Source: Leucoraja erinacea (lineage: Eukaryota). From it: a DNA stretch of 64,000 nucleotides. The stretch lies in NCBI RefSeq assembly GCF_028641065.1, contig NC_073402.1, positions 22,444,001 to 22,508,000 on the forward strand, read 5' to 3'. Below, one piece after another: positions 1 to 64,000 of the stretch (within the stretch, counting starts at the first letter, position 1; every line of letters starts with the position of its first letter). A program made the translations under genes and the position numbers. A model generated the notes under the pieces. It saw nothing but the letters and a program-made list of their open reading frames with translations, was not told the origin of the DNA and searched no databases.

Positions 1-250
1 AGAGCATCCTGGACAATACAGCTCACCCCCTCCATGGCACACTAGTCAACCTGAGGAGTACCTTCAGCAACAGACTGGTTCAGATGCAGGACAGAACGCC
101 ACAGGAGATATTTCTTCCCTGTGGCAATCATACTGTACAACTCTTCCTCCTTCTGTCGTGGGGTAGACTGAGACTGACCCCCTCCCCTCCCCCTCAATCT
201 TTGCACATTCCCAATCCTTTCCACTCGTCACTTTAATTTCAGTTATTTTG
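1..250 (+). mobile_element. Rex1/Babar-type LINE 3' fragment
   Basis: Resembles the degenerate C-terminal coding end (…RTERHRRYFFPVAI…) of the Rex copy at 39.6-40.1 kb. Confidence 0.55.
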
Positions 251-1112
251 TGTTTTTATGACTGGTGGCAGATACAAGTTGTATCGTTAACATACTCAAG
301 TATTTTCTAAACAATAAGCTTCCCAATGATGACATAGCAATGTTCCAGTGTTCAGTGTTGGCCAGGTAGTTTCCCAGTAGCTCACTTCAATCAGGCAGTT
401 AGACTTTGAGGGTTAGTTTCTCAGTCGGCTGTTTCATGTTCCTTCCCATTTAATTTAGGAAAGCAATGGCCTCTCATTCAATGACTGATTATAGTCATTT
501 TACAGTAAATGTCAGGAACTCTGAAGCAAAAGGGGACCATTTAATCCTCAAACCTGTTGCACCAGTCTGTTAATTCAACTCCATTTACATTTAAAAAAAA
601 GTTGGATATCTACCATTTTCACTGCACACAATCTAATAATGATTTTGGGGATGAGAGGATAAAATTGGCTAATGAACAGACCACACTAAGGAAGTGGTCA
701 GGCTGACAAGTCACGCTTAAGGAATGGGTAGGCTGATGGAGAACAGCACCAAGGAGGCAGCCTTACCAACTCAATGGGTCAGGCAGCATCCCCGGAGAAC
801 ATAGTTAGGTGTCATTTCAGATTTGTATCCTTCTTACAACCGAGGGGACTCTGCCATGGTAATTGCCATATCAACACATACTTAACTGGCATATTTAATC
901 TACTAGCACCTGTCAAGTCTGAGTTCATACTGAAGAAAAATCCTTTACTGTATCTTCCTTTATATTAATATTCCTTGATGCCTTTTCCCCATATCCCTTG
1001 AAGTGTCTTTGCCGAACAAAACCTACAGATCTGGCTTGAAAATGTTCAGAGCTAGAAACTCAGTTTATCTCAGACAGAGAAAGAGGGATCTACCGTCCAG
1101 CGAGTTTGATGA

Positions 1113-1218
1113 TGGCAGGTACGGGATACTTAGTTGGATGATCAGCCATGATCATATTGAATGGCGGTGCAGGCTCGAAGGGCCGAATGGCCTACTCCTG
1201 CACCTAATTTCTATGTTT
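1113..1218 (+). mobile_element. CR1 LINE 3' end fragment
   Basis: Contains gatcagccatgatcatattgaatggcggtgcaggctcgaagggccgaatggcctactcctgcacc plus a tttctatg tail, shared with more than 10 copies in the window. Confidence 0.8.
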
Positions 1219-2501
1219 AATTGTCAGAAAAAGATGGAATGCATTAATAAGGAAATATTAGGATTATTATAGAATAAGGAAATAATGAGGATTTTTCAAA
1301 AGATAAAAGAGTCAGCAAAGTTTTGAGAAAGAGGGATTGTTTTTTTAGCAAATGTATTAGAGATCCTTGAGGTTGTAAATAGCAAGGTATAGAAAGGAGA
1401 GGCAAAGGATGTACTGTATTTGGCTATCCATAAAGTACTCAATAAGATGACACATTACAACTACTGTACAAAAGGTTTTGTGGGATTGAGGATAATATAA
1501 TAATTTAGGCTGATCATTGGTTAACAGACAGAAAGCAAAGTAGAGATGATCAGTTTATGTTCTGGTTGGCAGCCTTTAAGTAGTTGGTTTCCTCAGGGAT
1601 CAGTGTGTAAATCAATATTAATTTACAATCAACATTAATTTACAATTGTCTATTGTCTATAATCTATATTAATAAATTAGATGTAGTGTAATTGTCAGGT
1701 GTTCTGACAATACATAGATAAGTGCACAATAACCTGTGTAGAGGACATAAAGAGTCAGCAAAGGAATATAGGAAGATTTAATAAGGAGACAAAAATAAAG
1801 GCTGTGTAGAGAAATTATCTTTTTTGCAGGGGAAAATAGAAAAGCTGAAAAATCTTTAACTGCAGTAAGATTATAAACATTTTCAAAGCACTTTTGATAT
1901 TGTAAATAATGCAGTGTCTGTAGGAGTATATTGGAAACGGTATGGAGTATTGTAAATGTTAAGGAAGTCCTGCTAAAACGATTGAAGGCTTTCATGAGAC
2001 GACACCTTGGTGAGACTACATTTAGAATATCGCACAACATACAAAGTACTGGACGAATTCAGTGGGTCAGGCTGCGTCTGTGGAGGGAATAGCCAGATGA
2101 CAAAGATTCGGGCCTGACCCGCTGAGTTCCTCCAGCACTTTGTGTTTTACTCAATATTCCAGCATTTGCAGTTTATTGTGCCTCCTCATATGGTTTTTGT
2201 CCCATCATTTAAATAAGGATATACTTTCTTGAAGATGTTCCAGTGAATATTCTTTTGATTTATTCATGAGATTAGGGCTTGTCCTTTGGGGAACAATTGA
2301 TCAGCTTGGGTTTGGATTCAGAAGAATGAGAGGTGATCACATTGAAATATATAAGATTATGAGGGGGGATGGATGGAGTGGATGATGTGACTCACATGCC
2401 ATTAATACTAATGTGCTTAGTTAAGATTTACAACATTAAATTTTGGTGAGAGAGAAGTTGCTTTATCAATTCAGTTATCTGGCTTCAGGTTGAATTGTTT
2501 G

Positions 2502-2544
2502 TTTGTACCAAGTTCAATTTGTACCAAGTTCAATTTGTACCAAG
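2502..2544. repeat. 16-bp tandem repeat (tttgtaccaagttcaa) x2.7 upstream of NR0B2
   Basis: Directly visible in the sequence. Confidence 0.85.
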
Positions 2545-2639
2545 ATTATGTTATAAACCTACGTGCAGGAAACATTCCTTATCTAATTGCGGAGCTCAGA
2601 ATCAATTTATGTAACTGAGTGTACAGGATTTGGCTGATT

Positions 2640-2894
2640 ATGTTAATGGCCTCTTGTAGTCCTTGGCGCAATGTACAGGATGGTTTAAAGTCTGTGTACA
2701 TGACATCAAGTTGATGATAAACTTCCATCTGTCTGACCTGGTGTTTCATGGAAAAATATTATCTGCTGCTTGCCTGCACCATAGTAACAGGTTCCATGGC
2801 CTTTTAGCAACTGCAAGCTTGTTTTTCAATGAAAACAGCGTGATTCCTGAAGCCAAGGTCACATTTAGTCACCGAAAGAAACTGCGTATAAATA
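2640..2894 (+). promoter_or_regulatory. NR0B2 proximal promoter: IR1-like element, NR5A (LRH-1/SF-1) sites and TATA box
   Basis: ATGTTAaTGGCCT at 2640-2652; reverse-strand CCAAGGACT at 2658-2666; CCAAGGTCA at 2853-2861; TATAAATA at 2887-2894. Confidence 0.55.
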
Positions 2895-3141
2895 ATGTCG
2901 GGTGCAACCAGCTCATTTGGTGCCTGTGGCGGTTAGTGTTGTACTGAGAGCTGGAGTTAAACATCACTTTCAGCCAAATCTTGCACAGCACAGCTCCGAC
3001 AACATTAGTTTTGTTGTGTTGAGAGTTAGAGATTTTAGTTTCCAGATAAAATCAGAACTTTAAACTGCCTTGAGCTGTTAATACCATTACAGTGTGGCAT
3101 CAGTGCTAAATTGAGTGTGGTTTCTGCCTGGCAGTGAGATT

Positions 3142-3682
3142 ATGGCTTGTGTTAATGTTCTGCTCAATAAATGCCAATGTGTTTCTGGAGTGAGACAGAA
3201 CGCAATCTTAAAAACCATCTTGAGCCAGCAGAGCGATCTGAAGATTTGCTCTGAGTTCTCGCATCACAGCTGCCCCTGTGCAACTAGGCGGACAGTTTGC
3301 TTGAAAACTCCACAGGTTACCTGTCAGATGGTATCAGATGTGCTGGTAAAGACAGTAAACTTTATGAAGAACCTTCCTTCATTCCACCACCTTCCCAAGG
3401 CAGATCAATTATTGTTGCTGGAAAGCTGCTGGATACAGTTGTTTCTGTTGGGATTGGCCCAGGAGAGGGTGAGCTTCGATGTGATAGAGACCCCAGGCCA
3501 CAGCATGCTGAAGAGAATCTTGCTGAAGGGGCAAGACCTGATCAAGACAGGGGCAGAGGAAAGGAGACAGCCAACACTCGCTGGTGTACAGAGAGTAAGA
3601 ATTTGGCTGCACAAGTTCTGGTGCTTGGATCTGAGTCAAACAGGATATGCATATCTGAAAGGAGCACTCCTCTTCAATCCTG
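3142..3682 (+). CDS. NR0B2: Nuclear receptor subfamily 0 group B member 2 (SHP), coding exon 1
   Basis: Ligand-binding domain without a DNA-binding domain: ILKTILS, CPCATRRTVCL, FMKNLPSF..LP..DQLLLL, LFLLGLAQ, LKRILL, YAYLKGALLFNP. GT donor at 3683. Neighbours GPATCH3 and GPN2 as in human. Confidence 0.93.
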
Positions 3683-4289
3683 GTAACTAAACGCCATCTG
3701 ATTTTATTCTAGTTACTGTATGTACTCAACTAAAAGAATTGTAATGGTGACATATTTACACAACGTAAAGTAGTTTATATGAACCTAAGAGTAATTTTTC
3801 TGTGACAGTAATGCTGGTAGCAAGGTTGCACAGCTCCAGGGACCAGGGTTTGGTTTTGTCTGTGTAGAAATTAAGTATTCTCCTTCTGAATTTCCATCAG
3901 TCTCTTCGCACATCCCAAAGCATTGTAGGTTAATTGGCTATTTTAAACTAGTATGGGTAAATGGCAATATGAATTAAAAGGGAGTTGATAGACACTTGTG
4001 TGTGTATGTGCTAGAGAGAGAGAGAATAGGACAGAGACACATGGGGAAAACCTGAGAAGGGGATGGGATGGGATTGCTCTCCTGAGAGAGTGGCATGGAT
4101 TTGATGGGTTGAAGATTTATTTCAGTGTCGTAATCAATAAGTAAAACATCAGCAGCAATTTGAGAACCAGCCAGGGTTTACAATTCTTGAGGTCCTTAAA
4201 CGTTCGGTGAATTTTTTAAAAAGGTAATTACAATTTTTGTGTGTGATTATTTGTTCAAAATTTCTGGCAGTTTTTTTTCTTTAGATTAA

Positions 4290-4600
4290 TTTAAAGATAC
4301 AGCGTGGAAACAATCCCTTCAGCGCATCGAGTCCACGCTGATCACCAGCTCACACTAGTTCTATGTTATCGCACTTTTGCATCCACTCCTTACACCCTAG
4401 GGGAAATTTACAGAGGTTAGCTAACCTACAAATCCACAAGACTCTGGGCTGTGGGAGGAAACGGGAGCATCCAGAGTAACCCCATACACTCATAGGGGGG
4501 AATGTGCAAACTCCACATGGAAAGCACTCGAGGTCAGGATTGAACCTGGGTCTCTGGCGCTGTGAGGCAGCAGCTCTACCTTCTGCACCTCTGTGGTGCC
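4290..4600 (-). mobile_element. tRNA-derived SINE (HE1-like)
   Basis: Reverse-strand homologue of the SINE at 48420-48725, with a tRNA-like head. Confidence 0.7.
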
Positions 4601-5189
4601 TCCAATCTTTCTTTGTTTTTCAAGATTTCCACCACTTTTGGAGTTCTAACTCCTCTGCATAACCAGCAGAATGCCACAACCAGAGCACACTGCCGATTCT
4701 CTGGTTATGAACCTTTTGTGTGAACCTAAGGGTGGGTTGAGTGTGGGCTGTGTTTTGGATTTGAGGGTTAGATAGTGGAAAACATTTAAATGACTAATCG
4801 CAGAATGTCATGGAAACTAAAAATTGGGTGTAATATTTATTTTGGATAGGTTAAATTAATTATGAAACAACACAAAGGGCTAATACTTTCAATATTGACT
4901 GTACAGGCTGTCTTCCCTATCCACTTTCAGTCCTGAAGACCTTTAGGGTCTTCACTGAATTTCACCTGAAATGTTGATGTCTTTTCCCCCAATGGATGAT
5001 GCTCAACCTGCTGAGTTCCTCCAGCAGTTTGTTCATTTGACTCCAGATTCCAACATGTCTCTTGTATCTCCTTTCAATATTAGTGTATGTTGAAAATGCT
5101 GTGCTTCTTTGTACACTTGTAGCTTCTAGTTTAATTGATTGCTTGGGTTTGTAACTGATTACAATTATTTATGAGTTTGCCTTTTACAG

Positions 5190-5431
5190 ACCTGCCTGGA
5201 CTCCAAGCACCTGATTACATTGAAAGCCTTCAGCGGGAAGCTCAGGGGGCACTCCATAAGGTCCTGGAGCCCATTCCTTCCAAGGACAACAGTCGCTTTG
5301 CTCGTGTTTTACTCACTGTCTCTGCCCTAAAAAGCATCAGCAATGATCTCATAACAGAACTCTTCTTCAGGCCAGTGATCGGAGCAGCCGATATGACTGA
5401 GCTGCTGCTGGAGATGCTTTACACCGAGTGA
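5190..5431 (+). CDS. NR0B2: NR0B2 coding exon 2
   Basis: Acceptor ttttacAG, phase 1 (G|AC = Asp). DLPGL…RFARVLL…ELFFRPVIG…LLLEML then TGA. Total CDS 783 nt = 260 aa. Confidence 0.93.
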
Positions 5432-5542
5432 AGAGCAGCCACCAGCATTTGTGCTACTCAACCGCTCACCTGATCCACACACACATATTACCAACCTGAC
5501 TGTGCCTCACTGCACACCCACAGCACACACACATCATTTGGC

Positions 5543-6032
5543 CTACAATGTGGAGTGGTGCGGCCTTTCCTGGAGGCCGGCCCAGAGCTTCAAGCCGCGG
5601 GTGCGGCGCGGACTTACCATCGTGGAGTGGGCGATCCTTTGCCGAGGAACGCCAGCGAAAGTGCTCCGACCACGGGGCCTATGAACTTTAACACCATCGC
5701 GGTCTCCGGTAAGAAGAGGCCGACTCGGGAGCTCCAGGCCGCGGAGTGTTCCGATCCGTCCCAACACTGGAGTTTCAATCATACCGACGCGAGGGTTTGA
5801 ACATCGGACCATCGGCAGCGGCAAGTGCGGAGGGTTCGGCAAAGGAGGAAGATGACTGAACTTTATTGCCTTCCATCACAGTGAGGAATGTTGATTCCAC
5901 TGTGGTGGATGTTTATGTTAAATTTTATTATTGTGGCTGTGTGTATTGTTGCTTTTCACTTAGTATGGCTGTAGGGTAACTCAAATTTCATTGTACCGTA
6001 ACTGGTTAAGTGACAATAAACGCAAACTTGAA
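5543..6032 (+). mobile_element. GC-rich LINE/SINE 3' fragment inserted in the NR0B2 3' UTR
   Basis: Abrupt CpG-rich block ending tgacAATAAAcgcaaacttgaa, similar to the Rex-type tail at 40.3 kb. Confidence 0.5.
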
Positions 6033-6719
6033 AACCTGCCGCCTCAGTATTCACCTACGTCCTCACCCACTTATCTCTAACTGCTCACTCATTGATCAAT
6101 ACTGTCAACATCTTGTTGTTGCTTACCCAGTCCCCAGTTTAATAACACAATCTCATTATTGATCTACTGCCCGCATTATATCCGTTACTCCACATTTCCC
6201 TGAACTGTTGTTTGCCACCTATACTATTATTTTATATTGTTATTTTTTTAATCATGAATAAATATATTTTGCTTATTTTAAACATTTTATTGCAGAGAGC
6301 TTAAGTGAGTCTACACTTATTTTCAAATCAAAGAAACCTCAAGTACAAAAGTCAACATTTTATTCAGAATTATATCACTGATTGTCCAATGTGCAATGAA
6401 TATTCTATATCAAAAGATTGGGAAATTGAACATCTGCTTTTGTGATGTTCAGTATTTTTGGAAAAAGGAGTAATCATACAGCCCCATGAATGATTTGATT
6501 TTCAAGTGTAAGAAATGAAAGAGACCATATCCCATCACAAAAGGAAATGTTGGAAAAACTCAACAGGTCAGGCGGCATCTGTGAAAAGAGAAGCTATTAA
6601 CGTTTTGGATCTGCACCTCATCAAAATTGGGAAAGTGAGACAGGCAAGTTAGTTTTCAGTAAGAGAGTAGATGAAATCCTGATGTGTAGAACAAAGGGGG
6701 AATGTATGTGATAGGACAT

Positions 6720-7045
6720 TTCCCGATGTTAGGGAAGTCCAGGACAAGGGGTCACAGCTTAAGGATAAGGGGGAAATCCTTTAAAACCGAGATGAGATGA
6801 ACTTTTTTCACACAGAGAGTGTTGAATCTCTGGAACTCTCTGCCACAGAGGGTAGTTGAGGCCAGTTCAATGGCTATATTTAAGAGGGAGTTAGATGTGG
6901 CCCTTGTGGCCAAGGGGATCAAGGGGTATGGAGAGAAGGCAGGTACGGGATACTGAGTTGGATGATCAGCCATGATCATATTGAATGGCGGTGCAGGCTC
7001 GAAGGGCCGAATGGCCTACTCCTGCACCTAATTTCCATGTTTCTA
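6720..7045 (+). mobile_element. CR1 LINE 3' fragment
   Basis: Near-identical to the copies at 18300, 52166 and 61404; encodes SRTRGHSLRIRGKSF…FFTQRV-type ORF2 end. Confidence 0.85.
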
Positions 7046-8532
7046 GGACGTCAAAATGATTTAATAGGGACAGTTATCAGCACATTATGATTCTAGGTCT
7101 GTGTAATGATTTGTTAATGGTAAAATGGTAGAACTTGCCAGGTGGGCCAGACAAAAAAAACCAGAAAATGCTGGGAAAAGACTAATCACATCAGGCAGCA
7201 CGTGTGGATTAAGAAACAGTTAATTAGTCGTGAGAAAATGAGAAATAGGTTTGACTTGACGGGTGAAATCGAGGGAAATTCTCTGATAGTGACCACATGG
7301 CACATGGGATAAGGCACTATGGTTATATACTGTGGTGCTGGCATAATGGAACACATTCAGTAGGCCAGATCATACCAAAAAAATAGAAAGGAAAAAGAAT
7401 GGCAGGCAGAAATAGTTCTTATATACACAGGAAGTAAGAGTATGTTATCCAAAGTTAAGAGAATTCAAGATGATGTCTGGAAGACTGCAACATGTTCAGA
7501 CAGAAGGTGAGGTGTTGGAGACATAAGAGAATGCTGATGCTGGAATTGAGGTAAAAAGAGACTGCTGGAGGAATTCAGGTGGTCAGGCAGCATCTGTGGA
7601 GGGAAATGGACTGATAGTGTTTCAAATTGGGACCCTTCTTCAGAAGTGAGGTGTGGTTTCTTAAGCTTATCTTGGGTCTTCTTGTAACACTCCAGGAGAC
7701 CACATAAATATATATCAGATTGGGATTGGAATGTTGAATTAAAATGGTAAACAACTGGAAGCTTCAGGCCATGTCTGCGGACCTAGTGCAAGCAGTAACT
7801 CCACAAAGCAATCTCCAAATCTATGTTTTGTTTCAACAATGTAGAGGAGACTACACACTGAGCACTGACTACACTGGAGTAGAAGAAGTGCAAATGAATA
7901 GTTGCTTTTCCTGAATCTATGTTTAGGTCCATGAATAGTGGGGAAAGGGTAAATAATTGCACCACCTGCATTTGCACAGTTTAGCTTAGAACGGGGTGTG
8001 GCAAGTGAGAGTGTGGCAAGTAGATAGGTGAGTTATGAAGGTCTCTGTGAAATGCTGAAAGGAGAGAGGAGTATGTCTCTTGGTATATCTGTTGTCCATC
8101 CAAGATGTTGGCTTGGCTTGTTATATCATCTTTTTTTTTTCTGGGACCTTTCACAATGACCTGCAAAGGATGTCCTCCTGCTCTGCATTTCACAATTCCC
8201 ATGCTCTTTTCTCTACATTATTTTGTCTATGTCCTCACAATTTAACTGCTCAAGTTCATTTAATCACCTGATAACCTTGTTGACTTCTTATCCCTATGGT
8301 CACACTGATTTTACCCTATCAGAGACCTAATCCTTTCTCCACCCTCCCTGCAACTAAACAAGCTTCTTTCAGTTCTGATGATGGATTTTCAACCTCAAAT
8401 GATAAATCTATTTCTTCCACGGTTATTACCTGACCTACATTATCTATTAGTATTTCCAGCATTATCTGCTTTTATTTTAGATATCCAGCATCTGCAGTTT
8501 ATTGGATTTTAATACTTTAATATTTTAATCTT

Positions 8533-8912
8533 ATAGAAACATACAATTCTTAAAGGATTGGACAGGCTAGATACAGGTAAAATGTTCGCGATGTTGGGGG
8601 ACTCCAGAACCAGTCGTCACATTTTAAGAATAAGGGGCAGTTCATTTAGGACTGAGATGAGGAAAAACTTTTTCAACCAGAGAGTTGTGAATCTGTGAAA
8701 TTCTCTGCCGCAGAAGACAGTGGAGGCCAATTCACTGGATGCTTTCAAGAGAGAGTTAGATTTAGCTCATAGGGATAAAGGAATCAAGGGATATGGGGGG
8801 GAAAGCAGGAACGAGGTACTGATTTTAGATGATAAGCCAAGATCATATTGAATGGCGGTGCTGGCTTGAGGGGCTGATGGCCTACTCCTGCACCTATTTT
8901 TCTATGTTTCTA
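8533..8912 (+). mobile_element. CR1 LINE 3' fragment
   Basis: Same ORF2 end with a tttctatgtttcta tail. Confidence 0.8.
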
Positions 8913-10445
8913 CACATTTCCCAAACCTTTGTACGGAAGTTATGTTGGTTGATTGGTACTGCTCTCTACTGATCAAATGTGCACAGTGCAGTCTGCTTTC
9001 TTCCAGTCAGCTGTTCAAAGATTATAAAGAATGTTGAAAACCCACTTGTTTACATTACTGTTTAGCAGACCCAGAATATACTAGAATGCATATTTCCACC
9101 AACAGAATCAATGAAACAAACTGCTGGCAAGACACAATGTTTCATAGTCATAAGGCCACAGAGAGATACAGCATGGAAACAGCCCTTTGGCCCTCTGAGT
9201 CTGTGCTGACCATCAACCACACATTTTACACTAATCCTAGGTCAATTCAACTTGCCCCCACCCCCTCAGGTTCTCCCATTCACTTACAGTAGGGGAAATT
9301 TATAATAATCAATTGTCCTAACAACCTACATGTCTTTGAGATGAGGGGGGAAACTGGAGCATCCAAATGAAACCCATGCAGTTAGAAAGAATGCGTAAAT
9401 TCCACATAGACAGCACCTGTCAGCAGAATTGAACCCAGATCGAACGGAATTTGAGCTAAGGGAATCAAGGGATATGGGGAAAAAAGCAGGAACAGGGTAC
9501 TGATTATAGATGATCAGCCATGATCATATTAAATGGTGGTGCTGGCTTGAAGGGCCGAATGGCCTACTCCTGCACCTACCTTCTATGTTTCTATCTCTAG
9601 TGCTTGGCAGCAGTGTTTTACATCATAACTAACTTGTGGGTAGTGTGACCTGGAAGCACTCAGGCCTTCTTCAGGAAAGCCTCATACCCTGTGCTCCAGT
9701 GCAGTCTGTCATCTAAATACTAATTAGATGGGTCTGCTTACCTTCTAGTAATATAGATAGTATAAAGCAATGTAAGATTAGAATCTATAAATGTTGTATT
9801 TCTACAGCGACTTTTAATGTTACAAAACATCCCATGGCACTTCACAAGAGAGTTGTTAAACTAAATTTAATAATGAACCATAATAATAAATATTAGAAAA
9901 AAGACACAAAATGCTGGAGCATCTCAGTAGGTCAGGCAACGTCGCTGGAGAACGTGGATAGGTGACATTTCGAGTCAAGACCCTGCTTCAGAAATATTAG
10001 AACTTGGTCAGAGGTACTTGGTTTTAAAGAGCATTTTAAATGAAAGGAGGAAAATGAAGAGCTAGAGAGATTCAAGAAATGAAATTGCCAGCCCAGGGTC
10101 TTGGTGGCTGATGGCACCATCATTGGTGGTGTAATTAAAATTAGTCAAGAGTGTTTAATTGTCATATGTACTGTCGACAGAATATTGAAATAGGGATGTA
10201 AAAAAGGATAGAATTGGAGGAGCATTAATATCAAAGGTCACAAGGAGTTAAAGGAAAAGAGCAAGATGCCAAGCCAAGGACTTCATGTCAATCTGTTAAA
10301 ATAAAAAATAAATAAAAATAAATAAAATTTATTAATCTGTTAAATTCTGATTTTTATTCAGGCAACCCCTGTAGTAACCACATTCAGCCACATTCCAAGA
10401 TAGGAGTCATGTGAAGCTTAAACACCCACACAGGGCAATTGTTTA

Positions 10446-10722
10446 CAGTGTCCTCCATAATGTTTCGAACAAAGACCCATCATTTATTTATTTGGAAGGT
10501 ACACAAAAAAGCTGGAGAAACTCAGCGGGTGCAACAGCATCTATGGAGTGAAGGAAATAGGCAACGTTTCGGGCCGAAACCCTTCTTCAGATAATAAATA
10601 AATGTATTTATTTGCCTCTGTACTCCACAAATTGAGATTTGTAATAGAAAAAATCACATGTGGTTAAAGTGAACATTGTCAGATTTTAATAAAGGCCATT
10701 TCTATACATTTTGGTTTCACCA
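10446..10722 (+). mobile_element. Tc1 left terminal repeat fragment, interrupted at about 10493-10590 by a Penelope-derived mini-element
   Basis: Starts TA|CAGTGTCCTCCATAATG; matches both ends of the Tc1 at 57539-58580. Confidence 0.75.
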
Positions 10723-10791
10723 TCCTGTCTCACTGAGTTACTCCAGCATTTTGTATCTATTGTCAATGTCAAACATGGCCAACTCTTTATT

Positions 10792-10841
10792 CCAATATGC
10801 GCATGCGTGTGCTCCCGCTTGCCCGTTACTAAGATGGCGGC
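10792..10841 (+). promoter_or_regulatory. GPATCH3 CpG promoter: CCAAT, NRF1-like and YY1 motifs
   Basis: CCAAT at 10792; TGCGCATGCG at 10798-10807; AAGATGGCGGC at 10831-10841 overlapping the ATG. Confidence 0.55.
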
Positions 10842-11170
10842 CGCGGCCTGTGTTTACGCTGTTGTCAGGAACATTCCGCGTGAATTCCGCTCCGCTGATC
10901 TCCGGCTATTTTTCTCACAGTTCACGGAGACCGGTGGCTTCAGCTGCTTCCACTACCGCCATCGGCCCGAGCGGCGGCAGCAGCACCAAGACACAGGTCA
11001 AGGGGCGGACGGTAGCCCGAGTCCGACTTGCTGCTGTGTGGTGAGGCTTTTGGCCGAGCGGGCCCCGCAGTTCCCGCGGATGTACGACGGCAACCAGTGG
11101 GTGGACAAAGCCGGGGATTGGCAGCGGGGACGCTGCTGCATCCGAATGGTCAGAGCCGGGGAGATGGCCG
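10834..11170 (+). CDS. GPATCH3: G-patch domain-containing protein 3, exon 1
   Basis: YAVVRNIPREFRSADLRLFFSQFTETGGFSCFHYRHRPE; donor G|GTGAGG, phase 1. Confidence 0.9.
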
Positions 11171-11654
11171 GTGAGGCCCGCAGTCGGCGAGTGATTGGGA
11201 ATCGGGGCTGTGGGGAGAGCAGTGGGAAAGTGGGAAGTGCTTAAAATACTCTGAGGTCCGGGAGAGAGCGACATTCTGAGGTGGAGGGGTAAAAAAAACA
11301 AAAGGGAATGTTTGTGAAAGGCTATAAAATATGATCTGTATGAAAAGTTATCTCAGCTATCCTCTTCGGTGATGCTGCCGTAGCTGCTCGAATCTACAGC
11401 ATTTGGACAGGTAAATGGATTAAAGACTACAGATGCTGCGATCGTGAGCAATACACGGGATGTAGGAGGTACTCCTCGGGTCAAGCAGCATCTGTGGAGG
11501 GAATGGACTGCAGTTATCCGCCATTTAATTTCTGAATGGACAGATATTGAAGGGTAGTTGGGATGATCGTGAAAAATAAGAGGAAGGTAACCTGAGGAAA
11601 CAGGGTTGATCTGGAAGACAGTCAAATTGAGAGTGGGATGGGGGAATTAAACTG

Positions 11655-11782
11655 TTTAAGAAGGAACTGCAGATGCTGGAAAAGTCATGAAAGTGCTGGA
11701 GAAATTCAGCGGGTGCGGCAGCATCTATGGAGCGAAGGAAATAGGCAACGTTTCAGGCCAAAACCCTTCTTCAGACCTACCT
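11655..11782 (-). mobile_element. Penelope pLTR-derived mini-element with a hammerhead-like motif
   Basis: 14-bp TSD ggggaattaaactg at 11641-11654 and 11783-11796; minus strand reads TAGGT-CTGAAGA-stem-GAAA-CG-TT-GCCTA. Confidence 0.7.
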
Positions 11783-11929
11783 GGGGAATTAAACTGACAG
11801 GTGATGGTCAAAATGGAATGGGAGAGGGTATATTTACCGAGGGAATTGCTGGGTATATTTACATGTGTGGGTTTCATGCTATTACAGTTTTCTGTGAAAG
11901 ATCTTTGGTTACTTTTATTTGTAAAACAG

Positions 11930-12363
11930 ATTCGGAGTTTTCATACAAAACAAGAAAGGAGCTTCGGAGTCGGAGAGCACCAAGTGAAACTTTCACCATT
12001 GAAGATCTGTCCAGATTGCCAGAATTAAACCCTCCAGTGGTGATGCCCAGTGGGAATGTGGGAACTCCACTGAAAGTCTTCCTGGAATTGATCCAGGCAT
12101 GTCGCCTGCCTCCCCGCATCATCACCAAGCTCTGTTTGAAGTTCCCCAAGACCAGCTCAAGTCGGCGTTATGGGAATGTTCCTTTCCAGTACCAGAGTTC
12201 AACCTCGGTGCACTTTAAAAGAAGGATTGAGATGGACGTAACAGAAGAGTACCCACAGCAAGATTCACCTGCTGATTTACCAGAGTTCAAAATGAAGCAA
12301 GAGGCAGGACATGAAGAATCTCCACAGAGAGAGGAAGAGGAAGAGGAGTCACATTCAGAGAAT
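11930..12363 (+). CDS. GPATCH3: GPATCH3 exon 2
   Basis: LPELNPPVVMPSGNVGTP…LIQACRLPPRIITKL…SRRYGNVPFQY; AG/GT boundaries with matching phases. Confidence 0.9.
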
Positions 12364-12834
12364 GTAAGCAACATTTTCATGTCATTAGTGAGTTGAGGAC
12401 CCATAGTAAAGGAAGAGCTTTGCACCCTGATGATCCCAAAGGAAGATCATTGGGGAAGATGGACTTAATCCCTTGCTGCCACTTAGTTTGAGGAATCTGT
12501 CACCACTGATGGTTACCTTGGCAAGGCAGGACACTAAACAGAGCCTTCCATTTGGGTGTATAGAGCACTGATGGTGGTTCATGATTACAGGGTCTCAGCC
12601 TCGGCTGTGGGAATATTTCATGGCTTTTGGCCTTCTATCATGGGGAAGTTGTGTTGTTCCAACTTTACTCTGTAAATTGCCCCTAACGTGTAGGGAGTGC
12701 GATAATGTAGATCGGATGTGAATGGGTGTTCGATGATCGGCATGTGCTTGGTGGATCAAAGGGCCTATTTTCAGTATCTCTTAACTAAATGTCAGGTTCT
12801 CATCTAACAATAATATTTATTTGGTTATTTCCAG

Positions 12835-13006
12835 GACAATGATGAATGTGAGGAATGGGAGAGACATGAAGCATTCTATGAGGATGTTACCACCCAGGAT
12901 CGGTCAAAAGAACGACTGTATGAGGAAGAGATTGAGCTGAAATGGGAGAAAGGAGGTTCTGGCCTTGTGTTTTACACAGATGCACAGTATTGGCAAGAGA
13001 AAAAAG
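12835..13006 (+). CDS. GPATCH3: GPATCH3 exon 3
   Basis: DNDECEEWERHEAFYEDVTTQDRSKERLYEEEIELKWEKGGSGLVFYTDAQYWQE. Confidence 0.9.
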
Positions 13007-13128
13007 GTAGGATGTGGCACAGTGTGTTTTTTTGACCAGAGACTTGGGATGGTTGAGATCAGGATATGATGCGGGCAGGAGATTCGGGCAAATTGGTTTG
13101 CTTAAGATTGGCATGCTCTATCTTTCAG

Positions 13129-13206
13129 ATTTTGATGAGGAGACAGCAGATGACTGGGATGTCGATATGAGTGTTTACTACAACAAAGGACGATCAGGAG
13201 AACATG
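13129..13206 (+). CDS. GPATCH3: GPATCH3 exon 4
   Basis: DFDEETADDWDVDMSVYYNKGRSGEH; donor G|GTAATT (3' boundary less certain). Confidence 0.8.
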
Positions 13207-14062
13207 GTAATTTATAAATTTATCATCTGTTTGATGTGTGATACCAATATGGCATTGCATAATCCTGATTCTTTTTGCAGTCCTTTAGAAATGTAACAGA
13301 ACAAAGAAATATCCATCAAATTTAATTGTAAGGCAAACATCTAGATTAGTTTAAAAAAAAAGCATTGAGTATAAATGCAGAGCATCTAGCAAATTATGTT
13401 AGAAATACAATATGTGAGAGATAACGAACCTGCAACTAATTAAAGAGACCTGAGGGGAAGAGGAAAGGGCAGGAAGGAAGCAGAGCTTAAAATCTCTGCC
13501 CTGTATGGCATTATTGAATCTTACATCCTGCCAGATATCTTGTACCTGGTGCATGGGGATTAGGACAAAAGACAAAGTGCTGGAGTAACACAGCGGGTCA
13601 GGCAGCATCTGTGGGGGAATGGACAGGCAGTGTTTCAGTTCAGGGCACTTCTTCAAACTGATTGGGTGGGTGGTATAAGATGGGTGGTGTGTGTGACAAA
13701 GGCTGGAGATGAAAAGGAGACAAAAAAATATCAAATAAGGAGAGAAGAGGAGTGAAATGTAAAGCCAGGAGGAGGGCTATGGGAGGAAACCAGGGGCTTT
13801 GGGAGGAAACCAGTGCGTTAGGAAGGAACCCACATGGTCACAGGGAAAAATGTAAACACCACAAAGACAGAACCCAAGAACACGATGAAACTTGTATCTC
13901 TGGCGCTGTGAGGCAGCAACTCTACTGGCTGTGTCATAGATTGAAGACTCCATGCCTCATCTAAATTGCAACTGTTCAAAGGATTTGGCCTTGGTGGATT
14001 TCTGATGGGGAAAAAAACAACTGTTCCTTTTGTTCCTTAAATTCCTTTTGTATTTTTCATAG

Positions 14063-14184
14063 ATGGAGGTGATAAGGATTCCCAAGATTTTGTGCAGATG
14101 AGGCTGGAGCAACGACTGAGGGAGGGTCTTGAGACCATATCTGTGCAGTCCCCTCGTATTGGAGACTTTGAGCAATACACTAGG
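14063..14184 (+). CDS. GPATCH3: GPATCH3 exon 5
   Basis: DGGDKDSQDFVQMRLEQRLREG…IGDFEQYTR; donor GTAAGC. Confidence 0.9.
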
Positions 14185-15031
14185 GTAAGCATATCAGCTG
14201 CATTGGATGATTCAAAACTATACATAATGGTAACAGATTCTCATGTTTAAATCTATATTTTATGGAACTTTTATTCTGTATCAGCAATAAAAGCTAGTTA
14301 TACCAGAGCATCATTCTGTTGCCATGAACCACAAGACCAGCTACATTATTCAATGCTTGTTTGTGTGGTCATTTCAAATACATTACAAACCAAATAAATC
14401 TACTCAGAATCTTTGCTACAGCAGTGTTGCAATAGCTATTTCCCTTAAAATGTTGTTTCTCACATGCACCATATGAAAAGGAAGAAGAGGCTGCCATTCA
14501 ACCCGCTTATCCAACTCGTACCAAGTGTTATGCTTTTTGAAGTAATATCGGCCCCACAACCACGAAAGGAGATAGATATCCCATTCATTTGGAGCAATGA
14601 TTTTGGTTCATGGATGAATGTTGGTCAGGATATTTTTTAAAGTTTTGCGCTAATTTTCAGAAAAACGCCTTGGGGTCTCATGTGTATGCCTCCTCAGAAG
14701 TGGAATGTTGACAGTTGCTTCATTCATTCTGCAACGGAAAATTCATCTTACTCCTGGCTTACCCCTTGTATATACATTAGCAGTTCGGTGCTGTTTACAA
14801 ACTATTGAACTGAGTTCCTGGAAAGCATAGTTTAAGCATGAGGTGATGTTGAGATTGGTGTTGCAGCATCAGATCATTCAGCTCCCTGTCACAGATACCT
14901 GCCTAGTTTAGTGCTTCTTGTATTTTGACAGGAAAAATAAAACATGGTTACATAATCTGAGTTTATCATCTTGGCTTCCTTTCTTTGGATGTATTGCATG
15001 GATCAATGTGCTCTTTCTATCCCTTTCTCAG

Positions 15032-15159
15032 GGAATTGGCAGGAAAGTGATGGAAAAGCAGGGATGGAAGGATGGTCAAGGCCTTGGCCCCAGCAGCTCC
15101 GGATTAGCTGATGCTCTTGACAACGATGGGCAGAATCCAAAATGCAAGCGAGGATTCGG
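15032..15159 (+). CDS. GPATCH3: GPATCH3 exon 6 (G-patch domain)
   Basis: GIGRKVMEKQGWKDGQGLG…KRGFG G-patch signature. Confidence 0.92.
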
Positions 15160-15576
15160 GTAGGTGATACCAATGACTTTTTGAGTCTGATACAAATGAC
15201 AGTCTTCACTCTGCAGAAGTATCAATTAATAAAGTGCCATTGTTTCAGTATGCTCAATAAACTGACACTATGTGCAGTCGGCAACAGATTGTCACTGTGC
15301 TTTCCTATTAAACGGTCAGTAAAGATTTGTTGCTTTGTATTCCAAACTAATTCTACAGAAGCTGGAAATCTGAAATTAAAATGGAATACTGGAAATACTC
15401 AGCAGATTGAGCCGGGTAGATGCAAAATGTGCTGTGACAGAGCTTTAGTCCAACACAGAGATGCTGCTATGGTATCACCTGAAGTTCCTGTTGCTAATCA
15501 GAAATGTGAACTTTTACATCTTTTACATTTAAATATCCTCTTATGTTTTTTTTTGCTGCTTTGACACCCTGTGCAG

Positions 15577-15772
15577 GTATCATGGAGAAAGAATTCAGAA
15601 CTTTCTGCCGATTAAGAAATTTTGTCGACAGCCCAGACACCAGATTTCAACTGTGTATGACCAACCTGAGGAGATAGACCAGGGTGACACCCTGCTCCGA
15701 AGACAGCCAGTGACCAGCATGAAGTACAGAGAGGACGTAAAGTTTATTAAAGCAAAAGTCCGCAAACATTAA
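15577..15772 (+). CDS. GPATCH3: GPATCH3 exon 7 (last coding exon)
   Basis: YHGERIQ…ISTVYDQP…LLRRQPVTSMKYR…TAA. Total CDS 1467 nt = 488 aa. Confidence 0.9.
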
Positions 15773-18299
15773 CTCAGTGGCGTTTTACATCTTCTGGTGC
15801 ATCCCAGGTGGAAGCTAGTTTTGTGAATGATGATGGTAGATTCTGTTTTTTAACCTTTCGATGAGGTAGCAAAGAGCCTCTTTAGCCACTGTCTCACAGT
15901 TGTAGAGACCCAGGTCCAGTTCTGACTTCGGATGCTGCCTGTGAGTTTGCCTATTATTTCTGTGACCGCAGGGGTTTTCACCCGACAGTCTGATTTCTCC
16001 CACAGCCCAAAGATGTGAGGTTTGTAGATTAATTGGTCACTGTAAATTGCACCCAGTGTGCAGGTGACTGGGAAAATCTAGGGTGTGTTGAAGAAAATGT
16101 GGGCAACAAAATGGAATTTATGTAAGATATGTGGAAAATGTAACATTGATGTGGACTCAATGGGCTGAAGAACCGGTTTCATACAGATCTCTATATGACT
16201 ACAAGGTCTTCTGTAATCTGGGGAACCCCTGCTTTACCAATAGTGGTTTGACCGGGTAATGTGGTTCCAAGGACTACAGATACTATTTCTATATCCCATA
16301 AGAAGGGATAACATTCTGGGTTCAAATGCCAGATGGTTTCTTCTGGTTTTCTTTGTCCTCAGTCTGAACAGTTTAATTTGATTAAAGTGTTGCCATTTTC
16401 TTGCATAATTAAACAGCATGTATTATAGGACTGGCCACTTCAACAATATTATGTGGATCCTTGTATAAGGGTCTGAGAATTGTACTAGCACATCATTTCA
16501 TACAATTGCTTGAGCTCGAATTTCCAGCTCTTTGTGTGTGTGGAGAAATGTATGTAATCCATTTTCATTATTTCTGTCCCTTTGCACGTGCCTTTAAGGC
16601 TTTCCGCAAATCCTTCATAAATTATCTTGGTTCACCTTTCATAAATGTGGGCATTAACAAATGTACAGGTGTTCCTTTGTGTCTCTCGGTGAACTGTTTA
16701 ATACGGGGAATGCCTTGTTGTTTGTTATGCTTCCCCACCTAATAGCTATTTGTATTGGGGCTAGGGGAAGCCTCTTGTGTAATTTTGTGATTATGTTCTC
16801 CTAACTTTCATAATTCAATTCATTTCTTCCACTTTACTGGAGGACTGAGGATAATAGCTCAAGTTGCACATCCTTTCTAATGCTAAATGTTTCACAGAAG
16901 TATGCATGGCATATCCCATAAAATGGCACATTTGATTCAGTTTCACTACCTTCACTACGTTTACTGATAGCTTTTACTGTAGTCAATGCCATTGCTGCCT
17001 TGTGCGGGACAACCGTTAAATTAAGGTTTCGACAGTGCAGGCAGAACGCGTTGCTTTACTTGGTAATTGACACCTGATCGGGTCTGATTTGAACACACAG
17101 CAATGATCCCTTGATTGTTTGTATGTGGATAAATGCATGATCTCCCTGTGGGGGCCAGCATTTTCTGTATCTCTTTCCACATAACTTGAACCATCGACAA
17201 AAATTGTCTTTTTCTCAGGACATTTTACTTTAAAATCTTTTGTTTCCCACATTTCCTCTAATTATGGGCTTCAGTTTGCTGCCAAATTTAGTCCAAAGTG
17301 TTATTTACAGTCCTTGCACTTCCCCCAAGCTAAGCCAGCAAATGTGGTCACAATCTGAGGGAAGCTCACAGACGAGCAGAGTCTGTGGTATCATACTATG
17401 GTATGAGCTGCTATCCAGCCATTCTTTCTTACCTCACTACTCAACCAGTTCTCCCAAGTCAAATCAAGTGGCCAATATGAATCACAATAGGGTCACTTTC
17501 ATATTTCTAACCTTAATCAAGGGTTGGACATGTGAGCTCATCTTTCACACCTGAGATATGTATATGTTAAATATTTCATTACTCTAAAATTGATCATGTA
17601 CATTGTTTTGTATGATAGGGAGAAACCTTAGAACCAAGTGTCCATCCATTCTTACTATGGGAATAGTATTGTAATTATAAACTTGTTTACATAAATAAGA
17701 AAGTTATAATTGTTTAATTGAAGAGAAAGATATTTTGTACACTTTTTTAAAAAATAAATATTTATTTAACTTTAATAGAAACAGTGTAATCATTAAGAGT
17801 CAAATAATCAATAAAATATTGCAAGATATTTTACATTACACCATGACCGTGTGAAAAAAGTAGCCCCCACTCATCTCCTTTGAATCTCACCTTAAAGCTA
17901 TGCCCTCTAGTCTTTGATATTTCTACCCTGAGAAATTATTCTGGCTGTCACACCTATCTATGCCTCAAACTACAATAAGATAACCATAGTGTAACAAATT
18001 AAAAATAAAACCCTTGAAGAAGTCCCATATAAGAGCTTAACGTGCAAAGCTAAAGCACCCGAGATGTGGGATAACATATTTAATTGTTAATTGGTTTGAC
18101 AGACGGGAAACAAAGAATAGGAAGAAGCTGGGCTTTCTCAGAGTGGCAGTGGTGACTGAGCAGGTGCTGCAGGGAAGTTATTTAGAAATATACATCAATA
18201 AATTCAGTAAGAAAACAAAGTGTAATAATCCTAAATTCCCAACAAGATGAAACGGTAGGACTGAGAGTTTTGGAAGTAGTATCAAGTTGTTAGACTCGT

Positions 18300-18669
18300 T
18301 CAAAATTCTTAAGGAGTTGGACAGGCTAGATGCAGGAAGATTGCTCCCGATGTTGGGGAAGTCCAGGACAAGGGGTCACAGCTTAAGGATAAGGGGGAAA
18401 TCCTTTAAAACTGAGATGAGAAGAACTTTTTTCACACAGAGAGTGGTGAATCTCTGAAACTCTCTGCCGCAGAGGGTAGTCGAGGCCAGTTCATTGGCTA
18501 TATTTAAGAGGGAGTTAGATGTGGCCCTTGTGGCTAAGGGGATCAGAGGGTATGGAGAGAAGGCAGGTACGGGATACTGAGTTGGATGATCGGCCATGAT
18601 CATATTGAATGGCGGTGCAGGCTCGAAGGGCCGAATGGCCTACTCCTGCACCTAATTTCTATGTTTCTA
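18300..18669 (+). mobile_element. CR1 LINE 3' fragment (young)
   Basis: Near-identical to the 6720 and 61404 copies. Confidence 0.85.
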
Positions 18670-19792
18670 AAGAGTAGGCAAATATATGGCAGATGCTGTA
18701 TAACATGGAAAAATGTAGTTAAACATTTCAATACGAAAATTAAAAAATAATTAATAAAATGAGACACAAGAAACTGCAGATGCTGAAGTACAAAGTGCTG
18801 GTGTAACTAAGCTGGTCAGGCAGCATCCGTGGAAGGAATGGATAGGTAACGTTTCAGGTGTGGACCGTTCTTCAGACTGATTTTAGGAAGGGAGAGAAAG
18901 TTGGAAAAGAGGTGGGGGCCTGGCAATTGATAGGTGGATACACGTGTGAGGGATTTGATTGGCAGATGGGTGAACAAAGTGTAGAGATAAAAAGGAGACA
19001 AAGGAGGCTCAGGTAAGTAGAGGAGTGAAGTGTAAAATTGTTTGCACTATATTGTTTCTATATATTGAACTTCCTTTTGTTTATTATGGTGTTTACTGAG
19101 TACTATGGTTACGAGTAGGAAGGAACTGCAGATGCTGGTTTAAACCGAAGGCCGACCTGGAGCAACTTAGTGGGACAGGCAGCATCTCTGGAGAGGAATG
19201 GATGACGTTTCAGATCGAGTCTGAAGAAGGGTCTCGACCTAAAAAATCCCCATTCCTTCTCCCCAGAGATGCTGCCTGTCCCGCTGTTACTTCAGCTTTT
19301 AGTGTCTAACTATGATTAGTACGTATCGGTTGTGCTACTGTGGGTAAGATTGTCGTTGTTCCCTTTCGCGACATATGACAATAAAACACTATTAATTTTA
19401 TACACACTTAAATTGTGGAAGAGCAGGAAGCAGCGAATAACGGTATTTCATAAATGTTGGTAGTACAGTATTTCCAAATTTTTGAACAATGCCAGACTTT
19501 TTTTATCAGCATTCATCTTCTCTCCAGGTGCTGCCTGTCCCACTGAATTACTCCAACATTTTGTGGCTATCTTCGATGCAAACCAGTTGATTCCCACACA
19601 TTTATCTGTCTAGTGGCCACAGCGATTGGCCTCTATAAAATTGCCCCTAGTGTATAAACATAGAAAATAGATGGAGGAGTAGGCATTCAGCCCTTCGAGC
19701 CCATGGCTGATCATCCAAAATCAGTACCCTGCTTTTTCCACATATCACTTTATTCCATTAGCCCTTAGACCTAAATCTAACACTCTCCAGGG

Positions 19793-20005
19793 CAAGGGTT
19801 TCCAACCTGGGGTAAATTTACCCCCCAGAGGGTAAATATCGCCTACCCTGGGGGTGAATTTATTGATTCTCGATTTTTACATATTTTTTCTCATTGACTG
19901 ACTGTGTTTAGTTCTGGTATACCGGCATCATTAGTTCATAAATAAGTGAAATAACATTGTTATGTGCTATTAAAGTTGCCTGGGGTAAAAGGTTGGGAAC
20001 CCCTG
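19793..20005. mobile_element. hAT (Charlie-like) MITE
   Basis: TIRs caagggtttccaacct and aggttgggaacccctg; 8-bp flanks ctccaggg and ctctagag (NTCTAGAN-type target). Confidence 0.75.
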
Positions 20006-20229
20006 CTCTAGAGAGTGTGGGAATAACAGAACTAGTTGTTTTATGAATAACATGGAAGTAGGGTGATTTGTAGGGCGCCAACTGAGGCCGCACTGAACCC
20101 ACTCCGGCAGTGGGCTGAAGAAGGGTCTCGACCCATCCATTCTCTCAAGAGATGCAGAATTACTCCGGCATTTTGTGTCTGTCTTCGGTGTCAACCCAAA
20201 CCAACATCTGCAAACCAACAGTTGCTTCT

Positions 20230-20530
20230 TCCACACTCCGCCCGTGGAGGTAGCACGGCGCACGCGCGGGAATGAGAGGGGGGGAGGGCACGCATGCTCA
20301 ATGGCGCCAGCGCGGCCTGGGCCTTGGCAACGGATGCTGCTCAGGGAAGGCGGCGGGAGCGAGAGCGAGAGCGAGAGATGGCTTTCCGTCGGTAGGTGCG
20401 CACTCTCGCAAGCTCTTCAGCACAGGTTGCTGTCTGTGAAAAGCGGGAAGCCACAACCAGCCGAGGCGGAGGTCCGGGGTTACAGCAGTGGCCAGGGCGA
20501 CCGGTAGCTATTGCGCTGCAGTGGGGTGAG
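20230..20530 (+). promoter_or_regulatory. CpG island with probable non-coding first exon of GPN2
   Basis: CpG-rich with NRF1- and YY1-like motifs; candidate donors CG|GTAGGT at 20392 and GG|GTGAGT at 20526; acceptor ttttctctgttccAG at 22415-22416. Confidence 0.6.
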
Positions 20531-20966
20531 TGGGGCAGCGAGGAACCTTCGGGAATCAAGAGAGTCAATAAGTGTTTTATTGTTATAAGTCCCCAAACGG
20601 AACAATGACAATCTTACTCGAATGTGCGGTATCCGGCCATGGGACCGCAACTCCAGTGCAAAAACAGAAACTATCGGAAATATAATAAACACATGTGTTT
20701 ATATATTAAAATTATATTACTTTATTAATATAATGCGACATAGGTAGGATAATTGGTCTCTATAAAATTGCCCTTAGTGTGTAGGGAGTAGATGTGAACC
20801 TCATCCGCTGAGTTTCTCCAGCACTTTTGTTTACCTTCGATTTTCCAGCATCTGCAGTTCCTTCTTAAACATAACATGGAACCTGTTGTTTTATGATAAC
20901 GTAGAACTGGAGGAATAACATAGAACTAGGGCGATTGATGGGTGGCGTGGGCTGAAAGCCTGTTTC

Positions 20967-21195
20967 CATAGAAACATAGAAAATAGGTGCAGGAATAGGC
21001 CATTCGGCCCTTCGAGCCTGCACCGCCATTCAATATGATCATGGCTGATCATCCAACTCAGTATCCTGTACCTGCTTTCTCTCCATACCCCCTGATCCCT
21101 TTAGCCACAAGCGCCACATCTAACTCCCTCTTAAATATAGCCAATGAACTGGCCTCAACTACATTCTGTGGCAGAGAATTCCAGAGATTCACCAC
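20967..21195 (-). mobile_element. CR1 LINE 3' fragment
   Basis: catagaaacatagaaa tail with a reverse-strand CR1 3' end. Confidence 0.8.
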
Positions 21196-21497
21196 CATTC
21201 TGTATCACTAAACTAAACTCAGCACTTGAAGTAGTTATGGGGACTGAGAGTGAATGTTACAAGTTGGTAGTGTACAAATTGGAGCAGGAGTAATTTTCCC
21301 TGATAGCTTGCTCAACAAGATCATGGCTCCTCCAGTTTTAGCTTAAAAACCACTTTCCTCGCGTGCTCCTTGCCACTCATGTAGGTAGTTCAAATGTTTG
21401 CTGACTTGCCTGGAATATAGTTAATGACCTGCCTTCACAACTGTTTGGCAAAGAGAATTCCAAAGTGACCATTCCAATCAAAGGCGTGACAAAAGGT

Positions 21498-21713
21498 AGA
21501 CACAAAATGCTGGAATAACTCAGCGGGTGAGGTAGCATCTATGGAGAGAAGGAATTGGCGACATTTCGGGTCGAGACCCTTCTTCTAAAGTCTGAAGAAC
21601 CCGAAACGTTGCCAATTCCTTCTTTCCATAGATGCTGCCTCACCCGCTGAGTTACTCCAGCATTTTGTGTCTCCCTTTGATTTTACCAGGATCTGCAGTT
21701 CTTTCTTAAATGT
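21498..21713. mobile_element. Foldback (palindromic) Penelope pLTR-derived mini-element
   Basis: Inverted arms of about 74 bp; 12-bp TSD gtgacaaaaggt at 21486-21497 and 21714-21725. Confidence 0.75.
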
Positions 21714-22456
21714 GTGACAAAAGGTCCTGGCCTGAAACATCACTGAAGATAGACACAAAATGCTGGAGTAACGTAACGTCTCATTTGGCTCCTCCATTCA
21801 AACCTGAAACATCACCTGTCCATTCCCTTGAAAGATGCAGCCTAACCTGCTGCGTTCCTCCAGTATTTTGTGTTTTGCGCAAGATCCCAGCACCTGCGGT
21901 TCCTTGTGCCTCCAATAAAATAAATTAATCTTATCTCTACCTTATTGATGATCTAAAAAGTCAACTGTTTTTTTGTGCATTATTTGCTGAGTACTTCTGA
22001 CATTTTTAATTTGCAAAATTGTTCTGAAATTTTGTGGATCACACGTTTGGTCTTGTTGGGGAAAAGGTAACACAGAATTTTGAAACATTAGGAGATAAAA
22101 CAAAGCCACGGCGTCTGAGCCAGGTTTGTGCAAGTCCTGTGTATTTTCTTTCCAGATCCCAATAAACTTTCTCCTTAATTATTTATACATTTCTTCTCGA
22201 ACATAACTATTGAATCTGGTTACATTGTCCATTTAGTAAGTGCATTCAGATCTCAACAATTGACATCATGCCCTCTGGTATAAATGATCAAATTGTCACA
22301 ATGAAATTTGAATTTGTGTTCATTAACAATTTGAATTTGTGTCCACTAACAGCCACATCATTGTTTACCTCACTGCCAGCAATTCACACTGGTTGAGTGA
22401 CTTTTCTCTGTTCCAGGCCTGTGGAGCTATAATGAGCACCTGGAGATACGATTAGG

Positions 22457-22873
22457 ATGGCAGAAGAGAACAGGCGTGCCATGGTAACTTTTGGCCAGGT
22501 GGTTATTGGGCCACCTGGCTCGGGGAAGACCACCTACTGTGCAGGGATGCAAGAATTCCTTACTAAACTGGGCCGCAAAGTTGCAGTAGTGAACCTGGAC
22601 CCTGCCAATGACCTCATTCCTTACCAATGTTGTGTGGACATTGCGGAACTGGTGAAGCTTGATGATGTTATGGATGGTCTTGGTCTGGGGCCCAATGGAG
22701 GACTTATTTACTGCATGGAATACCTAGAGGCAAACCTGGACTGGCTACAGGAGAAGATGCAACAGTTCAAGGACTATTATTTCCTATTTGATTGTCCTGG
22801 TCAGGTGGAACTGTACACTCACAATTGTTCTGTACGAAACATCCTTGCACAATTAGCCAAATGGAATTTCAGG
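22457..22873 (+). CDS. GPN2: GPN-loop GTPase 2, coding exon 1
   Basis: [10 protein letters not shown]-loop, NLDPAN, GLGPNGG (GPN motif), DCPGQVELY; donor AGG|GTGAGT. Confidence 0.95.
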
Positions 22874-24317
22874 GTGAGTTCACATTTGTACATGACAGAT
22901 TGAGGGACCTAGTTGGACAGTTAACATTTGCAGAGGAAACATCCAATGCTTCAGAGGTGACGATGAAAGTTATATTTGAAGTCATAGTCACAGTCATACA
23001 GCACGGAACAGGCACTTTGACACAACTTGCCCAGGCCAACCAAGATGCCCTATCTACACATGTCAAACCTGCCCATGTTTCGCCAATAACCTAAATCTTT
23101 CCTATTCATGTAGCTGTCCATGTGTATTTTATATGTTGTTATAGTACCTGCCTCATCTACCTCCTCTGGCATCTCATTCCCACCACTCTCCGAGTCAAAA
23201 AGTTGTCTCTCAGGTTCCTATTAGATCTTTCAACTTTCACCTTAAACTTTTATGTTCTCTGGTTCTTGATTCCCCTACCCTGGGTAAAATACTCAGTGCA
23301 TTTACCCTATCTATTCCTGTCATGATCATATACACTTCTCTACAAGATCACCCCTCAGCCTCCTGCTCTTTCTAGCTTAACAAGATTCTTCCTATAGCAG
23401 GGTGAAGTATTACTTGTTTCCTGCTCACTTTGATGTACCCCCAGCTTCCGTATTCCCTTCCCAGGTGTTTGTTAGATTGCAGCTGACTTGATACAGCATT
23501 GCGGCTTAAAGGTCATGTTATAGATCCTACAGTATTCAGTCAATTTCCAGGGTTCTTATACAGGCATGTAGCACAGAAACACAGTCTCCAGCCCACCATG
23601 TCAATGCCGACCATCAAATGCATATCTACGTTAATCTAATTTAGCAGCACTTTGTCTGTGGCCTACTATTCCTTGGCAATCCAACCGCTGGTCGAGTTGC
23701 TTCTGAAAAGTTGTGAGGGTTCCCACCTCCATCACTTTCTCAGGTGCTGTGATTGCAGCCACTTTCTGGGCGAAAACATTCTTCCTCTGTCTGTCAAAAT
23801 CACTCACTCCCCACCTTAAACCTACTCTCCCTGGTCTTAGATGCCTCTACTCTGGAGAAAAGTTTCTGAGGAATCACATCATTTTTAATTTGTATACCAA
23901 CATCAGGTATACCCTCAGCCTTCTCTGCTCCAAGGAAAACAAATCCATCTTATCCAGTATTTCCTCATAACTGAAATATTCAATCCAGCCTGGTGAATCT
24001 ATTCTGAACCCTCTCCAGTGTAATCATATCTTTCCTATAGTGTAGTAACCATAACTGGACACAGTTCCAGCTGTAGTCTCACCAATGTTTTATAAAATGA
24101 TACCAAGACCTCCCTGCATTTACTTTCTGTACCCCAGTTAATTAAGCTAACCACCCTCTTTATTGTTCAGCTTTATAGGCTAGAAGGAAGGTTAAAGACA
24201 AATTACCAGATTGTATCTCAAGGGAGTAGTGAAGTTTAGATAATTTTTCATTACAACCTTTACTGCATTGTCTGAAATCATGCACAGACAACACAATTCC
24301 AGATATCTTTACAAATA

Positions 24318-24682
24318 CAGTGAACCCTCACAATAACAGACCTCTACATAACGGATTCCAGTTATAGCGGACCAAGGCTCCCATTGTACAGCCCCACACT
24401 TCCACCAGGTTACCCACTGGGTTGGCTTCACACAATGTGCTTCTGGTTGCGGGAGCAGAGAGAGCAAACAGCATGAATACCAGTCCCGTTCCGGGCGTGT
24501 GGGGCTGGGACCGATGGCTCTCGTTGCTGTTAATTCTCACATTCTTGTTTCTGCCCAACGCCGTGTTTTCTCCCTCCCGGCCTTGGGTTGAACTTTAAAC
24601 CCCCCCCCTCCCCCTGACTTGGTTATAGCAGACAATCAGCAATAACATACACCCCCCTCCCCATTATTGTGAGGGTTCACTA
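24318..24682. mobile_element. Tc1/mariner (pogo/Tigger-like) MITE
   Basis: TA|CAGTGAACCCTCACAATAA at one end and TTATTGTGAGGGTTCACT at the other form inverted termini. Confidence 0.75.
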
Positions 24683-25360
24683 CTTCATATCCAGTATAAG
24701 TTGCCATTCGAGGAAAGGGACATGTGTTTGCAATTATATGGTCCAGGCCTGAATACTTTACACAAAGTCCATTATTTGCGAGGGTTAGGATCATGTATCA
24801 GAAGGTTTAATGATTAAACAAATCCAACAGATGCCATTAAAGCTATTGGGAACAACACTCAGGCTGCAATGACAGAGGATTGCCAACCTCTCCATGGCTA
24901 TAAAATCTTCCAGCTTGTAAAACATGCAAGTAGTCAGGACCCTATCTCTGGCTGCAAATCTGTCCACGTTCCTGACATTTGGTGTCCACAACCCTGATCC
25001 CGGCTGCACACTGACTGGTCATGTTACTACTTGTCAGTACAAGATATCAAAAGCAATCCAGCTCATGGCAGTCAGGGTCACCAAACACGAGAGGAGGGAT
25101 TTCTGGAGGAACTTCACGAGGTTGTGGATCCACTCACTCGTGAAGTCTGGATTTGGATGATTCCAAGCATTAAGTCAGATGATTCCAAGCACTTGATGTA
25201 TTCTTTAAACTGTAGATGTGATCAAAAGATCCCACAAATCAGGAATGTACTGCCATCGCCGAGCAATATGCTTTTAGCCTGGAGTAAAGAAATGCATACT
25301 GAGCCCAGTAAAGAAACATTACATTGACCTTGTGTAAATCTGATTTATGTTGTCCTGTAG

Positions 25361-25517
25361 TTAACAGCTGTTCACTTGGTGGATTCTCATTACTGCACCG
25401 ATCCAGCAAAGTTCATCTCTGTACTCTGCACATCCTTGTCTACAATGCTGCACATGGAGCTGCCGCATGTTAATGTCCTCTCCAAAATGGATCTGATTGA
25501 AAAGTTTGGGAAAATAG
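25361..25517 (+). CDS. GPN2: GPN2 coding exon 2
   Basis: [22 protein letters not shown]…[13 protein letters not shown] (G4 motif SKxD). Confidence 0.93.
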
Positions 25518-25809
25518 GTACGGCTATTTGGTCTCTGGGTCTGCCGGTAAGAATTTGGGAGGAGGTCTGGAGTTAATATTAAACCAAAAATTGCTTCTCA
25601 ATTTTAACTTTCGGTCCAAAATTCAGTCTTCAATTTTTGAATTTGATAAATTGACAATTGGAAATATTTTTGTTTCTGTTCATTCACTAATCATATCAAA
25701 ATAATTATTCACAAATGTGATAGGAGCTTTGACAGAGAAGGAGACTTCACAGAAGCAATGGGTTAACAGATTTGTGGGTATTCATTGTACCTGTGTTTTT
25801 TTTTTAAAG

Positions 25810-25970
25810 CATTTAACCTGGAATATTACACTGAGGTATTGGATCTGTCCTACCTTCTGGATCACTTTGCCAAAGACCCTTTTTTCAAAAACTTTCGGCG
25901 ATTGAACAAGAAACTTATAGAAGTGATTCAAGATTATAGTCTGGTCTCCTTTATCCCTCTGAATGTGCAG
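25810..25970 (+). CDS. GPN2: GPN2 coding exon 3
   Basis: [17 protein letters not shown]…[19 protein letters not shown]; donor GTGAGT. Confidence 0.93.
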
Positions 25971-26605
25971 GTGAGTGGCTATCCATTAACAGCTTTTCAG
26001 CAGCATCAAAAGGTTGACTATTATTTGAGAACATTGCAGAATGGTGAGTAAACAGTGAGGTGCTCTGATTATTGAGGAATTTGAGTGAGAAAAGTGTCAG
26101 GATTCAGAGAGTGAAGATGTGTGATATGTATTGGAATGCAAAAGGACACGTTGCTATGATTATGAGGGGTTTCAAGTCATGGGAAATGTGGAAATATGGT
26201 ACACGCTGTAATTAAAACTGAAAATGCAGGAAATATTCAGTATATGAGGAGATATCTATACATTAACTACTAATTTTTCATGTCTGTGATCAAACATTGG
26301 AATCGTGTCAATTGTCGCCTGACCTGGTTACATATTTTTTTCCAATGCTTTTAGTTCTATTTAGAATTTTATCCACAGATGTGTGCTTGTGCAGTTGTAC
26401 AGGGTATTAAGAGAGGCACATAGAAGGGATGAAGAGGGTATTAACTGCCGCTGAGGGAGTGTTCCTCTGAACTGGATGAAGTTTTGGGCCCATGGAGAGT
26501 GTTTCAGCTTGGGGATATAATCAGATGTTTCTTTAAGGTCGTTAGTTGCCCAGCTTGCCTTAGCATTTAAAAGATTTTGAAGAATATGCCTGGCTTCTCT
26601 CCTAG

Positions 26606-26736
26606 GATAAAGAAACAATGAAGTATGTGATTAAGGCTGTTGATAAAGCAAATGGATATTGTTTTGGGAACTCAGAGCAGAGAACAATGGAGGCCATGAT
26701 GTCCGCAGCAGTGGGAGCAGATTTCCATTTCAGCAA
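26606..26736 (+). CDS. GPN2: GPN2 coding exon 4
   Basis: [21 protein letters not shown]…[13 protein letters not shown]; followed by the U12 donor GTATCCTTT. Confidence 0.9.
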
Positions 26737-26960
26737 GTATCCTTTGTAAAGACAATTTACTCTACATTGTTGATTATCAGGCCAGTGATTTACAGATACA
26801 CCATGACAACCTCTACCCTTTCCCACTTACACTTCCTGCCCTTGTCCTCCATAATTCTGTTAACTTATTAATGTGTGTTTATTAATTATATTGTTTATAT
26901 ACTTGTTTATATCGGTATAATTGCCAAATTTCCTAGGTGTGTTTCCTTAGCTATAAATAG
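26737..26960 (+). other. U12-type (minor spliceosome) GT-AG intron
   Basis: 5' splice site GTATCCTTTG; branch-like TTCCTTAGC at 26943-26951 close to the AG; no polypyrimidine tract. Confidence 0.85.
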
Positions 26961-27075
26961 GTCTATGGAGGCCCAGGAGAAATATACAGGATCAATTGAA
27001 GAGGATGTGGAGGAGGATTTGAGACAGTTTTCCACCGATGTGCAACATTCCACACAGTGTGAATCCACTCACTGA
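26961..27075 (+). CDS. GPN2: GPN2 coding exon 5
   Basis: KSMEAQEKY…TGA with phase 2 continuity. Total CDS 981 nt = 326 aa. AATAAA at 27290-27295. Confidence 0.85.
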
Positions 27076-27776
27076 CCGTAGCAGAGCCTACACCTACTAT
27101 GAGAGACTCAGTGGCCGAGATGGGATCTCGCAGCATGTTTCCAGGTGCGGCAGGAGCTGTTGTTCTCAGCTTTGCTGCAATTGAACCTTACGATCACTTA
27201 CTGATCATTTTTACCCAACCCTGCATCAAGCAGCATGATTTAAAAATATATATATTTTGTGAATTTGATCCTTTTTTTCTAATGTATTGAATAAAGATAT
27301 TTAGTTTCAGTACATTCTGCTCCTCCAGACTAGTGATATAGCAGTAGTTTTTTACAGATTAATAGTGAAGTCAACGGTCTTGTAGAGACATCAATGTCGA
27401 AGATTTCACTTACGTCAGAGATGCTGGCAACTGCAAGAATATTTGTTGTCTTCCGTAGTGTTAAATGTAAGTGGCATCATGGCATAACTAGAAGAGCTGC
27501 TGCCTCAGTGACCCAGGCTCCACCATGATCTCTGATGCTGCTTGTGTGGAGCTGGCACATTTTCCAAAGTACATCCTAAAAATGTTTGGGTTGGTAGGTT
27601 AATTGAGGGCAATTGGTAATGTGTAATTACTGTTGGCCCGTATCTCAAATTAATTGATGACAATTCTGGAAAACAATGGCTAATAAACTTTATTGACACA
27701 GGATTTGATTGTTGAGGCCTGTTATGATTGCTGAGTGCTCTTCTGTTATGGATGCCCTTATAAAGCAGATGGGGAT

Positions 27777-28610
27777 CTAGAGCTTTAGTAGTGAGAGATT
27801 GAAGATGTCTCCAGAAAGTTGGTCCACGCGGGTTTTGAGAATGCAGCCAGGTGCAGCGTTAAGACTGGATGTTCTCCGAGAGTTCACCATCGTGAAGGAT
27901 CTACACAGGTCAGGGGTCTTCCGAAGGTACATTTTGTCTCCCTTTTGAAGTGTGCATAGAAAACGTTGATCTTTCATGGCAGTGATGTCACTGTCACTTG
28001 AGTTACTCTGTTTCCCTGTGCAAGACATGATGACATGCAAACCCTGCCGCAGGCTCTGAGCAATTGTGCCTCCAGTTTAGTCCTAAAGTTTCTCTTTCCG
28101 CTTACGATGGCCTTCACGAGGTCGTACCTGGACTTGTACACTGGATTGCCTGACTTGAATGCTGCAGATCTGGTCCCATGTAGATTCCAGACCTTCTGGT
28201 CCATTGTCAAGTCATTGAATGGTGCCCGGTCTACCAAGTCCAAATAGTCAGGAAGTCACTCCCCTGACCAGTCCTGTACAATTTTCACTGGAACTGTGCT
28301 CATCAGTCGCTGCTTATACCTTTATGCAAGTTGAATGAGTACAGCAGGCTGGCGTGATTTTCCATGTTGGAGATCAGGTGATATGCGTGTCCGATGATGA
28401 AGTAGCATTGATTGCGATTTGTATGATCCTCTGCTGCAGGAGGCATGCTGATGGTAATTTGGAAGTATCTTCTTCAAGCTAGCCTTGTTTTTGTCCCTGG
28501 CAATGATGGAGAAGGCGTCACTAGATGTCTTCTGGTGTTTGTTGACAACTGTGTGTAGTTCAAGAGCTGTGTGAACATATGATCAGGCCGGGATGTAGAC
28601 TGCAGACCCT
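27777..28610 (-). mobile_element. Degenerate Rex1/Babar LINE fragment
   Basis: Minus-strand remnants (YKSRYDLVKAI, DQLSGDIFNLSL) homologous to 38.8 kb. Confidence 0.65.
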
Positions 28611-28724
28611 CCTATTTTAATTCCATACTGTCATGCAAAGTGAAAAATATTCGAAGACATGGTCAAAGCCTCCTTGAAAAAATGGGGCTCAAGATGAAAG
28701 AAAAGTAAGAATTTTGGGGCAGCA

Positions 28725-29125
28725 TTATGCATTAGGCCATCAAGTAAGAGTTGAGCTTACGACCCCCCCCCTCGGCAGTATCCTCATGGCCAATGTGCAG
28801 TCCATCGAAAATAAGATTGAGGATGTACGAGCAAGATTGTTGTTTAAAGAAAGGAACATGAGTGAATGCTGTGTACTCTGTTTCACATAAACACAGTTCA
28901 CCTCCAGCCCCAAACTTTCTAGATCCATTGCATGGAGTAGACGGTATCATCAGGGGAAGGGAGAGGCAGTAGCATCTGTTTCATGGTAAACTCTTCATGT
29001 GCTTGGATGTGGTGGTATTGACCAACTCTTGTTCCACCCCCACCCCACCGGGAACATCTCGCAGTGAAGTGCTGTTCCTTCTACTTCAAGAGAATTAATC
29101 TCTGTCCTCTAGACTGCAGTCCGTG
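28725..29125 (+). mobile_element. Rex/Babar LINE endonuclease-region remnant
   Basis: PPLGSILMANVQSIENKIED…ECCVLCF, an APE endonuclease N-terminal motif. Confidence 0.6.
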
Positions 29126-29299
29126 TAGAGGAAAATAGAAGGGTTCTTATTTATTGGGTAACTGAGGGAGGCACTTTTTGGTGGGGGGGATTAGAGAGCG
29201 ATGGAAGGGACTGCGGAAAAGGGGGGTGATTACAGAGAGTGATGGAAGAGGTGGACCAGGGAGGGATTAGGCAAACTGATGAAACGGTATTGTCAAAGT

Positions 29300-29740
29300 T
29301 TTTTGTGTCCTAGTGTGTGTGCACAGGTGCAATGCGCCAGACAGCTGGACATTGCCGCATCACCTGTTGTTAATGGCAAAGTTCATCCAGAGCAACATCT
29401 TTGACTACATGTCCATCAGGCAGTGGTCAGCACGGAACATCCTGCAAGGTCTGTGGGACTGGAAATTGATGGATCCTGTGGGGTGGTTCCCTGCGCTCAG
29501 CTTGTCTGGTGAAACGTCCCATCGTTGGAAATCACCAGCAAGAACCGAGACCTTGGCTGGCTGGCAGGTGGGAAGGGATATAACCTGAGGCAGCCACATG
29601 AGTAGCGAGGGTGTTTCATGTAAAGTCAGGTACTAGCACACTAGCAATATTTAATGTGCAGACACTAAGAATATTGAGTTTTTGCACATCTTTGTCTATG
29701 TTTCTCTTAAGAATAAAGTTTATTTTTGAAATTAAAAAGA
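29300..29740 (+). mobile_element. Degenerate L1/Tx1-like LINE 3' fragment
   Basis: WSARNILQ…MDPVGWFP remnant followed by aataaa and an A-rich tail. Confidence 0.45.
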
Positions 29741-30809
29741 TGCATTAAATCTGCCGACGAGCCTTGTATCCAGTCTTCTTGGACCATCATGTGTTTGGAT
29801 CAAAAGTGTAGGAAGGAACTGCAGATGCTGGTTTACACCAAAGATAGACATAAAATGCTGGAGTAACTCAGTGAAACAAGCAGCATCTCTGGAGAAAATC
29901 TGGATCTCTGGGCGTCACCCATTCCTTCTATCTAGACTTCTTATCGAGTCCAATTACAAGATTAGAAGTTGTTCAGCCAGAGCTGAACACACTTCTCGGC
30001 ATCTGCATACAATGGTGTCTGTCTTGCGCTTGTGCGTGCTGGTGGAAAAATTGGTGGAAACAGGGCCTCTATCTAGACTAGAGATACTATACAGCCTGTT
30101 CTGCTGAGTTACTCCAGCATTTTGTGGCTGGATCAAACTGTTATTTTGTCAGACTAATTATAGCAAGTGTGTAAAAACCGTCCCGTATTAAAAGAATTGC
30201 ACACTCAAGTATCTGCTATTAAGAAGGGGAGTGAATGTATAACCTCCTTGGCTCCGAGAGAAGGCAGGTTGCCATCTCGACCATCAGCATTACCTAATGT
30301 TGTATTATTAAACTTAGAATCATTGTCTATTTACGCCTTCCTTTCAATCACTTAAAAAATGGACGAGCTGTAAAACTGAACACTTGTGTGCCAATTGAAT
30401 ACCTGTTCTTTCCACTTGCATTCAGCCAATTTGTTTAAGCGGGGCAATAATTAGCCTTCAATGCCACAAATCTATCAACAGCTAATAATTGTCTGTAATA
30501 AATGTTATGAAGTATCTGCTGGAACAAGGACGTTGTAATTAAATGTGGTATGTATACAATATTAACACCCCATGTTTTGTATTATAAATGTTCACATCCC
30601 ACTTCCAGCATCATCCATCCATCCATCCATTCATTCTGTGTTGACCGGTTTACATCTGTGAACCGAGCTCCCTGAGCAAATAGGTCCACAACAAAGTGCT
30701 TCGATATGAAGGATAGTGTTAACAGAAGGTAGAAGTTTCACATCATTCAATCAATGGCTGATTCAATAACTGATCTTGTTAAATACTCTGAAAATTGAAT
30801 AATAATTGT

Positions 30810-31150
30810 AGACTGCGGAGTGACATCAGGAAGGCGGTGAGACGGTTTGACGCAGGCGTGAGGCTGAGGTCATCACGCAGGCAGCGCCTGGAGCGCGGGT
30901 ACCGGCAGCTCCGTAAGTGCGGCCGGGGAAACGCGAGGCGGTGAAGTAAGGTTGTCGCTTACCGGGGACATAGAGAAAGGGAGGCAGCGGAGTAAAACAA
31001 TCGGCAGCCGCCGGCCTCAGCGGCGAGTGTGACCGGCTGACTGGCGGCCTGAGCGCGGTGGCAGACGTTGCTGTTCCCCATTGGGCTCCGCCACGGTCAA
31101 TCAGCAGCAGAGGCCGATCGGTGTTTGGCTCCGAGTGTGGGGCGTGGGCG
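30810..31150 (+). promoter_or_regulatory. CpG island with non-coding first exon of DHDDS
   Basis: CpG-rich with CRE- and ETS-like motifs; donor CC|GTAAGT at 30913. Confidence 0.6.
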
Positions 31151-31496
31151 GGATAACAGCAAAGGTGGAAGCAAAGATACTAGAACTTTGGTGGGACGGT
31201 ATAGGAGATGGCCACTGTGTATGAAGGAACTGCGGATGCTGTTTTACACCAAAGATAGACACAAAATGCTGGAGTAACTCAGCGGAACAGGCAGCACCTG
31301 GATAGAATAGCTTTCAGCCTGAAGAAGGGTCGCCACTCGAAACGTCACCCATTCGTTCTCTCCAGAGATGCTGCATGTCCCACTGAGTTACTCCAGTATT
31401 TTGTGTCAATCTTGATAGAAGGAATGGGTGACGTTTCGGGTCGAGAACTGTTCCGCTGAGTTACTCCAGCATTTTATGTCTATCTTTGGTGTAAAC

Positions 31497-33441
31497 CAGA
31501 CGGCCTTAGGAGGTGCGAGGCCCAATTGGGAACAATTTTGGTGAGCCCCGGGTTCCCAGCCAAGGTCTGTAGAATCATAGAAATGCAAATAAAGTCTATT
31601 ATAGACTTTATATCTCTATGGTAGAATGTGCCTGCGAGTTAATGGACCAAACAGATCTAAGCTACATTTTAATATAAAATCGCATACATGTAAGCCTACA
31701 AGTAACAAACAAAATGTGTAGATCACCCCTGAAAAGTACATAGTTCCAATACCACTTGTTTTAATGACTGAAATGAAAAAAAATAAGTAACTAGATCCTG
31801 GAAAACCAATAACTAATGGCGAAAAACCAGTCCAGGCATTACATTTTGGGCTTCTGCCCCATCCTACCCTTTGGGCTTCTACCCCTTCCTAACTTAGTTG
31901 TGTGTGAGTGTGTATAGGGGGGTGCACGCAAGGTCACTGGGTCATAGGACTTGACGCACAGAGCCGCTCAATCCATCTGGAGGACATCCATAACTTCCGG
32001 TATATATTATTAATGCAAGAAACGCGTACTTTCCTACCTGTTAAAAACCGTCAAATTGTTGAATTTTTGCACTGTAAAAAAATGTTGAAGTCGGGGTAAG
32101 TGTGAGAGACATGTACCCAACTTCAGAATTACAAAAGTGAAGCGAAATGAAGGTAAAGAGAAGCAGAACTGAAGGGACAACAACAGCTAAAGTGCTTGGC
32201 GAACATTGGCCGTGCAGATATCGGAATTGAAAATATTTGGATTCTCGCATTTGCTCACTGCATTTCATCAACAGTAATGTCATTAAGTCATCAGTGTAAT
32301 TTCAGTAAGACATTATTTGTGTTTTTTCTTGATTCTTCAGTATCTAAAAAGTCTCAGAAGTGATAAATTTTGCTTCAGAGGTGTTTTCTTTTTGTATGTA
32401 AAAACCCACTTGAGAACCATGGGCGATTTAAAAATTTTACAGCCAGATTTATCACTTCTGAAACTTTTTAGATGCCAAAGGAATCGAGAAAAGACACAAA
32501 TAATGCCTTAGTTGATTAAATGCAGTGAGCAAACAGCCAAGCACTTTGGCTGTTGTTGTCCCTTCAGCTCTCGCTTCTTTCTACCGTCATTTCTCCTCAA
32601 TTTTGGAATTCTGAAGTAGGCTAAATGTCTCTCACGCTTATCCTGATTTCCATAATTATTTACAGCGCAAAAATTGACAATTTTGGCGGGTTTTAATGGG
32701 CCCGCTACGCTGGAAACAATGGTTAGTGCTTACCTGCAGTTCATCGCGTGTACTCCACTTGGAGTTGCGTAGCAACGGTACGGGTCATGGGTTCTGACCC
32801 GACTGCCATGAAGTCTTCCAATGTTAGTTGCGTGATGTGTGTGTGTTAGTAGTCTGTGCGTGATGTGTGTGGGAGGGAAGGAGAGAAAGGAGGGAAAAGA
32901 GAGAGAGGAACGAGAGAAAGAAGGAAGGGAAGGAGAGAAGAAAAGAGAGAGAAGGGAAGGAGAGAAGGGAGAGAGAGGGCTGGTGGTAGGAGCAGATGCC
33001 GTGGTCCGGGCGAACAGGTGTGAGCTGAGGCTGAGGTTTGTAAACGTTGCTCCAAACCCCGGCCCGACCCTCGCTGCATGTTCACTGCATCTCCCCGGGG
33101 AGAGAGAGGGGTGGAGCCGGGGCTGTGTGCGTGAAGCCTGGCGACTGGAGGGGCGGGAGCGTTGCCCCGGGACCGTGAGGGAACGACCCACCTTCCCCTC
33201 TCCCTTTTCTCCATTCCCCCTCACACCATTATCCCCGCCTACCCATTTCTTCCTCCTCCACCCCTCTACTCTCTCTCAACCCCTCTCTCCACCCTCCATC
33301 CGGGGTAGATCTACCTGAGCCGAGAGTAGATTGCTCCCAAGATCCTAGAACGGAGCTTTAGATTACTCTAGCGCGGGGCCCCCCCTTAAGCGCGGGGCCC
33401 AATTGGGAGCAATCGGTCCAATCGGCTTAAGGCCGGCCCTG
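31497..33441. mobile_element. Composite non-autonomous hAT-like element with nested insertions
   Basis: Ends cag..cggccttagg and cttaaggccggccctg; subterminal ggcccaattggga repeats; interrupts a pLTR-derived element (gtaaacc|agcatctgcag). Confidence 0.6.
31576..31620. mobile_element. 45-bp TIR-only palindrome (P-element-like footprint)
   Basis: CATAG…CTATG termini flanked by the 7-bp duplication gtagaat. Confidence 0.55.
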
Positions 33442-33469
33442 AGCATCTGCAGTTACTTCCTGCACATAT

Positions 33470-34050
33470 TGAGTATAGATGTTGGGAGAACTTGTTGCAG
33501 TTATATACAACGTTTATAGCGTATTGTGTTCAGTTCTGGGCACCGTGTTACAAAAAAGAGGTTGTCCAGCAGGAAAGTGTACAGAGAAGATTTACAAAGA
33601 TGTTGCCAGGATTTGACGGCCTGAGCTATAGTGATAGGTTGAGTAGGCTGGGACTCTATGCCTTGGAGCGCAGGTGGGTGATTGGTGATCTTATCGAGTT
33701 GTATAAAATCATAAGAGGAATAGATCGGGTAGATGCACTGAGTCTCTTGCCCAGAATAGGGGAATTGAGGACCAGAGGACATTTTTTTGGTGAAGGGGGA
33801 AAAAATGTAATAGGACTCTGGTGGGTAACTTTCACACAAAGGGTAGTAGGTTTATGGATAGAGCTGCCAAAGGAGGTTGTTAAGGCAGGGACTATCGCAA
33901 CGTTACGAAACAGTTTGATGGGTACGTGGATAGGAAAGGTTTGGAGGGAGGTAGGCCAAACACAAGCAGGTGGCACAAGTGTAGCAGGGACATATTGGGC
34001 AGGTGTGGGCAAGTTTATTCGAAGGGCCTGTTTCATTGCTGTATGACTCT
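33470..34050 (+). mobile_element. Older CR1 LINE 3' fragment
   Basis: ORF 33492-34046: YCVQFWAP…VQRRFTKMLPG…RLSRLGLYALERR…GDLIELYKIIRG. Confidence 0.85.
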
Positions 34051-34389
34051 AGGACTAATTTCAGACTACGATTCTGGGGAGAGGGAGACTAGAGATATGG
34101 AAGGGTAAGTGTGTGTCTTTGGAAGTTTGCTTCCTGTTGCACATGGATCAACATGTGTCTCGTCCTTCATTTTCCTTTGGTTATTCTCAGTTTTGAATGT
34201 ATAATAACTTGGGACCCACAGATCTTTGAGGTCTCAATCATGGAACATAGAACAGTGTATGAGTCTGAAGAAGTGTCTCGACCCGAAACATCACCTATTC
34301 CTTCTCTCCGGAGATGCTCGCCTGACGCGCTGGGTTACTCCAGCTTTTTGTATCTATCTTCAGTGTAAACCAGCATCTGCAGTTCCTTC

Positions 34390-35235
34390 CTACACATAGA
34401 TCAGTACAGCGCAGGAACAGGCCGTTCGGTCCACCGTGTCTGTGCCATATATGATGCCAATATAAACTAATCTCATCTGTCTGCACATGATCCACATATC
34501 TCCATTCCCTGCATATCCTTGCTCCTATCTCAAAGCTACCACCACTGGCAGAGCAACCATGGTACCCACCATCCTCTGTAAATAAAAACATGTCCCACAC
34601 ATCACCTTTAGCCCCTTTCACCATAAGGCTATGCCCTCTAGTCTTTAACGTGTCCACCTTAGGATAAAGATTCTGACTGCTTACCATATCTATGCCTCTC
34701 ATCATTCTATATATTCCCAACAGGTCTCTCCACAACATGATAACAGCAAAGTCTGTGCAACTTCTCCCTGTAGCCAATACCTTCTAATCCAGGCCGTATT
34801 CTGGTAAACCTCTTCAAAGCTTTCACATCCTGTAATGGGGCGACCAGAACTACACACAAAATTCCAAACATGACCTAACCAAATTAATGTAAAGTTGCAT
34901 CATAACTTCTTGACTCTTACACTCAATACCCTGATTAATGAAGGCAAACATACCAAATGCCTTCTTACCCACTCCAGCTACTTCATTTACCACTCGTAGG
35001 GAGCTATGGACTAGGATCCTCAGATCCCTCTGTATGTACATCAATGCTGTTAAAGGTCTGGCCATTGTCTGTACAGTTTCTCTTTGCATTCAGCCTTCCA
35101 AAGTACAACACCTCATTCTTGTTTGGATTAAACTCCATTTGCCATTTCATTGTCTAATTTTATAGCTGATCTCTATCCTGTTGTCTCCTTCCTCACAGTC
35201 TGCAACTCCACCCTTCTTGGTGTCATCTGCAAACT
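34390..35235 (-). mobile_element. CR1 LINE fragments
   Basis: QRDLRILVHSSL…GIECKSQEVMMQLY…LEFCV and TRGHSL remnants. Confidence 0.75.
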
Positions 35236-36211
35236 TAAATGGCTTGCCTCTCAATCTAAGAGTGTGTCCTTGTTCAAGATCAGCAGGCTGCAAACATTTC
35301 AAAACATTTGATCATGGTGCCCAACTTGAGAGACTTCTTTGGATCTATCATTCGGTCTCCTCTAATTATGTGTGATATCATTATCATTTTTTAACCATAA
35401 TACTTGGTTATCTGCTCTCCAGTTTGGAAACTATGAAACAGTTTCTTAGCATCTGTCCTGTTAGTGCTCTCTTTTGGTATTTTGCAAGGCTCAATGAGAT
35501 TAGTTGTCATTCTTGCACATTTTAGTGAATGGTAACCAATTATATTCAACGTCTTATAGTTGCAACACCCCATATCTCTAGAATCAATCAGAAATGGCTG
35601 AAAGGAGTCCTGATAGAGATCTTTGCCGTTGCAGAGAAAGAAAAGTCCTGCCTTCACCCCTTCAATATGTCAGAAAATTCTTCACAGACAACAAAGACCT
35701 TTTAAAGTTAATTAATGATGTAAAGTAGAAACAATGGCACCCACAATGTGCGTAGCAAACTCCACAAAGCAGCAGAATGATAATGACCAGATGACCAGTT
35801 TTTAGCAATGTTGTCAGGATATTAGTTGGATATAGAAATTGCACTATTGGTGGGAAAAGTTCAAGAACAGTATCACTAGTAACTACTTAAAGAGTGATTG
35901 GAATATGGAGCATGCAACCAACCACAAGTGTTAGTTGAAACGAACAGCATGAATGTATTTAGAGGAAACTAAACAGACACATGCGTAGAAAGTTGTAATG
36001 ATAGGATGAAATGAAGGAGGAGGCGTATGTGCAGCATAAACCCAGTGTAGAGCTATAGACCTGAACGCCTTTTTCAGTGCTGTTCATGACAGAATCATAT
36101 GGTAAAAAAGAGAGTCTTGCAATTCTAAACTGTAGTGCCCTTCAGGATGTACTGAGACTTTACACAGCTAGTGACTGAATAGAGCTTTCACAAAAATACC
36201 AGGAGCTAGTG

Positions 36212-36794
36212 ATGACCACCTAAAAAAAAAAAGAACACATGGGGGTCCTATTTTAAGGTCCAATTTGACAGATGACAGTGTAACTCTTCCTCAATACTGG
36301 ATTGAATGTGTGAGGTAAGCATTTTTATGTTCAGGTATTTGGGACTTGTCTTCCAAATCTTCAGATCCAGAGATGGTATTGTTGCAGGAAGGCGTTATCA
36401 TAGTTAAAGAAACTGCAGATGCAGAATCGAAATTTGCTCATGGGTAGCAGTTATGGAGCAAAAATAGGCAGGGTTTCGGGCCTAAACCCTTTTCAGACTG
36501 TTCAGGGGTGGGGGTGGGTCAAGAAAGGGAAAAGGAGGAGGAGTAGCCGGAGGCTGGAGGGTAAGACAGCACACTGATATTTGAAATAGTGTTGTGAGAT
36601 CTTTCATGACCACCTAAAAAAAAAAAGAACACATGGGGGTCCTATTTTAAGGTCCAATTTGACAGATGACAGTGTAACTCTTCCTCAATACTGGATTGAA
36701 TGTGTGAGGTAAGCATTTTTATGTTCAGGTATTTGGGACTTGTCTTCCAAATCTTCAGATCCAGAGATGGTATTGTTGCAGGAAGGCGTTATCA
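36212..36794. repeat. Two identical 189-bp direct repeats (36212-36400 and 36606-36794) around a 205-bp spacer
   Basis: Identical by direct comparison, including an A11 run. Confidence 0.9.
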
Positions 36795-37441
36795 GCTTAT
36801 TATGCTTATGCCTGCTGCCTTTTGGAAGAGTTGTCCATTCAAATTTTCAGGAGAAGTCTGCAGATTAATCCATTTGAAATATATTTTGAATTCTCTTTGA
36901 AAGTTCCTAAGCAATCTGCTTCTGCCATCAATCCAGGCTGTGCATCCAAATCACCATGTCTTTCACATCTGGTTCTTTCTCTAATGGTTTTAAATGTGTG
37001 ATCTCAAGATATTTCTCCATTGACAGAGAAAACCGTTTCCTCCTATTTGCTCTTTGCTGAACCTTAAACATTAAACGTATGAATTAAAATTCCTCTTAAT
37101 GTTCTCTGACTTTATTCCTCATTTCACCTTGGCTGAGATCTACTCTCATTAAGGCATTGCCTCCATCTTAAAGTACAATATTCAGAATTGTGCTTAAATT
37201 GTAAACAATTATATGAATCCTTGTGGAGATTGGGGAAACTGAATTGACTTCTATTTTTATAATCGTGATATTTCTGGTCTTCCCTTTAGTGAATAATTAG
37301 CTTCCCTCTAGCCTGAATGCTAGCATCCTGCAGGAGGTCGGGAAGCTCCGTTGAAAAGGAGTGCATCACCTAATCAACTCATCTCCCAGTTTATAGAATA
37401 CCACTGATTCTGTGTCTGCATTGAAAGCCATTCAGCACAGT

Positions 37442-37504
37442 ATGGCTTGGATCCAGGAGGCAGAGCTGAACTTTGTAGAGAGGTTGTGTGCATCCGTTCT
37501 AAAG
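37442..37504 (+). CDS. DHDDS: Dehydrodolichyl diphosphate synthase, coding exon 1
   Basis: MAWIQEAELNFVERLCASVLK; donor AAG|GTAAAT. Confidence 0.88.
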
Positions 37505-38582
37505 GTAAATGTATTAATTTCTTTTTAAGGAGATGGAAAGTCAAGGGATTCCACTAAGCATGAAAATTAATCACTTAATTTTTTTAATTACTTTTTTTTG
37601 TGCATTTATTTTCTATTTCAGCCCTCTGCTTGAGAAGCTAGAGTTGCTGAGGCATAGCTCCTCTGTTCATTTGGATTGCAGCAATGAATCCACTAAAGAA
37701 TAGCTGTGGCAGAATCTCTCCCTGTAAGTGTAGTCGTTGCATGTGATAGGCATCACTGCTGTCATGTGTTGTTGGTGTAGACTCACTGCATACATAATTG
37801 AGAATAAATACTACTCATGTGACCTATGGTGGTATAATAGGTTCTCTACTGAACTGATCTCCAAGAGACTAAAAACAAACGCTGAAAGACCTCAGCCAGC
37901 CCAGCAGCATCTTTGGAGAGTGAAAATAGTTAATCTTTCAGTTAGGAGAACCTTCATCCGAGCTGAGAAAGTGAACGCGAGTTACTCTGAGTAACAGGAA
38001 GTGCGGGAGGGTAATAGGTAGAACAAAGGGCAGGTCAGTAATGGGATGAAATTGTGATAATGTCTAATTGAATGGCCATTTGAGCTTCTTTGAGTAATAT
38101 GTTGCCAATGTTGGGAAGTCAGGGTATGTTGTATTGACTGCCCCATGGCACAAGTAGAATTGGTCAAAGAAAGTAAGGTATCTGAAGTCGGAGAATTCAG
38201 TATTGAGACCTGTGTGAAAACTGAGGTGTGGCCCCACGAGCCAACATTGGGCCTCTTTGTAACCGTGTGGAAGGCCACGGACAGTGAGATCAGAAACTTA
38301 GGATCTGGACTCAGAACTTCAACGTCTTTCCATGGATCCTGTCTGCCCTTCCCAAGGATTTCAGATTTCCAGCATCCACACAATTTAGCGTCAGTTCTTA
38401 ACAGTTTTCTCTGGGTGTGGGAAATCTAGTTGTTTTTTGCAGGTCATAGTCATATTCAATCCTGCATTTCATAGAGAGGATTGTTCACTGGTATATGACA
38501 ATGCATTGAGCTAGTTGATCTGGATTTCAATGATTGGTTTCTCAGTGTATTATCCCACGTTAAAAGTACCTGAATAATTAGT

Positions 38583-38748
38583 GGAAACAAGGAACTGCAG
38601 ATGGTGGTCGACAAAAAAAGACACAAAGTGCATTTTGGGTCAGGACCAGTCTTCGTACTGAAGAAGGGTCTCGACCTAGAACGTCACCTATCCATGTTCT
38701 CCAGAGACACCGCCAGACCCGCTGAATTACTCCAGCACTTTGTGTCTT
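38583..38748. mobile_element. Foldback Penelope pLTR-derived mini-element
   Basis: 16-bp TSD tacctgaataattagt at 38567-38582 and 38749-38764. Confidence 0.75.
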
Positions 38749-38764
38749 TACCTGAATAATTAGT

Positions 38765-40320
38765 CAGAAAATCCTTCATAGGAGTGAACCCTTGAAAAGC
38801 GCCTGGACCTGAAGGTATACCCGGTCGTGTTCTAAAAACCTGTGTGGACAAACTGGCTGGAGTTTTTACGGACATTTTCAACCTCTCACTTCTGAGGTCT
38901 GAGGTTCCCACCTGCTTTAAAAGGGCATCAATTATACCGGTGCCCAAGAAGAGCAAGGTGACGTGCCTCAATGACTCGACCAGTGGCACTAACGTCTATG
39001 GTGATGACGTGCTTTGAGAGGTTGATCATGGCTCAAATCAACTCCTACCTCGACAAAAACCTGGACCCTCTGCAGTTCGCTTACCGCCACAACTGATCAA
39101 TGGTGGATGCGATCTCCACTCTGCTCTGGACCATTTCGACAACAAAAACTCATATGTCAGGCTGTTATTCATTGATTACAGCTCGGCATTTAATATAATC
39201 ATCCCCTCCAAGCTGGTTATCAAACTCGCAGAACTGGGTCCCTGCGCATCCCTCTGCAATTGGACCCTCGACTTCCTCATTCACAAACCACAGTCAGTTC
39301 GTATTGGTGGAAATGTGTGAGCCTCAATAATAATCACCACGGGAGCACCTCTAGGCTGCGTGCTCAGCCCCCTGCTGTACTCGCTCTATAATCATGACTG
39401 CGTAGCCGGTCATAGTGCGAACTCCATCATCAAGTTCGCTGACGATACCACTGTTGTGGGACGTATCACTGATGGGGATGAGTCAGAGTACAGAAGTGAG
39501 ATCGACCAACTGACCAAATGGTGCCAGCACAATAACCTGGCCCTCAACACCAGCAAAACCAAGGAACTGATTGTGGACTTTGGAAGGGGGAGGATGGGGA
39601 CCCACAGTCCCGTTTATATCAACTGGTGGAAAGGGTCAAGAGCTTCAAATTCCTGGGCGTGCAAATCTCTGAAGATCTTTCCTGGTCCGAGAACATTGAT
39701 GCAATCATAAAGAAAGCACATCAGCGCCTCTACTTCCTGAGAAGATTACGGAGAGTCGGTATGTCAAGGAGGATTCTCTCTAACTTCTACAGGTGCACAG
39801 TGGAGAGCATGCTGACTGGTTGCATCGTGGCTTGGTTCGGAAACTTGAGCGCCCTGGAGCGGAAAAGACTACAAAAAGTGGTAAACACTGCCCAGTCCAT
39901 CATCGGCTCTGACCTCCCATCCATCGATGGGATCTATCACAGTCGCTGCCTCAAAAAGGCTGGCAGCATCATCAAGGACCCACACCATCCGGGCCATACA
40001 CTCATCTCCCCAGTACCTTCAGGTAGAAGGTACAGGAGCCTGAAGACTGCAACGACCAGGATCAGGAGCAGCTGGTTCCCCACAGCCATCAGGCTATTAA
40101 ACTCGGCTCGGACAAAACTCTGAACATTAATAGCCAATAATCTGTTTATTTGCACTTTATCAGTTTAATTATTCATGTGTGTATATATTTATGCAATGGT
40201 ATATGGACACACTGATCTGTTCAGTATTCGTGCCTACTATGTTCTGGTGTGCTAAAGCAAAGCAAGAATTTCATTGTCCTCTCAGGGACACATGGCAATA
40301 AAACTCTCTTGAACTCTTGA
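38765..40320 (+). mobile_element. Rex1/Babar LINE, 5'-truncated, with frameshifted reverse transcriptase
   Basis: LSPLLYSLY..DC, IIKFADDTTVVG, FKFLGVQI, KKAHQRLYFLRRL; aataaa followed by a cttgaa tail. Confidence 0.88.
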
Positions 40321-40361
40321 GTTGTTTTACAGGGAAGAAACATTTTATTTCTATTCTGCAG

Positions 40362-40478
40362 GTTGGTCCAATGCCTAAGCACGTGGCCTTCATCATGGAT
40401 GGGAATAGACGATTTGCCCAGAAGTGTCGAATGGAGAGAGCAGAGGGCCACTCCCAGGGTTTTGAGAAACTGGCTGAG
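40362..40478 (+). CDS. DHDDS: DHDDS coding exon 2
   Basis: [18 protein letters not shown], cis-prenyltransferase region I. Confidence 0.95.
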
Positions 40479-40967
40479 GTAACAGGCTGCACCAGCTTCA
40501 TGTGTCAAATGCTTATTTGTGGCATTAGTGCATAAGGACACCTGTTCTTTATAATCTGGTGGTGTGGAAGTATCTAGGGAGCTTCTGATTTATTTTATTT
40601 TTTTTTTCCTGTTTTTTTAGTTATTTTATTGGAACAGCAAGCATCTTTTGGAATATTGTCTGCCCTCTTGAAAATCTGTTTTTAATATATAGTTTATTTT
40701 TGAAAAGATAAATTTGGGTTCAGCAAACAAAATATCAGGACCTCAATGTTCCAGGAGAAGCATATTAACTTCCTTCCTGATAAATATCAGACTTTTGGAT
40801 TGATTATTTGGATGTGACAGATTGAAATGATACTCCAAATCATGTTATTTAGAGATCTAATAAAATCTTGAGTTAGAAGTGTAGAAAAACTGGGAGGTTT
40901 TGACAGGATTTGAGTGCTGTGCACTGCTATTGCACTGAACTGATACCAAGTTGTTGTTCTACTGTAG

Positions 40968-41110
40968 ACCCTTCGGTGGTGTTTGAATCTGAATATACGA
41001 GAGGTGACCGTTTACGCTTTCAGTATTGAGAATTTCAAACGCTCCAAAGAGGAAGTGGATGGGTTGATGGAACTTGCACGGCAGAAGTTCACAAGGCTCC
41101 TTGAAGAACA
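40968..41110 (+). CDS. DHDDS: DHDDS coding exon 3
   Basis: [34 protein letters not shown]. Confidence 0.95.
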
Positions 41111-41975
41111 GTAAGTTTTCAGGAAATTACACCACATTGTATAACTATGCACAATTGCCGACGAGTTAGCACGCAACAAAAGCTTTTCACTGGATCTTGG
41201 TACCTGTGACAATAAACTAAATTGAACTAAATAACAGGTTGCACTCCATGCCATAGCCAGAACATTATTTTACTACTACTTTTAATACAGCTAGTATTTT
41301 GGCAAAGGTCCTGTTCCTGCACCTTAGCAACAATTCCTGTCATTATAGACAATAGGTAAGAAGGAGTAGGCCATTCGGCCCTTCGATTCTGCACCGCCAT
41401 TCAATATGATCATGGCTGATCATCCACAATCGGTACCCCGTTGCTGCCTTCTCGCCATATCCCCTAACTCCGCTATCTTTAGATTGGAGACCATACGCTC
41501 TGTCCAATTCTTCTTCAATGGTTAACCCTGATCCCTTACTCAGGAGTGGCAAGGCAAAGAGCAGCAGTGATCCTGTTGTCTCTGTATATAACTCGTGGTC
41601 ATGAGGGAAAACTCCAGCTCTTAATCTTATCTTATTGCTGAGTTAGAGTTCATGCATCTCATCCATATAGATCCACTTCTGGACATTCTCCTTGAGTCTG
41701 CTCATATCCATGTGTGCTTTAACGCCACTAAAAGTACCAGTGACTGAGGAGATTATCCCTTCTAACACCTAAAGAATAGAACTCTGCTAAATTTTCCTTT
41801 TAAATTTTAATTAATTAAAAGATACTTTATTTTTAGTACATAGAAGCTGGAATGGAAAATCACAATAGAATCTGCATTATTCCATATCGGTTGCTGCTTC
41901 TCCTAGATAAGAAGTGTAAATGTTCCTGTAGTATATATTAATAATAAATGAACGGCTTTAATTTTTGTTCACAAG

Positions 41976-42092
41976 GGCGAATTTGAAGAAGCACAGTGTT
42001 CGTATCAGAGTCCTAGGAAACCTGAGCTTGTTGCCGGGTGATATTCAGGAGCTGATTGCACAGGCAATGCTAGCAACACAGAGTTATAACAA
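41976..42092 (+). CDS. DHDDS: DHDDS coding exon 4
   Basis: [36 protein letters not shown]; phase 2 at both ends. Confidence 0.92.
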
Positions 42093-42297
42093 GTAAGGAT
42101 TTCTACTCTGTATACTTGTGCATATAACAAGTTAAATCCTTGTTACATCAGACCATGCGGGGGGGAGGGGAATGGTGTCCATTCCCGATTGTCCACCATA
42201 ACCAAGTAATCCAAGGGGTGACTTTGTAAGGTCTGCAAAGATCCTCAAAACCGGCACTCGAGGCAGAAACGGGAGAGAAAGTTGTGTTATCGGATTA

Positions 42298-42592
42298 AGC
42301 TTAGTTTAGAGACACAGTATGGTAACAGGCCCTTTGGTCCATTGAGTCCTTGCCAATTATCGATCACCCGTTCACACTACTGTAGTTCTGTTACCCCACT
42401 TTTGCATGCACTCCTGACACACTAGATAAATAGTCTCCGGACACAGAGTCTAATTACCAAAATGACTCGAGCATCTTTGGGACGTGGGAGGAAACCGCAG
42501 CAGCACACAGACGGCACCTGAGGTCAGGATCACATCCGGGTCTCTGGCGCTGGGATGCATCAGCTCTACCCACTGCTCTGCTGTGTCGCCCC
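42298..42592 (-). mobile_element. tRNA-derived SINE (HE1-like)
   Basis: Reverse homologue of the 48420 copy with a ctaaa tail. Confidence 0.7.
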
Positions 42593-43025
42593 ACAGATAG
42601 ACAAATCTTCTAACTTGTTAAACCCCAGACCCCAGAATTAATGGCGTTTCCCTGTCACTTCCTTCTCCAGGGGAGACATTCTGCTGGCAGAGGTTTATCA
42701 GACATACAGTAAATCTCCATTTTATGAAGCCATAATATAACTATTTTCAATCCTGAAGTTTCCTGACCTGCCCAATACGAATGGATACCTCAGTTACAAC
42801 AGATTTTAAACAGATAGCACAATCCTAAGAAGTTTCCTGACGTTGTGTCCTGCCTTCACCCATATGCCTGTAATGGAATGTACCTCAGTTACAACAGATT
42901 TTAATTGCTATAAGCAAAATCCGTTATAATTAGGTCTGTAAAAGCAAAGGTTTATTGTATGACTGTCTTCCAAGCACTCTAGCAGGAATGGATGTAGTTC
43001 CATTAATGGTTTGGCTTTATTTCAG

Positions 43026-43127
43026 ATGTTTCCTGAACGTGTGCTTTGCCTACACCTCTCGGCATGAGATCACCAGTGCTGTCAGTGAAATGGCACTGGG
43101 AGTTGAGGACGGGTTACTAAGACCCAG
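43026..43127 (+). CDS. DHDDS: DHDDS coding exon 5
   Basis: [19 protein letters not shown]. Confidence 0.93.
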
Positions 43128-43553
43128 GTAATATTCCTTCACCAGGTGCACACGGAAACAGAGAGGGGTTAAGTCTCCCCCACTCTGTGGTAGACAGGGT
43201 CAGTAGTTGAGCTAAGGAAGATTGGAACTAAACATTGTGGAACCTGGGGAGTTGGTGGATAGTAACTCCCCAGGTGTGAGGATGGGATTAAACAGTGGGG
43301 ATATTGGTGGGAGCGGAGACTGGACAATATTAAGTATAGAGGAGGTGAGGGAAGAGTGCCATGTAGTGGTGGGGGAGGTGTTGATTAGAAAGTGCTGGTT
43401 GTGGTGTCTGGCAGAGGGAGGGATAGTTTGGGAGATGAAGAGGACAATTCATTTTGACTGGTGGTTGTGTTAATGATGGTGCACTTCAAGGATGTTGCAC
43501 CAGTGTTTCCTGCACTATTTCAGGGGAATAATCTCTGATATTTTGTGTCCCAG

Positions 43554-43668
43554 TGACCTTTCTGAGACTTTGCTGGGCAAGTGCCTGTACTCGAGCAATT
43601 CCCCAGACCCAGATCTACTAATTCGGACATCTGGAGAGGTTCGTCTCAGTGACTTTCTGTTGTGGCAG
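43554..43668 (+). CDS. DHDDS: DHDDS coding exon 6
   Basis: [20 protein letters not shown], cis-prenyltransferase region V. Confidence 0.95.
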
Positions 43669-44637
43669 GTAAGGATATTACATGGGAACATCGTTTTATT
43701 CATTTGTTTACAAATTCTCATCATCAGTTGACCCATTCTGCTAATTTTTGATGAACATGCATTCTGCGTTTGGGAATCGTGCATTTTGAGCCTCTATCAA
43801 AGATTTTAATAACTAAACGCACAAGGCAATCTGTAAGGGATCATAAGGATTGAAAATTCTCATATTCTAGATGTCTGTGAAACATGCAAAAATTAATCCG
43901 TTTTAGGCAAAACTCTAATCACCAAAACAGAAAGCATCGCACAATCCTTTTTTTTTTACTGTGTTGGAGAATGCATTAAACACCATCTCTTTAAATTTTA
44001 TTCGTAACATTTAAGACTTTTTGTTATTTTAAACATAGTGATGGAACTGGTTTGATTGTGAATACTGAAACAAGACAGGTGAACACATAAAATCAATTAA
44101 CCCCTCAAATAGAAACAGAAAATGCTGAAATACTCAGCAGTTTAGGCAGCATCTGAGGGAAGAGAAATGGAGTAAACATCTGGTGTAGGAGATTCTTCAT
44201 CTGACAATATAGCCTGACCTGCTGAGTATTTCCAATATTTTCTGTTTTAGCTTTTAATTTCCAGCATCTGCAGGGTTTTGATTTTCAATTAATCCCTTAA
44301 ATTTATCAGTGAAATTATTACTGTTATGACCTAACTACATATCCCTTAATATCTTTGGCTGATAAAAATGTATCATTCTGAATTTTTTAATTAAGTGATG
44401 AACCAGCCTTGAATGCCACTTCCAAAAGAAAATTCCATAGTTTTACCACACTTTGGAATTACAGGCTGAAACTTTATTTTCTTCTTTTGTTGCACCCTTG
44501 GGACCTGACAATGGAAATTGTGTTACCAAACCAGCATCTTCCTCGGAACAGAACTGTTTTTAAGTATTAACACTGCCCCGGGGCTACGCTGAGATTGCAA
44601 GAACTACCTGTAACCCAACATTTCTGTAAATTGGCTG

Positions 44638-45107
44638 AAATCAATCAATCAACCTTTATTGTCATCTTGCAAAGCAACAATTGTACAGTGCAAAATGAGA
44701 AGACGCTTCCCAGGAAATACCGGAGCATCGCACATAAAACTTAAACATATCACACATAATAACAGTAAAACAATCCAGTCCCTGATGGAACAGTATAAAT
44801 AGTTAAAAGCAGGTAAAACAGCAACATTAAAATACAGTAAAAACAGTCATTAAAATGTCCAGGGCAGCTGATTTGAGTGGCCAGTGCAAGAGTTATTAAA
44901 TTGTCCGTGCAAAGCAGCAAAATCAGGTGGAGTGACTGTTTAGCAGCCTCACAGCCTGTGGCAGGAAGCTGTTTAGCAGTCTGATAGTCCGGGCTTTGAT
45001 GCTACGGTATCTCTTGCCTGATGGCAGGAGATCCAGGTGTGTGTGGAGGGGGTGCAGTTTGTCTTTGGCTATTCTCAGAGCTTTTTTCAGACAGCGGCTC
45101 TGGAATC
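44638..45107 (-). mobile_element. Rex/Babar-type LINE 3' fragment
   Basis: (attg)n tail and aataaa on the minus strand; LLPSGKRYRSIKARTIRLLNSFLPQAVRLLN remnant. Confidence 0.7.
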
Positions 45108-46778
45108 ATCTGAGATTGCAAACGTTGCACAGATTAGTATAGATCTGCTAATTTTAGATCTTGGTTAGATCTTAGTTGGTTCTAGGTTGGATCTTGGTTA
45201 GTATTAGTTATTCAGCACAGATCTGTACTACAGATTCAAAACAAGGGAGCTGCCAGACCACAAAATGGCGGACCAGAGTTTTAACTTGTATTTTTTTTCC
45301 TAAGATTACACCTAATGGATCTGGCTCTAAATTTTAACACGTCTCCCAGTCACAGATTCTCCAACCAAACTTTTATTATCAGGAATTTGGATAAACTCTT
45401 CACTATTCTGTCACGTAAGTCATTAATAATTTGGTGAATAGGTGCAACAACAATATAAATGCCACTGGTCACTTTAGTCAAATGGAGTAAACTCCTATCA
45501 TCCCAATTGTTCCTTTTGCTGTTGAACCTATTTATGACAAATGCAAATAGCTGGAAATTTGAAATAAAATCAGAAAATGCACAAAATACACTGCAGGTCA
45601 GGCAGCATCTGTGGATGGAAAAACAGCTGATGCTTTAGGTTAAATACCTTTCATTAGAATTAATCGTTTTCCTAACAACAACAGGTCCTCCTCAGTTTAC
45701 GAATGCCCGAGTTATGTACAGCTGTACATACTATCCAGTGTTTGGGAGACCTGCGGGATGGCTTTGTTACTGCTGGTGGACTGCAGATATCCTCTGCTTG
45801 TGGGAAATTGGTTGGCGGCCACATTTACGAGTTGCGAATTGTTCAAATTATGAACAATTCTTAGGAATCGAACACTAACACAACCTGGGAAGGGCCATAG
45901 TACGACAATTTGCCATCATTTCTATAAGTGTCATCTTTGGTTATTAATCTCTTGTGGTTTAGGTTTATTATTGTCACATGTAACAGTGAAAAGCATTGTT
46001 TTTGTACGGTATCCAGTCAAATTGGATAACGCTGTACATAAATACAATCAAGCCAAACTCAAGTACAATAGTTATTTACAGGTGCAGAGAGATTTAAAAG
46101 AGTAAGGTGATTGTCTTGGATGATAGTAGATCCTCCTCTGGGATCAGCATGTAAAGAGTCTCCATGCTCCAGTGATATAATGGACTAACAAAAACCTCTG
46201 TTTGCTCTTATGAATAATATGTATGGTCTCATCCTTATTTGATGCTACTCAAATCAATTCAAGTTGGATTCCCTTTTATGTTTGCTGCCAATTTTTTTTT
46301 TCCTCTCGTGTTACCCTTTGTCTTTTTTTTTTTCCCCTCTGCCCTACACTTCCTGCAATTGCCCTGGTTCCCTAGAATATATCATATGCCTTAATTTTTT
46401 TTTTCTCCTATCCTTTTTAGTCCTCCAAAGAATCTGGCTTTAATTTTCCTTCCTTCACCTTACCCAACCTCCTCATGGGAATGGCCCAACACTGCAACTA
46501 AAGCATCTCCACTGTACAGACCGCCTATTGTTTCATTACTGATTGTTTACCTGCGAAGATTCAAGTCCAATTTACTCGAGGTCCACATTGATTCGTTGAA
46601 AAAGCAATCGGGTTATTCCATTCACTAGATTTCTCCTTCAGCTTACTCCAACTCCTGCGAAGGGCAACGCCAAATTTTTATCCACCATCCTTTCGGGCAG
46701 TGCACTCCATTTTTGCTTTTCAATGTTTTATTCATTATTTCCGATCATTAATTGAATAATGATTGTTTGCCGTTACAG

Positions 46779-46886
46779 ACCTCTCATTCATGCTTGGTGT
46801 TCCAGCCTGTGTTATGGCCAGAGTATTCTTTCTGGAATCTGTGTCAGGCCATATTACAGTATCAGGTCAACTATCCCGCCCTTCAG
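46779..46886 (+). CDS. DHDDS: DHDDS coding exon 7
   Basis: [29 protein letters not shown]. Confidence 0.93.
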
Positions 46887-47539
46887 GTGAGTGCTCTTCC
46901 CTTGTAACATTCGTTGTGAATGAAAGGAGGGCATTGAAGTGTAGTGGATACGGAAAGAGGAACAAGAAAGTGAGGTTTCTTTGTTACCTTGGTCCTGCAA
47001 GATGCACTGAAACCAAACAAACTAAGCTTCCTCAGTTGAGCAATCAATCTGCACATGTAGCCACAAGAAACTGCGGATGCATGAAGCTTGAGCAAAAACA
47101 TGGAGTGCTGGAGGAACTCAGTGGGTCTGGCAGTATCTGGGAGGGAATTTACTGGCAACATGTCGGGTCTGAAGAAGGATCCTGATCCAAAACGTCGCCT
47201 GTTTATTCCCTCCCCAGGTGCTGTTTGACACGCTAAGTTCCTCCAGCACTTTGTTGAAAATTCATATATCTGCAGTTCCTTGTGTCTCCAAACCAATAGT
47301 ACACAGTTCAAATCGTTCCATCCCGGAGTTTACATTAATGCTCTTCATTTGGATGAATTATATGTGAAGGTTTCAACAGCCTTATTGAATTTGTTTAAAA
47401 GTCGCTAAGGTCCCATGTCGTCAGCAGGACCTTAATGATTTTTTTAAACAAATTCAGCTCTAGAAACCATCGCTGGCAATTCAACTATCAGATGAGGATT
47501 AATGGCGTCTCTCTTGCCCAATTTAAGATGTGTACAGTT

Positions 47540-47982
47540 AGAGGTTGGGCGATCGTTTCGCCGAACACCTCCGCTCGGTCCGCAATAACCAAGCTGACCT
47601 CCCGGTGGCTCAGCACTTCAACTCCCCCTCCCACTCCGTCTCCGACCTCTATGTCCTGGGTCTCCTCCATGGCCACAGCGAGCAGCACCGGAAATTGGAG
47701 GAACAGCACCTCATATTCCGTTTGGGGAGTCTGCATCCTGGGGGCATGAACATCGAATTCTCCCAATTTTGTTAGTCCTTGCTGTCTCCTCCCCTTCCTC
47801 AGTCCCCCTGCTGTCTCCTCCCATCCCCCAGCCTTCGGGCTCCTCCTCCTTTTTCCTTTCTTGTCCCCGCCCACCCCCGCCCCCGATCAGTCTGAAGAAG
47901 GGTTTCGGCCCGAAACGTTGCCTATTTCCTTCGCTCCATAGATGCTGCCACCCGCTGAGTTTCTCCAGCTTTTTTGTGTACC
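47540..47982 (+). mobile_element. Penelope-like element 3' fragment: GIY-YIG endonuclease C-terminus plus pseudo-LTR
   Basis: RFAEHLRSV…PVAQHFN…RKLEEQHLIFRLGSLHPGGMN; 17-bp TSD ttaagatgtg(t/c)acagtt at 47523-47539 and 47983-47999. Confidence 0.85.
47892..47923 (+). ncRNA. Minimal hammerhead-ribozyme-like motif in the Penelope pLTR
   Basis: CTGAAGA-A-GGGTT(TC)GGCCC-GAAA-CG-TT; stem I pairs poorly in this copy. Confidence 0.5.
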
Positions 47983-48419
47983 TTAAGATGTGCACAGTTG
48001 GTTTGTAGACACAAGGAACTGCAGATGAACAGGTGAAGTTTTGGGTCAGGACCCATCTTCAATGAATGAATGATACTTAATGAATGAACAAGACTAAGGG
48101 TCCCAACCCAAAACTTCACGGGTCTCTCAGGGTCTCGTGGCTGACTCTCAGTCTGAAGAAAGGTTTCGACTCCAAACGGCGCCCATTCCTTCTCTCCAGA
48201 GATGCTGCCTGTCCCGCTGAGTTACACCAACATTTTGTGTCTATCTTCACCTGCTCATTCCCTTCACGGATGCTGCTTGACCAGCTGAGTACTTCCAGCA
48301 ATTTGTAGAATTAGTCTGTAATGTATGACGTCTAGTTTTTGTAGGGATTACAGTTGTTATTTAGACATAACTGCCTACCATATGGATACTGTAGGTTGGT
48401 CTTTTAGTAACATTCACAT

Positions 48420-48725
48420 GGGCGGCATGGTGGCACAATGGTAAAGTTGATGCCTGACAGGGCTTGCAGCGCTAGAGACCCTGGTTTGATCCAAACTATG
48501 GGTGCTGTCTGTACAGTGTTTGTATATTCTCCCCGATTCCACATGGGTTTTCTCCAAGATCTTCAGTTTCCTCCCACACTCCAGGTGTACGGGTTTGTAA
48601 GTTAATTGGCTTGGTTTCAATGTAAATTGTCCCTAGTGTGTTTAGGTTAATGTGTAGGGATCGTTGGTCAGCTTGGACACGGTGGGCCGAAGGACCTGTT
48701 TCTGCTCTGCATCTCTAAACTAAAC
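48420..48725 (+). mobile_element. tRNA-derived SINE (HE1-like), near full length
   Basis: A box TGGCACAATGG, B box GGTTTGATCC and ctaaactaaac tail. Confidence 0.8.
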
Positions 48726-48806
48726 ACAGAATCATTCAACAATAAATGTATAGACATCTGCCAAATTTAAGTTTTGCATGTGATATAAATTAACTTTCTT
48801 TTTCAG

Positions 48807-49058
48807 AAAGCAAAAATGTTGCAGGAGGCAGCATATCAGCAGCAGCAGTTGGACATAGACCATACCTGTGTACTGGAGCAGACACAGCCTGGCAAGGCAG
48901 GGGAGATGGGAGGCACAGACTGCAAACAGGAACAAATCCTAAAGTATACCAGGGAACGGGAGGAAAGAGTCTCCAACTTTCTACTGGAGCTAGAGAACAA
49001 AAGGAAAACATTTCTCACAGACCTTGTTAAGGGCTCCACACCATTTCTACGTGTTTAG
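48807..49058 (+). CDS. DHDDS: DHDDS coding exon 8 (last)
   Basis: KAKMLQE…REERVSNFLLELENKR…TAG. Total CDS 1017 nt = 338 aa. Confidence 0.88.
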   Translation, partial: KAKMLQEAAYQQQQLDIDHTCVLEQTQPGKAGEMGGTDCKQEQILKYTREREERVSNFLLELENKRKTFLTDLVKGSTPFLRV

Positions 49059-52000
49059 GTCTTGTTAACATCAGACATAAGACAATAGAAAGAATACCCA
49101 TTATGTAAGTTGGTGAAAAATCATGTATCTGTGGTGGGACTGATGATGTTGATCCAGTTGGCTTCCCTATCCATAAAGCACGAAGTGCTGAATGCGGGAT
49201 CTCATCTCTTAATTCCTTTCTAACAGGTTTCTCACTCATGATTAATGAGCTAGTGAAGTGCAGCTGCCTCCTTATGTATGTAACATTAAGAAAAAGTGAT
49301 GGATGGATGGCTCCCAACGGAAATGCAAATGGCTAAAATCCTGCAGCCACACTATGTTGCGAGATATCATACTCTGACATGGAGGTTGAATACCTTTTAA
49401 TTTCCTAGTGTCTGGTGGAATGGAAATGTGTAATAGCCAGACTTTTGTGCCAACCTGGTGCTAAAGATAAAATATTACGGTGCTCTTACCATAAGTGACA
49501 TTCTGACCCTCCCAATGTTGTACCCACCAATTGTTTGCAATTTGAACTACAGCAACCATCCCAGCGCTGGTGTTGGTCCTCTATCCTTACCTCAACAATG
49601 ATTTGAAACAATCTGTTACCAATGTCTCTTTCTCCCCATTAGTAAAACTTGCCACTCTTGCACCACCATCATCAAGATGATTGTGGTGGCAGTTTGATCC
49701 ACCGAAAAGCTGCCCCCCACCCCCCCCCAACTCCTCCTATACAGCAATCTGTGATCACAATGGTTGAATGATGTTTGTGTACAGACAATAGCATGTTCTG
49801 TAACCCGCACATTAGAACTGGAACTCAAATTGCAATCAGTGGCAAATGAATCTCATCAAAATCGTGCAATACTGGGAGATGCAAGTCAAGTAATCTTGCG
49901 GTTCCCATTTCGGTTAATTACTTTTTCAGGTGAAAGCTTTAATATTTTAGAAATGTGATGCAAAATATTTGTACAGATCCTCTCATGTGGAGTGCATTAT
50001 TACAAGAAGTGTTTCTCCTTTGCATGAATCAGTATCATTTTACGGTCTGCTTCAAGCATTGTCTATTCCAGTCACAGAATGGACTTTGCATGCAGTTTCT
50101 GCCTGTTCTGAGATTAAAAATTATGCCAGAATAATATTAAATTCAATTGCGTGTAAAGTATTTATATTTTCACCAGAGATTAGATGTATTAATGTGTGCT
50201 GGACAACTGAATATGTCCTTAAATTGATTTCCCAGTAGCGAAGGGAAAGGCCCGTCTGCAATTCCAAAATGGCTGTCAGCCATAAGACACAGCCTTTTTT
50301 GGCCCCTTTACCATTTTAAAACAAAAAAGATAATGGTTGACCTTTTACTTCTGTGCCACTTTCTTCTACTAACTCCAGAGACCATAATACCTAAAGCTCT
50401 TTTAATATCTATCCCGTCTTGAATATTCTCAATGACTTTGAGTCTTCACAACTACTTGGATAGAGAATTCCAAAATGTACTATGCTCTGGGTGAAGTTAT
50501 TGCCTCTCATCTTTATCCTGAACATGTCAGCTTGGGAAAACATTTCCCTATATCTACCCTGCTGAGCTCCATAAGAACTTTGTTCATTTCAATGAGATCA
50601 TTTTGCATTATTTTGAACTTGATTTATATCTTAGTTTGCTTAATCCTTCCTCTAATGAATGACCAGCCATCCGAGGAATCAATCTAGTGAACCTATGCCA
50701 CATACCCTAACTTGAGTAGGGGCACAATATGCAAGATGTGCTTCCACCAGAGTCCTATGTTAATGGTACAAGGCATTCCTAGTCTTGTAATAACATTCTC
50801 AAGCAATAATGATGAAATTACTTGCTTGCTGTATAAAATTTAAAGTTCATATTGCCAAGGACAATCCAGTCTCTCCGATCTGCAATATATTATTGTCTCT
50901 TCCCAAGGACATGGTTTGCTGGAGAAGATGCTGAAGAGATTCACAAGGACATAACCTGAATGTTCTATCCCTGGTGATGAGGAAAGTCTGGTTAAGCTGT
51001 TTGCTGGTGATATATGTGCCTAGGATTTTCCATACATTTTCACGATTACATGCATTTTTCAATTTGACACTATCATGAATGTATTTAGTTAATGACATAT
51101 AATGGGTCCTACTCTAGGATTTCTTTTCTCGCCTAAAAATTCTGTGAATACTGGAATGTTTAGTACACTATATAAATATCCCAGCAGCATTACTCAACTA
51201 GCTGGCTCTCTACCCAAGATATTCCTGTACACTTACAACCCTGGCATGTATGCAATGTAGAAATATGCTCAAGTCGGTCCTGACCATTAAAAAATTGAAG
51301 ACAATCTAGCTAATTATTGCATAGCCTACTCTCAAAGTGACAATGATGAAAAGTATCATTAACTATGCTGTTACTGATGTTCACATTGTGTTTGGAAAGT
51401 GCAACTCAGCCGCAGATTACATCCATGATTCAAATACCAACAAAGCATGTGGAATTCAGGGATGCGGTGTGCGTAACAGCTTTTGGCATTAAAGGGGCCT
51501 TGGGGAATGAGCATTAATCAGCAAACACGACATTGATAGGAGTCGTATCTCACACAAATGAAGAAAGTTGATTAAGAGGCTTTTAAGATAGACACATGGA
51601 GATGAAGGGCTATGGATCACGTGTAGATTGTTGAGATTAGTTTATTTTGGCATCATGTTCGGCACAATGTGGACCAATGCCTGTTACTGTGCTATACTTT
51701 TCAAAGTTCTATGAGAAGAATTGTGCCTCCTCGCTATATTTTCATCAGCACTCCATGTCATGAACCAGAAATTCAATTGGGCAAGCCACAATGTGGCTGC
51801 ATAACCACATCAGCCTGTGATCCTGGCAACTGACTCGCCCTTCTCACTTGCCCCCCACAACCCCCTTCTCATCACAGCCCTTCAACTGAGACACCCCCTC
51901 CGCAATCCTAACCTGCACTTAAATTTCCTTCCTGTCATTTCCTACTCCCTCACTGCACACCTCCACCATAGCCCTAATTTCTTCCTTATCTGCAATCACC

Positions 52001-52165
52001 CTCATTCCTTCCCTCTCTGCACCCAATACTTTTCCTCTGTACCCTCCTCAATACTCTGCACCCCCCACCCCCCCAAATCCTTCCCCCCCTCAGCACATCC
52101 TCATTTCTTCCCTCCTTGCACTCCCATCTTTTTCCCCTCTCCTCACCCTCTGCACTTCTCACGAC

Positions 52166-52546
52166 CTCATAGAAACTTACAAAATTCTTAAGGGGTGGAC
52201 AGGCTAGATGCAGGAAGATTGTTCCCGATGTTGGGGAAGTCCAGGACAAGGGGTCACAGCTTAAGGATAAGGGGGAATCTTTTAGGACCGAGATGAGAAA
52301 AACATTTTTCACACAGAGAGTGGTGAATCTCTGGAATTTTCTGCCACAGAAGGTAGCTGAGGCCAGTTCATTGGCTATATTTATGTGGGAGTTAGATGTG
52401 GCCCTTGTGGCTAAAGGGATCAGGGGTATATGGAGAGAAGGCAGGTACAGGATCCTGAGTTGGATGATCAGCCATAATCATATTGAATGGCGGTGCAGGC
52501 TCGAAGGGCCGAATGGCCTACTCCTGCACCTATTTTCTATGTTTCT
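52166..52546 (+). mobile_element. CR1 LINE 3' fragment
   Basis: MRKTFFTQRVVNLWN…; tttctatg tail. Confidence 0.85.
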
Positions 52547-52799
52547 GTTTCCATCTGTACTCTTCCCCCCATCCCAATTCTGTCCCTCCCGCACTGTCAC
52601 TAACCTCCCGCCTCCCCCCCCCCCCTCATTCCCACACACCCCCCCCCTCATTCCCGCTCACCCCACCCCCCCCCCCCAAAAAAAATCCTCTCATAAGGTC
52701 ATGTGATAGGAGCAGAATGAGGCCATTCGGCCCTACTCCAACATTCAATCACGGCTGATCTATCACCCCCCCCCCCCCCCCTCATCACCCTCCGCCTAT

Positions 52800-53450
52800 C
52801 ACCTCTCACCCCCCAGCCCGCCCGCCCGCCGCCACGTGACGACGCTGGCCAATGGGGCGCGGGCTGGGGCATCTGGTTGGAACCGGTTGCGGCGGCGCGG
52901 CCAGTCAACAGCGACGGTGCTGAGGAGTGGCGAACGGACCGGACACCCGAGCGACCACCCATCAACCCGATCAGCGCCGCGCACCCAACCCGACTCGACC
53001 CAACCCACCCCACCAGCAGCCAAGATGCCCCGCAAGAGTGTGAGTGCCGCCATCTCGCGCTCCGCCGCCCAGTTTGCGCGGGATGGCGGGCTGAGGCGGC
53101 CGCGGGCTCGGTTTTGGCGCCCACGAGGGAGGCGGCTTCGCGCCAGCTCATCGCCGCCATCAACAGATTTGTTTTTTCCAGCTGCGTGCACCGGTCCCCG
53201 CCTTCACTCCCTCCCGGTAATCGCCCGGGACCCCCCCCCCCCCCCATCATCTGCGGCAATCCCGCGCTCTCCCTGGCGGGTCTCAGCCTCTTTCCCCCCC
53301 TCTACCCCCCGCGGAACCGCCAGCCCCGCCCCCTCTCTCCCCCCCCCCGGCGGGTCCAGGTCTCCACCCCCCCCGGGCAACCCGCCCTTCTCCCCGGGCG
53401 GACCCTCGTCTTCGCGCCCTCTATCTCCCCCTCACCCGGTGGGACGAAAT
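52800..53450 (+). promoter_or_regulatory. CpG island promoter of the HMGN2-like gene
   Basis: GC boxes, E-box CACGTGAC, CCAAT and poly-C tracts. Confidence 0.7.
53025..53039 (+). CDS. HMGN2: HMGN2-like protein, coding exon 1 (MPRKS)
   Basis: gccaagATG CCC CGC AAG AGT|GTGAGT; a 15-nt first coding exon as in HMGN genes (MPKRK); lies downstream of DHDDS as in human. Confidence 0.7.
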
Positions 53451-54662
53451 GATGGACTTTAAGATTCAGTTTGTTGCTCTTTGTGTTTTCACAATTTGCT
53501 GCTTCTCACTGTTTTTGTGCCTCCAAGGTGCGTAGGGCTTTTGATTCAATTGACAGTAGGTTATTACATTTTTAATTCCACTGCGTGCTGCAATTTTTTT
53601 TTCCAAGCCTTTGTCTCCCAAGGATTGTTCATAAATAGGCATTAATCTAGGCGACTGATCTGGCGCAATTAATGCAGAAGGTATATTTATTCCCAGCTGT
53701 TATATTGGCATGAACAACGGTAATGGCGATGTTTAATTTTGAAATTGCTGGAATCCATTGTAAGGACTAATCTATTTGCAGTTGAAAGCTGGCTTTTCTG
53801 ATTCTTCTGTGTAATCTGGTTGCTGAATTCAGTTGTATTGTTGAAATTCAAGTCAAACGAGGACTCCCAGTTTTTGCAGTTAAATATTATACTATAACAT
53901 ATGACACTATTGTAGTTCAAGGACTTGGTTAATCCGTGAGAGTATTGGGAATCTTGAGTTGTATGAATTTCTCCCTTGTTCTCTGGTACATGAAGGGGAT
54001 AGACATGTTTTTTTTCTGTGTTCTGACAATCTACTGAAAGCTTAACTTGAATGTTTTTATAGAAATGCAAAATTGGGGCTGGACATAATTGTAATTGGGT
54101 GATAGCTTCTGCACGTGGGATGGTTTGAATTTTGATTTGCATTGAATGGAAACTACAATCGCTCTAAATAAACGGCTCGCTACTTTCAGAAAGTGAAATG
54201 CTGCTCATTAATTGGAACATATGAAATTACAGGAAGTTAGTAACCATTTTGTAGCAGCCCTCTGAACCAATTTTTAAAATGATTTTCTGTCGACTCGTTC
54301 TAAGGATGTGTTCATTAATTGAAAACAATCAAAAGTCTGGAGTAAACAGATTTTGAATTTGTAAATTGTTTAAAGCTGAGGGCCTAAAAAGAGTGCAATC
54401 AGTTTAGTTTGAGCTCCATTTTAATCGGTATTTAGGTTTTATGAAAGTTTTGATTACATCATTGACAGAAGAGTAAAATAAAAGTGATATTAGCTTTCCT
54501 CCACAAAAAGTGTTAACAGTCCAGCCTAATTTTTCTTGCCTTAATATGTTCTTCCTATTTACTTGCTGTCTATCTCAAATCAGTCGTTTAGCTGTTTTTG
54601 TTGCAGGAATGTTTTTTTTCTCATTTGCAATAAAATACTAATACTTATCTCTCTTACTCTAG

Positions 54663-54683
54663 TTCGACACTATAAACGTTGAT
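54663..54683 (+). CDS. HMGN2: HMGN2-like micro-exon 2 (FDTINVD)
   Basis: ctcttactctAG|21 nt|GTAAGT, phase 0. Confidence 0.6.
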
Positions 54684-54762
54684 GTAAGTATTATTACCGG
54701 TTTCACAGTTATCCATGTTTAAAACTGATTTCATGTCTTTAAACTCTTGATTTGTTTTACAG

Positions 54763-54789
54763 GAACTGAGAAGATCGACACGACAGCGG
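54763..54789 (+). CDS. HMGN2: HMGN2-like micro-exon 3 (ELRRSTRQR, divergent nucleosome-binding core)
   Basis: tttgttttacAG|27 nt|GTAGGT; RRSxR resembles RRSARLSA. Confidence 0.7.
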
Positions 54790-55109
54790 GTAGGTTTTAA
54801 TTTGTACCTATGATACCACATCAGCTGGCTTTTAAGTTATCATGTCCATCATGACATACATACAGAGTACAGTAAAGCCTCCTTGCAGGACTGGCTGCAC
54901 CTCTAATATGTGTAAAATCTCTGAGAGCTAAAATCCTCCTGGATGTTCAAAATAGAAATGTTTTTAAAGGAAGAACATGTAGATCTAGCACAATTGTAAA
55001 TAATTAGCATGTTACTGTGGTCAACCCATGAAAGTTATGACCGATCTCATAGTATACTAAAATGTACCTCGTCTGGAAGATCTTTCTAACTCTATCCACT
55101 GATTCACAG

Positions 55110-55160
55110 CAGGACAAAAAACAGCCGGCGGTTCCAGCCAAGAAACCAGCAGCAGTGAAG
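55110..55160 (+). CDS. HMGN2: HMGN2-like exon 4 (QDKKQPAVPAKKPAAVK)
   Basis: 51-nt K/P/A-rich exon with a NAGNAG acceptor and donor AAG|GTAAGT. Confidence 0.72.
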
Positions 55161-55541
55161 GTAAGTTCTTCACGCTGTAGAAAACTCTCATTGTCAACCG
55201 ACACTGTTCTGCTTGCGGTCAGTCAGGCAATGGGTGCAGATCACCTTGTACTCGCTAGGGGGCGGGGAGGGGAATCAGAATGGTTCCTGATCGTGTTATC
55301 TAATGTAGGTTGAGTGATATCAGAATTAATCTTTGGCATTGGTTAGAAAAAACTTCACTTATTTCTGCAGCCTCTTGCTGGCCCTGAAGTGGTCATGAGC
55401 CTAAATGTTCTCATGCTGTTAAATATGATGACAAATTGCTCTATCCACTGAAGAGTCAATTAGGTGCATTCTGCGTTCTTAATTACATTGTTGCAGCTTT
55501 CCGGGTTATAGTGAATCTTTATGGGGATTTAAGGTGGGTTA

Positions 55542-55847
55542 TGGGCCTGTCCCACTTGCCGATATTTTTTTTAAATTAAAAATTTTAGGCAACTGCCAGC
55601 GAATTCATAGTCGTAGCAGGTCGCTGAAAAACGACAACCTACGATAGCACCTACGTCGGGAGAAGTCAAGCTACGCTCTTTGGCGTCAAACCCACTGTAG
55701 CCAAAAAACATGTTGAAAATTTGGCAGTGATCAGAAAGACACTGCGACTGTTTGCGTGACTGAGGAGACTACTCCCAGCGAACATGTGGCGCCAAGCTAG
55801 TTGCCTGGAGTTGCCTTAAAAAAAATCACATAAGTGGGACAGGCCCA
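55542..55847. mobile_element. PIF/Harbinger MITE
   Basis: TIRs tgggcctgtcccactt and aagtgggacaggccca; TSD TTA. Confidence 0.8.
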
Positions 55848-57494
55848 TTATGTGCATCAAGATCATAGAAACATGCAGCAGAGATTTGGACCCTTTTGAC
55901 CCTACACAAGTATGCCAACTGATGTCTCTACACCAATACCATTTACCTGCCTTTCCAGCAGGTCCCTGTCCAAATTCCTCTTAAACATTGTATTTGTCTC
56001 CCCATCGCTGCCATCTGTACCTCTCTCCATGTGGAAAAACATTTTCCTCCGATCTTCTTTGAATTTCTCACTCTAAATTCAACGGTCTCTAACACGCTCT
56101 GGCTTTAGTTGTCCTAGGTGTTTATTTGTTGTAACATTGAGGAAAGTTAAGATCACTTTTCGCTTTCTTCTGTGGCAATGTTTTAATTGAAGTTTTCATA
56201 AAACCTAATACTAGTTAAAATGGAGCCCAATTGAGGATCAGTGATCAGGAAGTAGGAGACCATCCATTACTTGAACAGTATTTAGTGAAATTTGGATTTG
56301 GCCTGCTTATTGTAAATTAGATAGTTATGGTGAATCAGCCTGGGGTGATTATCTCGACACTGGTCTTCAGTATTTTAGCCAAGGTGAATGACACCTGCAG
56401 GCATCATTTATGTTGTTTTGTAATGGAGTTTCGGTATGGGAAGATGTTGTTCAACCCCTGAAGTCAAAATCAACGTTCAGTTAAATTATATGTTTTTTAT
56501 GTCAGTTACTCGACTTTGTTTTCAGAAGTCTTGATCTACAGGAAACCCTATTCTCCATCAAATCTGCACTTGTATTTTCAAAGGGCAATTAGTCCATTTC
56601 CTCTACTCTCTGATATCCTTGCAGTTTATTCTCTTGATTTACTCCTTAAGAACTGATTTTCGATCTGGATCTTCCACACTAACAATATTGCATTTAAAAT
56701 ATCCTTACTTTGGTCCTTTTGATAATTGCATTAAATAAGTATTAGTTATTGCCCCTTCCTGCCATTGGAAATTATTTATTTTTCCATTTTTAATGCTGTA
56801 AGGTGAATTAAAGATTTTACAATGCCCAGGGTGTTTTATCCTTGCAACTGAAATTCTTCATTCATGCGCCTGTTTTAGAACCTATACTATATCAATTACC
56901 AATTCTTTCGCATCTTACTGAAACATCATGGTCAGATTTGGGTAATATATTTCAGCTGGACACAAGCTTATATTTTAAGTTTTGTATATTTCATTTCTCT
57001 AAAATTTTCACTGACCATTTTGTATTTTACCTTTTCTGAACTAATTTTATTATACACTCTTGCTCTTCAGTCCATTATCACATGATTTAGTTTCTCTCTG
57101 GGGATCTGAACAAAAGGACTTTTTTTTGGTAAACCAGATTCACAGAAAGTGGAGCATTTTGTGGATTAACTAAATGGAAATGATGAGAGGCACAAAGATA
57201 CGGATCGCAAAAGATTATGGCGGGAATTCTCCAGATAACTCATCGATCGTAGCATTGGGTAAAATGGTTGATTTGGATATTGGTGGGGAAAAGTTATGTC
57301 TTGGAATCGCATATGTTGTAAGTTTTGTTGGGTGGTTCTGAGGATGGTGGAAGAAACTGCTGTATGGCAACGATTCAAAAGCAAAATTAAACTGATGCTG
57401 TTGCTGAAAGAGGGTGATGAACAAGCCTTCCTGCCAAACCGTGCTGTCACCGAGAATCTGCGGTTGGGCTGAATGTTTTATTTTTGCCTTGCAG

Positions 57495-57538
57495 AAACCT
57501 ATTTCGAAATCTAAGAAACCAAAGGTCACCAAAGGCAA
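57495..57538 (+). CDS. HMGN2: HMGN2-like exon 5, truncated (KPISKSKKPKVTKG); donor uncertain
   Basis: Strong acceptor tttttgccttgcAG; K-rich; runs directly into Tc1 terminal-repeat sequence. Confidence 0.55.
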
Positions 57539-58580
57539 CCACAATTTGAGATTTATAATAGAAAAAAAAACATGTGGTTACAGTGCACAGTCAGATTTTA
57601 TTAAAGGGTATTTTTAGACATTTTGGTTCACTATGTAGAAGTTACAGCTGTGTTTATACATAGTGTGTTTAATTGCCTCATTAATGCAGGGATAATAGAG
57701 CTCTCAGCACCTAGTCTTTACTCCAGTCTTTCCATCTCCTTTGGAAACCTTTATTACTGTTCATTAACATGAGGACCAAAGTTGTGCCAATGAAAGTCAA
57801 CAAAACCATTATGAGACCGGGAAACAATAATAAAACTGTTAAAGACATCAACCAAAACTTAGGCTTACCAAAATCTACTGTTTGGAACATCATTAAGAAG
57901 AAAGAGAGCACTGGTGAGCAAAGGCATTGGCAAGCCAAGGAAGACCTCCACAGCTGATGACAGAATAATTCTCTCTTATAATATAGGAAAATTCCCAAAC
58001 ATGTGTCCGGCAGATCAGAAACACTCTTCGGGAGTCAGGTGTAGATTTGTCAATTACCACTGTCCGCAGAAGACTTCATGAACAGAAATACAGAGGCTTC
58101 ATTGCAAGATGCAAACCACTCGTTAGCTGCAAAAATAGGATTGCCAGGTTACAGTTTGCCAAGAAGTACTTAAAGAGCAACCACAGTTCTGGAGAAAGGT
58201 CTTGTGAACAAATGAGACGTAGATTAACTTATATGAGAGTGATTGCAAGAGCAAAGTACAGAGGAGAGAAGGAACAAGCATAAGCTAAAGATGGGTGCAA
58301 TACAGGCCTGGCAGAGCACCACCAGAGAAGACACCCAGCAACTGGTGATGTCCATGAATCGAAGACTTCAAACAGTCATTACATGCAAAGGATATGCAAC
58401 AAAATACCAAACGTGTCTACTTTGATTTGCATGACATTGCTGTGTCCCAAACATTTTGGTGCCCTGAAAATGTGCACTTTAACCACGTGATTTTTTTCTA
58501 TTACAAATCTCAAATTGTGGAGTATAGAGGCAAATAAATAAATGATGAGTCTTTCCCCTAAACATTATTGAGGTTTATTA
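57539..58580 (+). mobile_element. Internally deleted Tc1 transposon with truncated left end
   Basis: HTH remnant (LGLPKSTVWNIIKK), TVRRRL…KPL…RLQFAK, C-terminal KGYATKY; DDE core missing; long inverted termini. Confidence 0.88.
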
Positions 58581-58924
58581 TTAAATGTGTTGTGTAAACT
58601 TCAACATGTCTGGTAAGTTAAGAGCTCTTGACAAGAATAAGTGGGGATTCTAAACTTTGCAATTGGAAACTAACTAATGGTTATTTCACGATGGCTGTTG
58701 ATGTCGAACATGTGTGAGAATGGAGAATTAAGCTGGATTCTCTCCTCCGTACTTTGCTCTTGCAATCACTCTCATATAAGTTAATCTACGTCTCATTTGG
58801 TCTCATTTTGTGTCCTCACCATTTTGTGTCCTCACCATCTCTTTCATCAAGGAACCCGTTACTCTCTAATTAAACCTACCTCAGGAATATGAAACTAACC
58901 TAAATTATGTCTTTTTTTTTGCAG

Positions 58925-59450
58925 GCTTGAGAAGCAAAGTTGTGGATAGGCAACAGTCTCAACAGTGTCTGGAAGGCTTATGAATCTCCTGCAACTTGTG
59001 CAGTTGAAAGGAATATTTTAATCAGTTTTTATAAAGGCAACATTTTTTTTTTACTTTGAGTGGGCAAATGTTGTGGGTGCTTGCATTGTTTTATTTTGGA
59101 AACTTTGTATACTGATTGCATGTTGAAATGCTTGAAATTAAACTCCTTTTTGCTCCTTCCTATATCCCCAAAATTTGACCATTTTCTATCTGTCCTGTCA
59201 GATGAAGCAATGTTTGTAATGTCTGTTCCTGTTAATGGTGTTTTCTGAAGCACCAGTGAAATCATCATTATTTTCAAATTTGGCAATTTAAAATTTAAAA
59301 AATACCATTTAAAAAAATTACTGTTTGAAAGTGGAAATATTCTTTAGAATCTCTTCTGGTTCAAATGGAGTTTTTAAAGTCAGTCCTATTTTGCTGAGTT
59401 TCCATGAAGTTTTAAATTTGCTACTTAAATAAAGTTGGATATTGTTTTGC
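58925..59450 (+). other. HMGN2: HMGN2-like terminal exon (short coding end plus 3' UTR)
   Basis: Acceptor T-run-gcAG; AATAAA near 59428; UTR blocks resemble the mammalian HMGN2 3' UTR as recalled. Confidence 0.6.
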
Positions 59451-59699
59451 TTTGTCACGTGTCTCTCCATTATATCCAAAGGGCACGGCTTCCATTAATG
59501 GTGGCTATTTATGGTTCTGCAGCCTATTCAGAATTTCAGTCGGATGATGAATGTAATCTAATCTTGACCGTATGTGCAACGCACAGCTCGGAGATGCTTT
59601 TGTATTAGAACACATTTTTACTTCCATTCTTCCTCGACTGGAGTTAAATGTGTCTTAGAATAAAGGAGAGGTCATCTTAGATAAAGTGGAAGGTACACA

Positions 59700-59967
59700 G
59701 TGGAGGTCATTTAAGACTGAGGTAAGAAAAAAACGTTTTCACCCAAAGAGTTGTGAATTTATGGAATTCCCTGCCACAGAGGGCAGTGGAGGCCAAGTCA
59801 CTGGATGGATTTAAGAGAGAGTTAGATAGAGCTCTAGGGGCTAGTGGAGTCGAGGGATATGGGGAGAAGGCAGGCACAGGTTAGTGATGGGACGATCAGC
59901 CATGATCACAATGAATGGCTGTGCTGGCTCGAAGGGCCGAATGGCCTCCTGCACCTATTTTCTATGT
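59700..59967 (+). mobile_element. CR1 LINE 3' fragment
   Basis: CR1 3' end with a ttttctatg tail. Confidence 0.75.
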
Positions 59968-61403
59968 GTTTATCATTGTAGCTCTTGACTTGCCTGTCAA
60001 TCACTTGCAATACATTCTGGCAAGCAGTGCTGTGAATTACCCAGAATATCTTCTTTTTAAAAAAAATGAGAACCAGCTCTCCTGTTCACAATGAGGTTTC
60101 TTTTACACCCCTTCCCCAGAAGGTGCTGTTCACATCATAGTTTAACATCAGGATGCTTGAAAATGCAATGCTCCAGAGAAAGAGCACAGAGGGTGAGCCA
60201 TAAACCTGTACCCCGCAGCATAACGGAGTGTTGCCCATGGTATTTCTAAAATGGAGATTGATAGATTTTTGATTAGTAAGGGTATTGACTTGGAGAGAAG
60301 GCAAGAGAATGGAATTGAGAAGGAAAAAGATCAGCCATGATTGAATGGAGGAGTTGATTCCATGGGAAATTACCTAAGTGTGTTCCTATCTTATGAACCT
60401 CTTCAACCTGTTAACTGCACCACCTCAATCTCCTAACTCTACATATTTGTATTGGAGTTCTGGTTGATTACTGCACAAACACCTCATCAGTGGTTATCTC
60501 GAGTTGAAGAATTGTAGCCTAGCCCACGATCGTAATCTCAGTATAACATGTCAGAGAGCAATGGAATTTAATATTTCTGTCTCGCAGCTGAAATTAAGGA
60601 AGTCGTCCTTTTTGTAGCTCCTGTACAAGCAGGACAAATATTTTCCATTTTCTTGCTTCTGCTATCATGTGTGGCTCATTGCCTCCTGCATTTAGTTTGT
60701 TAGTCCACCATTCTGTTGAAATCTTCAATTGAAAGTTAGATATTTTGATGTGAGTTTTAGCATGTTAAGGGAGGGGGGGTGAAATAGGTAAGTATATGCC
60801 TGCTTTTAACACACAACAAAATCTGTAGGCTTAACTAGGTAGTGAAATTGTTTATTTGATCTGCTTTTTGAGACTGGAATGGGCCCTGGGCCTCTTTCTG
60901 AAACCAAGTCATGTTGAGTCAGACACATGCATTGGGGAATTACTTGGTCAGTTTTCAAGCTTTCCACATCAGAATTTACAGCTCCAGGCCTTGGCATTAT
61001 TGTAGGAATCTGGACAGCAACCAATATGAAGGAACACTTGTTTTTACTTATATAAACGCAGCATTAATTATTCATGAGGAGCCCAACACTGCAATGGGAA
61101 ATGGCAGAACGTGGATTACAGTTGATGAAATTACGAATTTGTAAGAAGTCAATAGGCCTAGTCCGTGACCTAGGATAAAGTATGCTTATTTAGCTATAGT
61201 TAGCGCACCGAAATGCCCTTGGGAATCACACAGCTGTGCAGCATGGAAACAGACCCTTCGGCTCAACTTGCCCATGTTGACCAACCCCATATAGTGAATT
61301 ATCAACTACCTACATTAAACTTTGTTTCAAAGCCTTCAAATGTCACTACCCTCCTGAACACTGGGTGATGATAGAGACCGATTAATTTACCTGACCTTTT
61401 GAG

Positions 61404-62033
61404 ATAGAAACATAGAAATTAGGTGCAGGAGTAGGCCATTCGGCCCTTCGAGCCTGCACCGCCATTCAATATGATCGTGGCTGATCATCCAACTCGGTAT
61501 CCCGTACCTGCCTTCTCTCCATACCCCCTGATCCCCTTAGCCACATCTAACTCCCTCTTAAATATAGCCAATGAACTGGCCTCAACTACCCTCTGTGGCA
61601 GAGAGTTCCAGAGATTCACCACTCTCTGTGTGAAAAATGTTCTTCTCATCTCGGTTTTAAAGGATTTCCCCCTTATCCTTAAGCTGTGACCCCTTGTCCT
61701 GGACTTCCCTAACATCTGGAACAATCTTCCTGCATCTAGCCTGTCCAACCCCTTAAGAATTTTGTGAGTTTCTATAAGATCCCCTCTCAATCTCCTAAAT
61801 TCTAGAGAGTATAAACCAAGGCCTATTGACTTCTTACAAATTCGTAATTTCATCAACTGTAATCCACGTTCTGCCATTTCCCATCCAGTCTTTCTTCATA
61901 AAACAGTCCTGACATCCCAGGAATCAGTCTGGTGAACCGTCTCTGCACTCCCTCTATGGCAATAATGTCCTTCCTCAGATTTGGAGACCAAAACTGTACG
62001 CAATACTCCAGGTGTGGTCTCAACAAGACCCTG
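61404..62033 (-). mobile_element. CR1 LINE 3' fragment containing an inverted 66-bp copy of flanking DNA
   Basis: RPHLEYCVQFWSP…VQRRFTRLIPG and GLYSLEFRRLRGDLIE are split by an insert at 61819-61884. Confidence 0.88.
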
Positions 62034-62039
62034 ATGTGG

Positions 62040-62630
62040 GGGGTGGCCTCCGTGGTAAGAACTGTGTTGCTGGGCGCGTCTTCAATGACCAAAGAAAGAA
62101 AGCGGAGAGGACGATTAATCCCTGATACTGACACTTGAATCCCGGCGGGTAACCTCGAACATCAGTGGGAGGATATAATTCTCCTGAGCAGCGAATGCCA
62201 GCAAAGATCCTATAGCGAGCGCTATAGAATCGTTGAATGCCAGCAGTCTCCTCAGGTATTGGGCTGAGACGGACTTGGAGCCGCTCCCAGCGGGCTGGAT
62301 TCAGAGGCGTTACCCGTGGGGCGGAACTGTTTATAGTTGCCATTCTCCGCTCGCTGCCATGTACTGTTGGGGTCTCGGTTGTTCTGTCCATTTACCGCCT
62401 CGCACGGTAAGTTCTCGGGGTCTTTTTTTTTCGTGCTGTGTAGAGTTTTCCGTGCCTAAACTGGTTGAGTGCCAGCGGCTTCGCGGGTCACTTTCCGCTC
62501 AGCGACCGAATCTCGGTGGGAAAATGAGAAGAAATGAGAGCACTTCTGATCGGCAATTTGAAAATTAAACTCAAGGACTGACGTTTAGTCGAAAATGAAC
62601 ATCCTGTCTCGCTTATGTAATTTACGTCAT
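62040..62630 (+). promoter_or_regulatory. CpG-rich region with probable first exon (donor at 62407) of an unidentified downstream gene
   Basis: High CpG density, GC-box/ETS-like ggggcggaac, CRE-like motifs and consensus donor CACG|GTAAGT. Confidence 0.5.
62202..62235. mobile_element. 34-bp TIR-only palindrome with an 8-bp TSD (P-element-like footprint)
   Basis: aatgccag|CAAAGATCCTATAGCGA GCGCTATAGAATCGTTG|aatgccag. Confidence 0.7.
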
Positions 62631-63215
62631 ACAACAACAATTTCTACCCTGATTCACTTTACATAAAGCATATTAAACAGAATGATACTATCGTTACTTT
62701 GGAGGGACCCAGCTGAGCTATTGAATTCATATAGAACAACGCTGTCGGTCCCATCCCACCGTTCTTTTATCCAATTATTTTCCCTCGAGTGCTTGTCCAA
62801 CTAACTTTTTAAAGCCCGGTCTATTTCCTCGTTCGTGACAGCCAGTCAGCACCAGAGCAAAGCAACTTAATTTTTGTGAAGATGTTATTTTTTTCTTCGT
62901 TAGATTATCTTTTTCCCATCACTTTTCTGGAACTTTCAACATTTTCTTTTGGAGATAGCTCTCCACTTTCTCAACCGAGTTTTGTGCACCTCCACAAAAT
63001 CTTTGGTCCAAAAAGCCTATCATGGTCTTTCCTCATTCAACATCAGAAAGTTCCCTTTCCAAGCACATCCCATCGGCACTGTAAATCTTATTATTGATTC
63101 AGGGTCAAATTCTTGTTATCTGATGGAACATTGACTAGTGGTTCAAGATTGTATCTCATTGCCACATTTTCACGTGACATTCCATGAATATTAAACTCAA
63201 ATCTCCGAAATTCCT

Positions 63216-63394
63216 GAGGCCAGTTCATTGGCTATATTTAAGAGGGAGTTAGATGTGGCCAAGGGGATCAGAGGGTATGGAGAGAAGGCAGGTACGGGAT
63301 ACTAAGTTGGATGATCAGCCATGATCATATTGAATGGCGGTGCAGACTCGAAGGGCCGAATGGCCTACTCCTGCACCTAATTTCTATGTTTCTA
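63216..63394 (+). mobile_element. CR1 LINE 3' fragment
   Basis: Same young CR1 3' end. Confidence 0.8.
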
Positions 63395-64000
63395 AATGTA
63401 TCACAGGTTATCCCAATGTTTTCACCACCACTGGATTATTGAGCTAAATGCCTCCAATACTAAAGAATATAGGTGTTGCCCACTGCTTAATATAGTTCTG
63501 CCATCGTTAACTTCACAGGTAAAGTTTTTGATTGACTTGGTGTTAAGACATTGGAGCAGGTGGGTTTAAGATTTGGGATAGATGGGGACGGGATAAGACG
63601 TTGAGAGTCAGTTAAGGTTACCCTTCCCTCTGGGCGGGGAAGGGAATATGCAGGTTAACGAATCTAAAGGTGGGGAGGGGAATCTATGTGTTGAAGAGAT
63701 ATGCCATTTTAGCTAGAGACACAAGAAAATGCAGGTGGTTGAATCTTGAGCAACCACAAAGTGCTGGAAGAACTCAACAAGTTAGGTGGCATCTTTGGAG
63801 AGAATGGATAGGTGCCCTTTGGGCATTTAACTGGGTTCCTGCTTCCATGCCTTAATTAAGGTGCTCCAGACTTAAAGGGTTGAAATGTTCATACCAAATT
63901 CATTATCAATTATTAAGCTGAGGATTGATGGCCCATGCATTAAGGCAGAGAACCTAGTGTTTGATTCACAGCTTTGAATCCAATATTATGAGCACCTATG

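Follow-up and report, generated by a model that had tools for sequence, protein, structure and literature searches.

A 34-bp palindrome between 8-bp repeats as a probable P-element excision scar, and a vertebrate P family whose inner cut may be set by sequence

Introduction

Within the 64,000-nucleotide stretch of DNA analysed here (the window), the octamer AATGCCAG is found at both 62194-62201 and 62236-62243, and the 34 bp between them (62202-62235) form a nearly perfect palindrome. The question that this locus raises is what put the palindrome there. A first-pass annotation had proposed the excision scar of a P-superfamily transposon with 17 + 17 nt of its two tips or, alternatively, an ultra-minimal mobile MITE; it called for a search for other genomic copies, for the lengths of the inserts and of their target site duplications (TSDs), for long elements with the same terminal inverted repeats (TIRs) and for an empty orthologous site.

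In the accessible parts of PMC7776569 and PMC2895639, excision of the Drosophila P element leaves 17-nt tails, and Table 1 of the second source, as far as it is available, records donor-site junctions with microhomology, blunt joins and templated filler. Scar-type junctions are already known, then, from fly experiments. The literature searched yielded neither a report of natural P scars nor one of P elements in cartilaginous fish; subscription papers, Repbase and Dfam lay outside its scope, so the family described below may be catalogued there.

Structure of the 34-bp insert

The perfect 8-bp repeats around the insert were confirmed, as were its 16-nt inverted arms (62202-62217 and 62220-62235), which are 88% complementary, with two mismatches and 2 nt between them. 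The structure is unique in the window when 8-bp direct repeats around inserts of 32-60 bp with 16-nt inverted ends are scanned for. Folding of the DNA at 62180-62260 gave z = -2.2, with 9 of 200 shuffles as good, and showed nothing beyond the palindrome. At this site the direct repeat is longer, 11 nt (62193-62203 and 62235-62245), since the flanks also match bases at either edge of the insert; the boundaries of the 8-bp TSD were therefore taken from the family and not from this site alone.

Comparison with the parent ends divides the insert into 19 nt (62202-62220, ending in GAGC) and 15 nt (62221-62235). The 17 + 17 parse was accordingly rejected, and the symmetry on which it was built is, judged from these alignments, a coincidence. 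The features of the site are the following:

62194-62201, + strand: left TSD copy, 8 bp, AATGCCAG; its length of 8 bp is fixed by the family, and the orthologous site of organism D has a single copy
62202-62220, + strand: left stub, 19 nt, ending at GAGC (the putative inner cut); shared without a difference with the start of the L006 and L008 ends
62221-62235, - strand: right stub, 15 nt of the opposite end, with substitutions at 62228 and 62232 by comparison with the family ends; organism C has the family base at 62228
62236-62243, + strand: right TSD copy, 8 bp, AATGCCAG; direct match to the left copy

The right stub becomes 16 nt long if the shared C at 62220 is counted, which would represent a possible 1-nt microhomology. 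Inserts of 35 bp (C1:93997440 and C1:139047573) have this junction too, with a left arm of 20 nt, and the 19-nt left arm could alternatively have started as 20 nt and then lost a G.

The transposon family in the genome

In the genome (G000, 2.19 Gb), the left 16-mer of the insert gave 2,853 exact matches and its reversed control none; among the first 30 examined, 13 were ends of long elements and the rest were two-tip inserts of ~20-46 bp. Those long elements among the 30 that had both ends in view measured 375-1,174 bp, mostly with 8-bp TSDs. Ends continuing into GAGCAAGAT numbered 5,670 (control, 5), or roughly 2,800 elements, and they fall into three classes according to the distance between tip and GAGC, which is 18, 19 or 20 nt. 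The MITEs of the family span 375-3,395 bp. Since the 19-nt class is found at one end of the MITEs L006 and L008 (~400-600 bp), the donor of the insert was probably a MITE of this kind.

Short inserts were also abundant, and their lengths were concentrated at 22-52 bp: with exact 8-nt ends, 3,828 fell in this range (control, 10) and 162 in the range of 53-83 bp (control, 12), where those listed were mostly compound scars or unrelated sequence. A looser tally, with 7-nt ends and 14-44 bp, reached 8,395 against 1,038 in the control; these counts take in scars copied as passengers inside other repeats. The TSD length was 8 bp across 50 sites, where the mean match was 0.895 at 8 bp, 0.23 at 7 bp and 0.25 at 9 bp. 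The profile of 53 perfect TSDs, taken on both strands (G 0.58 and T 0.66 at positions 1-2), reads G/C-T....A-C/G with a GT....AC core, and resembles the fly P target motif ATRGTCCGGACWAT as given in the accessible part of PMC2577343.

The parent element and MITEs of the family themselves contain scars (L071:7904-8020, L069:710-747 and L066:640-656), copied along with them, indicating that the family often inserted into itself. One passenger scar (L037, L116, L117, L025 and C2:3507303) ranges from 33 to about 60 bp, apparently through tandem slippage of an 11-13-bp unit. Palindromic units of 70-83 bp with the 8-nt tips of the family and a different interior (C2:62112540, C6:49963046 and C6:55928969) are perhaps a separate tiny MITE.

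Coding parent elements

Coding parents were located through a P-family search: the P-type GTP-binding domain gave 38 matches in G000, 10 kb around 20 of them were examined and 16 regions were extended. Family ends with a perfect 8/8 TSD enclosed the transposase gene in 2 of the 16 (C956, 10,519 bp; C1, 9,922 bp), and with a 6/8 TSD in another two (C12 and C1305). Both family ends were present in C4b and C3a with a TSD match below 6/8, and a complete end pair was absent in 10 of the 16 regions. The parent elements span 9.5-11.6 kb, and the TIR of C956 is ~32 bp with one mismatch.

The parent protein is a 773-residue open frame with PF12017, PF21787, PF21788 and PF21789, all over the cut-off, and it matches the fly P transposase structure (PDB 6p5a) with E = 1.3e-42. 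The catalytic motifs align with those of the fly at D206, D296 and E524 of protein P0001, in an RNase H fold split by the GTP-binding insertion. The THAP domain (PF05485) lies on two upstream exons of C956, with E values of 0.0036 (under the cut-off) and 2e-6 (over it); THAP exon 2 has a frameshift in C956 and reads in a single frame in C1, C1305 and C3a. Long elements with these TIRs thus encode THAP and P transposase, as the annotation had foreseen, and the P-superfamily traits found comprise THAP, the split RNase H with D/D/E, TIRs, the 8-bp TSD and a palindromic GT....AC target. The transposase copies differ in protein sequence by up to about 25%. The relatives that bear a name are gastropod P transposases, at 35-40% identity; closer database matches lay at 57-80%.

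Six near-identical transposase copies with frames of 772-773 residues were found on small contigs (L071-L076; C956, C1087, C1188, C1305, C154 and C1296), possibly the result of a recent burst or of a duplicated segment.

The orthologous site in relatives

Contigs of four read sets were compared over 61960-62960. The contig of organism D (~2.8% diverged) skips exactly 42 nt, that is, the insert plus one TSD copy, with 160 nt aligned on the shorter side, so that a single AATGCCAG occupies the expected empty site. Organism B has the same scar. It is also present in organism C, with a later 14-nt deletion (62200-62213) at an AGC repeat that took away most of the left arm; this copy shares the substitution at 62232. 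The fourth read set, which has the organism label of the best-matching ones, reaches the site only from 62206.

Organism D is probably, though weakly so, the outgroup, since it has the most private substitutions (14, against about 10 in C); the margin is about 3 substitutions, and a clock is assumed. Alternatively, D could carry a precise-excision allele. Under either reading of D, its single TSD copy indicates that the palindrome is not an ancestral sequence lacking a TSD. The empty site also shows the 8-bp duplication to have arisen by insertion. A long element at 62194-62243 was not found in the four read sets, and it is from the family that we infer excision at this site.

Where the retained arms stop

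To define where the retained arms end, we took the first 50 of the 3,828 short-insert sites, chosen only by their 8-nt ends, and examined all of them. They fall into 41 flank clusters, and five are nested in family elements. The TSD was perfect in 30 of the 50, and matched at 6/8 or better in 45. Sixteen different insert lengths were present. The junctions comprised 32 overlaps of 1-10 nt (2 nt being the commonest, 18/50), 4 blunt joins and 14 with filler or mutated arms. Nearly every arm (99/100) ended at or before GAGC. Across the genome, 2,110 arms reached GAGC (1,105 of the 20-nt class, 22 of the 19-nt class and 983 of the 18-nt class), against only 38 matches, by a looser pattern, that continued as GAGCAA. 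When inspected by eye, 16 of the 38 were 30-mers, or contained one, that fit a 20 + 10 join, 5 had the tip copied again, 10 were filler or chance and 7 ran into the interior of the element; 15 of the 38 were 30-mers that fit either a 20 + 10 join or a deletion across AAGAT.

Full-length blunt joins of 20 + 20, 19 + 20 and 18 + 18 nt were present (L035, L119, L149 and L195), in a sample that the search patterns enriched for GAGC-ending arms. Mixed 18/20 scars (L128 and L183) and an element with one 19-nt and one 20-nt end (L008) suggest that one event can cut two lengths. The differences between 18, 19 and 20 nt are located at about tip positions 14-16. Inside the putative cut lies AAGAT, a repeat of tip positions 3-7; GCAAGA was kept in 13 of 13 long ends picked by their first 16 nt alone, and GAGCAAGAT was exact in 11 of these 13.

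Since the three end classes, despite their different lengths, share one stopping motif, sequence appears to determine the inner cut. Provided that the short inserts are scars, these comparisons make it likely that the cut is anchored at GAGC^AAGAT, with a stagger of 18-20 nt. Its position is read from repair products. A single A followed GAGC in 13 of the 222 matches listed, and in most of these it can be attributed to the other arm; L016 has GAGCA at its end. A tail 1 nt longer could still be joined preferentially at GAGC, owing to the GC/AGCT microhomology there. Given these matches and this microhomology, the position of the cut is uncertain by ~1 nt. L016:1490-1530 is a remnant with a single arm, in which 20 nt of a 19-nt-class end directly adjoin a 6/8 TSD-like copy.

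Alternative explanations

The annotation's second proposal, that the 34-bp unit is itself a mobile MITE inserted as such, draws on its two tips within a perfect TSD, on the thousands of short units in the genome and on the recurrence of some sequences. These units are nevertheless heterogeneous in length and junction (16 lengths in 50 sites). Where a unit has a distinctive filler, its further copies all share its flanks, as passengers of other repeats, and microhomology predicts the simple junctions that are repeated at unrelated flanks. The units also lack AAGAT and the interior sequence retained in the long ends, and fly P, according to the accessible portion of PMC7776569, requires internal binding sites. 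We regard a MITE of this size as highly improbable. It is also very unlikely that the short inserts are extreme internal deletions, produced by interrupted gap repair or by later loss, instead of joined cut tails. Deletion would account for the seven GAGCAA inserts, out of 38, that enter the interior, and for the MITEs of 375-3,395 bp; it predicts, however, a smooth tail of lengths, and the drop from 3,828 inserts (22-52 bp) to 162 (53-83 bp), together with the hard stop at GAGC in three end classes, argues against it. That the family is hAT-like, or belongs to another superfamily with 8-bp TSDs, with the P transposases as bystanders, is scarcely credible: hAT elements also fit an 8-bp TSD and CAAAG termini, but their donor sites keep hairpin bases derived from the flanks and not transposon tips, and in the parents located by the P-family search these ends, with perfect TSDs, enclose P-transposase genes.

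A further alternative accepts the scar and concerns the cut only: the stagger would be constant, at ~20 nt or at a length specific to each transposase subfamily, and trimming to GC microhomology would produce the stop at GAGC. That overlaps of 2 nt are the most frequent (18/50) agrees with this, and transposases that differ by up to about 25% may include subfamilies that cut differently. However, a stagger fixed at 20 nt would give arms of the 18-nt class two more A, and none of the 100 listed matches of this class continues as GAGCAA. The blunt 18 + 18 and 19 + 20 joins, the mixed 18/20 scars and the 19- and 20-nt ends of L008 also speak against a fixed distance, which we consider unlikely, although less so than the explanations above.

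The P-superfamily excision scar of the first-pass annotation, by contrast, agrees with the family, the 8-bp TSD, the coding parents and the empty site. On the strength of these comparisons, the 34-bp insert very probably represents two tips of a P element rejoined within an intact 8-bp TSD. The 17 + 17 geometry does not hold, as family arms end at 18, 19 or 20 nt and the insert is 19 + 15.

Proposed mechanism

For this excision scar we propose the following course of events. An element, probably a non-autonomous copy of ~400 bp with a 19-nt-class end, would have inserted into AATGCCAG. At both ends, the transposase would then have cleaved one strand at the tip and its complement behind GAGC, and 3' single-stranded tails of 18-20 nt would have stayed on the chromosome. 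During end-joining, which the junction classes suggest for these tails, the full 19-nt left tail would have been kept and fused to a right tail trimmed to 15-16 nt. The resulting germ-line scar would have been inherited by organisms A, B and C, the last of which then lost 14 bp of it.

In the fly structure, as the accessible part of PMC7776569 describes it, the transferred strand loops out, is disordered at nt -14 to -18, doubles back and pairs with the 5' part of the other strand. By analogy, the inner AAGAT could supply a fold-back helix like that of the fly transpososome. The length variation of the family (~positions 14-16) coincides with the disordered loop of the fly, and the two could be structurally linked.

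Our broader proposal, to which we give somewhat more credence than doubt, is that a vertebrate P family has its inner cut set by GAGC^AAGAT and not by a count of 17 nt, so that one enzyme yields staggers of 18, 19 and 20 nt; that thousands of germ-line scars record the cut of this enzyme and the end-joining of the host; and that copies with the 773-residue frame and in-frame THAP exons may be active.

Comparison with known P elements

The family resembles the P element of D. melanogaster in its THAP, HTH and RNase H domains with a GTP-binding insertion, in the length of its TIR (~32 bp, against 31 in the fly) and in an 8-bp TSD with a GT....AC core in both. The scars are also alike, as far as the available portions of the fly sources describe them: both tips lie between intact TSDs, arm length has a hard upper limit and the same junction classes occur. 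Family scars show a bias to CpG-rich sequence, and fly P to promoters. The differences are that the tails of the family would be 18, 19 or 20 nt at one motif, in contrast to 17 nt in the fly; that its scars are natural, inherited and number thousands, whereas those of the fly were recovered in crosses; and that its parents measure 9.5-11.6 kb (2.9 kb in the fly) and have a different TIR sequence.

Zebrafish Pdre, in the accessible part of PMC10983969, comprises at least 50 sequences with a 13-bp TIR, and excision was detected there but no integration, with larger flanking deletions. Pdre (zfTHAP9) and the present family, both P-like and both of vertebrates, share an 8-bp TSD and the presence of internally deleted copies, according to the same parts of PMC10983969 and PMC7776569. 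Compared by description with what is available on Pdre, the family differs in its ~2,800 long copies (5,670 ends), its ~32-bp TIR and its thousands of scars with intact flanks. Human THAP9 shares the P-transposase domain set; the accessible text of PMC7776569 presents it as a single gene without TIRs or deleted copies, whereas the genes of the family lie in multi-copy elements bounded by TIRs and TSDs. With a large P family that includes open-frame copies, mobile P elements of vertebrates also extend beyond Pdre, for which the available part of PMC10983969 reports no detected integration.

A natural series of 18-, 19- and 20-nt ends that stop at one motif leads to a direct prediction on how the inner cut is positioned. 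The scars also offer a large end-joining spectrum from the vertebrate germ line. Cut-and-paste scars mostly go unrecognised for being too short; those of this family measure 12-50 bp, and past germ-line excisions can therefore be counted, and dated against relatives.

Genomic setting of the insert

The CpG-rich surroundings noted in the annotation were borne out:

62051-62550, no strand: CpG-island-like single-copy sequence around the scar (GC 0.53, CpG o/e 0.99), with flat one-contig depth in three other organisms

A GC box lies at 62318 and a GTAAGT donor-like motif at 62407. RNA depth was zero over 62086-62409 and about one read at 62410-62571, in data that are poor detectors of a short first exon: three raw runs (oligo-dT or single-cell) sampled at about 5, 1 and 3 in 100, and one contig set. 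Pfam scans of 45, 110 and 141 ORFs, covering the window and the next 29 kb (the last scan on the + strand only), returned no host gene that could be attached to the CpG island.

The 50-site sample was compared with DNA 1 kb away at the 40 sites that had a TSD of 6/8 or better, were non-nested and had flanks available. Median CpG o/e was 0.62 at the scars and 0.48 at a distance (p = 0.012), and 15 against 4 were island-like. A second set of 48 scars, partly selected for CpG, gave 0.61 and 0.44, with 12 against 4 island-like (Fisher p = 0.053). Part of this bias may come from young CpG-rich host repeats.

The window contains at least eight CpG-island-like stretches. Exons on the + strand at 3115-3690 and 22436-22903 encode a nuclear-receptor ligand-binding domain and a GPN-type ATPase, and a Tc1-type transposase fragment (PF01498) lies at 57987-58280 (+). 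Two copies of a 180-nt repeat, 97% alike and in opposite orientation (61405-61584 and 63215-63394), flank the CpG-rich stretch. The sequence at 61819-61884, inside a high-copy repeat, reproduces in inverted orientation and without a mismatch a 66-nt single-copy stretch that lies 660 bp upstream (61094-61159). Reads from other copies of this high-copy repeat skip 61820-61883, and the inverted copy resembles a break-repair insertion templated locally.
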